Made by a program: the position numbers and the translations under genes
Shown: in pieces, positions 1 through 64,000 of the stretch
Layout: the number at the start of each line of letters is the position of its first letter
Position numbering within the stretch: position 1 is the stretch's first letter
Assembly (NCBI GenBank): GCA_964016885.1
Contig: OZ024742.1
Coordinates: 275,776,001 to 275,840,000, forward strand
Origin: Eledone cirrhosa
Taxonomy: Eukaryota
Direction of reading: 5' to 3'
DNA: 64,000 nucleotides
The notes under the pieces: generated by a model
What the model saw: only the letters and a program-made list of their open reading frames with translations
What the model was told of the DNA's origin: nothing
Databases searched by the model: none

Positions 1-1016
1 TGTGTGACTTATACTTGCAGTTCTGAGCCTTCTTCAGTGGTCTGTGCTACTGAAAGGTCACGCTGGATTTTCTCTCCTCAAGCTCATGTTTTTTTTTGCC
101 ACCTTTAGTATTGTATGAAACAATTATTGATTTCACACTCACATCGGTGGCTATGCTTCTCTAGCTTTTGTGGTGTTAGCGTGGAACATTATCTCCCTTA
201 TTTATGTTTTTGTATAGCACCACCGGCAGTATTTAATTCTTGACGTCAGCTCTATTGTAGATCTTTGACTTTTCTTGTTTTTTTAGAGCACATCATGACT
301 GGCAAAAAATGGAGAAGAAAAGCCTCAATATGTTGTTTGCAGTAAAGCTTTGACAAATGATTCTATGAAACTGACAAAGTTGAAGCAACGTTTACAAAAT
401 GTTCATCCTCAACACAAGGACAAGGACAACAGCTTTTTGAATGTCATGGGAATGCTCTTAAAAGGATGAAGCGGATTCAACAGGGGCATTCCAAGAAACA
501 AACCTAAAGATTAATGAAGCTTCTTTGTCGTAGCACTGGAGATAGCAATGCAGAAAAGCCACATACATTTGAGGGAACTTTGATCAAACCTTGCTCTCTC
601 AAAATGGTGGAAATTGTGTTGGGAAGTGGATTGGAGAAAAAGTTTGCAGCAGTTTCACTATGAAACAGTGCTGTTCAAAGGAGGATCAGAGACATGGCCA
701 ATGACATCAAGGATCAAGTCTGCCACATTTGGCTGATTTCCAATTCAACTTGATGAATCAACTGATTTGGCATCGTGTTCCCTGTTGATGGTGTTTGCAA
801 GGTATGTGCATTCAGGTTCATTTAAAGAGGAGTTTCTCTTTTCATCTCATCTTGAAACGACTACCAAGGCCCCTGGTATTTTGCAAAAGGTTTCATCTTT
901 CCTTGAATCAGAAAATCTTTTGTGGAATAATATTTGTGGGTGATGTACAGATGGAGCACCAGCTATGTTGGGTATAAAATCAGGATTTCAAGTTTGTGTG
1001 AAAAAGCGAGCTCTAA

Positions 1017-1361
1017 AACGGCTGCGTGTTCGTATCACGTCAGGGTTACCAATATAGCGAGAGTACTGGGTTGTATGAATGTAACAAAACAAGGCATGGT
1101 TTGTGTGTATAATATTTAATTAACAATGGTAGATAGTATAGTTGACATGTCAAAGAAATAGATGATAGAATGAAACAAAGTTAGTCGTTACCGTTTTGAT
1201 TGCCAGGCAAACGCGGCTGGCAGAGGACGCCAGGCGCCGGAAGGCCAAATGAGAGGCAGAGAGCCGAGAGCTATTCGTTTTATAGGGCTCTGCCGGAAGT
1301 TACAGAAAGGGTTCTACTTCCCGTCTAGATGTTAATCCAAACAAGGGAGACAACCGCTACA
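1017..1361 (-). mobile_element. LTR (~310 bp) plus extended tRNA-Trp primer-binding sequence, inserted in the hAT transposase
   Basis: Absent from the paralogous site (38466 GCTCTAAAAGTGAAAGG). Minus strand starts TGTAGCGG and ends TCGCTATA, then T-TGGTAACCCTGACGTGATACGAACACGCAGCC. Homologous to 13971-14314. Confidence 0.8.
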
Positions 1362-2527
1362 AGTGAAAGGCATTCAATGTATGATCCATCATCAGACACC
1401 GACCTCCAAAATACTTCCAGGTTCATTATCAATCCATACTGTTCAAAGGAGGATCAAGTATCAAGTTGTGTAGGAAATCAAGTCTGCAGTATTTGGCTTA
1501 TTTTCAATTCAGCTTGTGGAATGGATCATGCACCTTGCCTATTTGGTTGATATTTTTGAGCAGCTAAATAAACTGAATCTTCAGACAAAAGGAAGGAATA
1601 CAAATATCATAAAATTTGTGGATGCTTTGAAAGCTTTCATGGGCAAACTAGAAAATTGGAAGAGAAAGATCAATATCAAAAATGTTGCAATGTTTGAGAA
1701 GCTGTCATCTGTTGTTGGTGGTGGTGAAGACCAAGTGCTTCGACAATTTGTAAAAAATGAAATTTTGTAGCATTTGTCATCAGTGGAAAATGAATTCAGC
1801 CAATATTTTCCTGAACTCAGGGATGATGATTTGGATTTAATGCAAAATCCATTCAAATTGTCAATTGAATAAGTTCCCAATATAAATTTCTGGAGCTGAA
1901 AACTGATTTTGGGGCAAGAGATATGTTCAATGAGAAATCAATTACAGAATTTAGGCTCTTCGTGTGTAATTCCTACCCAAAAGTGGAGAAAGAGTAATCA
2001 GTGCATTGCTTCAATTTGTGTCAACATATATTCGTGAATCAGGTTTTTCAACTCTGTTGCAAATTAAAACAAAATAACATAATAGATTAGAGGTTGAAAA
2101 TGACCTGTGTTGTACCCTTTCAAGCACTCCTATGGATATACCATTGGTGAAGAAAAAAACAATCACAGGTTTCTCATTGATTGCAATCTTTATCTGATTG
2201 AATATTTACAATATCCTGACATTGTATTGAACTTTTTTTTTAATTTCATTATGCTTCAGTTTGGTTTGTTAAGTAATTAATTATAAATATTAAAAAAATA
2301 CTTTTATTCAAGTTTTAACATCCATCAACATTTTCAATTGCTATTGAATGTATAAAACTCCACTATAAAAATAATCTATGTAAAGCAATCTTTATTTGAA
2401 TAAAATAAATTACAATATCATTGTATTCAACTTTTTTCTATCTCAGTATGCTTTGTTAAGTAATTAATTATAAATATTAAAAAAATACTTTTATTCAACA
2501 TTTTCAATTGCTATTAAATGTATAAAA

Positions 2528-2714
2528 GTGCGGTGGATTGACAGTATTGGTAGAGGGTCGGACGCCATGCTTTGACGTATAGAGTTACGGCCCTTGCCAT
2601 TCTGAGTTCAAATACCGCCATGGTTAACTTTGCCTTTCATCCTTGTGGGGTCGATAAAATAAAGTACCAGTAATGCACTGGGTAATTGCTGGCCTTGTGC
2701 CTAACGTAGAAACA
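2528..2714 (+). mobile_element. tRNA-derived SINE (family 1; central CCTTTCATCC..GGGGTCGATAAAATAAAGTACC domain)
   Basis: 15-bp TSD ATTAAATGTATAAAA at 2513-2527 and 2715-2729, B-box-like GAGTTCAAAT, and further copies at 31626, 39346 and 59554. Confidence 0.85.
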
Positions 2715-3306
2715 ATTAAATGTATAAAACTCCACTATAAAAATAATTAGTGTAAAGCTATATGTACTAATATGGAAGAAAATAGAGGATTTTCAATATT
2801 ATATGCATATTATTTGGAATGCATCCTTTGAGTAAGACAATCTTGGAAAGGGGGAAATGACATTCTGACATATGGTGAAAGGGGTGCATGGGGCAAAAAC
2901 AGGTTGAGAAGCACTGATATATACAATCCCAGACAAAAAATAATGTTTTATATGAAAATGAATCTGTAGAGCTTTATTTCATATTAATATTGGATAGCTC
3001 CACCTATGGATTTGTTCAATATAGAAATTCTTTGGGGCATGGTATCTGTTAGCTTCTTACACTGTTCAGATGAAATATTTTACCACTTATTTTCTAGAAA
3101 AGTTTTTGCTGGGATAACTTTTTTGAAATAATGTTTCTTATATTTTCAATTGGACTTCAATTTGGATTCTGCCCAGGCCAGAACATTAATTTTAAAGGGT
3201 TGTAATTCAACCATTTCGTTGTCAATTCAGCAATAGTAGTGGGACGCTTGGAAATTCCCTGGACGAAAAAATTAAGAGGAGTTATTGAAGAGACGTTTGT
3301 CTAGTT

Positions 3307-3920
3307 CAAGGTTCTCAAAGTGGGCAGTACTAATCCCCAAAACTCGAGAAGTACCCAACCGATTTTTTTCAAACTTTACATGTGTATTACTTATGTTTCA
3401 GGGAGTGTTATGCACATAAAAAATTCAAATTTTGATCTCCTAGGGCCTGCATTAGGTGAAAAACTGCGTTTTTTAAGCTTTTTAGGGCTTTTTGGAGGCG
3501 TTACGTCTAGCCGATTTTTCCAAAATTTCAAGGCATATTATGCACATAAAATAAATTCATTTTCTTGATCCCCTAGGGCCCGCATTAGGTGAAACCCTGC
3601 ATTTTTCCTGCTCCATCGAGGAAAATCTTAAAGATTATCCAGCCATCAGAGTATTCAGTTTATTTTCTTTACATATTGTCCAGGCATGCCATTTTTTCCA
3701 CGATTAGGTCTGTTGGCGGCCTGCCTTCCAAAATACCTTATCCTGTGTAACGCCAGGTACCACTGCTAGCTATATATAAATTAACGATTTTATTTATATA
3801 TTATGTACAATTTGTGCGTAGGCAGGTCTTTCTGGAAATATGGGTGGGGGGCGGGGGTGGCCACTGAGGGTATAACTTGGCATAAGGGGGGCGGTGGCCC
3901 AAAACATTTGAGAACCTCTG
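3307..3920. mobile_element. Non-autonomous hAT element (MITE)
   Basis: TIRs CA(G)AGGTTCTCAAA / TTTGAGAACCTCTG. Perfect 8-bp TSD GTCTAGTT (3299-3306, 3921-3928) with central TA, as in Buster-type hATs. Confidence 0.85.
3331..3769 (+). mobile_element. Helitron-like fragment nested in the hAT MITE
   Basis: Ends with hairpin CCTGTGTAACGCCAGG followed by ...CTGCTAG. Absent from paralog B. A similar terminus lies on the minus strand at 9795-9830. Confidence 0.55.
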
Positions 3921-4271
3921 GTCTAGTTGTATATTATCTCTTCCCTCCTTTTGTCTTAGTATATATGAGTATATAAATATAAATGCGCAAATGCACACTC
4001 ACACAAAACGCACATACACACACAAGTGTAGTTAATCTTGGAACGTTCGTCGCTATAGCATTTCCCCAGCCCCTTGCGTCCTCAATCATTGCGTAGATGT
4101 GTGTGTATATATTAATTATTATAATGTGTCCACTTATGAAAATGTCTGAGTAGATTAGTGTGTGTGCGTTTGCACTTCTGTTGTCTGTTTACCTGTTTAT
4201 GTATTTATGTGTAGATGTGTGTATGTAACTAAAGCATAACGTAAAAACGAATGGATGCAACACACCAAGAA

Positions 4272-4850
4272 TTATAAGGTGGACAGGTGTGTTATCTTGC
4301 TGAAAGACGAGATTCACTCAAGTTTCTGAACTGAACAGATTGTCAACGCTTAGCAACAACCCACTCTCTAGATTATTGATGTATTCTTTAACATTGATAT
4401 CCTTCTTTCATTGAGTAAGTTTGCCAATACCTGCAGATGAGAATGCTCCCCACATCATGATTCCACCACTTCCATGTTTAACAGTTGTTTGTAGACAGTC
4501 TGGCCTGAATCTTTCACTTGATCTTTGAAAGCATTCAGGTGCATCACTACAGAGAGAAAACCTTGACTCATCACACCATACTTGTTCAAACTATTCAGCT
4601 TCAAAGCACAATCTGTCCTTGGCATTCCTCTTCGACAGCCAAGGCCTCTTTGTACATCTTTTTGAAGATATTCCAGATTCCTTCACCCTCCTAGTGACAG
4701 TCCTTTATAGAGTCTTTCCATTACTAATTTTGAATTATTTGTTCATATTTGTCATGGTTACCTTCCTATCTCAGAGGCCATCTCTTTTTGTTGAAGCATT
4801 TGGATGACTAGAATCCAATATTCTTGCAACAGAGTCTGTCTGTTCCTAGT
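4272..4850 (-). mobile_element. Decayed Tc1/mariner transposase fragment
   Basis: Minus-strand translation gives VWCDESRFSL, CLQTTVKHGSGGIMMWGAFS and FQQDNTPVH (Tc1 D..D motifs), with stops. Confidence 0.8.
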
Positions 4851-5099
4851 GCAGGCCAATCTGTTTGACAGTCAACAAGGATGTTTGCACATTTTTCATT
4901 TTCCAAATGGTAAAAATTTGTTTATAATCCATTCCAGCAATTTGGTTTTTCACCTTTTCATCATGATGATAACGTAATTTATTTGGTGACATAAGACAAT
5001 TGTAATTAAGATTTAGTTTATATTCACTCAAAATAGAAAATAAAGAAAAGTCCATAAGAAAAGTGACAATTCAGGAAAAACAACATTTTCTAGAACACA

Positions 5100-6060
5100 G
5101 CATAGCCAAGGCTCTTTTTTTGCCTGGGTATGTGTGTGAAAAAGGCCTTTGACAGAGTACCACGATTTGTTATCTGAAACTGGATGTAGATGAATAATTC
5201 AAGTCATGTACAAAGGAGCTGTCAGTAAAATTAGTGTATGTAATAAGTTTAGTGGGGAATACAATGTGCATGTAAGTGTTCATTAAAGATCAGTACTCAG
5301 CTCCCATCTGTTTATTATGGTTCTCCCTGCTATAACAGAATTTTACGACTGGCTGTCCATGACAACTTCTGTATGCTGACAACCTTGCTCTTATAGCTGA
5401 ATCTTTGGGAGAGCTTCAGAAGAAATTCCAGTTGTGGAAACAGAACTTAGAATCAAAGACACAGAGTAAACCTAGTAGAAACCAAAGTGTTAGTAAGTAG
5501 GAAAGAAGTCAAGACTGATTCCATCAAGGAAGTGAGTGGCTGTGCACAATATGTAGAAAAGGAATAGGTAGAAAGTCTATACGATGTACTCAATGTAAGA
5601 TATTTGAAAATGAACATTTTCCTATCATAAATACCATAGAAGTAGTTGATAGTTTCTGTTACTTAGGTGACATAATTAGCAGTGGAGGAGCTTGCTCAGA
5701 AAGCATGGTATTTAGAAAAAAAACAGACTGGAAAATGTTTATGGAGTTACTACCTCTGTTGACAACAATTGTATGATGTCTGAAGTGAGCTATGAACAGT
5801 AAATTTCTGAGGATATACAACAGCAGGAGAGAAATGAAGTGAACATGTTTCATTGAATGTGGAATGTTAGTGTTCATAAATAATGGGGCATGGAGGAACT
5901 GAGAGAAAAGCTGACAATAACAGAAATCAGATGTAGTGTGCAAGGGAGAAAACTTTGCTGGTTTAGACATATGATATCTATAGATGATGAATGCAGGGTG
6001 AAGAATTGTCCTTCCCTGTGGGAGGGAGTTGCAGTAGAGTAAGGCCAAGGAAGACATAAG
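5100..6060 (+). mobile_element. Old RTE LINE fragment (RT region)
   Basis: Degenerate KAFDRVP, LLYADNLALIAES and FCYLGDIISSGG motifs, homologous to the younger RTE copies in the window. Confidence 0.75.
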
Positions 6061-6254
6061 TCAATTTATTAATATGTCTTAACTTTTCATTGAGATGTGT
6101 AAGTATAATAGACAGTTAACTACATAAATTAATATATATATAATATATTTTTTCTAAAAAAAATTTGTCGATCGACTTTCGTCAAATTGGAGCGAGGAAA
6201 CAATGTTTCCGTTGGTCTTTCCAATTGCTAATACCATCTATCTAGGTAGAAGGA

Positions 6255-6365
6255 GCAACAGGAAATAAAATGTCTTGCTCAAGGACATAACACATAGCCC
6301 AGTCCAGGAACCGAACTGACAACCTCACAATTGCAAATCCAGTTCTCTAACCAATCAGCCACACT
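6255..6365 (-). mobile_element. Partial tRNA-derived SINE head (family 2-like)
   Basis: Minus strand GTGGCTGATTGGTTAGAG...GTTCGGTTCC...CCTTGAGCAAGACATTTTATTTC, similar to 6920-7080. Confidence 0.65.
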
Positions 6366-6385
6366 TATATATATATATATATATA

Positions 6386-6745
6386 TATAATATAAAACGA
6401 AAAATCAGTGATGCACCTGGATTCAATTTATTGTGTGTTACAATTGTTTTGCCGGCAGACAGGTCGAGACACGATCATTGAATGGAACAAATATTCTCGG
6501 AGAAAATTTGTTCCGAAATTATTGCAAGTGTCCGACGAACCTGCAGTTCTAGAATCAGACAGATCCATACAATGATCGTGTCTCGAGCTGTCTGCCAGCG
6601 AAACAATTCTAACACACAATAAATTGAGTCCAGATGCACCACTGATTTTTCGTTTTATGTTATATCACACTCTGCTCTGTAAGAACATAGAGTGCTCAAC
6701 TGGCATACCGCCTATGGAAGCATCATAGCTACCATTAAACACACA
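6386..6745 (+). mobile_element. Penelope-like pseudo-LTR remnant with ~100-bp inverted duplication
   Basis: Inverted arms 6386-6486 and 6564-6664 with about 9 mismatches. Contains a hammerhead-like core and sits next to (TA)n. Confidence 0.6.
6521..6620 (+). ncRNA. Type I hammerhead ribozyme (partly mutated)
   Basis: Stem I ATTG-CAA-GTGT / ACAC-A-CAAT. Core CCGACGA (6532-6538) and GAAAC-AATT-(C)TA (6600-6611). The inverted arm preserves ACAATTGTA. Confidence 0.6.
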
Positions 6746-6749
6746 TATA

Positions 6750-7080
6750 TCATTTCATTTCACGTCCGCTTTTCCCTGCTTGCAAGGGTGGGACGGGAAC
6801 TGATTCTGGCTTGATTTCTACAGCTGGATGCCCTTCCTAACACCAACCTCATTTACAGTGAGTGCTGGGTGCTCTTTTTCCATGGCGCCTACACGACCAC
6901 TTTGCAGTGGTATGATATGGATCCCAGTCCCTATCATCTCATTTCTACAGCTGAGTAAACTGGAGTAATGTGAAATAAAGTGTCTTCCTCAAGGAAACAA
7001 CACATCACCTGGTCTGAGAATTGAACTCATAACCTTTCGATTGCAAGGCCATTGCTCTAACCACTAAGCCATGTGCCTCC
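6750..7080 (-). mobile_element. tRNA-derived SINE (family 2) with RTE-derived 3' tail
   Basis: Head with A box TGGCTTAGTGG and B box GAGTTCAATTC. 3' part matches the RTE 3'UTR at 10820-11070. Second copy at 9841-10178. Confidence 0.85.
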
Positions 7081-7094
7081 ATATATATATATAT

Positions 7095-9660
7095 GAATAA
7101 ATTTAGTCCTTCATCAGTGATCTTCCAACCTTCATTGGTATTTCATCGCTTTAAAGACCATATACCGCCGGTTGGTGCGAGCAACGGCTAAAGAAAGTCG
7201 TTGGGACACGTAAATAAGGGGAACAAGCGAGACAGTAAACAATCAAAGATGGTAATGCAACGAAAAGTGAGGAAGAAGGAGTCAAGTCCCTGAAATCGAT
7301 GAACATAAGTTCTGTGAAATCGTAGACGAGAGAGAATAAAGATCATACGACCTGGTCAAAGTGTGTGTGGAGAAAGAATCTCACACAGGTCAAACGGGAG
7401 AAAGTATATATAATAATGAGATTAGCACCATACTTATGGCTAGGCAGACTATCATTGAATTCAACGGAGCACTCTGAACTAGAAAAGATAGAACAGACAA
7501 CTTTGACATTATGATGGGCTCAAGTGACTCCGCGCAAATCACCGATTTAGTTGGAATTTACCTATTACATAACATCAGAGCCGAAATCCAACCCTTGCAA
7601 GGCGGAATATACAGGGACGACGCCCTATTTGCAGTCCACAATTGCACTAATCGGGGCATCGATTTGCTAAAAAAACAATTACATAGATTCTTTAAAAATA
7701 ACGGTCTCTCTATCACCATCGAGCCGAACCATAAAGTAGTAAACTTCCTAGACGTCACCCTGGATCTCAACAATAACCTATATTACCCTTACCATAAACC
7801 ATGGGAAATACTCACATATATTAGCCCACACTCTAACCACCCACCGGCAGTCATCAGAGCAGTAATCAAATCTATCTTGTATAGGATCTCAATGCTATCA
7901 GCAAATGAGGAGATATTTATAAACCATGCACAATATTATAATAAGGCTCTTTCTGAATCTGGTTATGAACAATCAATTTATTACATACCTAAATGCCATA
8001 ACACAGCAATTCACCATAATAAACTTAACACTAGAACTAAAAATACCTTAGCATATAGCCAGATTCGCCGGAATTTTAGCAGTAAACAGCACCTATACAG
8101 GGAACGTTAATGGTGGCAGCGGCCTGCTCCCCACTCCAAGTTGTAAACTAAAGATCAACCCTAGAATAGGAATGAGAAATGGGATGACAAATAACAAATC
8201 CCCAGGTAATAATAACCCTATGAAGGCCTCTACCAACTCCACTAGAATCCCTAGAAGGAATAGACCTAGAAATATCACCTGGCTTAACTCCCCATTCTCA
8301 TCTAATCTAGCCACTAATATCCCCAAACGCTTCTTCTCTATCCTATCTAAACATTTCCCCCCCAACCATAGATATTACAAACTATTTAATAAAAATAACA
8401 TTAAAATCTCATTCTCCACAACACCTAACCTAGCTAGCCACATCGCATTCAGTAACCATCATAAACTAAGACAGTATAACTCCAACACCGCGGTACCACC
8501 ACCCCTATCAAATACACCATGCCAAAACACCAATAATTACTCTAGTAGCACACCTCCCCCATCTAATCCTTCTAGCACTGACCTACCGCTTAGGTTAAAC
8601 TACCCTACTCTCACTAACCGCAGAAGCAACTGCAACTGCCGGTACCCCAATGCATGCCCATTAAATGGAAACTGCCTGACACCCAACATAGTCTATAGGT
8701 GCACGGTTAAAACTGCTTCGAATACCAGCTCTTATATCGGGTCTACCTCTAACCCTTTTAAGGTACGCTATAACGCACACTCTTTTTCCTCCCGAGACCC
8801 TAGCAACAGATGTTCGACATCGCTAGCTAGGCTCATTAAAAACCTTAAATTAAACAACGTTCAACACTCAATAAAATGGGATATCGTGGCTAGGGCCCAA
8901 CCGTTCAATGGATGAAGAAAATCTTGTGATCTCTGTATTACAGAAGCATATTACATAACTCTATCAAGGCCTCTACCAATTAACGATAGAACGGAGGTAA
9001 CTATTAGCTGTCAACATCGAAGGGCTAATTCCTTCGCCAATAGAATATTTAACCCAACTTAGTCATCTAGCCCCATTTTTACTTGTAGCTACTAAGTTAA
9101 ATAGCTATGAACAACTTAGATAATTATAAGTTACCTCCCCTACATTGTCTCTCAATTAAAAAATTAGCACTTAACTATAAATACCCACAATTTCTAATCT
9201 CTCGAGGAGTTACTTCCCCTGAAACCACCCTCTAATTAGTAAGGTAAATATGTCCTTTGGCAGCCATCTTGTTACCCATAGGCAGATCTCACACAATGCA
9301 GCCTCGACAGATGAATACTGCTTGATTATGGCTGACAACTGATGCAACCAAGACACCATAGTGAAAACCAATATATGGAAGATTATATTATGTAACATTC
9401 TCTCATTATTTTAATTTATATTCCTTTGAAGTTCTGATGAGCCGCTCTGTCTTTTAAATATGTTAATTATTTTCAACTGAACCAGATCTATTATGATATA
9501 TAGTCATCTGATCCAGAAATATTATATGGAGTAACGAAACAATTGTAAAAGGACATTATTATTATTATTATTATTCTCTACATTCCTTACATCAAACTAA
9601 AATATGTTGACAATCTTTTAATAATGTCTTCCTTGTGAAATTTGTGGTCTTGTTTTGCTT
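7095..9660 (+). mobile_element. Penelope-like retroelement, 5'-truncated (RT + GIY-YIG; Naiad-like motifs)
   Basis: ORF 7511-8110 has MGS..SAQITDLVG, IYRDD, NFLDVTLDL and SNHPP. ORF 8172-9062 (through an in-frame TGA at 8913) has WLNSPFS, CNCR..CPLNGNC, IVY..YIGST..FKVRYNAH and CDLC..E..CQH. Flanked by (TA)n. Confidence 0.9.
9422..9554 (+). ncRNA. Type I hammerhead ribozyme in the Penelope 3' pseudo-LTR
   Basis: CTGATGA (9434-9440), long imperfect stem II, GAAAC-AATT-GTA (9536-9547), and bulged stem I TCCTTT..TT / AAAGGA. Confidence 0.65.
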
Positions 9661-9840
9661 AACTAATGAATATATATATATATATATATATACATACATA
9701 CACACACACAGTTTTTTATATTCTTACACTGTATATAATTTTATATTACTTTTCATTTTCCACTTTTTAAAAAATATATTTCTTCATATTTTTACTAGCA
9801 GAGGTACCTGGCAATGCCCAGGTATTTTATGAAAGTCCTT

Positions 9841-10178
9841 TCATCATCATTTCATTTTACGTCCGCTTTTTCCCTGCTTGCAAGGGTGGGACAGGAACTG
9901 ATTCTGGCTTGATTTCTACAGGTGGATGCCCTTCCTAACACCAACCTCATTTACAGTGAGTGCTGGGTGCTTTTTTGCCGTGGCACCTCTACGACCACTT
10001 TGCAGTGGAACGATATGGACCCCAGTCCCTATCATCTCATTTCTACAGCTGAGTAAACTGGAGCAATGTGAAATAAAGTGTCTTGCTCAAGGAAACAACA
10101 CATCACCCGGTCTGAGAATTGAACTCACAACCTTTCGATTACAAGGCCAATGCTCTAACCACTAAGCCATGTGCCTCC
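9841..10178 (-). mobile_element. tRNA-derived SINE (family 2)
   Basis: Near-identical to 6750-7080, with an (ATG)n-type tail. Confidence 0.85.
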
Positions 10179-10504
10179 AAAGTAACAATATGTTTTGCTG
10201 CATATTACAAAATATCTGACCAATGAAATAGGATTATTCTAAGTAGGGATTATAAAAATATTAAAACTAAATTCCAAATTTTTTATTATCTTTGTAGGTT
10301 TTTTTTTGCACAATCAGAACCTCCAAAATTCAAAACAAAGCACCAGAAGGCTACTTTGAAAACCATGACTGAAATAACATAAAAGATAAAGTTAGTATTG
10401 GCTCATGAATGAACTATTATAAAGTATTTACTTATTCATTTCTATAATTCAGAAAGTGTATTTAGATTTTTACACTATAGCTTTCACTCACCTTTGCCTC
10501 TAAG

Positions 10505-10790
10505 GCAGTAGGATCATGTTTGAGGGAGATTTGTTTTCTATTTCTGTCAGGTATATCAACAATTATAGTTGCTCCCATAGAATACATACATATACACACA
10601 TATATGTATGCGTGCGTGAGACAGTAGGCTGTGATTTGAGGAGGATTTTGTTTGTGTTTCTAGTAGATCAAGGTATCACATAGAACCTTTCCTTTTTGCT
10701 TCATACATAATACATACATAAGACAGTAAGGTAGGATTTGAAGGAAATTTGGTTGCTATTTTTAACAGGTCTAGCTACTACACAAAGATT
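10505..10790. repeat. Three diverged copies of a short dispersed repeat (GTAGG...GATTTGAGGGAGATTTG)
   Basis: Motif recurs at ~10507, ~10624 and ~10725. Its reverse complement resembles the 85-bp satellite unit at 32261. Confidence 0.5.
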
Positions 10791-10819
10791 GCACTTATAC
10801 TACTTTATATAGCAGAGGT

Positions 10820-13046
10820 CATCATCATCATCATCATCACCGTTTTACGTCCGTTCTTCCACGCTAGCATGGGTTAGACGGGTTGTCCTGTTGTGGGCAG
10901 TGTCTGGTCGGCTGACCATGCCTTGCTCATACAGGAACTGATCTGGCTTGATTTCTACAGCTGGATGCCCTTCCTAACACCAACCTCATTTACAGTGAGT
11001 GCTGGGTGCTTTTTCGTGGCGCCTACACGTCCACTTTACAGTGTGGGCTGGGTGCTTTTTTGCCGTGGCACCTCCACGACCACCTTGCGGTGGGGGGGGG
11101 GGGGCGTATTGTTTATATGCTTCAGCATGTACCCATGGGAGGTCGGGTACCCTGTATTACTGCGTGACGCCAGAAGTCACGGTCGTGTGTCATTGACTTT
11201 GAGAGGTGTAGTTGGGTAAGGTCGGCTTTTATCACCTCATCCCAAGTCATCTTGGGTCTCCCCACTCCGCGGTTTCCATCAACTTCTAGTGCTCTGCACC
11301 TTTTTATGCAGCTGTCATCCTTCATACGCATCACATGTCCATACCAGCGTAACCGCCTCTCCTGCACGCAGCATTTGATTCCTCTTATGCTCAGTCTCTC
11401 TCTCAATTCCTTTATGCTTTGTCGTTCACGTATATTACTGTTACACATCCATCGGAGCATGCAGGCTTCGTTTCTCTCTAATCTACGTAAGTCTTCCACC
11501 TTCAGCGCCCAGGTCTCACTACCATGCAACATCGCTGTTCGGATACACGCATCATAGTCTGCCTTTCATTCTGAGGGAGAAGCCTTTTGCAGCTAGCAGT
11601 GGTAGTAGTTCCCTAAACTTCTTCCATCCCGTTCTTACCCTAGTTATTGTACTTTCTGAGCACCCACCTCCGTTGCTAATTCGGTCACCTAGGTAGCAGA
11701 AGCTGTCTACTGTTTCTACAGGGCCCTCCCAGAGATTGGTGGTACTTGTTTCCTGTGGCTGTTTGCTTGCTGTTTCAGCACAGCTGCTGCATGTGAATCC
11801 TACATTCTTAATTAAGCTTCCTGAGATCCCGCTACATCTCTTGTGTACCCATTGTTTGCATTTGGGGCAGAGAATGGAGTTCCTACCTACACCTTTCCTA
11901 CATACTGAGCAAGGCCATTTCCCTGAGGGGATCTGGGTTCTGTTTTCTCGTCTACTTATAAGGACCTTAGTCTTTGTCACGTTGACTTTGAGGCCCTTTC
12001 TCTCTAGTCCCTGCTTCCAGGTTTGGAATTTATTCTCTAGTTCTACCATAGATTCAGCTATGAGTGCGAGGTCATCAGCATACAGGAGTTCCCATGGGCA
12101 TCCGGTCTTAAACTCCTCCGTTATTGCCTGCAGGACTATGATGAACAGGAGAGGGCTAAGAACAGAGCCCTGGTGGACCCCAACCTGTACGCTAAATTCC
12201 TCGCTATACTCATTGCCAATCCTAACTTTGCTGACTGCTCCCCTATACATGGCTTGTACCGCTTTCACAAGCCATTCATCTACTCCTAGTTTTCTAAGAG
12301 CCCACCAGATTACTGCACGTGGAACTCTGTCAAAGGCTTTCTCAAGGTCGACAAATGCCAAGTAGAGTGGCTTACTTTTAGCTAGGTACTTTTCCTGTAA
12401 TTGCCTCACAAGGAAGAGGGCATCAGTGGTGCCTTTCCCTGGTACAAACCCAAATTGCATCTCGTCTATATTCACCCGGTCCCTAATCAGCTGTGCTATA
12501 ACTCTTTCTGTTACTTTCATGACCTGGTCCATCAACTTTATACCTCTATAGTTTCCTCTATCTAGTGCATCGCCTTTACCTTTGTAGCAGTTGACAATGA
12601 TGCTACTGCACCAATCTTTTGGTATGGCCCCCTCTAGTATTACCTGGTTAACGATACGTGTGACCTACAGACCCAGATGCCTTCAGCATCTCGGCAGCTA
12701 TACCCGATGGACCGGTTGCCTTCCCTATCTTCATATCTCTGATTGCCTTACTTACTACGCTGCCGCTGACTTGTACTGCTGGTCCCTCTATAGGGTCTAC
12801 GTGGGGTAGGGTCTCTTCTTCCCATGCATTCTCCTCATTTAGTAATCTATCATAATGTCTCTTCCATGCATCTTTCTTCTCAGCACTTGTGAGGGCAAGC
12901 TCACCTTTATCATTCCGGATACACTTCTCTCCAATGACATCACAACTATCTCTGACACATTGCCTCGCAATCTTGAATACCTCCTGTTTCTGGTCCTCAC
13001 GTTGTAAAACATGCTTGAATTTTCTATCCTCTGCTTCCCTCCTAGC
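10820..13046 (-). mobile_element. Young 5'-truncated RTE-clade LINE
   Basis: RT ORF 11552-12535 (AFVDLEKAFDRVP, GVHQGSVLSP, LYADD) continues in 11122-11532. 3'UTR and (ATG)n tail at 10820. Confidence 0.95.
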
Positions 13047-13970
13047 TAAGTATATTTGGGTACCCAGGGATATTCTACAGTAACACAGATTGCTTGCTTT
13101 GTTACCATTACTTGTCCCCTGATGTAGTAAATATATATATATATAATTTAGAGTTGAAGTTGAGTGTAATCAGGTACTACTGATAGTAAATATTTGTATA
13201 TATTTTCTTTGCAGAAAAGGAAGAAATTTCAACGAAAGATGTCGCATCTCAGGGTTGCCACACTTAATGTTGGTACCCTGACAAGAGGTGAGATGGAGAG
13301 GTGCCTCAGCAAGACTAATTACAGACAAACATCTTAGCTATAAGCTTTTCTGGGTAGGAAATGATGATGTGTTAGGTGGGATAGGCATTTTACTGGCCGA
13401 GAGGTGGATCAATAAGAGAATAGCCGTAGTTAGAGTCAGTAATAGAATAATTAAGATTAGATTAGTTGTAGGCAAGAGACTGCTGACAATTATCTCCCCA
13501 GGCAGGCCCCTAGGTAAAGAAGAGAAGGACTGCTTTTATGAGCAACTTCTAGAAACAACCACACTGACAGGACAGAGACCTAGTTATGCTAGCAGGGGAT
13601 TTCAATGGTCATGTTGAACAGCTCCAGGATGAATACACTGAGTTACATAGTGGTCATAGTTATGGTTCAAGAAATGAAGGAGTGAGGCTTCTTGAATTTT
13701 GTGATGCAAATGAACTAACCATTTACAACACTAACTTCAAGAAGCCTACCAACCACCTAATAACCTACCAATCAGGTGAGCACATAAGCCAGATTGACTT
13801 CTTGCTAGTTAGGCAACAAGACAGACAGATGGAGTCAAATACTAAAGCGTACCCTGGGGAAGAATGTACACCCCAGCATAGGTTAATCGTTAGTGACATC
13901 TCAATAAGCAAGAGACAAAATGAGACATACAGGAAGGTGTGGAAAAGGAAGGTCTGGAAGCTAAAAGACC

Positions 13971-15380
13971 TGTAGCAGTTGTCTCCCTTGTTGTGATTAA
14001 CAACATCTAGACGGGAAGTAGAACCCTTTCTGTAACTTCCGGTCAGAACCCTATAAAACTAACAACTTTAAGTTCTCACTCTCATTTGCCCTTCCGGTGC
14101 CTGGCCTTTGCCAGGCGTCTCGCGTTTGCCTGGCAATCAAAACGGTAACTACTAACTTTGCTTCATTCTATCATCTATTTCTTTGACATGTCAACTATAC
14201 TGTTAAATTGTTAATTAAATATTATACACACAAACCATGTCACCGTGTTACATTCATACAACCCAGTTCTCCGCTATATTGGTAACCCTGATGTGATACG
14301 AACACGCAGCCGTTCATTGTTATAAGTGGTCACCCCGAAAAAAGAAAAAAATAGCAGAATCTGGTGTTGTGTGAGTAACATTACGAATACACAGGAAATT
14401 TATTTACAAACTATGAAAATACTCAGTCAAAGAAACGAACACACCACGCACATGTGAAACTTTCGTGCAGACAGACTTTTTCTCTCACGCATCAACTAAC
14501 TGTCGCATTTAACGATATATATATATGTTTCTCGTTTCTTACAACGAACACTTTCAAAAAAAAAAAAAAAAAAAAAGAAAAAGAAATTTGATATTTTTTT
14601 TTTTAGAAACATTTCAACAGGAACATTTATTTTCGATGAACCATTGCCTTTTTTTTTTCATCGTTCAAGTTTTTTTTTAAAGTTCACACCAACAATTATG
14701 CTAAGTGAAGCCCTTCTTTTTCATCATTGTCACTTTTACACTTGCACTATCATTTTCTCGCGCGTTAGAAATATTATTTTCGACTCATAGAGATAGCCGC
14801 ACACCAGAGATAATGTTTCTCGCCAAGGATTCTTCAGCCTTAAGCTATATTCTCCTATTTGCCGGTTTAAAAATTTACCACGTAAATTTGCCGTTGAAAA
14901 CTGCGCATTTATTCAGAATGCTTATTTCTTTGGTCGCTGGCCTCTTGACCCTTCCAGGTCAACGCATTCTCAACATCGACCATCAACTTCGGCTGTTATT
15001 TCTAGCACTTTGCAAGTCATTTTTTTCTGAAAAAATTTTTTTTTTACTGTGAGACAACAACAACAACAGCAACACAGCTTCACCAACAACCAAAACCAGC
15101 AGAACAAGCCAGAGAATTTATTTTTGCAGCACTCTTCCTGTGAGAAAATCCATTCGGAGGTTTGAAATTTCACGATATACCACAGAACAGAAACCACCTG
15201 CATTCATTCTCTGGAACACACTTTCTTTCCTGCTGTCATGTGATTGCACACCTGTGAACTATATTTTGTACATTTGAACTTTGAGCTCTTCTCTTACGTT
15301 ATTACATTGTATCTTTGGGTGATGGATAGATAGATGTCCAGTCGTTCTCTGGCCAAGAGCGGTTGGCTACCTTGACATCT
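13971..15380 (+). mobile_element. LTR retrotransposon remnant: 5' LTR (13971-14278), extended tRNA-Trp PBS (14280-14311), second PBS-like motif (14327-14338), non-coding internal region
   Basis: TGTAGC(A/G)G...CCGCTATA terminal inverted repeat with TGG-starting PBS 1 nt after the LTR. Interrupts the RTE ORF. No 3' LTR seen; right boundary approximate. Confidence 0.7.
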
Positions 15381-15879
15381 ATCATTGATGTGACAACTTA
15401 CTGCAGGCTACTGAAGAAACTTGTGGCTGGAGCAGAGCTCCAACCAGACAGAGGTGACCTGGTGGTGGAACAGCATGGTAGATAGGGCCATTAAAGACAA
15501 AAGACTAGCATGGAAGGCTTGGAAAAATGGTGGGAGTAGAGACTGATACACAGCCGTTAAAAGAGAAGCTAGACATCAGGTGTACTTAGCATGCAGGGAA
15601 GCTGAGAGTAAGATGTTTGTCAATGTTCTGCGACGAGAAGATCAGAGACATGCGGTTTTCCACATTGCAAGGCAGTGTCAGTGTAAATTAAGATGTTGTT
15701 GGAGATAAGTGTGTCCGGAATGATGCGGGTGTACTTAGTGTCACTGATGCTCAGAAAAAGGAGGCCTGGAAATGTGATTTTGAGAGACTGATGAATATTG
15801 AGAATGAATGGGAGAGAGAGAAACTACCCCCAATAGACCAGACAGAGGGACCAGCTATTGAGATTGACGACTATAGGGT

Positions 15880-16137
15880 CATCATCATCATCATCATCAC
15901 CGTTTTACGTCCGTTCTTCCACGCTAGCATGGGTTAGACGGGTTGTCCTGTTGTGGGCAGTGTCTGGTCGGCTGACCATGCCTTGCTCATACAGGAACTG
16001 ATCTGGCTTGATTTCTACAGCTGGATGCCCTTCCTAACACCAACCTCATTTACAGTGAGTGCTGGGTGCTTTTTCGTGGCGCCTACACGTCCACTTTACA
16101 GTGTGGGCTGGGTGCTTTTTTGCCGTGGCACCTCCAC
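15880..16137 (-). mobile_element. RTE 3'-end fragment nested in older RTE
   Basis: Appears identical to 10820-11077, including the tail. Confidence 0.9.
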
Positions 16138-17684
16138 TAAGGAAATGAAAAGTGGTAAGGCTGCTGGACCGTCGAGGATAGTTGCTGAGATGCTGAAGGC
16201 ATCAGGAAAAGTAGGAACTAAACTGGTTGCACGCATTGTCAATCAAGCTATATATGTCAGAGTCATACCCAAAGACTGGTGCAGCAGTATTCTTGCAAAT
16301 TGCTACAACGATAAAGGGGATGCTCTGGAGAGGAGCAATTATAGGGGCATAAAACTGATGGAGAAGGTTATGAAAGTGGCAGAAAGAATACTAGCGCAAC
16401 TAATTAGAGCAAGGGTCAAATTAAATGAGATGCAGTTTGGTTTTGTGCTTGTGAAAAGTACAACAGACGCCCTCTTCTTAGTGAGACAACTACAAGAGAG
16501 GTTCTTAGAGGAGAATAAGCCACTATACTTAGCTTTTGTTGACCTAGAGAAGGCCTTTGATAGGGTACTCTGATTTGTCATCTGGTGGTCCCTAAGGAAA
16601 CTAGGTTTAGAGGAATGGTTTGTGAGGACAGTGCAAGCTATGTACAGGGGTGCTGTCAGTAAAGTGAGAGTAGGAATGGAGTTTAGTGAGGAATTCCAGA
16701 TACAAGAGTGCATCAGGGTTTTGGTCCTCAGTCCACTCTTATTCATTATAGTTCTCCAAGCCATAGCAGAGGAGTTTAAGACTAGCTGCCCATGGGAACT
16801 TCTCTATGCTGACAATCTGGTACTTATAGCAGAATCAGTAGAGGAGTTAGAGAATAAATTCTGGCTATGGAAACAGCAGTTGGAATCAAGAGGACTGAGA
16901 GTGAACCTAGCTAAGACTAAAGTGTTGATAAGTAGAAAAGAGGACAAAACTCTGATTCCATCAGGGAAATGGCCATGTTCAGTATGTAGGAAAGGAGTTG
17001 GCATAAATTCTATAGAATGTACACAATGCAGATCTTGGGTAAACAAGAGATGTAGTGGGATAGCAGGCAAACTAACAGGTAGAGAAAACTACATATGCAA
17101 TACATGTACAGGGAAATTTGACAGTAGAAGTTGCCAAAGAAGGGTTTCTCTCTACAAACGAAAGGCCGGTTATATGATGCCTGTGTGAGATGTGTGATGC
17201 TGCATAGTAGTGAGACATGGGCAACAACTGCAGAGGATATGCGACAGCTGGAGAGAAATGAAGCGAGTATGCTCCGTTGGATATGCAATGTCAATGTGCG
17301 TGAATAACCAAGCATAGATGAGTTGAGAGAGAAACTATGTATAAGAGGGATATGCTTTAGTGTGTGGGAGAGAAGACTGCATTGGTCTGGACATGTAATG
17401 CGCATCAAGAAATCCCAAAAGAAGGAAGACCACGAAAAACATGGGCGGGGGTGGTGAGAGCTGACCTCAGATTGCTGATGCTTTTGGAGATGACAAAGGA
17501 CCATGACAAATGGAGAGATGTTGTGCTGAATAGGACCCATCTCACTCTTGCGAGCAGGGATAAGCGGACGTAAAATAATGATGATGATGATGTTACTACA
17601 TGCTACAGAAAGCACAGAGTGCATTTTATCATGACATCTGCACTAGCTACATTGTCATGTCTTTCACATAAATATGTATATCTC

Positions 17685-18440
17685 TACCTAGCATTTGTTG
17701 ACCTGAAGAAAGCATTTGACAGGCTCCTCGCTCCATAAACTGGTGGGCTTTTAGGAAACTAAGGGTAGATGTATGACGTGTGAGTGAGGTACAAGTCATG
17801 TACAGTGGTGCAGACAGCAAAGTGAGAGTTAACAAGGTGTATAGTGAGGATTTACCATGAATTTGGGGATACATCAGGGGCCCACTATCCTCAGCCCTCT
17901 CAAGTTCATTATTGTCAAACAGGCCATGACACAGGAATTTAAGACTAGCTGCTCATGGGAACTCCCATATGTTGATGAAGTAATTATTGTAGCTGAATCT
18001 GCAGCAGAATTAGAGAAAAAATTCCTGACTTCCAAACAAACCTCAAACCCAAAAACCATAAAGTCAACTACAAAGTAGAAAAAACCCCAGAGCCCTGATT
18101 CCATCAGGGAAATGGTTGTGTTCAGTATGCAGAAAAGTATCAGGATGAAATTCTATTATATGTAACAAATGTAAACTATGGATACACAAGAGATATGGTG
18201 GGATCTCACGCAGGCTAGCATAGAATGCCGGGCTCACATGAAGAAAGCTCTATCAAATGCTCTATAAAAGTAATCGATCTCTTCTGTTACTTGGATGACC
18301 AAATTATCAGTAAAGGTGGGTGTTCTAAAGGTACAGTAGCCAGAGTGTGAACTGTGCTGAGCACAAAGCGTTTCTCACTCAGAGTGAAAGGCAGATGGTA
18401 TGAAGCCTGTGATGAACTGCTATGCTGAATGAAAGTTTAA
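17685..18440 (+). mobile_element. Old RTE LINE RT fragment
   Basis: LAFVDLKKAFDR, GIHQGPTILSP and EFKTSCSWELPYVDE. Confidence 0.8.
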
Positions 18441-18469
18441 ACTTGTGATTTGTGTACAAATACATGCGC

Positions 18470-19400
18470 GAGACATGACCTGCCCAGCAGAGCTGTCTCA
18501 GCATCAGCATGCTCTCAATGCTTGTGATATTGGGCCTCTTGAGAACTTCCTCATTTGTTACATAGTCCTGCCAAAGGATGCCTATGATGGAGCAAAGGCA
18601 TCACTGATTGAATCTTTCCAGTAGCTTGATCTGGTTACAGTATAGGACCAAGCTTTCAGCTCTGTAGAGGAGAGTAGTGATTACAACAGCTCTGTAGACT
18701 GATCTTTGTGGTGAGGCATAGAGTGGTTCTGCCACATGTGTTTCTGCAAGTCTCCGAATGAGCTGTTGGCCTTGGCAATGCTGTAACATCACTAGTGTAC
18801 TGAAGGGGTGCCCATTGATGTTAATTTGCAGAGTGGTACTCTTCATTTGCTGGCTTCTGGGACATGACTTCAGTTTTCTTGATGGCTGCTGGTCAGGCCA
18901 AAGGCTTAGGCGGCCCAAGCAAAGCAGCTGACAGCTACCTGGACATCTTCCTCTGTATGCACCAGAAGGGCACACATACTATCAACACCAGAATCCTTGT
19001 GTTTTCAGGTGGGTGACTGCAGTCTTTAACTCCTCTCGTGAGGATGATGCATCCAGCTCACTTTTGACTTGCTGCTGTGACATGTTGTGGATCGAAGTGT
19101 CTGTTACCGAGTAATTTCTTCCAAATAGGTTGCCATAGTGTTCAGTCCAATGGTTCTAGTTCGCCTTTTTATCTGTGAGCAGCGCTGACCCATCTGCTGA
19201 AAGGAGAGAGGCTTGTGTTTGGTGAATGGGGCCATAGATATCCCTAAGTGCCTCATTGAACGCTCTGGTTTTATATAGATTGAACAGGTCTTTATACATG
19301 CAGTCAGTACTGAAATGGAGCTTTTGGCCTCTCAGATTAGCAGTGGTCTTCTGTCTCACTTACTTGCATTCCCACAATATACCGGCTGGTCAGGTGGATC
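18470..19400 (-). mobile_element. Decayed RTE (BovB-like) LINE fragment, copy A
   Basis: VYRAVVITTLLYRAES..LLERFNQ and ADGSALLTDK. Paralog at 41506-42820. Confidence 0.7.
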
Positions 19401-20440
19401 AGTGATCCGCATTTTCTTACAAAATGTTCCTATGCATTTTATCCTGACCCCATTAGTGATTTTGTCATGTTTTGATAAAACTGAAAAGTCCTCACGATCC
19501 TTTGTTTGGAAGATATTCTACAGCTTGTGATTCTTATCACCAACCACTTTACAGTATACTTGGTGCCTTTATTGTTTAATCACCAACAATAGGGAGGTTG
19601 TTATATCATTGACACAGCTGAAGAGTCCTCATGACCCATTATCTGGCAAGTTGTCTACAGCTGGATGCTCTTTTTATCATGAAGCACTTTACAGTGTACT
19701 GGGTGGGTTTATCATGCCCTTGTAACAACTGGAAATCCACTCTACTCTTTTAGCATAACTTCTACCATGAAATGCTCTTCCTATCACAAACTGCTTTACA
19801 GAGTGTACTGGGTAAATTTCTTGTGGTATCAGTAGTAGGGATCTGTTGGTCATTGTCTCAACTGATCAGCCCTCCATATTCTACAGGAGGGAAGGTGAAA
19901 GAAGTATGTGTATATGACAAGGGTGGAGAAATGCTAATGTGGGTGGGTAACCTCTACCAGCATGAGATTTGGTGATAAGAGTTACTGAGAGAGGGGGAGG
20001 GTTTATGATGGGTGTATTATAGTGGTGTGAGGGGATATCAAACCTGAATCTGATTAGTGTATAATGAAATATTTTCTTTTATGTTTGTGTATATATTTCG
20101 AACATCTGATTTTATAAGAATACATTTCTCAACTATTTATTCATAATGTAAAATATTACCATCCTCTTAAGTCTGTTTTCCCATACTTGCATAGTTTGGA
20201 TGGAAGTTTTCCAGTTGTTGTGTTCCTTTGTCATCTACTCCGTCAGGTGCATCATTTTGAAATATGCTATCATCACTTCTGTCCAGGTTTCCCTCTACTG
20301 CAGCTTCCTTCCACTCAGATCTCTTCATCATCCAGTGATCACATAATGTATCCATACCATCACAATTCTCTCTTACACAGTGCATCTGATTTCTTTTATA
20401 CACACCCAATTAATCTATGCTTCTAGAAATATAATAGATA

Positions 20441-23400
20441 AATTTCTTTATTAGCCACAGGGGCACAAAAGAAGGGGACAAATACAAATGGGGAGTTTAC
20501 ATACAAGTATATGAAAATAAAACTATTAATAAAATAACAAATAACAATTGAAATTCCCAATACGGGGGAGGCGTTACACAGGGGTTGTACACACCCCGAA
20601 AAAATGTACAACCCTCATTTCCAGGAGCACCAAGAGTGAGTACTCCCCTCCTCTCTTTCTCTTTTTCCTCAACCTACAGGCTTATATAGAGAGAAGGCCC
20701 AACCATTTGAGCCATCTTTGCCACATTCACCCACCTTTTATAAAATTTGCTGGGGTACAGCACCTCTCTCTCCAACCTGATTCTTCTTCCAAAATGATAT
20801 TTGAAAAACCGAATCAGTTGTTCGCCAGAGAGAAAGGTGTCTGACCTCAGCCCTTTTAACCTCATCCACCATAGCCATAACACATAGGAAAACCGCCTCT
20901 CCTTCGTTTTTGAAGGAGGGTGGTGGTTTGATCATGATAATATACTCGGTGGTCAACTGGATTGGTCCCACCCGCGACAATAGTCGTTCTACATAGCTCC
21001 ACAGGTCGGTAACGCCCGGGCAGTGTACAAATGTGTGCGCGATGGTTTCCTCGTCGCGCACGCATCTCGGACAGATCTTTTTCGAAGGGTCCCTGCCCGG
21101 ACGCCCGTGTCTGTAGAGCTCCTCGGTAGCACTGCCAGGCCAGTGACTTTTGGAAGTTGTCCATCGGTCCCGGGCGGAAGGTTCTACCGAACAGACTGGC
21201 CAGTTCATCTTCCTCTACGCCTAGAGTTTCTCCGAGTGCGTCGTCGCACTTGCTGCGGACCAACCCTCTATAGAATGACGAAGTGGAGTCTCCACTGATC
21301 GCCGAGTCCGCCTGCCAGAGGGCTGTGAGCGCCTGAGCACATTTGATGTGCCAGTCGCCCATTTTCCTCGGTCTTTGCTTGACCCAGGACTGCAGCTCGG
21401 TCAGCGACACGAGTCGTGGGAATGCTCGCCTCACGAACAGACCCCACACCGGTTGTCCGGTGAGGAATACGTGGAGGTGCTGCAGCCTGAGCACGTGTTT
21501 CTGCATCGTCAGCCATGGCATCCCCAGCCCTCCGTTTGAAGGGTGTTGGCAGCAGATGGATCTTCTCACCAAAGGAATTAGAAGAGCACGCGCTCCATTT
21601 TGGTGAACGTTTTGGCTGGACAAGGCACAACGGTCAAGCGGTAATAGATGACGGACGCTATAAAAGTGTTCGCCACCTCTGCTCGACCTTTCAAGGATAG
21701 TTTGCATTCAACCCATTTCTGGGTGAGCGCAAACACCTTGGCCGTTGCAGTAGACCGCTTCCAGGAGACCGGAGAACAAGTCCGGCATTGCTATGTAAAA
21801 TTTGTAGGGTAGACCGTCGAGACCTGGAGATTTGCGTTTTCCGCATTGGCTCAGCGTGACACCTATCTCAGCGGCCGAAATCGGCCTTTCGCAGAACTTC
21901 GCCTCGCTGTTCGAGAGTCGCGGTAGGCTGTCGAGGTATGGACCGAAATCCATAGCCCCTCCCGGCACGCCGCCCTGCCCGAACAGTTGAGCAAAGTGCC
22001 ACTGAAAGGCCGCGCACACTTGCTTCGGCTCACATATCACGCGCCCATCTTGGTCCTTCAAAGACCGAATCATGGACTTGTTGCCACTTTTCACCTCCGT
22101 CACTCGGGCCCAGCTAACAGCTTTGGCTCCTTCGTTTCCCAGAGCACGTATTTTGCTTCTGACAATGCAGCCTTCATGCATCGAAGAACTGGTCCAAGGC
22201 CATTCTCGTCGCTAGCACGCTGGCTACGTTGCCACTCCTACTTTATCTACCAGTTCCTTTTCGGTCTTATTTCTATCTAACACTAATTCTTTACTAAAAC
22301 CTATCGAGTCTAATCTAACTGCCCTCTTGAGAGAGTACCACCATCTGTTGTTGACAATGGCCCCCGTCAAGTGCTGCTTAACTAAAGTGGTAATCCGTCA
22401 ACTGTAGGCTTTGCATGTCGGTAACGACAAGTTCAGCTTCCAGTAGCCGGGACCCTGTCTATGGGTTTTGTCAAGGTTGACTAAGCAGGTCACTAATTTG
22501 TGATCTGAATAGGCAACCATGAACATTTGTGGACAGCTTAAAATGTCCCTATCCTGCTTTCTAACTAGAACCCTATCTAGATGTTCCGCTACGATTAGTC
22601 CACATCAACACTGGCACAGTCGGAAAATCTAGTCGATATCTATTGGCCAGGTTAAATCGGCCGATTAACTGTTTGAGGCTGTTACATCCCCCTTTATCAG
22701 GACAAGCTCCCACATAGTCCCAACGTGCATCTAGAATTACATTCCAGTTTCCCACTAAAAGCAAGGAGCGGGACGTTCCCAGAAAAGTCTCTAGACGTTT
22801 GAAGAAGTCTGGCCGCAGGGTCCCGGATGGGGCATATGCGGCCACCAGCCTGAAGGCTCCACCTTCACCACCGTCAATGTCTAGGACCACCAGTCGACCC
22901 TCTGGGTCCAGGTGTACCGTCTGTGTTACGAGATCCAGGTGTTTCCGCAGCAAAACAGCAACCCCACCCCCACCTCCCGGCTGACAGAGAGATGCGTAGA
23001 TCTCAAAGTCGTCGAAGATGGGGGCCAGTTGTCGCTTGCTGTGAATCCTGGACTCGCAAATGGCTACTACATCCATACTGTGCGACCTGAGATCGTTTAA
23101 GAGTTTGCCCTGTTTCCAGGGCATCCCCAGGCCACGTACATTCACACATCCAACTCTTATATTGGCCATGTTGGTGCTGAAAAGTTAAAAGAGGAAAAGA
23201 AATCACTCACTTCTTTGTCTCCTGGGGACCAATTTCCATGGGGGTGTTGGAGGGTATGTTTGGTGGGGTGGTGGTTTCTGGCGGGGTGGGGACAGAGGTG
23301 TTTGGTTGGGAGGGGGTGTTTGGTTGGGAGGGGGTGTCTGGTGGGATGGGGGTGACTGGGGTAGGGGTGCCTGTGGTGGGGAGACTTTTGAAGAGGACGC

Positions 23401-25285
23401 GGTTGATTGGTTTCACGCAGGAATTCCCCACGTCCTCTACAAATGTTTCTTTTAGGGATCTATAAGTTCCTATAGGGACCCTGATCAGTTTTAGGTTTGT
23501 TTTTTTTGTAGCTATCCAAAGTTTTCCCTTCGGTTTTGACCAACGGGTTGTTTTTTATGATATCCATCAGTGTTCTATTTTCTTTGTTTATGTAAGTGTA
23601 TGTGTACTTTTCCTGTGTTGTTTGTTTTTGTCTGTGGTTCCTGCGTGTGTTTTCTCTTTGGTGTGGGTGTTTTGTTTTCGGGAGGGGGAACTTTTGCTTG
23701 TGCTGTTTGTGCTGGTATTTGTGTGTTTGTTTCGTTTTTGTTCATGCGGTGCTTTCTTTTTTTTCTTTTCACGCGTTGGAAGGGTTCCTCCTCATCGCCG
23801 CTGGGTGCCGTCGATAGGGGTTCCTCATCCGTGTTGATGGGTAGGGGTATGTTTTGGGGTTCTGTAGTGTCTGTGTGTGTTTTTGTATTTGTTTTGGGTG
23901 GGATAGTGTTCTGTGTTGTTTTTTCTTGTTGTGGTGGTGGTGGTTGTGTTGTTATTTGTGGTGTCGGCAAAAGTGGTTTTCTTTTTGTCAATTGAGGACA
24001 GGCATCCTTAGGTCACCTCTGCTTGCGCAGAGGTAACATGCGGACCGCCTACCCTCAACCGAAATGTTTATGTAGATCTGTCCATCCAGAGGTACTCTTT
24101 GTGGGATTTTCGCTATACGTTCTGAGCTTATCTGCACCAGAATTTCAATGCTAGTCCCACTAAATATATCTCTGGAGGATTTTCCTACTGAGATCAAAAT
24201 GTCTTGTTCAAAGTCAATTAGGCCATAAAGTATCCACCAAATATCTACTTTGGGTCTTATGCATGTAATTTTTATTTTTAGCGTCCTTTTTCCCCATGTA
24301 TGTAGGGAAAAAGGTAAAATGGGTGGACACAATGGGCGCGATGGAATATTTTTGTGCTGTTGTTTTGTCTTTCATCAGCACCGAAATGCTGCCGAAAAGT
24401 TTGGCTTTTTGAATGAATAAAATGTTATCCATGTGGTTCCTTAAAACCAGCTCAATCTAAGATAGTTGAGCTGGTTTTTTTTATGCATTTGAGATTGTCC
24501 TGAAAACCACCGTGTTCAGGGCATTCTCTCTCCTTAGTTCTTGTGGTGAATTTATGCTAAATGACCCATTGGGTCCAAAAGTAACATATTGTTTAGCTTC
24601 TTCCAACTTTTGTTTCGCGTTGATTAAATCCAAAAGTTGAAATATTTCCTTTTTTTTTACAGTATCAGCAAAAGAAATTTTGCTGTTGTTGTCTTTCTTG
24701 TTGTCACTGTTGTTTGTATTTTCTTTGGTGTTTGTGTTGACATTTTTTTCCTTTTGATTGGTGTTGTTGGATGAATTTTCAATTTTTTCATTTTCTGTAT
24801 TTTTTGGTGTCTGTTGTGGGCTGTTATTTTCATTTTGTGTTGTGTGAATTTCCATTTCTTTTCGAAACGAAGTATTTGCTACATATATTTCCTTCTGTGT
24901 GTGGACACATGTGACGTCAGGCGTGTTCAGTTGCTTACAAGCAGCTGAAGCTTGTTCCTCTTCTAAATGTTGAGGCGAAGATGTTGGCATTCCTTTGTCT
25001 ATGTCTGCTACTACCTGTTGGTCAAGTAGGCATGGCTTTCCCTTCCCATCTTCTTGTTTTGACAAAGAAGTAGGTGCCTTTGCTTCGGCCATTTTAAAAA
25101 AAATGAAGTGTTTGGCAAAAATATTTTCGAAAATATGTTGGATGTTTTTTGCCCTGAGGGGCACAATATTTTGGGGGACTGACCAGATCAAAATTGGTAT
25201 AAAAATCAAAGTTTACAAAGACGAATTTTTAAAGAAATTTAAACAAAACTTACTGAGCAAGTTTAACACATGTGTCCATCCCAAA
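20441..25285 (-). mobile_element. Tx1-like (L1 group) LINE with both ends, ORF1 and endonuclease, but RT core deleted
   Basis: ORF1 from ATG 25092 (frameshifted, with a CYLC knuckle). ORF2 APE from 23169 (NVRGL, AYAP, GNWN), KSPGLDGLP, and C-terminal CPRC..ETIAHTFVHC. AATAAA near 20447. Confidence 0.9.
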
Positions 25286-25583
25286 TAGACAGATAGATAG
25301 ATATCACAATGGTAAATTATCTCACCAACATAAATATAATGTGGTTATATACAAGATTGTTTTAGAAAGTTATTATCAAACATTGGGATATCTTCTTTTT
25401 TATAGAATGACTTTTGATATTGATATGGTTATACTTCTGTATTAAGAGACATTTTTTTACAGAATGATTTACCACACATATCAAAACCCTTGGAAAGTAT
25501 ATGTTAAACAATGATGGCTTCTCTCCAGTATGAACACATACATATTTAGTTAAAATACAATTTTAGAAAATATATATAGATTT

Positions 25584-27377
25584 TCAAAGATCTCCCACAA
25601 TATGCATGTGCTTGTGTTTAGTTAGGGCGCTATCTTCAGAGAATGATTTACCACAGATATCACAGTGATATGGCTTTTCGCCTGTATGCATACGTTTATG
25701 TATAATTAAGGTACTATTTCGAGAATATGATTTGTCACAGATATCACAGGGATATGGCTTGTCTCCTGTATGAATATATTTGTGGGTTGTTAAATCACTA
25801 CTTTGAGAAAATGATTTACCACATATGTCACAGTAAAATGGCTTCTCTCCTGTATGAGTACGTATGTGGTTTGTTAAGGGAGTTTTATCAGAGAATGATT
25901 TACCACAAATGACACAGTGATATGGTTTCTCACCTGTGTGAATGCGTTTATGTCTAGTTAAGACATTTGTATGAGAGAATGACATGCCACAGATATCACA
26001 AAGATATAATTTATCTCTTGTATGAACACGTTTGTGTTTAGTTAAGTCACCACTTCGAAGGAATGATTTACCACAGACATCACAGTGATATGGCTTTTCT
26101 CCTGTATGAGTACGTATGTGTACAACTAATTCACTACCTCTAGAGCATGATTTACCACAGATATCACAGCGATTTGGCTGCTCACCTGTATGAATACGTT
26201 TATGATTGGTTAAGGTACCGCCTTCAGTGAATGACTTACCACAGATATCACACTGATAAGGCTTCTCTCCTGTATGAATACGCTTGTGTATAGTTAATTT
26301 ACTTCCTATAGAAAATGATTTACCACAGCTGTCACATTGATATGGTTTCTCTTTTATATGTATGGGTTTGTGTATAGTTAATTTAGTATTTGTAAATAAT
26401 AATTTACCACCGATGTCACAGTGAGTTTGCTTTTTTCTTGAATGAATGCATTTGTGATTAGTTAAGGTACCACCTTCAGAGAATGTTTCACCACAGATAT
26501 CACAATGATATGGCTTTTCTTCCGAAGGAGTATGTTTGTGCATACCTAACACATGGCTACGTTTGTGTATAGTTAAAATACTTCCAGTGGAGTAGGATTT
26601 ACCACAGATATCACAGTGATATCGTTTCTCTCCTGCATGAATACGTTTGTGTTTGGTTAAATCACCACTCTGAAAGACAGATATACCACAGATATCACAT
26701 TGATATGGCTTTACACCTGTATGCCACTCTTTGTGTTTCTGCAAGTCTGAATTTCGGGAGAATGATTTACCACAGATATCACAGCAATATGGTTTTATGC
26801 CTGTATGAATGCTTTTGTGAAATATCAAGTTATATTTTTGGGAGAATGATTTACCACAGATATCACAGTGATATGGCTTCTCGCCTGTATGAGTACGTAT
26901 GTGTATAGTTAATCTTCCCTTTGCAGAAAATGATTTACCACATATATCACATTGATATGGTTTTATTCCTGTATGAATACGTTTGTGTTCAGTTAATATA
27001 TTATTTTGAGAGAATGATTTACCACAGATATCACAGTGATATGGCTTATCGCCTGAATGAATAAGCATGTGTACAGTTAAGCTTCTATTTGCAGTAAATG
27101 TATTACCACAGATATCACAGTGATATGGTTTCTCACCTGTATGAGTACGTATGTGTGTAGTTAAGTTTCCACTTGCAGAAAATGTTTTACCACAGATGTC
27201 GCAGTGATATGGTTTTATTCCTGTATGGATGCTTTTGTGAGCACTCAACGTATCTCTTCGAGAGAAGGATGAACCACAGGTATCACAGTGATATGGCATC
27301 TCGCCTATATGAGTATGCATGTGTACAGTTAAGTTTCCATTTGTAGAAAATGTTTTACCACAGATGTCACAGTTCAT
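25584..27377 (-). CDS. Tandem C2H2 zinc-finger protein, paralog A (21 fingers, one degenerate; no KRAB-like domain). Ancestral start at 27519 is out of frame.
   Basis: 597-aa open frame of CxxC..HxxxH-TGEKPY repeats. Splice acceptor TTTCTTTATTGTTTCAG ending at 27602 is conserved with paralog B. Confidence 0.85.
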
Positions 27378-27999
27378 GAGAATTCAGTTTATATATTTTG
27401 AATAATGATTTACAGTGGTATAATGTTTTTACTATCTTGTTCAGTACCTCACTAGGAGAATCATTTCTTTCAGACTCCGATTTAATCTTAACCTCTTTCT
27501 CCCATAATTCATTTTCCATAATATATATTTTTATATCTATTCTGTAGATGTTAAATATAGATGATGCATCTGATGTAAAGATTCTTTAATACCAATGTCA
27601 TCTGAAACAATAAAGAAATTCTATAAGATATACAGGATATTTGACATGTAGAGAATCAACCCCTTTTCTTGAGCTTCAAACCCTTTTCTTTAGGAAATAA
27701 AACATTCTTTTTTTCTCTGTTAATGAGATACTACATTGAAGGAATTTTTATTTAATTATAAAACCCCAACTATTTATCTTTTTCCATGAGTTTGTGTGGT
27801 GAACTACTTAACAAGACAGTCATACCTGCCACTGTATATCATTCATGTTCAGTTTCTTTACCAGACTTTATTTTCTTTCAAAACAAACTTGCCTAAAACT
27901 ACTTGAAATTTTTTTGATTTAATAATACCAAAACTGTTGAAAAACATTTTGGTTTCATAATACTAACCCACCTGAAATTACCCATTCATATTTAAATGA

Positions 28000-29270
28000 G
28001 AACATCAATGTGAATCTCATTAGTACATGTCTGATAACATGCAATTTTCCAGGAGAAACAATTCTCAGAATTATTCCAACAATTCTTATCCCAAAACTTT
28101 TGGATATTTTTCTTCTACATTGAAATTTGAAAATTTTCAGTTACTGTTTACATTTAAAAAAATTAATATCAGCCTGACATTCATGAAAAGTGATACACAA
28201 TTTGACAGTTTTATGAAGCTGAAAAAACAAGTGGAGACTGTAAGCAAAATCACATAAGAAATTTTAGGAGAGAAAATTTGGAAGAGAACACTCTTCAAAA
28301 TTTTTCCGAAGTGTCAGAACTTCACCACAATCTTTCAAATGATAGGATGGCATGGTTTAGATAAGTCAAATAAATTTCAAACAATATATGTCAAACAAGC
28401 GCATTAAGTGGGAGTTCAAAGTCTAGAAAATTTGTGAATCATGTACTGAACATTGCTGCAGATTTATTTTTTATACAGGAAAGAGAAACAGTGTTCAAAG
28501 TTAGTATGGCCTATGGTTTAATGTAGTCTGGAAATTATCACTTCCATACCATAACCAAGACTGGATATTATATTTTGACTAGTGTTTCAGTTCAGTAGAT
28601 TTGTGATAAACTTAGAAGCTGTAGTGACAAATTCATCTACCACAATGACAGCAAATAGAAAAGGGACTGCCATTGAATATAAAAAGAACAGGATATTAAC
28701 CAATGTGAGAAAGGAAATTTAGAAGAAACTGCATAAGAAGACAAGAGGTAAATAAATTGTCTATCTTCTTGTGCTTAAACCACATGGGGATGTAAATGGT
28801 AAGCCATTTGTAAACCAAGATTGTAACAGTTTTATGGGTGATGTAGATCTGATGAATCAGATAATAAGTTATTACTTGGTTGGCAGACCAGGTAATAAGT
28901 GGTGGTAATACCTAGTCTGGTATATAGTAAATATAAGTATTGTAAATGCTTTTTTTTATGATACAGCAAATTGCAAGGTACTCAAAAGCATTGCGACCGT
29001 CTGCAGTTTCTAACAGATGTAGTATTGTGGTTCAGGGTAGGGTATTATCTGTTGGGGGAAAGCAAAAGCCAGCAGACAAATGAATATTCCTCTCAATTCA
29101 CCCAACCTAAAATAGTGTCTCATATAGGACCTCATGATGAATGTAATAACATACATGTAGAGTACAACCTGAAATAGCTCATGGGTGTCCCCACTCCACT
29201 CTTCAAAACTCAAAGAGAGGAACATGATTGAAACAAGGAAGAAGTTCAGTCCATTTATGATGACCAAATG
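28000..29270 (+). mobile_element. Highly decayed piggyBac transposase (intron of ZNF A)
   Basis: FKQYMSNKRIKWEFKV, WILYFD and FMGDVDLMNQIISYYLVGRPGNKWW..NISIVNAF resemble piggyBac core motifs. Partial paralog at 49300-49950. Confidence 0.7.
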
Positions 29271-29279
29271 TCTAATGTT

Positions 29280-30445
29280 CTTTGTGGAGACTAGTATATG
29301 AGGTTTGGAACATGGAGACAATAACAGGGAAATCAAAAGAAGTGGTGGAGGTAATGGATAGAAGAAGGATGGACCAATATTGAGTGCAGGAGATAAGATG
29401 AAAGGAAAGTGATACTAGAATAGTGAGAAGACACTGACAGAAATAGAAGTTTGTGTACCAAAAGGTTGTCTGGAAGATGTGCATGGTGTTGGTGAGTATC
29501 ATGATTTCCACAAAGTGTAAGACAGTGTAGTGAGTATGGCTAGAGTAAGTGAACAGTTGATGGTGGTTAAACTGGTGATTGGAAAGTTCTTGGTGAACAT
29601 CATATTAAGATATGCCCCACAGGCTGGTGAGAATGTTGAAGAAAAAGGGAAGTTTTGGTGTGCAATAGAGAAGATGATTGAAGATATGAAAGACAAGGAA
29701 GTTATTGTGATAGGAGGGAATTTGAATTAACATGTGGGAAGGAGTATGGGTGGTTGTGAGTGAGTCCATGGAGGTTACAAGTATGGTGTGAAGAATGAAG
29801 AGGGAGAAAGGATTTATGAGTTTGCTGATAAAGCTGAGATGTCAATCTGTAATAACCAATTCCAGAAAAAAAGAAACACTTCATGTACACAGGTGGATCG
29901 TTATAAACTGTGAACTACCTGATGGTATATGAGTGAAATAGGAAGAGTGTGAGTGAATGGAAGATGTTCCAGAAACGATGTTCCAAAGTAGTGTGGTAAT
30001 GAGGAGGGTTAGGGTTAGGGTTCAGTGTCACTGAAACTGAAACTGAAGGAAAAGGTGTAATGCACATGTGAGAAGTGCCATGATATAATGAGTGGTGAAG
30101 ATTGAAAGAACAGAAATGAGGATTTTTGCAATTATAGAGGAAAACAAACAATGAATTGCAGAGGATTATGTGCATAAAACCAGTGACGAATGTTATAAAG
30201 AGAAATGGAAGGAGATGGTTGGGTCATGTGTTGAGGAAAGATGAAAGTGACTGGATAAGAGAAGTGATAGAAATGAATGTGGAGGAAGGAGTAGACCTAG
30301 ACATGGCTAACAAAAAAGGAGGAAGTAAAAGCTAAGGATTTGGTGAGGGAGGATGCAGACAATAGGGGAAAATGGAGATGTGTCATGGGATCGACAAAGC
30401 TAATTCCTGCTTTAACAGGGAAGATGACCTGCAAAGTAAGTAGTA
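29280..30445 (+). mobile_element. Old RTE LINE remnant (APE and 3' end)
   Basis: RVSEQLMVVKLV..YAPQAG..GGNLN and RWLGHVLRK. Paralog at 49955-50500. Confidence 0.7.
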
Positions 30446-31429
30446 ACATTATGATTAAGGAATCATTATTGTGTATATTTATGTATGTGTAAATCTATTT
30501 CATTTTGTAGTTTATTATGTGTCAGTCAATTTATTTCATTTTGTAAGTATTCTTCAAACATAATCTTGACAAAGGGCAATAACCCAGGACAATATTGTCG
30601 ATTGTTTCTCTCTGTCACTGCTAGAACAAAAGGATGACATGATCATCTAATAAACATAGAATAATCAGGCTGTTTACTTGCAAACGAATCAATTATTATT
30701 ATTATCATTCAATATAAAACTCACAAATACACTTTATTACCTTTATAATGCACCTGTTTTATATACACTTAAGTTCAATTGAAAATTCAATGAGTACGAT
30801 TCTTTAATATTATAAAGCTGGATATTAGCTAATAATTCATTTTATAAGGTGATGTTCCAACATAATTTAAATAATTTTACAAAATTAACTTGTAATTTAC
30901 CTGTAATTAGAGCAGTTGTATAACAAATTTATTGAATTAACTTTTGTTAATTTAGACAAAACCTGTCAAAATTCTTGCTTACTTATTTCAGAATTTAACT
31001 GGAATACATACATGGTGTATTTTAGTTAGAAATATAGTAAGAAAAGGGCTCACAAAGCTATTGCTACAAAAGATCCCCTCATCTTCCACCCTATGTGCAC
31101 CTAGTACACTCTGTAATGTGGTAGTACTGGTACATGGAAAAACTGATGTAAAATAAACATCAAACGATGATGATCATCCTCACTTAATATGTTTTCACTG
31201 TTAGCAAGGGTTGGCTGATTTGTCACCAGCCATGACTACTAATTGGTGCAACTGACCTTTCAGATAGATGGTGGGGCTAAGGGGATTTCACTTACATACA
31301 TTCTCACAATACAGTGTGTACATGGTGCATATTAGAAGGGAGGACTGAGGATGTGATGTGAGGGACATTAGGCTTTTTTGGCAGAATATTAATTTTATAT
31401 TTTAAAATATTTAATTAAATCCTTCTGAT

Positions 31430-32260
31430 AATTAGGGTCCTGCTATGGAAGATTGTGCAGGAGTATGGGATTGATGGTCAGCTTCTTGCTGCCCTGATGT
31501 CTCTATACGAATGCCCGCGTATTTGTGTTCAGATAAATGGTTCTAAATTGAAACCATTTAATGTGGGAGTTGGATTCCGCCAAGTGTGCATACTTTCATC
31601 TCTCTTGTTCATTATTTACATGAACGGCCCTTTATGATCTGAGTTCAAATCCCACCGAGGTTAACTTTGCCTTTCATCCTTACGGGGTTGATAAAATAAA
31701 GTACCAGTAATACACTGGATAATTGCTGGCCTTGTGCCAAAAGTAGAAACAATTATTTACATGAACAGGATTGACATGTGCAGCCAGGCTGGAAGTGGTA
31801 TCATGACTGGCAGGTGTAAAACCAGTCGGCTGGAATTTGCAGACCACATGGTGTTACTTAACTTGACAGAAGGTGATCTTCGACTTGTACTTGATAGGTT
31901 TGATGCCAAGTGCTGCATGGCTGGAATGAAAATTAGTGCTGCAAAAACTGAGACACTCGTCTTCTCAAGGAAGCCTGCGCAGTGCACTCTACATGTAAAT
32001 GAAATTCCACTGAAGCAGATAGAGAAGTTCAAGTATTTCACGGCTGTGTTCAAAATGCACCAGCTTCAGTACTCAGAAGAAGGTAGGTAGGCATAAAAGG
32101 CAAACTTGTTATCTTCAATTTGGTATTCATGCCAACCTTTCCCTATGGTCATGAATCATGGTAATGTCCTGAAAAATACTTGATAGAGTGCATAGCTCGG
32201 AGATCAGAAATTCGCTCCAGGTAGAGCTGCTACTTCTCCAAATTGAGAAATCACAGCTCA
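31430..32260 (+). mobile_element. Old RTE-like LINE RT fragment
   Basis: GVGFRQVCILSSLLFIIYM, LEFADHMVLL and GMKISAAKTE. The paralog is split by Academ (52320-52576 + 58005-58590). Confidence 0.75.
31626..31751 (+). mobile_element. 5'-truncated SINE (family 1)
   Basis: TSD ATTATTTACATGAAC at 31611-31625 and 31752-31766. Empty site in paralog at ~52470. Confidence 0.85.
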
Positions 32261-32935
32261 TAGCAGCCAAATCTCCCTCATATCACACTCCAGTCCTTCC
32301 TTCTCCTATTTCATAATAACTAACAAGTCAGCTTCTACATACTACAAATAACAGCCAAATCTCCCTCACATCACACTCCAGCCCTTCTTTCTGTTATTCC
32401 CCACTAACAAGTCAGCTTCTACATACTACAAATAACAGCCAAATCTCCCTCACATCACACTACAGTCCTTCCTTCTACTATTTCCCCACTAACAAGGGAG
32501 CTTCTGGATACTACAAATAACAGCCAAATCTCCCTCACATCACACTACAGCCCTTCCTTCTGCTATTTCCCCACTAACAAGGAGCTTCTACATACTACAA
32601 ATAACAGCCAAATCTCCCTCACATCACATTCCAGCCCTTCATTCTGCTATTTCCCCACTAACAAGGGAGCTTCTACATACTACAAATAACAGCCAAATCT
32701 CCCTCACATCACACTCCAGCCCTTCCTTCTGCTATTTACTCACTAACAAGGGAGCTTCTACATACTACAAATAACAGCCAAATCTCCTTCACATCACTCC
32801 AGTCCTTTCTCCAGCTATTTCCCCACTGACAAGGGAGCTTCTACATACTACAAATAACAGCCAAATCTCCCTCACATCACACTACAGCCCTTTCTTTTGC
32901 TATTTCTCCACTAACTAACAAGTGAGCTTGTAAAT
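32261..32935. repeat. Minisatellite, ~85-bp unit x ~8
   Basis: ACAGCCAAATCTCCCTCACATCACAC-type motif recurs at 32263, 32351, 32435, 32520, 32604, 32689, 32774 and 32857. Confidence 0.95.
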
Positions 32936-33452
32936 ATCTCGACATACAAGAAATATCAGCGAAAAAAATGAAATAGTTGCTGCTTAATTTAAACGATATT
33001 AAATTTTTTTTCGGAAAATTGTAAATCGTAAATAGTTCAAAACGGATAATTCTCCCAAAATATCCGTAATCTTTTACACTTACACCCATCTCAAGTTGGA
33101 ACGAAAATGTATGTTTTTACTATGGCTGTTGATGTGCTTTGAACGAAGTCGGAAGTTACTTTTTTTATGTTTAGTATGGTCTCAGTTAATGTTATGGCTA
33201 TTTTCGTAGGATACTTATTCCGAAACTCCACCTTTTTTTTCTTTCGTTTATTTCTTTATCATTTAACGTGCTCTTACCTTGCTAGCAAGTGTTGGACGGG
33301 TAATTAGAATAATTTATTCAAAACATCCGATACATCGGATCGGTTGATTTTACTTTCATTTCAATGCAGTTATGCTTTCTAGGGAATTTGTTGTCAATGG
33401 TACCCCAAGAAAAGACGATTGAATAAAGAAAGCAATTAAGATGAATAAATAC

Positions 33453-33720
33453 CTCGTATATATTAGAGCTATTGCTGGGAAATCAGAACTGGTGGTTTGA
33501 CGTGGTGTATGCTCTCTTCTCTTCTACACTCTTTCATTCTTCGCATGTGAGTGTGTGTGTATATATATATTATAGTAGAGAAATATGACTACGTTACAAT
33601 AACATTATGTGCCATGCTTAATAGATAATTCTACAGATCGATGTGATTCGTTTGAAAATAACACTGGAGAGTTCTTTAACAACGGCAAATGCAGAATGCA
33701 ATCAATATCCGGTTGATTAT
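33453..33720 (-). promoter_or_regulatory. Putative non-coding first exon/promoter of ZNF A
   Basis: Non-repetitive-looking block conserved with 58960-59225. Donor-like GAG|GTATTT at 33453/33452 is conserved in both copies. Confidence 0.35.
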
Positions 33721-33831
33721 GCGAATTAGTAAAATATCAGTCCAAGTTGCAGACACATGTAGTTGAGTATCAATAAATGCCATCTCAGACAAAAAAAAAA
33801 TGAATGAGTTTGAGCAATATTTATAGATTGC

Positions 33832-36800
33832 TTGGGATGGACACGTGTAAAACTTGCTTGGTAAGTTCTGTTTAAATTCCTTTAGAAATTTGTCACTCTC
33901 AACACTCATTTTTACATGACCAGATAATTCCATCTGACACATTTATTTTCGCTACTTCCAACATGCGTTCACCACATGAAGGGCAGACCTTTTCAGTATT
34001 CAGAAGTCCATGTTCTTTCAGCCAATTAATGCTATCTGCTGTAGTAGCGGTAGCGATGATTAATTCCATTTACGCTTCTGTATAATGTAGAATTCATTAT
34101 ATTTTTCAAGTTGCAAATCCGTGTATTATCCCAAAGTGAAAAACCAAGTTTTGCATCAACGTGGTGATTTCAAAGTTTATTTATTTACACGTGGTGGGGA
34201 TTGTGTGAGAGTCTGGATTGGTGGTGCTGATTGGTATTCTCTGTATGTTTAGCGTAATCGATTTGTTTTCAAATGTACTCACTTTACTGTAGCCATGCTT
34301 TTGAAACATTATTGAACATATTATTGGAACAGATACATATTCTTCATAAATGTATAAGGTGGGTGAAGAAAAAAGAACATATATTTATTTATAAACTTAA
34401 CTTCATTTGTTTTCTAATTTGATAACCATGACTATGAAAATATATTTATTTTTAAAATTAACTTCTTCATTTGTTAAATATATAAATATATTTTTATTTG
34501 AAAACAAATCGATTACGCTAACTTGTTTTCTAATTTGATGAGAAATAAATATATTTTCATCGATTACTACGCCTACTTGTTTTCTAATTTGATATACAGA
34601 GAGAAATAAATATATTTTCATCGATTACGCTAAACGTAAATAAACATAAATAAACGCGTGGTGATACGGAAATAAACGAAGGTTGACGAATGACGTCACA
34701 TTTTTCTACTTTCACTTCTAACAGCACATTCTGTTGTGCCCTTCGATGTAATGTTATTTATGTATATATTTAAAACATGTTTGTTATGTTATTCTACTGT
34801 AAATTTATTTATATGCTTTGTATATATCATGTTCATATTTTTGATTAACTACATTAAAAAGTATTTGTAGAAGGACTGCCAGGCCAGTCTCTCAAACTAT
34901 CCTGCCCTTTAGGGAAAAAACATTAAGCATATTACCGAGAAAATATTTTTGCAAAAATTATAATTTCAAAAAGTGGCTGAAGAAACGGTATCTTCTTCTT
35001 TGTCAACACAACAACATTATAAGGGGAAGCCATGCTTACTACAACACAAGCCTACCCCCCTTATAGTAGCAGATCGCAACAAAAGAATACCAACACTCCC
35101 AGCCCCAATATTTGGGGGATGGACAAATTTCTTTGCCTGCTTACAAACAACTGAACACTCTTGACGTCATGACAAACCAAGTGAAAAACATCATCATCAA
35201 CAACAATGAAAATGACAAAAACAGCAGTGAAAATAAAAATCAAACACATAGAAAAACTTTTGCAGCGACAGTTGCCAAAGAAATCGCATTCATCGAAATA
35301 GTCATAACAAATAAAGCACAGTACCCGAAGGACACTGCACAATATATTACTGTCGAGGGGAATGGATTCCGCATAAACACCCCACCAGGAATTAGGGCTG
35401 CAACCCTAAGGAAAACGATCTTCTGTAGAATAAAAAAAAATACCTCTTTGGTCCCGTCTTCAGAGGCTGGATCGCTGCCATGCACAGCAACAGCTGCTTG
35501 GCAGTCAAGGTGAATGGCTACCTGTCGGAGCCATTCCGTCAGCGATGCCCTCTCTCCTCCATTCTGTATGTGCTGACTCTCGAGCCACCACTACTGTGGA
35601 AGTTGAAGCTATTGCAGGGTATTCCAATGGAACCAGGACTGCAAAAAAGCAGTGTCAGCCTCTACAGACGACATGACCGTAATGGTGTTGAAGACTTCAG
35701 AAATCGGGGTAATCGGCAACTTATTACAGGAATGCGAAACGTTGACAGGAGAAAAACTAAACCCGAACAGGTTAATCGGTTTGCAACTTGGCACATGGAG
35801 AAGCAGGCCCATGCCGTCCAACAGTATCGTTGAATGCTGGATGGTAGGATTGGTGAAATTGCTCAGGGTCTGGTTTTGTCTTGACCTCCAGGTGGACAAA
35901 AACTGGAACGAGGTTATAGCGAAGGTATTTGTACTAACCCAGAAGTGGGCTGAGTGTAAACCCTTCTTAAAAGGTCGAGCAGAGGTAGCGAACACTTACA
36001 TAGCACCCGTCATCTACTACTGCTTGACAGTTGTGCCTTGTCCCCGTGATCACCTCAGCAAAATGGAACGTCTATTCTTCAAATTTCTTTGGAACAAACA
36101 GGCTGCAATAGTGAACGAGATCCATCTGCTGTCAACACCCTTCTAACGGAGGGCTGGGCATGTCATGGCTGAGGATGTACAAACACACGCTGAGGCTACG
36201 CCATCTCCAGCTATTCCTGACTGGTGAACTGATGTAGTTGTCGTTTGTGAGACGAGCTTTTCCACAACTCATCTCGCTAACGGAGCTGCAATCCTGGGTC
36301 AAGCGAAGACTGAAAATGGGCGCCTGGTACCTCGAGTGCGTTCAGGCACTCACAGCCCTCTTACCAAGTGGAAACGGCAATCAGCGGAGACTCCACATCA
36401 ACATTCTATAGGGGATTAGTGGAAGATAAGTGTAACAACGTTCTCGAACTCACCAGTCTGTTCCGTCCAGGGCCTATGGATAGCTTCCAGAGGTCTCTGG
36501 CATAGCAGTGCTACCAAAGAGCTCTATCAGTTCAAGAAAAAAACTACAGGTACAGGCGCCCTGGCAGGGATCCTGCCAAAAGTACCTGTCCTAGATTCGA
36601 GCAGGACATTGAAACTGTTCTGCATGCAATTGTTCAGTGACCATGTGTGGGACAGATCCAGTTGTCAGCCACGTCCATCGTGAGGATCACCCTGCCGCTT
36701 TCATTTAAGAATGAAGAAGCGGTTTTCCTCTGTCTGGTGGCTATGATGGACGAGGTTGAAAGGACTGATGGTATACACCTTCCTCTCCGGACAACAACTC

Positions 36801-37128
36801 ATCCCCTTCTTTAAATTCTACTTCAGAAGGAAGGTAAGAGTGGAGAGAGAGGTGCTGTATCCCAGTAAATTCACTGCAATGTGGATGAATGTAGAGAAAA
36901 TGGCCCGAGTGAATGGGAATGGGCCTTCTCTGTATATAAACCTGTAGGTTGAGGAAGACGGGAACACCTACAAAACATTCTCCTAGTGTTCTATCTACGA
37001 GGTGTAAAACGGCCCCACAGTAACGTTCCTCCCTAAGTTTATACAATTTCTATGTAAAACCCCCGTAAAACGTCTTGTAATGTCCCATTTCTTGTATGCC
37101 ATGAGGCAAATAAAGAAAGATATCTATC
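33832..37128 (+). mobile_element. Older, internally deleted Tx1-like LINE with ~950-bp unclassified insertion in its 5'UTR
   Basis: 33832-33897 matches the 5' end of the 25285 copy. ORF1 start region ~34870-35450, then a jump to RT/C-terminal ORF2 (VKVNGYLSEPF, VLTQKWAEC). Ends AATAAAGAAAGATATCTATC. Confidence 0.85.
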
Positions 37129-37799
37129 AATATATCCTAGGGGTTCTGAACCAGGTGGAAGGGAGCACATATTCGCAGGCTCAAACTGTTAGAATATTGA
37201 TCTTTGTATTGCTTTCGAGCTCCTCGGGGCGGCACAGAACGCAGTGTGCATCGGTTACATGATGCAAGCAGCCTATTAAACTGTGCATCACAAGCTCCTG
37301 AACCGTAAGGTTCAAAATAGATTACTCATAGATAGGGCTGCCACAAAGGGAGACATATGCGCCTCTGAGTGGTCTGTCTGCAAGTGCCCTTACGTATTGC
37401 CTAGTCTTCTATCATGAGTACACCTTCTTCATGAAGTGATGCTACTGCTTTGCTGCCCTTATTCCCACAGATGATGTGTAACTCATGCTTGCAATTCTGA
37501 ACCTTCTTCAGTGGTCTGTGCTACTGAAAGGTCATGCTGGGTTTTCTCTCCTCCAGCTGATGTGCTTTTTGCCACTTTTAGTATTATATTATTGATTTCA
37601 CACTCAAATTGGTGGTTCTACTTCTCTAGTTTTTGTGTTCGCGTGAACCATTATCTCCCTTATTTATGCATTTATGTTGTTTTTTATAGCATCACCGGCA
37701 GTATTTAATTCTTGGCATCAGCTTATATTGTAGCTTAAATAAAAAAGAAGTATTTCACTTTTTAATCTTTGACTTTTCTTGTTTTTTATTTACAGATTT

Positions 37800-39734
37800 T
37801 GAAGCAAAAAATGGAGAAGAAAGGCCTCAATATGTTGTTTGCAGTAAAGCTTTGTCAAATGATTCTATGAAACCGACAAAGTTGAAGCAAGATTTACAAA
37901 ATTTTCATCCTCAATACAAGGACAAGGACAAAAGCTTTTTTGAATGTCATGGGAATGCTCTTAAATGGATGAAGCTGGATTCAACAGGAGCATTCCAAGA
38001 AACAATGAAGCTTCTTTGTCGTAGCACTAGAGATAGCAATGCAGAAAAGCCACATACATTTGGGGAAACTTTGATCAAACCATGCTCTCTCAAAATGGTG
38101 GAAATTGTGTTGGGAAGTGGATTGGAGAACAAACTTATGACAGTTTCACTATGAAACAGTGCTGTTCAAAGGAGGATCAGAGACATGGCCAATAACATCA
38201 AGGATCAAGTCTGCCACATTTGGCTTATTTCCAATTCAACTTGATGAATCAACTGATTTGGCATCGTGTTCCGTTGATGGTGTTTGCAAGGTATGTGTAT
38301 GCAGGTTCATTTGAAGAGGAGTTTCTCTTTTGATCTCATCAAAAGGTTTCCTCTTTCCTTAAATCAGAAAATCTTTTGTGGAATAATATTTGTGGCGGCT
38401 GTACAGATGGAGCACCAGCTATGTTGGGTACAAAATCAGGATTTCAAGTTTGTGTGAAAAAGCGAGCTCTAAAAGTGAAAGGCATTCAATGTATGATCCA
38501 TCGTCAGGCACCAGCCTCCAAAACACTTCCAGGTTTATTATCAATCCATACTGTTCAAAGGAGGATCAAGAGATCAAGTCTGCAGTATTTGGCTTATTTT
38601 CAATTCAGCTTGTGGAATGGATCATGCACCTTGCCTATTTGGTTGATATTTTTGAGCAGCTAAATAAACTGAATCTTCAGACAAAAGGAAGGAATACAAA
38701 TATCATAAAATTTGTGGATGCCTTGAAAGCTTTCATGAGCAATCTACAAGAGAAAGATCAATATCAAAAATGTTGCAATGTTTGAGAAGCTGTCATCTGT
38801 TGTTGGTGGTGGTGAAGACCAAGTGCTTCCACAATTTGTAAAAAATGAAATTTTGTAATATTTGGCATCAGTGGAAAATGAATTCAACCAATATTTTCCT
38901 GAACTCAGGGATGATGATTTGGATTTAATGCAAAATCCATTCAAATTGTCAGTTGAAAAAGTTCCCAATGATTGGCAAGATGAATTTCTGGAGCTGAAAA
39001 CTGATTTGGGAACAAGATATATGTTCAATGAGAAATCAATCACAGAATTTTGGTCCTTCATGTGCAATTCCTACCCAAGAGTGGCAAAAGTGTGCAAATT
39101 AAAACGAAACAACATAATAGATTGTACCCTTTCAAGCACTCCTATGCGTATACCATTGGTGAAGAAAAACACAATCACAGGTTTCTCATTGACTGCAATC
39201 TTTATCTGAATAAAATAAATTACAAATTTACAATATCATTGTATTCAACTTTTTTCTATCTCAGTATGCTTTGTTAAGTAATTAATTATAAATATTACAA
39301 AAATACTTTTATTCAACATTTTCGATTGCTATTAAATGTATAAAAGGGCGGTGGATTGACAGTATTGGTAGAGGGTCGGACGCCATGCTTTGACGTATAG
39401 AGTTACGGCCCTTGCCATTCTGAGTTCAAATACCGCCAAGGTTAACTTTGCCTTTCATCCTTGTGGGGTCGATAAAATAAAGTACCAGTAATGCACTGGG
39501 TAATTGCTGGCCTTGTGCCTAACGTAGAAACAATTAAATGTATAAAACTCCACTATAAAAATAATCAGTGTAAAGCTATATGTACTAATATGGAAGAAAA
39601 TAGAGGATTTTCAATATTATATGCATATTATTTGGAATGCATCCTTTGAGTAAGACAATCTTGGAAAGGGAGAAATGACATTCTGACATATGGTGAAAGG
39701 GGTGCATGGGGCAAAAACAGGTTGAGAAGCACTG
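37800..39734 (+). mobile_element. Decayed hAT (Buster-like) transposon, copy B
   Basis: Paralog of 290-2916 without the LTR insert. Same right terminus ends at 39734. Confidence 0.85.
39346..39532 (+). mobile_element. SINE family 1 (pre-duplication insertion)
   Basis: Same TSD and site as 2528-2714. Confidence 0.85.
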
Positions 39735-40236
39735 ATATATACAATCCCAGACAAAAAATAATGTTTTATATGAAAATGAATCTGTAGAGCTTTATTTCAT
39801 ATTAATATTGGATAGCTCCACCTATGGATTTTTTCAATATAGAAATTCTTTGGGGCATGGTATCTGTTAGCTTCTTACACTGTTCAGATGAAATATTTTG
39901 CCACTTATTTTCTAGAAAAGTTTTTGCTGGGATAACTTTTTTGAAATAATGTTTCTTATATTTTCAATTGGACTTCAATTTGGATTCTGCCCAGGCCAGA
40001 ACATTAATTTTAAAGGGTTGTAATTCAACCATTTCGTTGTCAATTCAGCAATAGTAGCAGGACGCTTGGAAATTCCCTGGACGAAAAAATTAAGAGGAGT
40101 TATTGAAGAGACGTTTGTCTAGTTCAGAGGTTCTCAAAGTGGGCAGTACTGCCCCCCCCCCCCCTCATGAGGGGCATTGAGAAGGTCCAGGGGGGCTGGA
40201 GACTAAGGGGGTGGGGGTTAGAGATGATATAATAGT

Positions 40237-41210
40237 ATCATCATCATCATCATCATCAACGTTTAACGTCCGTGTTCCACGCTTGCATGGGTTTGGACGG
40301 GGGTAGTCCCACTTGAGGCAAGAGTGATTGTCTTGCTCGCATAGGACTGTCTGGCAGGTTTTCTACAGTTGGATGCCCTTCCTAACACCAACCACATTTA
40401 CAGTGTGGGTCTGGGAGGTTTTTACCGTGTTGCCTACACGGCCACATTACAGCGTGGACTGTGTGTTTTTTTGTCGTGACACCTACACGATCTCATTTGT
40501 TTCGGCCTGGATGGCGCGGCACCAACATAACTTTACATAGAACGGGGTGGGGTGGGGGGGGTGGGGTATTTTGTTAGAGATGCCTACTGGCAAGGCGGGT
40601 CTTCTCTGTTACTGAGTACCGCCAAAGGTCTCGGTCCAGTGACATTGTCTTGGAGAGGTGTGTGTCGGAGTTTATCAGCTCATCCCAAGTTTTTCTAGGT
40701 CTGCCTATTCCGTGGCTACCGTCTATCTTTATTGCCCTGCACTTTGTTATACAGCTATCGACTTTCATGCGCATCACGTGTCCATACCAACGCAGCCTTC
40801 TCTCGAGTAAACAACATCTGATCCCTCTTATCTCTAATTTTTTCCTTAGTTCGTTTATGCTTTGCCGTTCACGTATATTACTGTTACACATCCAGCGGAG
40901 CATGCAAGCTTCGTTCCTCTCTAGTCTGCGTATATCCTCTGCACACAATGCCCAGGTCTCACTACCATGCAACATTGCTGTTCGTATGCAGGCATCGTAC
41001 AACCTGCCTTTCATTTTTAGGGAGAACCCTTTAGCAGCTAATAGTGGTATAAGCTCTCTGAACTTTTTCCAACCAGTTCTGACTCTAGCTACAGTACTTT
41101 CAGAGCACCCGCCCCCACTGCTGATTTTATCGCCCAGGTAACGGAAGCTGTCCACTATTTCTATAGAACCCTCTGCGCAATTGAAAGAGCTAGTATTTTG
41201 TGGGCAGTAT
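40237..41210 (-). mobile_element. 5'-truncated RTE LINE (subfamily 2)
   Basis: ORF 40574-41155 (FRYLG..LHGSETW..RLRWYGHV), 3'UTR and (ATG)n tail. Confidence 0.9.
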
Positions 41211-41505
41211 AGTATATATAGTATATTATAGTATATATAGTATATTAAATATTAAATGATACATATTAATATATTTATTTATGCATAGTAAATATATTAT
41301 TTATTATATATAAATTAACAATTTTATTCATTATATATTATTTACAATTTGTGTGTAGGCAGGTCTCTCTGAAATATGGGTCGTGTCTATTTATGAAAAT
41401 GCATGAGTAGATTAGTGTGTGTGTGTGTTTGCACTTCTGAAAGCGTAATGTATGAACGAATGGATGCAACACCAAGAATTATAAGATGGACAGGTGTGTT
41501 ATCTT

Positions 41506-42820
41506 GTTTCACGCCATTCTCGATGTGGAATTGATCAATGAGACCACCATTGTGCTTCACCTGTCCCTGTTGTCCTTTCAGTTGCTGGAGCATGGCCAGG
41601 AATTTTGTCAGACATCCAAGTCTGCTGAAGAAGATTGCAAATAGGGTTGGTGCAAGGAGACAGGCTTGTTTCATGCAATTCTTGATGGGGAATTGATCAG
41701 TGAGACCACCATTGTGCTTCACCTGTCCTTTGTAGAGTTGCTGGAGCATGGTCAGGAATTTTGTCAGACATCCAAGTCTGCTGAGGATCTTGCATAGTCC
41801 ATTCCTACTGTCTGTATCAAATGCCTTCATCAAGTCAATGAAGGCAGCGTACAAGGCCATATTATGCTCTCTACATTTTAATTTCTTTGATCTAGCGGAG
41901 GACAAAAATCATGTCTGTGGTGCTGTCGTTGGCACAGAAATCACATTGGCTTTCTGGGAGGACATCCTCTGCAATGGCTGGGATGAGTCTATTGAGCAGG
42001 ACACAAGCTAGAATTTTGTCTGTAGTTGAGAGTAATGTGATGCCACGGTAGTTTGAAGTTTGATTTTTGGCCTTTGTTCTTGTACAGGGACACTATCTCA
42101 GCATTTCGGAGGTCTGTTAGTATCTCTCCCTTTGACCTAGCACTGTACAAACAGGTCCATGAGCTTCTCAAGGAGTGAGCCATTGCCATACTTGTACACC
42201 TCAGTGGAAATACTGTCAACACCAGAAGCCGTGTTTTCAGATGAATGACTGCAGTCTTTACCTCTTCTAGGGTGCCCATTGATGTTAATCTGCAGAGGGT
42301 GGTACTCTTCATTTGCTGGCTTCTAGGACATGACTTCAATTTTCTTGAGGCTGATGGTCAGGCCAAAGGCTTTGGCAGCCTGAGCAAAGCAGCTGACGGC
42401 TACCTGGAGATCTTCCTCTGTGTACCCCAGAAGGGCACACATAGTGTCAACATCAGAATCCTTGTTTTCAGGTGGGTGACTGCAGTCTTTACCTCCTCTA
42501 GTGAGGGTGATGCATCCAGCTCACTTTTGACTTGCTACTGTGAGATGTTGATTGAACTGTCTGCTACCGAATAATTGCCTCCAAATAGGTTGCCATAGTG
42601 TTCAGTCCAGCAGTGCTGACCATTCTGCTGAGAGGAGCTTGTTTGGTGAATAGGGCCACATACCTCCCTAAGTGCTTCATAGAAGGCTCTGGATTTGCAA
42701 GGATTGAACAGGTCTTTATACCCGCTGTCAGTACTCAAATGGAGTTACTGTCTTCTCAGATTGGCCATGGTCTTCCATCTCACTTACTTGCATTCCCACA
42801 ATATACCAGCTGGTCAGGTG
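41506..42820 (-). mobile_element. Decayed BovB-like RTE fragment, copy B
   Basis: KCREHNMALYAAFIDLMKAFD and GVKQ. Internal ~90-bp direct repeat at 41541 and 41702. Confidence 0.75.
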
Positions 42821-43814
42821 GATCAGGGCTCCACATTTGCTTACAAAATGTTCCTATGCTCTTATAAGTGCATTTTATCCTGACACATTAGTGAGTTTGT
42901 CATGTTTTGATACAACTGAAAAGTCCTCACAACCTTTTGTTTAGAAGATATTCTACAGCTCGTGATTCTTATCACCAACCACTTTACAGTATACTTGGTG
43001 TCTTTATTGTTTAATCACCAACAATAGGGAGATTGTTATATCATTGACATAGCTGAAGAGTTCTCATGACCCTTTATTTAGCAAGTTGTCCACAGCTGGA
43101 TGCTCTTCTTATCGTGAACCACTTTACACAATATACTGGGTACATTTATCATGTACATCAACACTATGGAATGCTCTTCCTATCATAAACTGCCTTACAG
43201 GGTGTACTAGGTGAATTTCTTGTGGTATCAGTAGTAGTGATGTGTTGGTCATTGTCTCAAATAATGAGCCCTCCATATTGTACATGACAGTAGGTAAAAG
43301 AAGTATATAATGTGTATATGTCAAGGGTGGAGTAGTACTAATGTAGGTGGCTGGGTGACCTCTAGCAACATGAGGTTCTGACAAGAGTTACTGAGAGAGG
43401 TGGAGGGTTTATGATAGGGCTGTGTGGGGATATCAAACCTGAATCTGATTAGTGTATAATGAAATATTTTCTTTTATGTTTGTATATATATTTCTAACAT
43501 CTGATTTATAAGAATACATTTCTAAGCTATTTATTCATAATGTAAAATATTACCATCCTCTTAAGTCTGCTTTCCCATACTTATATGGTTTGGATGGAAC
43601 TTTTCCAGTTGTTGTGTTCCTTTGTCATCTACTCTGTCAGATGCAGCATTTTGAAATATGCTATCATCACTTCTGCCCAGGTCTCCCTCTACTGCAGCTT
43701 CCTTCCACTCAGATCTCTTCTTCACCCATGATCACCATCTGTACTCATAATGTATCAATACCTTCACAATTCTTTCTCTTGCACACTGCATCTGATTACC
43801 TTTATACACACCCA

Positions 43815-45538
43815 TATGTCAACTGCTACAAAGGTAAAGGTGATGCACTAGATAGAGGACTATAGAGGTATAAAGTTGATGGAACAGGTCATGAAAGTAA
43901 CAGAAAGAGTTATAGCACAGTTGATTAGGGACCGGGTGGAAATAGATGAGATGTAATTTGGGTTTGTACCAGGAAGAGGCACCACTGATGCCCTCTTCCT
44001 TGTGAGGCAATTACAGGAAAAGTACCTAGCTAAAAGTAAGCCACTCTACTTGGCATTTGTCGACCTTGAGAAAGCCTTTGACAGAGTTCCACGTGCTGTA
44101 ATCTGGTGGGCTCTTAGAAAACTCGGAGTAGATGAATGGCTTGTGAAAACGATACAAGCCATGTATAGGGGAGCAGTCAGCAAAGTTAGGATTAGCAATG
44201 AGTATAGCGAGGAATTTAGCGTACAGGTTGGGGTCCACCAGGGCTCTGTTCTTAGCACCCTCCTGTTCATCAGTCCTGCAGGCAATAACGGAGGAGTTTA
44301 AGACCGGATGCCCATGGGAACTCCTGTATGCTGATGACCTCGCACTCATAGCTGAATCTATGGTAGAACTAGAGAATAAATTCCAAACTTGGAAGCAGGG
44401 ACTAGAAAGAAAGGGTCTCAAAGTCAACATGACAAAGACTAAGGTCCTTGTAAGTAGACGAGAAAACAGAACCCAGATCCCCTCAGTATGTAGGAAAGGT
44501 GTAGGTAGGAACTCCATTCTCTGCCCCAAATGCAAACAATGGGTACACAAGAGATGTAGCGGGATCTCAGGAAGCTTAAGAATGTAGGCTTCACATGCAG
44601 CAGCTGTGCTGAGACAGCAAGCAGCAAACAGCCACAGGAAACAAGTACCACCAATCTCTGGGAGGGCTCTGTAGAAACAGTAGACAGCTTCTGCTACCTA
44701 GGTGACTGAATTAGCAGCGGAGGTGGGTGTTCAGAAAGTACAATAACTAGGGTAAGAACGGGATGGAAGAAGTTTAGGGAACTACTACCACTGCTAGCTG
44801 CAAAAGGCTTCTCCCTCAGAATGAAAGGCAGACTGTATGATGCGTGTATCCGAACAGCGATGTTGCATGGTAGTGAGACCTGGGCGCTGAAAGTGGAAGA
44901 CTTACGTAGATTAGAGAGAAATGAAGCCTGCATGCTTCGATGGATGTGTAACAGTAATATACGTGAATGACAAAGCATAAATGAATTGAGAGAGCGACTG
45001 AGCATAAGAGGAATCAAATGCTGTGTGCAGGAGAGGCGGTTGCGCTGGTATGGACATGTGATGCGTATGAAGGATGACAGCTGCATAAAAAGGTGCAGAG
45101 CACTAGAAGTTGATGGAAACCGCGGAGTGGAGAGACCCAAGATGACCTGGGATGAGGTGATAAAAGCCGACCTTACCCAATTACACCTCTCAAAGGCAAT
45201 GACACACGACCGTGACTTCTGGCGTCACGCAGTAATACAGAGTACCCGACCTCCCATGGGTACAAGCTGAAGCATATAGACAATATGCCCCCACACCCCC
45301 CACTGCAAAAAAGCACCCAGCCCACACCGTAAAGTGGACGTGTAGGCACCACGAAAAAGCACCCAGCACTCACTGTAAATGAGGTTGGTGTTAGGAAGGG
45401 CATCCAGCTGTAGAAATCAAGCCAAATCAGTTCCTGTATGAGCAAGGCATGGTCAGCCGACCACACTGCCCCGTCTAACCCATGCTAGCGTGGAAGAACG
45501 GACGTAAAACGGTGATGATGATGATGATGATGATGATG
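43815..45538 (+). mobile_element. Young 5'-truncated RTE LINE (same family as 10820-13046)
   Basis: RT motifs, (ATG)n tail, and TSD ACACCCA at 43808-43814 and 45539-45545. Empty site in A at ~20402. Confidence 0.95.
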
Positions 45539-45918
45539 ACACCCAATTAATCTATGCTTCTAGAAATATGATAGATAGAAAACATATGTAATGTGAAAGA
45601 ATAATTTTATTACAAATATCACAATGGTAAATTATCTCAGCAAACATAAATATAATGTGGTTATATAAAAGATAGTTTTAGAAAGTTATTATCAAACATT
45701 GTGATATCTTTTCATAGAATGACTTTTGACATTGATATGATTATACTTCTGTATTAATATAAAAATGTGTGTGAAGATTTTACAGAATGATTTACCACAA
45801 ACTCTTAGGAAATAGATGTTAAATAATGATGATGAAAATGACATAGCTCCACTCCAGTATGAACACATATCTATTTAGTTAAAACACAATTTCGAGAAAA
45901 TATCAGTGATATAGATTT

Positions 45919-47943
45919 TCAAATTTTTCCAACAATATGCATGTGCTTGTGTCTAGTTAAGGTTCTATTTTCAGCGAATGATTTACCACAGATATCACAG
46001 TGACATGGCTTTTCGCCTGTATGCATACGTTTATGTATAATTAAGGTACTATTTCGAGAATATGATTTATCACAGATATCACAGGGGAATGGCTTGTCTC
46101 CTGTATGAATATATTTATGAGTTGTTAAATCACCACTTCGAGAAAACGTTTTACCACATATGTTACAGTGAAATGGCTTCTCTCCCGTATGAGTACGTAT
46201 GTGAGTTGTTAAGGGAGTTTTATCAGAGAATGATTTACCACAAATGATACAATGATATGGCTTCTCACCTGTGTGAATGCGTTTATGTCTAGTTAAGACA
46301 TTTGTATGAGAGAATGACATACCACAGATATCACAAAGATACAATTTATCTCTTGTATGAACACGTTTGTGTTTAGTTAAGTCACCACTTCGAGAGAATG
46401 ATTTACCACAGACATCACAGTGATATGGTTTTTCTCCTGTATGTATACGTTTGTGTTTAGTTAAAGAAGAATTCTGATTGAATGATTTCCCACAGATATC
46501 ACAATGATAACTTTTTAACCCTGTATGAATACCTTTGTGAGCTATCAAGGAAGCTGTTTCAGAAAATGATTTACCACAGATGCCACAGTGATACTTTTTT
46601 AAGCCTGTATGAATACTTCTGTGAACTATCAAGTTAGCTGTTTCAGAGAACGATTTACCACAGATGTCACAGCAATATGGTTTTATGCTTGTATGAATGT
46701 ATCTGTGATTATTTAAGCTACCACCTTCAGAGAATGTTTTACCACAGATATCACAGTGATATGGCTTTTCTCCTGTATGGATACGCCTGTGTGTATTGAA
46801 GCCACTTCTTCCTGAGAATGACTTACCACAGACATCACAACGATATGGCTTTTCCCCTGTATGAGTACGTTTGTGCATACCTAACACACAACTTCTAGAG
46901 AAAGATTTACCACAGATATCACAATGATATGGCTTCTCTCCTGTATGGATACGTTTGTGTATAGTTAAAATACTTCCTGTAGAATAGGATTTACCACAGA
47001 TATCACAGTGATATGGCTTTTCACCTGTATGAATACGTTTGTGTTTGGTTAAGTCCCCTTTCTCAAAGACAGATATACCACAGATATCACATTGAAATGG
47101 CTTTACACCTGTATGCCACTGTTTGTGTTTCTTTAAGTCTGAATTTCGGGAGAATGATTTACTACAGATGTCACAGCAATATGGTTTTATGCCTGTATGA
47201 ATGCTTTTGTGAAATGTCAAGTGATATTTTTGGGCGAATGATTTACCACAGATATCACAGTGATATGGCGTCTCACCTGTATGAGTACGTATGTGTATAG
47301 TTAAGCTTCCTTTTGCAGAAAATGTTTTACCACAGATGTCACAGTGATATGGTTTTATTCCTGTATGAATATGTTTGTGTTCAGTTAAAATATTATTTTG
47401 AGAGAATGTTTTACCACAGATATCACAGTGATATGGCTTCTCACCTGTATGAGTACGTATGTGTATAGTTAAGTTTGCATTTGTAGAGAATGATTTACCA
47501 CAGATGTCACAGTGATATGGCTTCTTTCTTTTATGGGTATGGTTGTGTATAGTTAAGTTTCCATTTGTAGAGAATGTTTTACCACAGATATCACAGTGAT
47601 ATGGCTTCTCACCTGTATGGGTATATTTGTGTATAGTTAAGTTTGTATTTGTAGAGAATGTTTTACCACAGATGTCACAGTGATATGGCTTCTCTCTTTT
47701 ATGGGTATGTTTGTGTCTAGTTAAATGACTGTCTTCAGAGAATGATTTACCACAGTGGTATGGCTTCTCTCCTATATTAGTATGTTCATGAGAATTCAGT
47801 TCATATTTTGGGGACAATGATTTACCAGTGATGCCAGAATGGTATGATGTTTTTCCTATCTCATTCAGTACCTCAATAGGAGAATCATTTCTTTCAGACT
47901 CCAATTTAATCTTAACCTCTTTCTCCCATAATTCATTTTCCAT
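45919..47943 (-). CDS. Tandem C2H2 zinc-finger protein, paralog B (21 intact fingers, acidic [16 protein letters not shown]-terminus)
   Basis: 674-aa intact ORF with TGEKPY linkers. Acceptor TTTCTTTATTATTTCAG ends at 48002. Confidence 0.95.
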
Positions 47944-48399
47944 ATCTTTTTTTTCACTCCTTTTTATATCCTTTCTGTCACTGTTAAATATTGGTGATAT
48001 TCTGAAATAATAAAGAAATTCTGTAAGATATATAGAATATTTGAAATGTAGTGATTCAACAATGGAAAGTTTACTATCTTTCTATACTGATAAACTAAAG
48101 ATATAAACATTTACCTGAAGAATTGATGATTACCTTTATTGAAAGAAGCAGCATCACTGGAGCTTCAAACCCTTTTCTTTAGGAAATACAACATTCTTCT
48201 TTCTCTGTTAATGAGATACCACCTTGAAGGAATTTTTATTTAATTATATGTACCCACTATTTATCTTTTTTCATGTGTTTGTGAGGTGAACTACAATGCA
48301 AGACAGTCAAACCTGTCCCTATATATCATTCATGATCAGAATAAGTCATGTTGTTTCTTTATCAGACTTTATTTATAACAAAACTGCCTGAAATCCCTT

Positions 48400-49290
48400 T
48401 GGCAAAGACTCAAGAATGTCTGCCCACAGGAAAGTGTGCTTGCACCACTTCTTTTCGACATCTACACCAACGACCAACTAAAAAGTGCAGACACCTTCAT
48501 CTATGCAGGCTATCTTGTTATAGGTGCACAAGACACTGATTTCAAAGTTGTGGCAGAGACTCTCCAATGCTCTGGAAGAGCTAACACCTTATTATGAAGA
48601 GAACCACCTGCATGCAAATCTATCCAAGACGCAGGTGTGTGCTTTGCACCTACAAAACCGTGCAGCCAAGCGCTTACTGGAGGTCAACTGATCAGTAACC
48701 CCTCTTGAACATTGTGAACAACCAGTCTATCTAGGTGAACCCTGGACAGGTGTCTCTCTTTCAAGATCCACATTGAGAAGACCAAGTGCAAAGTGAATGC
48801 GAGGAACATCATCCGCAAGCTCACTGCTCTCTGTTACTTAGCTGCCGAGTATGCATGCCCGGTATGGGAGCGAGCTGTTCATGTCCAGAAGCTAGATCCC
48901 GCCCTCAATGCTAGCTGCCGCTTCATCATAGGCTGCCTGAAATCTACACCTAGGAACTATCTGTATATCTTTGCAGGCATAATCCCCCCCACCAGATACA
49001 ATGGTGATTCAAGCAAGAAAGAGCACCAACAACAGATTACAGATCAAAAACATCCTCTTTTCAGCCATGTGCCAGCCAAAAGCTGCCTTAAATCCAGGAG
49101 AAGGTTCCTAAGGAACATCAAGCATAAATAGTGAGTCACTCGCTGGGAAGGAAAAATTAGCAACCTCCCACTCAGTAACAACAATGGAGCTAAAGTCGAG
49201 TGAGGCACTGCCGCCTGGTACAGATACAAACTATGCAGTGTGGAAATGCCTAAACAGACTAAGATCTGGTGTTGAACATGCATAAGTCAG
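48400..49290 (+). mobile_element. Ingi/Vingi-like LINE RT fragment
   Basis: APLLF.IYTND, FIYA and ALCYLAAEYACPVWER..LNASCRFIIGCLKST. Absent from A. Confidence 0.6.
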
Positions 49291-50502
49291 TATAGTTTGA
49301 GCAGTGTTTCAGTTCAGTAGATCTTGTGACGGACTTAGAAGCTGTAGTGACAAATTCATCTACCACAATGACAGCAAATAGAAAAGGGACTGCCATTCAA
49401 TATAAAAAGAAGCAAAACAAAAAAAGGACACAATATTAACCAATGTGAGAAAGGAAATTTACAAGAAACTGCATAAAAAGACAGAGATAAATGAATTTTC
49501 TATCTTCTTGTGTCAAACCACATGTGGATGTAAATGGTAAACCATTTGTAAACCAAGATTGTACCAGTTTTATGGGTGATGTAGATCTGATGAATCATAT
49601 AATGAGTTATTACTTGGTTGGTAGACGAGGTATATAGTAAATATAAGTATTGTAAATGCTTTTTTTTTTTTACTAAACAGCAAATTGAAAGTTACTCAAA
49701 AGAACTGCAACTGCGGGTATTATCTATTGGGGGAAAGCAAAAGCCAGCAGACAAATGAATATTCCTCTCAATTCACCCAACCTAAAATAGTGTCTCATAT
49801 AGGACCTCATGATGAATGTAATAACATACATGTAGAGTACAACCTGAAATAGCTCATGGGTGTCCCCACTCCACTCTTCAAAATGCAAAGAGAGGAACAT
49901 GATTGAAACAAGGAAGAAGTTCAGTCCATTTATGATGACCAAATGTCTAATGTTCTTTGTGGAGACTAGTATATGAGGTTTGGAACATGGAGACAATAAT
50001 AGGGAAATCAAAAGAAGTGGTGGAGGTAATGGATAGAAGAAGGATGGACCAATATTGAGTGCAGGAGATAAGATGAAAGGAAAGTGATACTAGAATAGTG
50101 AGAAGACACTGACAGAAATAGAAGTTTGTGTACCAAAAGGTTGTCTGGGAAATGTGCATGGTGTTGGTGAGTATCATGATTTCCACAAAGTGTAAGACAG
50201 TGTAGTGAGTATGGCTAGAGTAAGTGAACAGTTGATGGTGGTTAAACTGGTGATTGGAAAGTTCTTGGTGAACATCATATTAAGATATGCCCCACAGGCT
50301 GGTGAGAATGTTGAAGAAAAAGGGAAGTTTTGGTGTGCAATAGAGAAGATGATTGAAGATATATGAAAGACAAGGAAGTTATTGTGATAGGGAGGAATTT
50401 GAATGGATGTGGGAAGGAGTATGGGTGGTTGTGAGTGAGTCCATGGAGATTACAAGTATGGCGTGAAGAATGAAGAAGGAGAAAGGATTTATGAGTTTGC
50501 TG

Positions 50503-50880
50503 ATAGATGCTGTTTACTCGAGAGAAGACTACGTTGGTATGGTCACGTGATGCGCATGAAAGACAGCTGTATAAAAAAGTGCAGGGCTATCAAAATAGAT
50601 GGAAGCTACGGAGTAGGCAGACCCAGAAAAACCCGGGACGATTTGATAAATTCTGACCTTACACCTCTCCAAGACAATGTCACTGGACCGAGATCTTTGG
50701 CGCTACGCAGTAATACAGAAGACCCGCCTTGCCTAAGTACAAAGCGAAACCTAGTCAGTAGGCACCTCCTAACCAAAAATACACCCCCATCTACAACACC
50801 CCTTTCTCTCTAAAGTTATGTTGGTACCACAACTTCCAGTCCTAAATAAGTGAGGTTGTGTACGGGTCACGACAAAAAAA
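50503..50880 (+). mobile_element. RTE subfamily 2 3' fragment
   Basis: RCCLLERRLRWYGHVMRMK, matching 40574-40830. Confidence 0.85.
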
Positions 50881-50882
50881 GT

Positions 50883-51150
50883 TAGAAAGAGAATTGAGGA
50901 GAAAAATATCGGTTGTTATCCGACAGGTTTGCAGCCGAGCGCGTGGCAGTGGAGACTTCTGGTGTCCTTGGCCCTAGGGCCACCTCCCTGCTCACCACCA
51001 TTGGCACAGAGTTAGCATCCTGCAGGTGTGAGTTTTGCGAGCTGGAATGGCTCTTCCAGCGCATCTCCCTCAACATCCTCCAGGGAAATGCCTTCTCTAT
51101 TCGCTCCGCTGGACACCCATTTGCTCAGAATAGTGAGAGATGGGGAGAGC
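50883..51150 (+). mobile_element. Restriction-like endonuclease (RLE) domain fragment of a CRE-like non-LTR element
   Basis: VAVETSGVLGPRA..L..IG..L....E.EWLFQRISLNILQGNA..I is the typical C-terminus of CRE-clade ORFs. Confidence 0.6.
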
Positions 51151-52576
51151 AGGAGGGACAAAGGTGGTGACAGTAGGAGTTTGGTTCTTTTGTGTTCAAG
51201 AGAGAATTAGTATTTGGTAGTATCATCGTCATCATCATCATTTAACATCTATCTTTCACACTAGCATGGGTTAGATGGTTTTGTTCCATTTGATGCGGGA
51301 GACCGTGTCTTGCCCGTACGGAAGTGTTTCTGGCAGGTTTTTTACAGCTGGATGCCCTTCATTACAGTGTCTCCTACATGACCACCTTACAGTGTAGACT
51401 GTTGTGTCATTGACAGTGGACGGAACCGGAAAGGGAGGATGGGGTAGGGTGTGCGCGGTGGGGTGTAGATTGGGTTATGAGGTGCCTACAGACTGTAGGT
51501 TTGTATGCAGTGGCAGTTGGGTCTTCTGTACAACTGCATATATGATATTAAAGACAAAGTAGCTGGTGGTGAATTCTTCCTCTATATTTCTTCCACTACT
51601 TCCACAAGGAAAGAGATTCAGAGAATGGGGCAGTTACAGAAGTACAGAAACAAGAGGAAGAATGTAATTTTTTCTGAGGGTGGAGGGTTGTTGACCTGGA
51701 GAAAACTTTCAATAGGGTTCTACGTGAAGTAGTGGCAAGGATATTGAGAGAGTTGGGAATGGAGGAATGGTTGATTAGAATATTAATGGTAATCATGAGA
51801 AAGCATAAGGATGAAAGTCGAGAACAGTGATGAGTTTGAAGTGCGGTTGGTGTGCATCAGAGATCTGTATTAAGCCCACTATTATTTGTAGTTGGAATGG
51901 AAATACTGGCTTGAAGTGGAAAGAAAGGTTTAGTATGGGAGTTACTACACACAGATGATCTGGTGTTCATAACAGGGTATGATGTTAAGCTGGATCTTTG
52001 GAATGGTATAAATATGGCTCAAATTCTGCAAGAGTATTTAGAGTGTAATGTGAATGGAAGATGTTCCGGAAACTAAATAGTGTGCTAATGAGGGGTGGGG
52101 GTGTCACTGAAACTGAAGGGAAAGGTGTAATGTGCATGTGGGAAGTTCCATGATATATAGGAGTGACTCATGGGTGATGAAGATTGAAAGAACAGAAATG
52201 AGGATTTTTACAGAGATAGAGGAAGACAAACAATAGATTGCAGAGGATTATGAGAATAAAACCAGTGATGAATAGGATTAAGGAATCATTATTGTGTGTA
52301 TTTATGTATCACATTCCTCGAGACCTGCTGTAGAAGGCTGTGCAGGAGTATGGGATTAATGGTCAATTTCTTGCTGCTCTGATGTCTCTATATGAATGCC
52401 CGAGTATGTGTTAGGATAAATGGTATTAAATTGAAACCATTCAAATGTGTATACTGTCATCTCTCCTGTTATTTACATGAACAGGATTGACATGCACAGC
52501 AGGGTTGGAAGTGGTATCATGACTGGCAGGTGTAAAATTGGTCGGCTGCAATTTGCAAATGACAAGATGTTACTTA

Positions 52577-55500
52577 TAGTCCAGTTCCTTGTGTATTTTC
52601 GTTCAAATTTTTTGGAGATTTACTAAACTATACATTTTTGGAAACGTTAGGATGTATTGAACACAAAAATCAATGTTGCCATTTTTTTAGGGTTCCGAAC
52701 ATGACCGTCTTAGAGCTTCAAAATAGCGACCGTTTGAAATCTAAATTTACCAATATATCCACTTCCAAGCCATGTAGCCTTTTACTTTCAGTGGCTAAAC
52801 TTACATTTTAAGGGACCAGAAATTGACAACAATCCCTTACGTTTAACATGAAGAAAGATTTTTAAAATAAAAATACCAATTTTAATGACAAAACTGCAAA
52901 CACCACATGCAAATATATTTCTTCTCTAGATCCACTCATAATCAGGATATCGAAGCACGAGTCAAACATAATAAAAATAAATTTGTCTTCACGTACACTT
53001 TATTTTAATACATAAAACAAATAAAAATAAATTTGTCTTCATGTACACTTTATTTTAATACATAAAACAATTAATTCGTGGATACTTTGCTTTTATCCAT
53101 TTCACGATAAAATCAGTCATGACTTTTAACAGGCACGAATACAAATTTGTGCACACTTTATTGCCACTTTTAGAACGGAATCAGTCATCACTCTCACTAT
53201 CAGTATTACCTGAGTCAAGGTTTTCATAAACTCTTTCCGTGTCATTTTCACACTGTGTGGTGCACAGCAGATTCTTTGACCTGCAAGAACATCTTTGTGA
53301 GGAACAATCTCCCTTGCACTGGCATCTCACCATCTCACTGATGGCTTTAGGTGCTGGAGGATCATCAGTAGTGGTTGGTTTTAGTTGGCCATCATCTCCC
53401 TTGTAGTAGCCATTCTGCATTGGATCCAGCAGAACTTGCTGGAGAGTGCTTGCACATGTACCCTTAAGATGTGCTTCTTGAGGGCACCAACTGTAGGTGG
53501 TAACTTGTCACTCTCTGACATGTATTTACAGAACAGGTACCATCACAACTCTGGAATGCTTTTGATTTGGATTCCCTTTGGACTGTAGGCAGGACAGACA
53601 AAACTTTCCAAGGTGGTCAGAAGTTCTTCAGTCATTTCAGTATCATCAGACAGCTTTTTCAGAGCGTCAATGGTGTTATCGTCAGTTTCAAGGAAGATCT
53701 TGAACCATGTGGCCTTTCCTACTCTAGAAAACCTTCCCATAATATTTGCTGTAGTAGAGAGTCTTTTCTACCAAGTACTTGGTCAAATCAGCTTTCGTCT
53801 TTTCATGTGACAGGAATCTGCTCATGGTTATGTGCTTGATGCTCGTCTCATCTCTGACTTGATACTGGACTGGATCCTTCCCCTTGGCGTCTCTTCTGCC
53901 TGGTTGCATTCTTCAAGGAATCGGTCTTACATGTGTCAAACACGAGAATTATTTTGTCAAAGTTCTGCGTGAGGTTCATCAGTCTTTCATAGAAACTTTG
54001 GCTTAGATCTCTCACTGTAACCATGGTAGCTGGTTTCTTAGTCAGCTTCTGAATAAGCACCATTCCATCTACCACCGCAACCCCCCTGTTGTGATTGAGA
54101 TTGTCCTTTTCAGTGGCTTCATCTTGCAGTGAATCATCTTGTGCTATTTTCTCTGATGCTATCTACTCAAGGAGATGAATGAGTTTGGACTTGTTAGTGC
54201 ATGGCAACACTGACCCATTTGGGGCAAATAGTGCTCTTGGTGTCAAGGTGAACTCGTAATTGCTAATTGCTTCTTTCTGGTTCACGTCTCGGTCGGACCT
54301 GGCAAGAACCATAAGTCTGCCATACAAATCTTTGGTTTCCTTCATGTCAATGGTTTTGTCACAAACCTTTACAGCATGTCTCTTGTTGCCAGATGTGAAC
54401 ATCTCGTTATTTTGTCTCTTCACTGGTGCCCAAAGGCTGACGTTTCCATTGATATGTTCAGCAACATATTCCTCGTACAGCTTTTGTCCAGTGTCATCTA
54501 TCTCCAAGATCTGCGTTACATACTCATCTGGGATATATACATGAGTTATCAAGTTGTAGAGTGTTTCCCCATCAGCAGCAAATGGATTGCCGTGAGTCAA
54601 TATAGCACGCTTGATTTTGCTTACTGCTCCATGATCTCGCTTGATTGCAGCTGGAGATAGGTCATGATGCTCAAGGGCATGGCTTTCACCAACACCGAAT
54701 TGGTCCTTAAACTCCTTCGTAAGGCAGGACATTTCAGGAGCTGCCATGAAGAAGCGTTGCCTTGCATTTGGATTATTGGAAATTCCAATGAGACCAGCTT
54801 GAACTTTCATGAATTTGTTAAGATGTTCACAGGCATGGTCACCTCCAATGGATACGAACGGGATGGCATTCTTGGTGATGGATATATTGCCCTCTTCAAG
54901 TTCCCTCCATGTGTCGGGGTGGTTGGTCTTCAATGCGTGCATATCTGCTATGTAGCGTGGCCAGAGTCTCTTATACTTTAACCTGTCCATTGAGAAGAAC
55001 AGCTTGCTCAGTGCTTCTCCAGCTTCAAGATGAAGATTCAGATCAGCATTCCGTGATGCCGCTACAAAGTACAGAACTGTCTCTACCCGATGCATATAGT
55101 TCATCAATGATCTGAACATGGCATTCTTAGACTTCTCTGCTTCCCAGTCTTGCAGTTTCTTGATCACATCATACTCTGCTAAGACTTGCTGTAGATGAAC
55201 ATTTGCATGCTTCACAGACTCAGCCTTGGTGCTTTTGTTCTGAACTGCCTCTTTTACTTGAATCGTTGCTTCTAGACACAGATCTTTCAGATGAGGATTG
55301 TCCTCTAGGAACTGCTCCAATGCCAGTTCATAAAGTGCCATGTGGGAGTAAATGTGTGCATTTGAGAATTTGTCTGGTTGTGGCAGAACTATACAGATCG
55401 GCTTCCATCCAGGCGTCGTCTATTCCCGAGTTTTCAATTGAAGAGCCGAGAGCTCTCAACGCAGCCATGACAACATGAAACTCACCAAGTCTTGGCAGCA

Positions 55501-58004
55501 CTTTGCCCTTCAAATCCGGCCTAGCATTAACCAACTGTACTGCTTTCTTGTAGAGTGCCATGTTCTCTAACATGCTGCGACCGAAAGCCAGCATGCTCAG
55601 TTTGGGGCTTGTATGTGACTTGTCTCTTAGACTTGAATCCAAACATCAGATTTTGACTCATTGTAAGGGCAGCTCTGTCCACATCATGTGTTCGAACTTC
55701 AGTCTCCAGTTCATTTGCAGGCCCTGCCATGATCCAGCGAATAAGTGTATAGAGTTCCACTGGCACATCATCTATTTTGCTGGAAACTGGGATTGAACTT
55801 TGTGGCGGTTGTCTTTTGGTAAAATTTTCAATGCTTTGGCGAACAAGCTGTGCTGACCTATAGAGATTCTTCATGTTGTCCATGTCATCAGAAGTGATGG
55901 CAGAGTGAACCATTTTAACCTCACAGGCTTCAGGGTAATACAACACAGCTGACTTTCGCCTATTGCTTTGCAGAACAGACCTTACACCTGGTAATTCTGT
56001 TAATATTTTGTCTTTCAGCCATTGTCTGGTATAGACAGGTCTGTGATTTGGCAAAGCCTCTGCTCCACTAGCATGTTCAAATAGGTATTCTCGATCTCTG
56101 CCATGGAAAGATATGCACTACCTGTAGTTTGCACGAATTCAATGAAACTAGCTGTTTGCTGTTGACACCCTCTCTTTGTTTGCGATAGCGTTATCTCTCA
56201 GAACATGGAACACATTTCTTGTCCAACACTGTTTCTGATATTTGATATCAACAACGTGGGCATCCCCTTCGGAGATGCAAGATGCCATTCTTGTTTTTAG
56301 TTCTGGATTAGGAGAGATTTCCACAGCTTTTTTTAGAGCTTGGCCCGCATTGGCAGTTCTTACTGCAAACAACTGTTGGTCACCAAACGTTTGACAAAAA
56401 AAGCATAAATCATTTTCCAGTGGGTTTGTTGCTGACTGTGTAAACGGCCCTAAGATTGCGGCAGAGGTTGATGGCTCACTCCTGTCAAAGCTTGAAGGGC
56501 GTCCTCGCTTTCTGCGGATATGTGATCCAGTAGACAAAGACCGTTGGTGACGGTCTCTTGCACGTTGCATTTTGATTTTACTGGTGGTGTTGGAGTAGCA
56601 CGTGCGATGCCAAAAAGACTTATTTCTCTGCAAAGTTTCTGTTGTGCAGTCTTCTAGCCTCTTTTGACAAATTTGCCATCATGCAGTAATGCTCGCTCCT
56701 TCACTGCAGCTAACAAACTATGGTATGAATCTAATTTTGGTTGTAACACAAACTGGCCTGCATCTTGTAGGCACAAAATACACCGTTTCCAGTCAATTGT
56801 CTCTTGTTGCTGTCTACCAAGTCGTGGTAACGTTGCTGTGGCCACGTTGTTCATTGGTCTGAAAAATTATAAACACTAATGAAGTAATTACATGGCATTT
56901 GATTATTATTATTATTTTTATCATTATCATTATTATGTTAAATTAGCCACTAAAATTAGAAGCCCAGTTGGTTAGAATTTGAGATACTGTTGAAAAAGGT
57001 TATCGGTAGACATCATCATCAACGTTTAACGTCCGTGTTCCACGCTTGCATGGGTTTGGACGGGGGGTAGTCCCACTTGAGGCAAGAGTGATTGTCTTGC
57101 TCGCATAGGACTGTCTGGCAGGTTTTCTACAGTTGGATGCCCTTCCTAACACCAACCACATTTACAGTGTGGGTCTGGGAGGTTTTTACCGTGTTGCCTA
57201 CACGGCCACATTACAGCGTGGACTGTGTGTTTTTTTGTCGTGACACCTACACGATCTCATTTGTTTCGGCCTGGATGGCGCGGCACCAACATAACTTTAC
57301 ATAGAACGGGGGTGGTGTGGATGGGGTGGCGGTGGTGGGACGGGGTGTATTTTGTTAGAGATGCCTACTGGCTGTACTAGGTTTTACTATATATTTAGGT
57401 AAGGCGGGTCTTCTCTGTTACTGAGTACCGCCAAAGGTCTCGGTCCAGTGACATTGTCTTGGAGAGGTGTAAGTGTGTGATGTCGGAGTTTATCAGCTCG
57501 TCCCAGGTTTTTCTAGGTCTGCCTATTCCGTGACTACCGTCTATCTTTATTGCCCTGCACTTTGTTATACAGCTATCGACTTTCATGCGCATCACGTATC
57601 CATACCAACGTAGCCTTCTCTCGAGTAAACAACATCTGATCCCTCTTATCTCTAATTTTTTCCTTAGTTCGTTTATGCTTTGCCGTTCACGTATATTACT
57701 GTTACACATCCAGCGGAGCATGCAAGCTTCGTTCCTCTCTAGTCTGCGTATATCCTCTGCACACAATGCCCAGGTCTCACTGCCATGCAACATTGCTGTT
57801 CGTATGCAGGCATCGTACAACCTGCCTTTCATTTTTAGGGAGACACCATTTTGAAATTCCAAGATAGCCACCAGACACCTTGAAAAAAATGGCAACTTCG
57901 GTTTTTCGATTCAGTATGTCCTAAAGTTTTCGAAAATGTATAGTTTTGCTAATCTCCAAGAAATCTGAACGAAAGTACCAATCGTTACATTATGAACTTG
58001 ACTA
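52577..58004 (-). mobile_element. Academ (AcademX-type) DNA transposon, decayed, with both termini
   Basis: TAGTC...GACTA ends, ~150-bp imperfect TIRs, and 3-bp TSD TTA (52574-52576, 58005-58007) confirmed by the empty site at ~31858. ORF pieces 53181-56860 carry RLGEFH, XPG-like VDGM..VFD..R and a Cys-rich RCQCKGDC..RCSC end. Confidence 0.8.
57011..57845 (-). mobile_element. RTE subfamily 2 3' fragment nested in Academ
   Basis: Near-identical to 40250-41025. Confidence 0.9.
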
Positions 58005-58959
58005 TTAACTTGAAGATGATCTTTGACTTGTACTTGATAGGTTTGATGCTGAGTGCTGCATGGCTGGAATGAAAATCAGTGCTGCGAGAACTGGGTCACT
58101 TGTCCTCTCAAGGAAACCTGCGCAGTGCACTCTACATGTGAATCGAGTTCCACTGGAGCAGGTGGCCATGTTCAAATTTGATGGAAGGTAGGAGGCTGAA
58201 TTAAATGCAAGAATTGCAGGAGCTGGTGCAGTAATGCGCAAGCTTCAGCACTCACAAGAAGGGAGATAGGCATAGAAGGGAAACTCTTTATCTTCAGTTC
58301 GATATTCATGCTCACCTTTACTTATGGTCGTGAATCATGGGCAATGACCGAAAGTATACGATCACAAATACAAGCGCCGGTAATGAGATGCCTCTTTAAG
58401 GTCTTTGGAGGAACGTTACTCGATAAAGTGCAAAGTCGGAGATCAGAGTGTCACTCTAGGTTGAGCTGCTACTTCTTCAAATTGAGAGATCACAGCTCAG
58501 ATACCAAGGGCATGTGGTTAGAATGTCTCAGGAAAAAATTGCTAGACATATTTTATGGGCAAAACAAACTGGCAAGAAGACCCAAAATAACAACCAAAAA
58601 ATAAAATAGTTTTTGGAGATTCGTAAATTGTAAATAATTCAAATAGTTCTCCAAAAATAATGGTAATGTTTTACACTTACCCCCATCTCACGTTGCAGCA
58701 AAAATTTTTTGTTTAGATACTTATTCCGAAACTCCACCTCTTTTTTTAAAAATTCATTTCTAAATCATTTAACGTGCTCCTACCTTGTTAGCAAGTGTTG
58801 GACGGGTAATTAGAATAATTTATTCAAAACATACGGTACATCGGATCGGTTGATTTTACTTTCACCTTAATGCAGTGATGGTTTATAGGGAATTTGCCGT
58901 CAATAATACACCCAAGAAAAGACGATTGAATAAAGAAAGCAACTAAAATGAATAAATAC

Positions 58960-59225
58960 CTCGTATATATTAGAGCTATTGTTGGGAAATCAGAAATGGC
59001 GGTTGAATGTGTTGTATTCTCTCTTCTCTTCTACACTCTTTCCTTCTTCGTTTGTATATATATATATATATATATATAAAATATTATAGTAGATAAATAT
59101 GGCTACGTTACAATAACTTTATGTTTTGTGTTTAATAGATAATTCTACAGATCGATTTGATACGTTTGAAAATAAGACTGAAAGGTTTTTCAAAAACGGC
59201 AAACGCAGATTGTAGTCAATATCCG
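58960..59225 (-). promoter_or_regulatory. Putative non-coding first exon/promoter of ZNF B
   Basis: Paralog of 33453-33720 with the conserved donor-like site. Confidence 0.35.
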
Positions 59226-59553
59226 GTGCTCTATGTATCTAAACTATAATAAAGGAAGGTCTGCGGGATTGCGTACGGTTTATTTCTTTTTATCCTGTTA
59301 GTAAAATAAGTTGGATTACTTTGAATAAATAATGAATGAATATTACATAATTTATCTACTAAATTTGGTAAACAAAAATAATTTCCTAAAAATAAATAAT
59401 TTAAAATTGACTACTTTTCAAAGTTGCACTTCCGGTATATCGTTGCCACCACCACCACCACCTTAACTATAATAAAGGAAGGGCTGCGGGACTGCGTACG
59501 TTTTTTTTTTTTTATCTCGTTAGTAAAATAAGTTGGATTACTTTGAATAAATA

Positions 59554-59729
59554 ATTGTTTCTACTTTTTGGCACAAGGCCAGCAATTACCAAGTACATTA
59601 CTGGTACTTTATTTTATTGACCCCGTAAGGATGAAAGGCAAAGTTAACCTCGGCGGGATTTGAACTCAGAATGGCAAGGGCCGTAACTAAGCGTCAAAGC
59701 ATGGCGTCCGACCCTCTACCGATACTGCC
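59554..59729 (-). mobile_element. SINE family 1
   Basis: Reverse complement of the 2528-2714 family. Confidence 0.85.
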
Positions 59730-59946
59730 TATTACATAATTTATCTACTAAATTTCGTAAAAATAAATAATTTAAAATTGACTTCTTTTCAAAGTTGCAC
59801 TTCCGATATATTGTTGCCACCACCAGAGAGTGTGTAATGTCAACACTTCCAGTGGCGATCTCTTAAATAAACTTACTATTTTCTGTCACTAATTTTCTCC
59901 TAATGCAGTTTATATATAATATCGTCTTTTTTAAATGTATCATGGA

Positions 59947-60829
59947 CTAGCAGTAAAGCCCGGCGTTGCTCGGGGTCGCTCAGTAGCTGTGTTAAAGTTA
60001 CAATGTTAAGTTTCTTTCTTGGCTTAAAAACTGTAGTGTCTACTGCGCAGACTTGCATGTGGTGTTTTTGATTAATATTCCCTCAACCAACAATATGCCT
60101 TATGAAGTTAAGAAAACATAACGATAACCCGAATGTTATAACAAAAGAGGATGCTGGGGATAGAAACTGCACTGGTTATTTATTAACAAAGATCGAAAAT
60201 GTAAACACTGCAACGCAGAGAAAAACATTAGCGTAACCAAATTATCAGTTATGTCTGTCTGCACGCCTATATCACCTCTCTGCACGACTATCTGTCTGCA
60301 CGCCTATATCACCTCTCTGGACGACTATCTGTCTGCACGCCTATATCACCTCTCTGCACGACTGTCTGTCTGCACGCCTAACGACGAAATATTTGCTTGT
60401 TTTACGTAGTCTTTAAATAGACTTGTTTTCAAGTAAAAATATTGTTTTAAAATGCTTTTAAATGGAAATGAAGCAAAACGGAAGCTTAGTGTTCGAACTG
60501 ATGAATTTTGCAGGTCAATATTTTGCTGGCTCGACAACTGTTAATGTCATTTTAAACGCTGAGAAAGCCAGCGTAATTTTTTACGTAAGACGCTCAATGT
60601 AAACAGAACAAAGGGAAATAACTGATCACTTACGCTCAAAAATCGATACATTATATTCGATTTCGTCACATAGGGTGGGTCAATTTGAAATGTTTTTTTT
60701 TCCGATGTCTTCGCTAGGGCTCAATGTACAAGTATAGCAATTTCGGTGCAATTCCGTGAGAGATTCTAAGAGGAGATGTGTGCCAAAAATCGATAGTCAG
60801 ACAGACAACCACAGTTTTATATATATAGA
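59947..60829 (-). mobile_element. Non-autonomous Helitron (nested)
   Basis: Minus strand A|TCTATATATATAAAA start. Ends CCCGAGCAACGCCGGG hairpin + CTTTACTGCTAG|T. Confidence 0.75.
60254..60380. repeat. 37-bp minisatellite x ~3.4 inside Helitron
   Basis: TCTGTCTGCACGCCTATATCACCTCTCTGCACGACTA at 60254, 60291, 60328 and (partial) 60365. Confidence 0.9.
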
Positions 60830-61260
60830 TTACGTTACTGATTACATAAGACAGTGTAACAACGTCTTCGTTCAATTTCTGTTTATATTGTCAATTACGA
60901 TTTTATTTGATGTATAATATCAGTATACACACTATACATGCTAGCAGAAAATCACCCGTAGGGTGGTTTTTATGCTAGTGATATTAAAGACAATGTAGCT
61001 GGCGGTGATTTCTTCCACTACTTAAGAGAATGGAACAGTTACAAAAGTACAGGAACAAGAGGAAGAATGTATTTTTTTTTCTTTGAGGGTGGAGGGTAGT
61101 TGACTTCGAGAAAGCTCTCAATAGGGTGCCTTGTGAAGTAGTGGCAAGAGCATTGAAATAGTTGGGAGAGGAGGAATGGTTGGTTAGAATAGTGATGGCA
61201 ATGTATGTGAAAGCATGAACAGTTGTAAGGAAGAAAGTATACCTATCTATCTATCTATCT

Positions 61261-63905
61261 GTGGTCAGAAGCAAAACACGTGCTCTAGGAAACGAAGGAG
61301 CGAAAGCTGTCAGCTGGGCCCGAGTGGCGGAGGCAAAAAGTAGCAACAGTCCACGATTCGGTCTTTGAAAGACCAAAACAGACGCGTGCTACTTGACCCC
61401 AAGCAAATGTGCGCGGCCTTTCAGCGGCACTTTGCGCGACTGTTTGAGCAGAACGACGGTGAGCCGAACGGGGCAATGGACTTTAGTTCATACCTCGATA
61501 GCCTGCCACGTCTCTCGAACACGGACGCCAAGGTCTGCGAAAGACCGATCACGGACACAGATACGGGACGCTCTGGGCCGCTGCGGGAAACGCAAGTCAC
61601 CCGGTCTAGATGGTCTACCCTACGAGTTTTACATAGGCATGCCAGACTTGTTCTCTGGCGTCCTCAAAGCTGTCTACTGCAATTGGCAGCAGAATGGGAG
61701 AATACCTAGTTCTGCAGGCAAGGGCGTAGTAACGCTGATCAGGAAAGACGAGAACAAGGGGGGCGAAATTAACAACTTCAGGCCCATAACTCTGCTCAAC
61801 ACAGAGTTAAAGATTTTGGCCAAGGTGCTAGCGACGAGGTTGGCGCTTGTTGTTGAGAACCTGGTAGGGAAAGCGCAAACGTGTGCAATCCCGACCAGGT
61901 CCATACACGACAACCACCACCTCATGCGATACATCATACAGAGGGTGGGTAGAAAACCCGGCTTCGGTGGGGCTCTGATCAACTTGGATTAGTCTAAGGC
62001 ATTCGATAAGGTCGACCATCGATACTTGGAAGCGGTTCTCAAGGCGGCCGGTTTCGGTCCCGTGTTCAGAGGATGGGTCGAGGCGATGCACACCAGCATC
62101 TGCTTGAGGGTCAAGGTGAACGGCTACCTATCAGAACCGTTCGCAATCACGCGTTCCATTCGACAGGGGTGCCCTCTCCTCCATTCTGTATGTATTGACT
62201 CTAGAGCCACTACTGCGAAAATTGGAGCTGTTGCAGGGCATCCCTCTAGAACCGGGACTGCGCAAAGCGGTGTCGGCTTATGCCGACGACGTGACGGTAA
62301 TGGTGTCGAGCACCTCGGAAATCGGGGTGATCGGCAACTTACTGAAATAATACGAAACGCTGACGGGAGTAAAACTAAACCCGGACAAGTCTGTCGGTTT
62401 ACAACTCAGTACGTGGAGAGGCAAACCGATGACGTCCGACAGCGTCGTTGGACGCTGGACGGACGGACTGGTGAAATTGCTTGGGGTCTGGTTCGGTCCA
62501 GATCTCTAGGTGGAGAAAAACTGGAACGAGGTCACGGCCAAGGTGTTTGCACTCACCCAGAAGTGGGCAGAGTGCAAACTGTCCTTGAAAGGTCGAGCGG
62601 ATGTGGCGAACACTTTCATAGCGTCCATCATCTACTACCGCTTGACTGTCGTGCCTTGTCCCCGTGAACATCTCGCCAAGATGGAACGCATGCTCTTCCA
62701 GTTTCTGTGGAAGAAGCAGGCTCCGCTGGTGAGGAGATCTGTCTGCTGTCAGCACCCTTCCAACGGAGGGCTGGGAATGCGGTGGCTGATGATGCGCAAA
62801 CATGCGCTGAGGCTACGGAATCTCCAGGTATTCCTCACCGACCTCCAACCGGTGTGGGCACCGTTTGTCAGACAGGCTTTCCCACAGCTTGTCTCGCTGA
62901 TAGAGCTGCAGTCCTGGGTGAAGAAAAGACCGAAAACGATGGGTGCCTGGCACATTGAATGCGCTCAGGCGCTAACAGTCCTCTGGCAAGTGGGCGCAGC
63001 AATCAGTGGAGACTCCACTTCGACATTCTATAGAGGGATTGTACGTTACAAGGGCGACGACGTGCTCAGAGAGACTCTGGGCATCGAAGACGATGAGCTC
63101 ACCAGTCTGTTTGGTAGGACTTTCCGCCCAGGACCTATGGACAACTTCCAGAGGTCCCTGGCCTGGCAGTGCTACCGAGGAGCTCTACCGGTTTCAACAA
63201 GATCTACAGGCACGCACGCCCCGGAAGGGATCCTTCCAAGAGGACGTGTCCAAGATGTGCGCAGGACATTGAAACAGTCCTGCACGCAATTGTACACTGC
63301 CCGGGCGTAACCAACCTGTGGAACTATGCAGAACAACTGCTGTCGCGTATAGGACAAATCCAGTTGACTGCCGAGTCCATAGTAAGGATCAAACCGCCAG
63401 CGTCTTTCAAAAACAAAAGAGAGGCGGTTTTCCTCTGTATGGTGGCTATGGTGAAAGAAGTTATATGGTGGACGAGGTTGAGAGGACTGAGGACAGATGC
63501 CTTTCTCTCTGGACAACAATTGATTCCTTTCTTTAAGTATCACTTTAGAAGGAGAATCAGGGTGGAGAGAGGCACTGCACCCCAGTAAATTTACTGAAAG
63601 GTGGGTGAATGAAGCGGAAATGGCCCGAGTGATTGGGCCTTCTCTGTTTATAAGCCTGTAGGTTGAGGAAGAGAGCAAAAGGAAGAAAGGATCACTTGCA
63701 CAACACGCTCCTGGAGTTGAGGGTTGTTCTATCGACGGAGTATAAAACAACCCATTTATGGCGCCTCCCCCCTATTGGGGATTTCGATTGTTGTAATTGT
63801 TTGTTTTTATATTTTTTACACGACTGTATGTAAAATCCCTGGCATGTCTTTGTATTGTCCCCTTTTCTTGAGCGCCCTTGTGGCTAATAAAGAAATATAT
63901 CTATC
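61261..63905 (+). mobile_element. 5'-truncated Tx1-like LINE (RT and C-terminal zinc finger, frameshifted)
   Basis: KSPGLDGLP, FRPITLLNTELKILAK, LD.SKAFD, RQGCP, AYADD and CPRC..ETVLHAIVHC. Flanked by (TATC)4 at 5' and ATATCTATC at 3'. Confidence 0.92.
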
Positions 63906-64000
63906 ATCATCATCATTTTACGTCCGCTTCAATATATCAAAGGGGTTCTGAACTAAGTGGGTACTGGAACCACATATTGGTAGACTCAAACTGTTGGAAT

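What the first reader, a model, noticed from the sequence alone, without database searches (positions are those of the whole stretch)
1019..1051. LTR with a 32-nt tRNA-Trp extension mismatched exactly at tRNA position 58: possible fossil of RT read-through of m1A58
Seen: directly next to the LTR end, the plus strand reads GGCT-GCGTG-TTCGTAT-CACGT-CAGGGTT-A-CCA (1020-1051). The same sequence is reversed at 14280-14311. Known: the eukaryotic tRNA-Trp 3' half is GG(C/T)T-GCGTG-TTCRAAT-CACGT-CGGGGTC-A-CCA. A normal PBS is at most 18 nt (positions 59-76) because m1A58 stops plus-strand copying of the primer. Here the match includes the non-genomic CCA, runs 13 nt past the stop through the T-arm into the variable loop, and position 58 (base 1033; 14298 in copy 2) is T instead of A. 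That is the site where RTs misincorporate opposite m1A. Two further differences lie in the acceptor stem. Inference: an ancestor copied the mature modified primer tRNA past m1A58 and the extension became heritable, since both diverged copies share it. The tRNA-half + CCA + antisense-LTR layout also resembles the proposed strong-stop route to tRNA-derived SINEs, and it carries a B-box-like T-loop.
Basis: partly seen in the sequence, partly recalled or inferred. Interest (0 to 1): 0.75.

Follow-up and report, generated by a model that had tools for sequence, protein, structure and literature searches.

The report
Retrotransposons fossilise over-copied primer tRNA
A jumping-gene family with about 500 copies in this animal genome carries an extra-long copy of the tRNA that starts its replication, with one wrong letter at the position where tRNAs usually carry a methyl mark, likely a frozen copying error; dozens of similar over-copies in other families likely record where that tRNA is chemically modified.

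Summary
Confirmed. Window 1020-1051 and 14280-14311 are tRNA-Trp 45-76 with non-genomic CCA, beside the LTR of a non-coding Gypsy (CsRn1-type) element of about 500 copies. Copy 1 differs from a host gene only at 58 and 72. T58 is inherited (0 copies with A58), while positions 67 and 72 vary like host isodecoders.

One family is one event, so the test came from other families. In 34 over-extended copies, position 58 is wrong in 11 (T6, C3, G2); no other site exceeds 3 (p about 6e-10). Copy ends cluster at 35-40 (17) and 27-29 (6), with none at 30-34; G37 is miscopied in 2 of 6. Metagenome records repeat the pattern. Coding two-LTR elements also carry such extensions.

Best reading: reverse transcriptase read through m1A58, and the product was rescued by a jump back to U5 and then inherited. 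The SINE idea is not supported. Against: one host gene has T58 (with A57), and host modifications were not measured. A 22-nt precedent is in print (mouse ETn/MusD), and this scan found the same family elsewhere in this genome (e1-10321918).

The parts
1053..1361 (-). LTR of copy 1 (ends TGT...ATA), 309 bp; the copy is cut 3 nt after the extension and has no clear target duplication
1034..1051 (-). Ordinary 18-nt PBS, antisense to tRNA-Trp 59-76 including CCA; A67 (1042) is a host isodecoder letter, T72 (1047) is the family's main allele
1020..1033 (-). 14-nt over-extension, antisense to tRNA-Trp 58-45; T58 at 1033
1017..1019 (-). First 3 nt of the family junction; copy 1 ends here
13971..14278 (+). 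5' LTR of copy 2
14280..14311 (+). PBS plus over-extension of copy 2 (tRNA 76-45); position 58 at 14298; extra change at 64
14317..14338 (+). Duplicate of the U5 end, 2-nt spacer and second 12-nt tRNA-Trp PBS
14339..15389 (+). Non-coding internal region of copy 2, lost before the polypurine tract and 3' LTR
   Evidence: 78-79% identity to the intact copy in L185

Best explanation
This is the primer-binding region of a non-coding Gypsy LTR retrotransposon whose ancestor's reverse transcriptase likely copied the primer tRNA-Trp past the normal stop at m1A58, likely misread that base, and likely rescued the over-long plus strand by jumping back to the end of U5, after which the extension was inherited. 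Shown: the anatomy; fixed T58; variation at 67 and 72; excess errors at 58 and clustered ends in other families. Inferred, in order: (1) plus-strand strong-stop DNA ran to about position 45; (2) dATP went in opposite m1A58; (3) the unpaired 3' end re-primed at the U5 end and recopied 12 nt of primer, which gave a PBS able to transfer; (4) descendants now stop at 58 as usual, so 59-76 is sometimes renewed from the primer while 58-45 passes through the RNA; (5) the clustered ends elsewhere mark m1G37 and a methylated G26.
For: Non-genomic CCA plus a 30 of 32 match to host gene L044. 34 over-extended copies outside the family (37 hits, minus 2 family copies and 1 duplicate hairpin arm): position 58 is A23/T6/C3/G2, other sites have at most 3 changes each, p=6e-10 at a 2.6% background; one-off copies alone 7 of 27, p=5e-6. 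Without the three copies that match the T58 host gene: 8 of 31, p=1e-6. Of 23 one-off copies ending at or before 40, 17 end at 35-40, 0 at 30-34, 6 at 27-29 and 0 below 27. G37 is wrong in 2 of 6 copies that span it. Metagenome records: 4 of 16 non-A58, with ends at 27, 27, 28 (T37) and 38. One-off jumps back to U5 with 8-24 nt matches in L103, L039, L128 and L132. A 22-nt direct repeat of U5 end plus PBS in L068 and L210. A 101-bp hairpin with its apex at the anticodon loop in L109. Family copies with non-T at 58: 8, all C, none A. T72 goes with A67 in 99 of 100 listed, C72 with G67 in 63 of 100 listed. In L067 the LTR-proximal PBS is host-like and its tandem duplicate keeps T72/A67. m1A, m1G37 and m2,2G26 give mismatches and stops with reverse transcriptases (PMC4787781, PMC5066629; passages).
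Against: For this family T58 is a single event and could be an ordinary mutation or come from a lost gene. One host gene has A57/T58. Under the strictest collapse (one-offs without any A57/T58 copy) the signal is 4 of 24, p=0.003. The search left 58 free but allowed only one mismatch elsewhere, so the background was estimated, not counted. End positions are uncertain by about 2 nt through chance matches, and the scoring gave position 37 a free pass. Host tRNA modifications were not measured. PBS haplotypes are partly clustered on the family tree (17 changes, shuffled mean 23.1; well-supported branches force only 2-3 per label; biased sample), so some variation at 67 and 72 is subfamily descent. 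The extension is better conserved than the LTR or leader (0.008 against 0.053 and 0.078), which a purely neutral fossil does not predict. In yeast Ty1/Ty3 the PBS is not inherited from the primer (PMC5371799).
Confidence: 0.8

Rival explanations
1. The over-extension is real, but T58 is a faithful copy of a variant tRNA-Trp with U58, which cannot carry m1A and would be read through freely.
For: One host gene with T58 exists (L231). 3 of the 6 T58 copies outside the family share its A57/C47 letters. Errors at 58 are commoner with A57 (8 of 14) than with G57 (3 of 20), p=0.02.
Against: The family has G57, and no G57/T58 gene was found (3 hits: two over-copies and L231). No C58 or G58 gene was found, yet 5 of the 11 errors are C or G, and all 4 metagenome errors are G or C. 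L231 also has a D-stem change.
Confidence: 0.1
2. Whatever its origin, the extension is now kept by selection: it lets the element pair with 32 nt of the primer, or the mismatches at 58 and 72 help it escape silencing by 3' tRNA fragments. This can hold together with the best explanation.
For: 1 difference in 17 copies x 14 nt where 6-9 are expected, p about 0.013-0.001. The predicted duplex energy doubles from -28 to -57 kcal/mol. Coding families also keep extensions. PBS mismatches relieve tRF silencing in MusD (bioRxiv 10.1101/2025.05.12.650695).
Against: The U5 duplicate and second PBS are as conserved (0.011), so the constraint may be regional. The 17 copies were top BLAST hits to a query that included the extension, and they are related. 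A second family passes on a non-tRNA letter at 52 in 15 of 36 copies. Related elements replicate with 18 nt.
Confidence: 0.3
3. The stretch is a piece of a tRNA gene, pseudogene or tRNA-derived SINE recombined next to the PBS, and T58 is an ordinary mutation.
For: The genome has dozens of tRNA-Trp gene copies, in tandem arrays.
Against: The match is colinear with the PBS and includes CCA. It recurs behind many unrelated LTR ends (37 clusters among 163 PBS sites), with ends clustered at known reverse-transcriptase blocks. No SINE anatomy was seen.
Confidence: 0.04

Closest known systems
Mouse ETn/MusD 22-nt PBS with A-to-C at m1A58 (bioRxiv 10.1101/2025.05.12.650695; passages)
   Same: Inherited complementarity past 18 nt with a fixed mismatch at position 58, which the authors ascribe to misincorporation; a non-coding element with a coding helper.
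   Different: 22 nt there, 32-50 nt here. There it is one fixed allele; here dozens of separate junctions allow a statistical test, show ends near 37 and 26, and show rescue by U5 re-priming or fold-back.
Lentiviral primer over-extension sequence and HIV-1 plus-strand stops (PMC13191261 section 10 read in full; PMC8599865 passages)
   Same: Reverse transcriptase can pass m1A58; minor products end at 55, 54 and the modified base 37.
   Different: Products longer than position 54 are described as unable to transfer or integrate. Here copies reaching 45, 37 and 27 are in the genome, and some founded families.
CsRn1 clade of Ty3/Gypsy elements (PwRn1, AgCR; PMC2582038 section 6 read in full plus passages)
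   Same: tRNA-Trp PBS, 4-bp target duplication, TGT...ATA/AAA ends, and CX2HX9CX3C gag motif in the coding relatives.
   Different: The window element is non-coding. The text that I read describes only a short PBS; its supplementary PBS alignment is an image that I did not see.
Dead-end plus-strand strong-stop DNA of yeast Ty1/Ty3 (PMC5371799 passages)
   Same: A tRNA-tailed single-LTR plus strand accumulates as a by-product; many one-off loci here look like one LTR plus a tRNA copy.
   Different: Ty3 copies 12 nt and its PBS is not inherited from the primer; here the copies are longer and positions 67 and 72 follow host isodecoders.

Membership tests
CsRn1-clade Ty3/Gypsy (non-autonomous member) | PBS for tRNA-Trp | tested here: met
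   definition
CsRn1-clade Ty3/Gypsy (non-autonomous member) | 4-bp target duplication | tested here: met
   4 of 4 two-LTR copies checked; 5 of 7 solo LTRs that the script located, of 9 given
CsRn1-clade Ty3/Gypsy (non-autonomous member) | LTR ends TGT...ACA/AAA/ATA and a polypurine tract before the 3' LTR | tested here: met
CsRn1-clade Ty3/Gypsy (non-autonomous member) | CHCC (CX2HX9CX3C) gag and PR-RT-RH-IN order | tested here: inconclusive
   The element itself has no matching ORF. The motif was found in 7 of 12 coding loci searched and the domain order in L184 and L187. The link is through L201, which shares LTR patches (73-79%) and 490 nt of internal sequence (82%) with the family.
CsRn1-clade Ty3/Gypsy (non-autonomous member) | Reverse-transcriptase phylogeny with CsRn1 reference elements | not tested
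   no reference sequences were fetched
tRNA-derived SINE | Internal Pol III promoter (A box plus B box) | tested here: not met
   A-box-like motif in 3 of 53 copies at up to 1 mismatch (consensus recalled). T58 breaks the conserved A of the B box (recalled).
tRNA-derived SINE | LINE-type 3' tail and variable-length target duplication | tested here: not met
   two-LTR and solo-LTR structures with 4-bp duplications
Primer over-extension sequence (lentiviral type) | tRNA complementarity directly downstream of the 18-nt PBS | tested here: met
   14 nt here
Primer over-extension sequence (lentiviral type) | Used to accept over-extended plus strands at transfer | tested here: inconclusive
   No A58 among the 8 non-T family copies argues against recopying in this family. 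Two coding families vary at 58 among 94-95% identical copies, which hints at recopying there; n is small.

The most novel reading that the evidence does not exclude
Animal genomes hold a readable fossil tRNA-sequencing record. CsRn1-type reverse transcriptases often read through m1A58, stop before m1G37 and a methylated G26, and leave error spectra that map germ-line tRNA modifications without any RNA sample. Over-extended products, described as dead ends for HIV, are rescued by U5 re-priming or fold-back and become heritable 32-40 nt primer sites that selection keeps, and that are recopied from the tRNA in some coding families.
Probability: 0.4. Interest if true: 0.7.

Novelty: new variant of a known kind. 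Interest (0 to 1): 0.5.

Why it matters
The retroviral literature read here treats copying far past m1A58 as lethal to integration. This genome shows such products integrated dozens of times and founding at least four families, three of them with gag or gag-pol frames. The error and stop pattern gives a DNA-only way to predict tRNA modification sites in animals that lack tRNA sequencing, and one tRNA-seq run can test it. It also allows a per-copy test of which PBS bases are inherited from the primer in a metazoan Gypsy element, where yeast Ty elements and retroviruses differ. The idea of a frozen error at position 58 is not new (ETn/MusD).

Tried and rejected
Rfam on 900-1400 gave only one chance hit (E 1.2), and ARAGORN found no tRNA gene in the window. 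SINE reading rejected. Host gene as source of T72: 2 hits with non-C72, neither with A67, so T72 is taken as an element mutation. A PBS-hiding hairpin: z -2.8 in one C72 copy but -0.07 and -0.9 in two T72 copies, so inconclusive. Tree of the six-copy coding family: two long branches, cannot count separate origins of T58; some pairwise values there are end-gap artefacts. Target duplications at the one-off jumps to U5 lie mostly in TA repeats and are uninformative. Expression: no RNA holder listed; no reads were laid. Of 19 metagenome loci, 3 were dropped before the count: two tRNA-Glu genes and one whole tRNA-Trp; two of the remaining 16 are duplicates, and only 1 showed a gag-like motif within 600 nt. 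Paper searches found no report of genomic over-extensions beyond 22 nt in LTR retrotransposons. The library lacks most subscription papers and Repbase, and bioRxiv supplements are closed, so this is weak. The strong-stop route to SINEs is recalled; one search did not return a paper on it.

Full report
Observation. Window 1020-1051 reads as tRNA-Trp 45-76 with CCA and T at 58 (base 1033), one base from a 309-bp LTR on the minus strand. A second copy lies at 14280-14311 with one more change, at 64. The 17-nt core has 2 window matches against 0.11 expected. A pattern for the T arm with A58 found 103 places in the genome. Of the first 20 fetched, 2 were tRNA-Trp genes and 18 were tRNA 3' pieces, most ending in CCA, beside LTR-like ends. 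Copy 1 differs from gene L044 only at 58 and 72.

The element. The LTR has 2128 first-look candidates in the genome, of which 40 were scored. Full copies are about 1.9-2.1 kb: two LTRs ending TGT...ATA, a polypurine tract, a non-coding interior and 4-bp target duplications. One copy has identical LTRs, so the family was active recently. Copy 1 in the window is cut 3 nt after the extension; copy 2 runs to 15389 and lacks its 3' LTR. About 500 copies carry the extension: 395 with T72 and most of 131 with C72 (29 of the 30 fetched have the family junction). After the extension comes a duplicate of the U5 end and a second, 12-nt PBS in 45 of 55 sites; in L068 and L210 it is a 22-nt direct repeat of the copy's own U5-PBS junction. 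L201 has a related LTR and interior, an ordinary 18-nt PBS and gag-protease frames like those of the coding element L184. These features fit the CsRn1 clade as defined in PMC2582038 (section 6). No reverse-transcriptase tree was built.

What is inherited. Position 58 is T in 98 of the 100 listed T72 copies. A search for family copies with any other base gave 8, all C and none A. Positions 67 and 72 vary: T72 goes with A67 in 99 of 100 listed, C72 with G67 in 63 of 100 listed (my count of the list, which holds a few non-family rows; test). On a tree of 49 of 55 family sites the PBS types need 17 changes against a shuffled mean of 23.1, so they are mixed but partly clustered, and the sample was biased. 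In L067 the PBS next to the LTR is host-like while its tandem duplicate keeps T72/A67. I infer that present-day copying stops at 58, that 59-76 is sometimes renewed from the primer, and that T58 is a one-time fossil.

The test of misincorporation. A pattern for 42-76 with CCA, 58 free and one mismatch elsewhere gave 37 hits. After dropping 2 family copies and one arm of a hairpin, 34 remain: A23, T6, C3, G2 at position 58, and at most 3 changes at any other site. With a background of 2.6% per site p is 6e-10; for the 27 one-off copies, 7 of 27, p is 5e-6. A search for host genes without A58 found one, L231, with A57/T58. Removing the three copies that match it leaves 8 of 31 (p 1e-6); the strictest set gives 4 of 24 (p 0.003). 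Among 23 one-off copies that end at or before 40, 17 end at 35-40, none at 30-34, 6 at 27-29 and none lower. G37 is miscopied in 2 of 6 copies that span it. These are the sites where m1A58, m1G37 and m2,2G26 give errors and stops in tRNA sequencing (PMC4787781 and PMC5066629, passages). That the host tRNA-Trp has them is inferred. One metagenome scan gave 19 loci; 16 remained after dropping three tRNA genes, 4 with G or C at 58, and ends at 27, 27, 28 and 38 among them.

How over-long products survive. One-off loci show jumps back to the U5 end with 8-24 nt matches (L103, L039, L128, L132), a fold-back at the anticodon stem giving 101-bp arms (L109), two opposed PBS sites (L174, L175) and plain joins to flanking DNA. 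Three other families keep extensions and carry gag or gag-pol frames: to 37-38 (L184), to 45 (L187, L188, L189, L200; 36 copies with 34 A58 and 2 G58) and to 44 (L190, L191). Ordinary PBS sites are also common: 195 hits of a pattern that excludes most extensions.

Results that qualify the fossil reading. In 17 BLAST-picked copies the extension differs at 0.008 per site against 0.053 in the LTR and 0.078 in the leader. This hints at constraint, though the adjacent duplicate is as conserved and the sample is biased. In two coding families, copies 94-95% alike differ at 58, which hints at repeated read-through there.

Comparison. Mouse ETn/MusD has a 22-nt PBS with A-to-C at m1A58 that the authors ascribe to misincorporation (bioRxiv 10.1101/2025.05.12.650695, passages). 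HIV has minor stops at 55, 54 and 37, and products beyond 54 are described as non-productive (PMC13191261 section 10; PMC8599865 passages). Ty1/Ty3 make dead-end tRNA-tailed plus strands and do not inherit the PBS from the primer (PMC5371799 passages). Eight paper searches found no account of longer genomic over-extensions; coverage is limited, and supplements of PMC2582038 (image) and of the preprint were not seen. The scan's own notes hold the same family and reading from another piece of this genome (looked up after my reading was formed) and related fold-back cases. They are not independent support.

Verdict. The feature is real and the main interpretation holds (0.8); the SINE link does not. 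New variant of a known kind; interest 0.5.

Noticed in passing
L163 (G000:C1:74761489): One extra base is inserted exactly at position 58 of an over-extended copy, another possible stall mark.
   Followed up: no
L109/L110 (G000:C10:53056915-53056997): A 200-bp palindrome of LTR end plus tRNA copy with its apex at the anticodon loop; both arms carry T58.
   Followed up: partly
L174, L175: The family's 5' end is joined head to head to a different LTR through two opposed tRNA-Trp PBS sites.
   Followed up: no
G000:C4:353.39-353.49 Mb and 277.41-277.44 Mb: Tandem arrays of tRNA-Trp genes and degenerate copies; the first holds the single T58 gene L231.
   Followed up: partly
L062/L063, L067: The U5-end/PBS/extension unit is tandemly doubled in some family copies.
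   Followed up: partly
family LTR, last 30 nt: The U5 tip is twice as variable as the LTR body (0.109 against 0.053).
   Followed up: no
window 14355-14368: The leader has a 7-8 nt match to the antisense of the anticodon arm in 11 of 53 copies; it may be chance.
   Followed up: partly
over-extended copies, position 47: T47 with G57 occurs in several events (L091, L093, L115, L049 and the 36-copy family) although no such host gene was seen among the 100 of 103 listed matches.
   Followed up: no
L220: A nearly whole tRNA-Trp followed by CCA in a metagenome record: either a gene or a complete read-through.
   Followed up: no
window 25584-27383 and 45919-48081 (-): Two long tandem C2H2 zinc-finger exons, part of a local duplication.
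   Followed up: partly
window 11552-12664 (-): A reverse-transcriptase frame with a PHD finger, likely a LINE relic.
   Followed up: no
window about 250-2200: Copy 1 interrupts what looks like a decayed hAT-type transposase (judged by eye, recalled, not tested).
   Followed up: no
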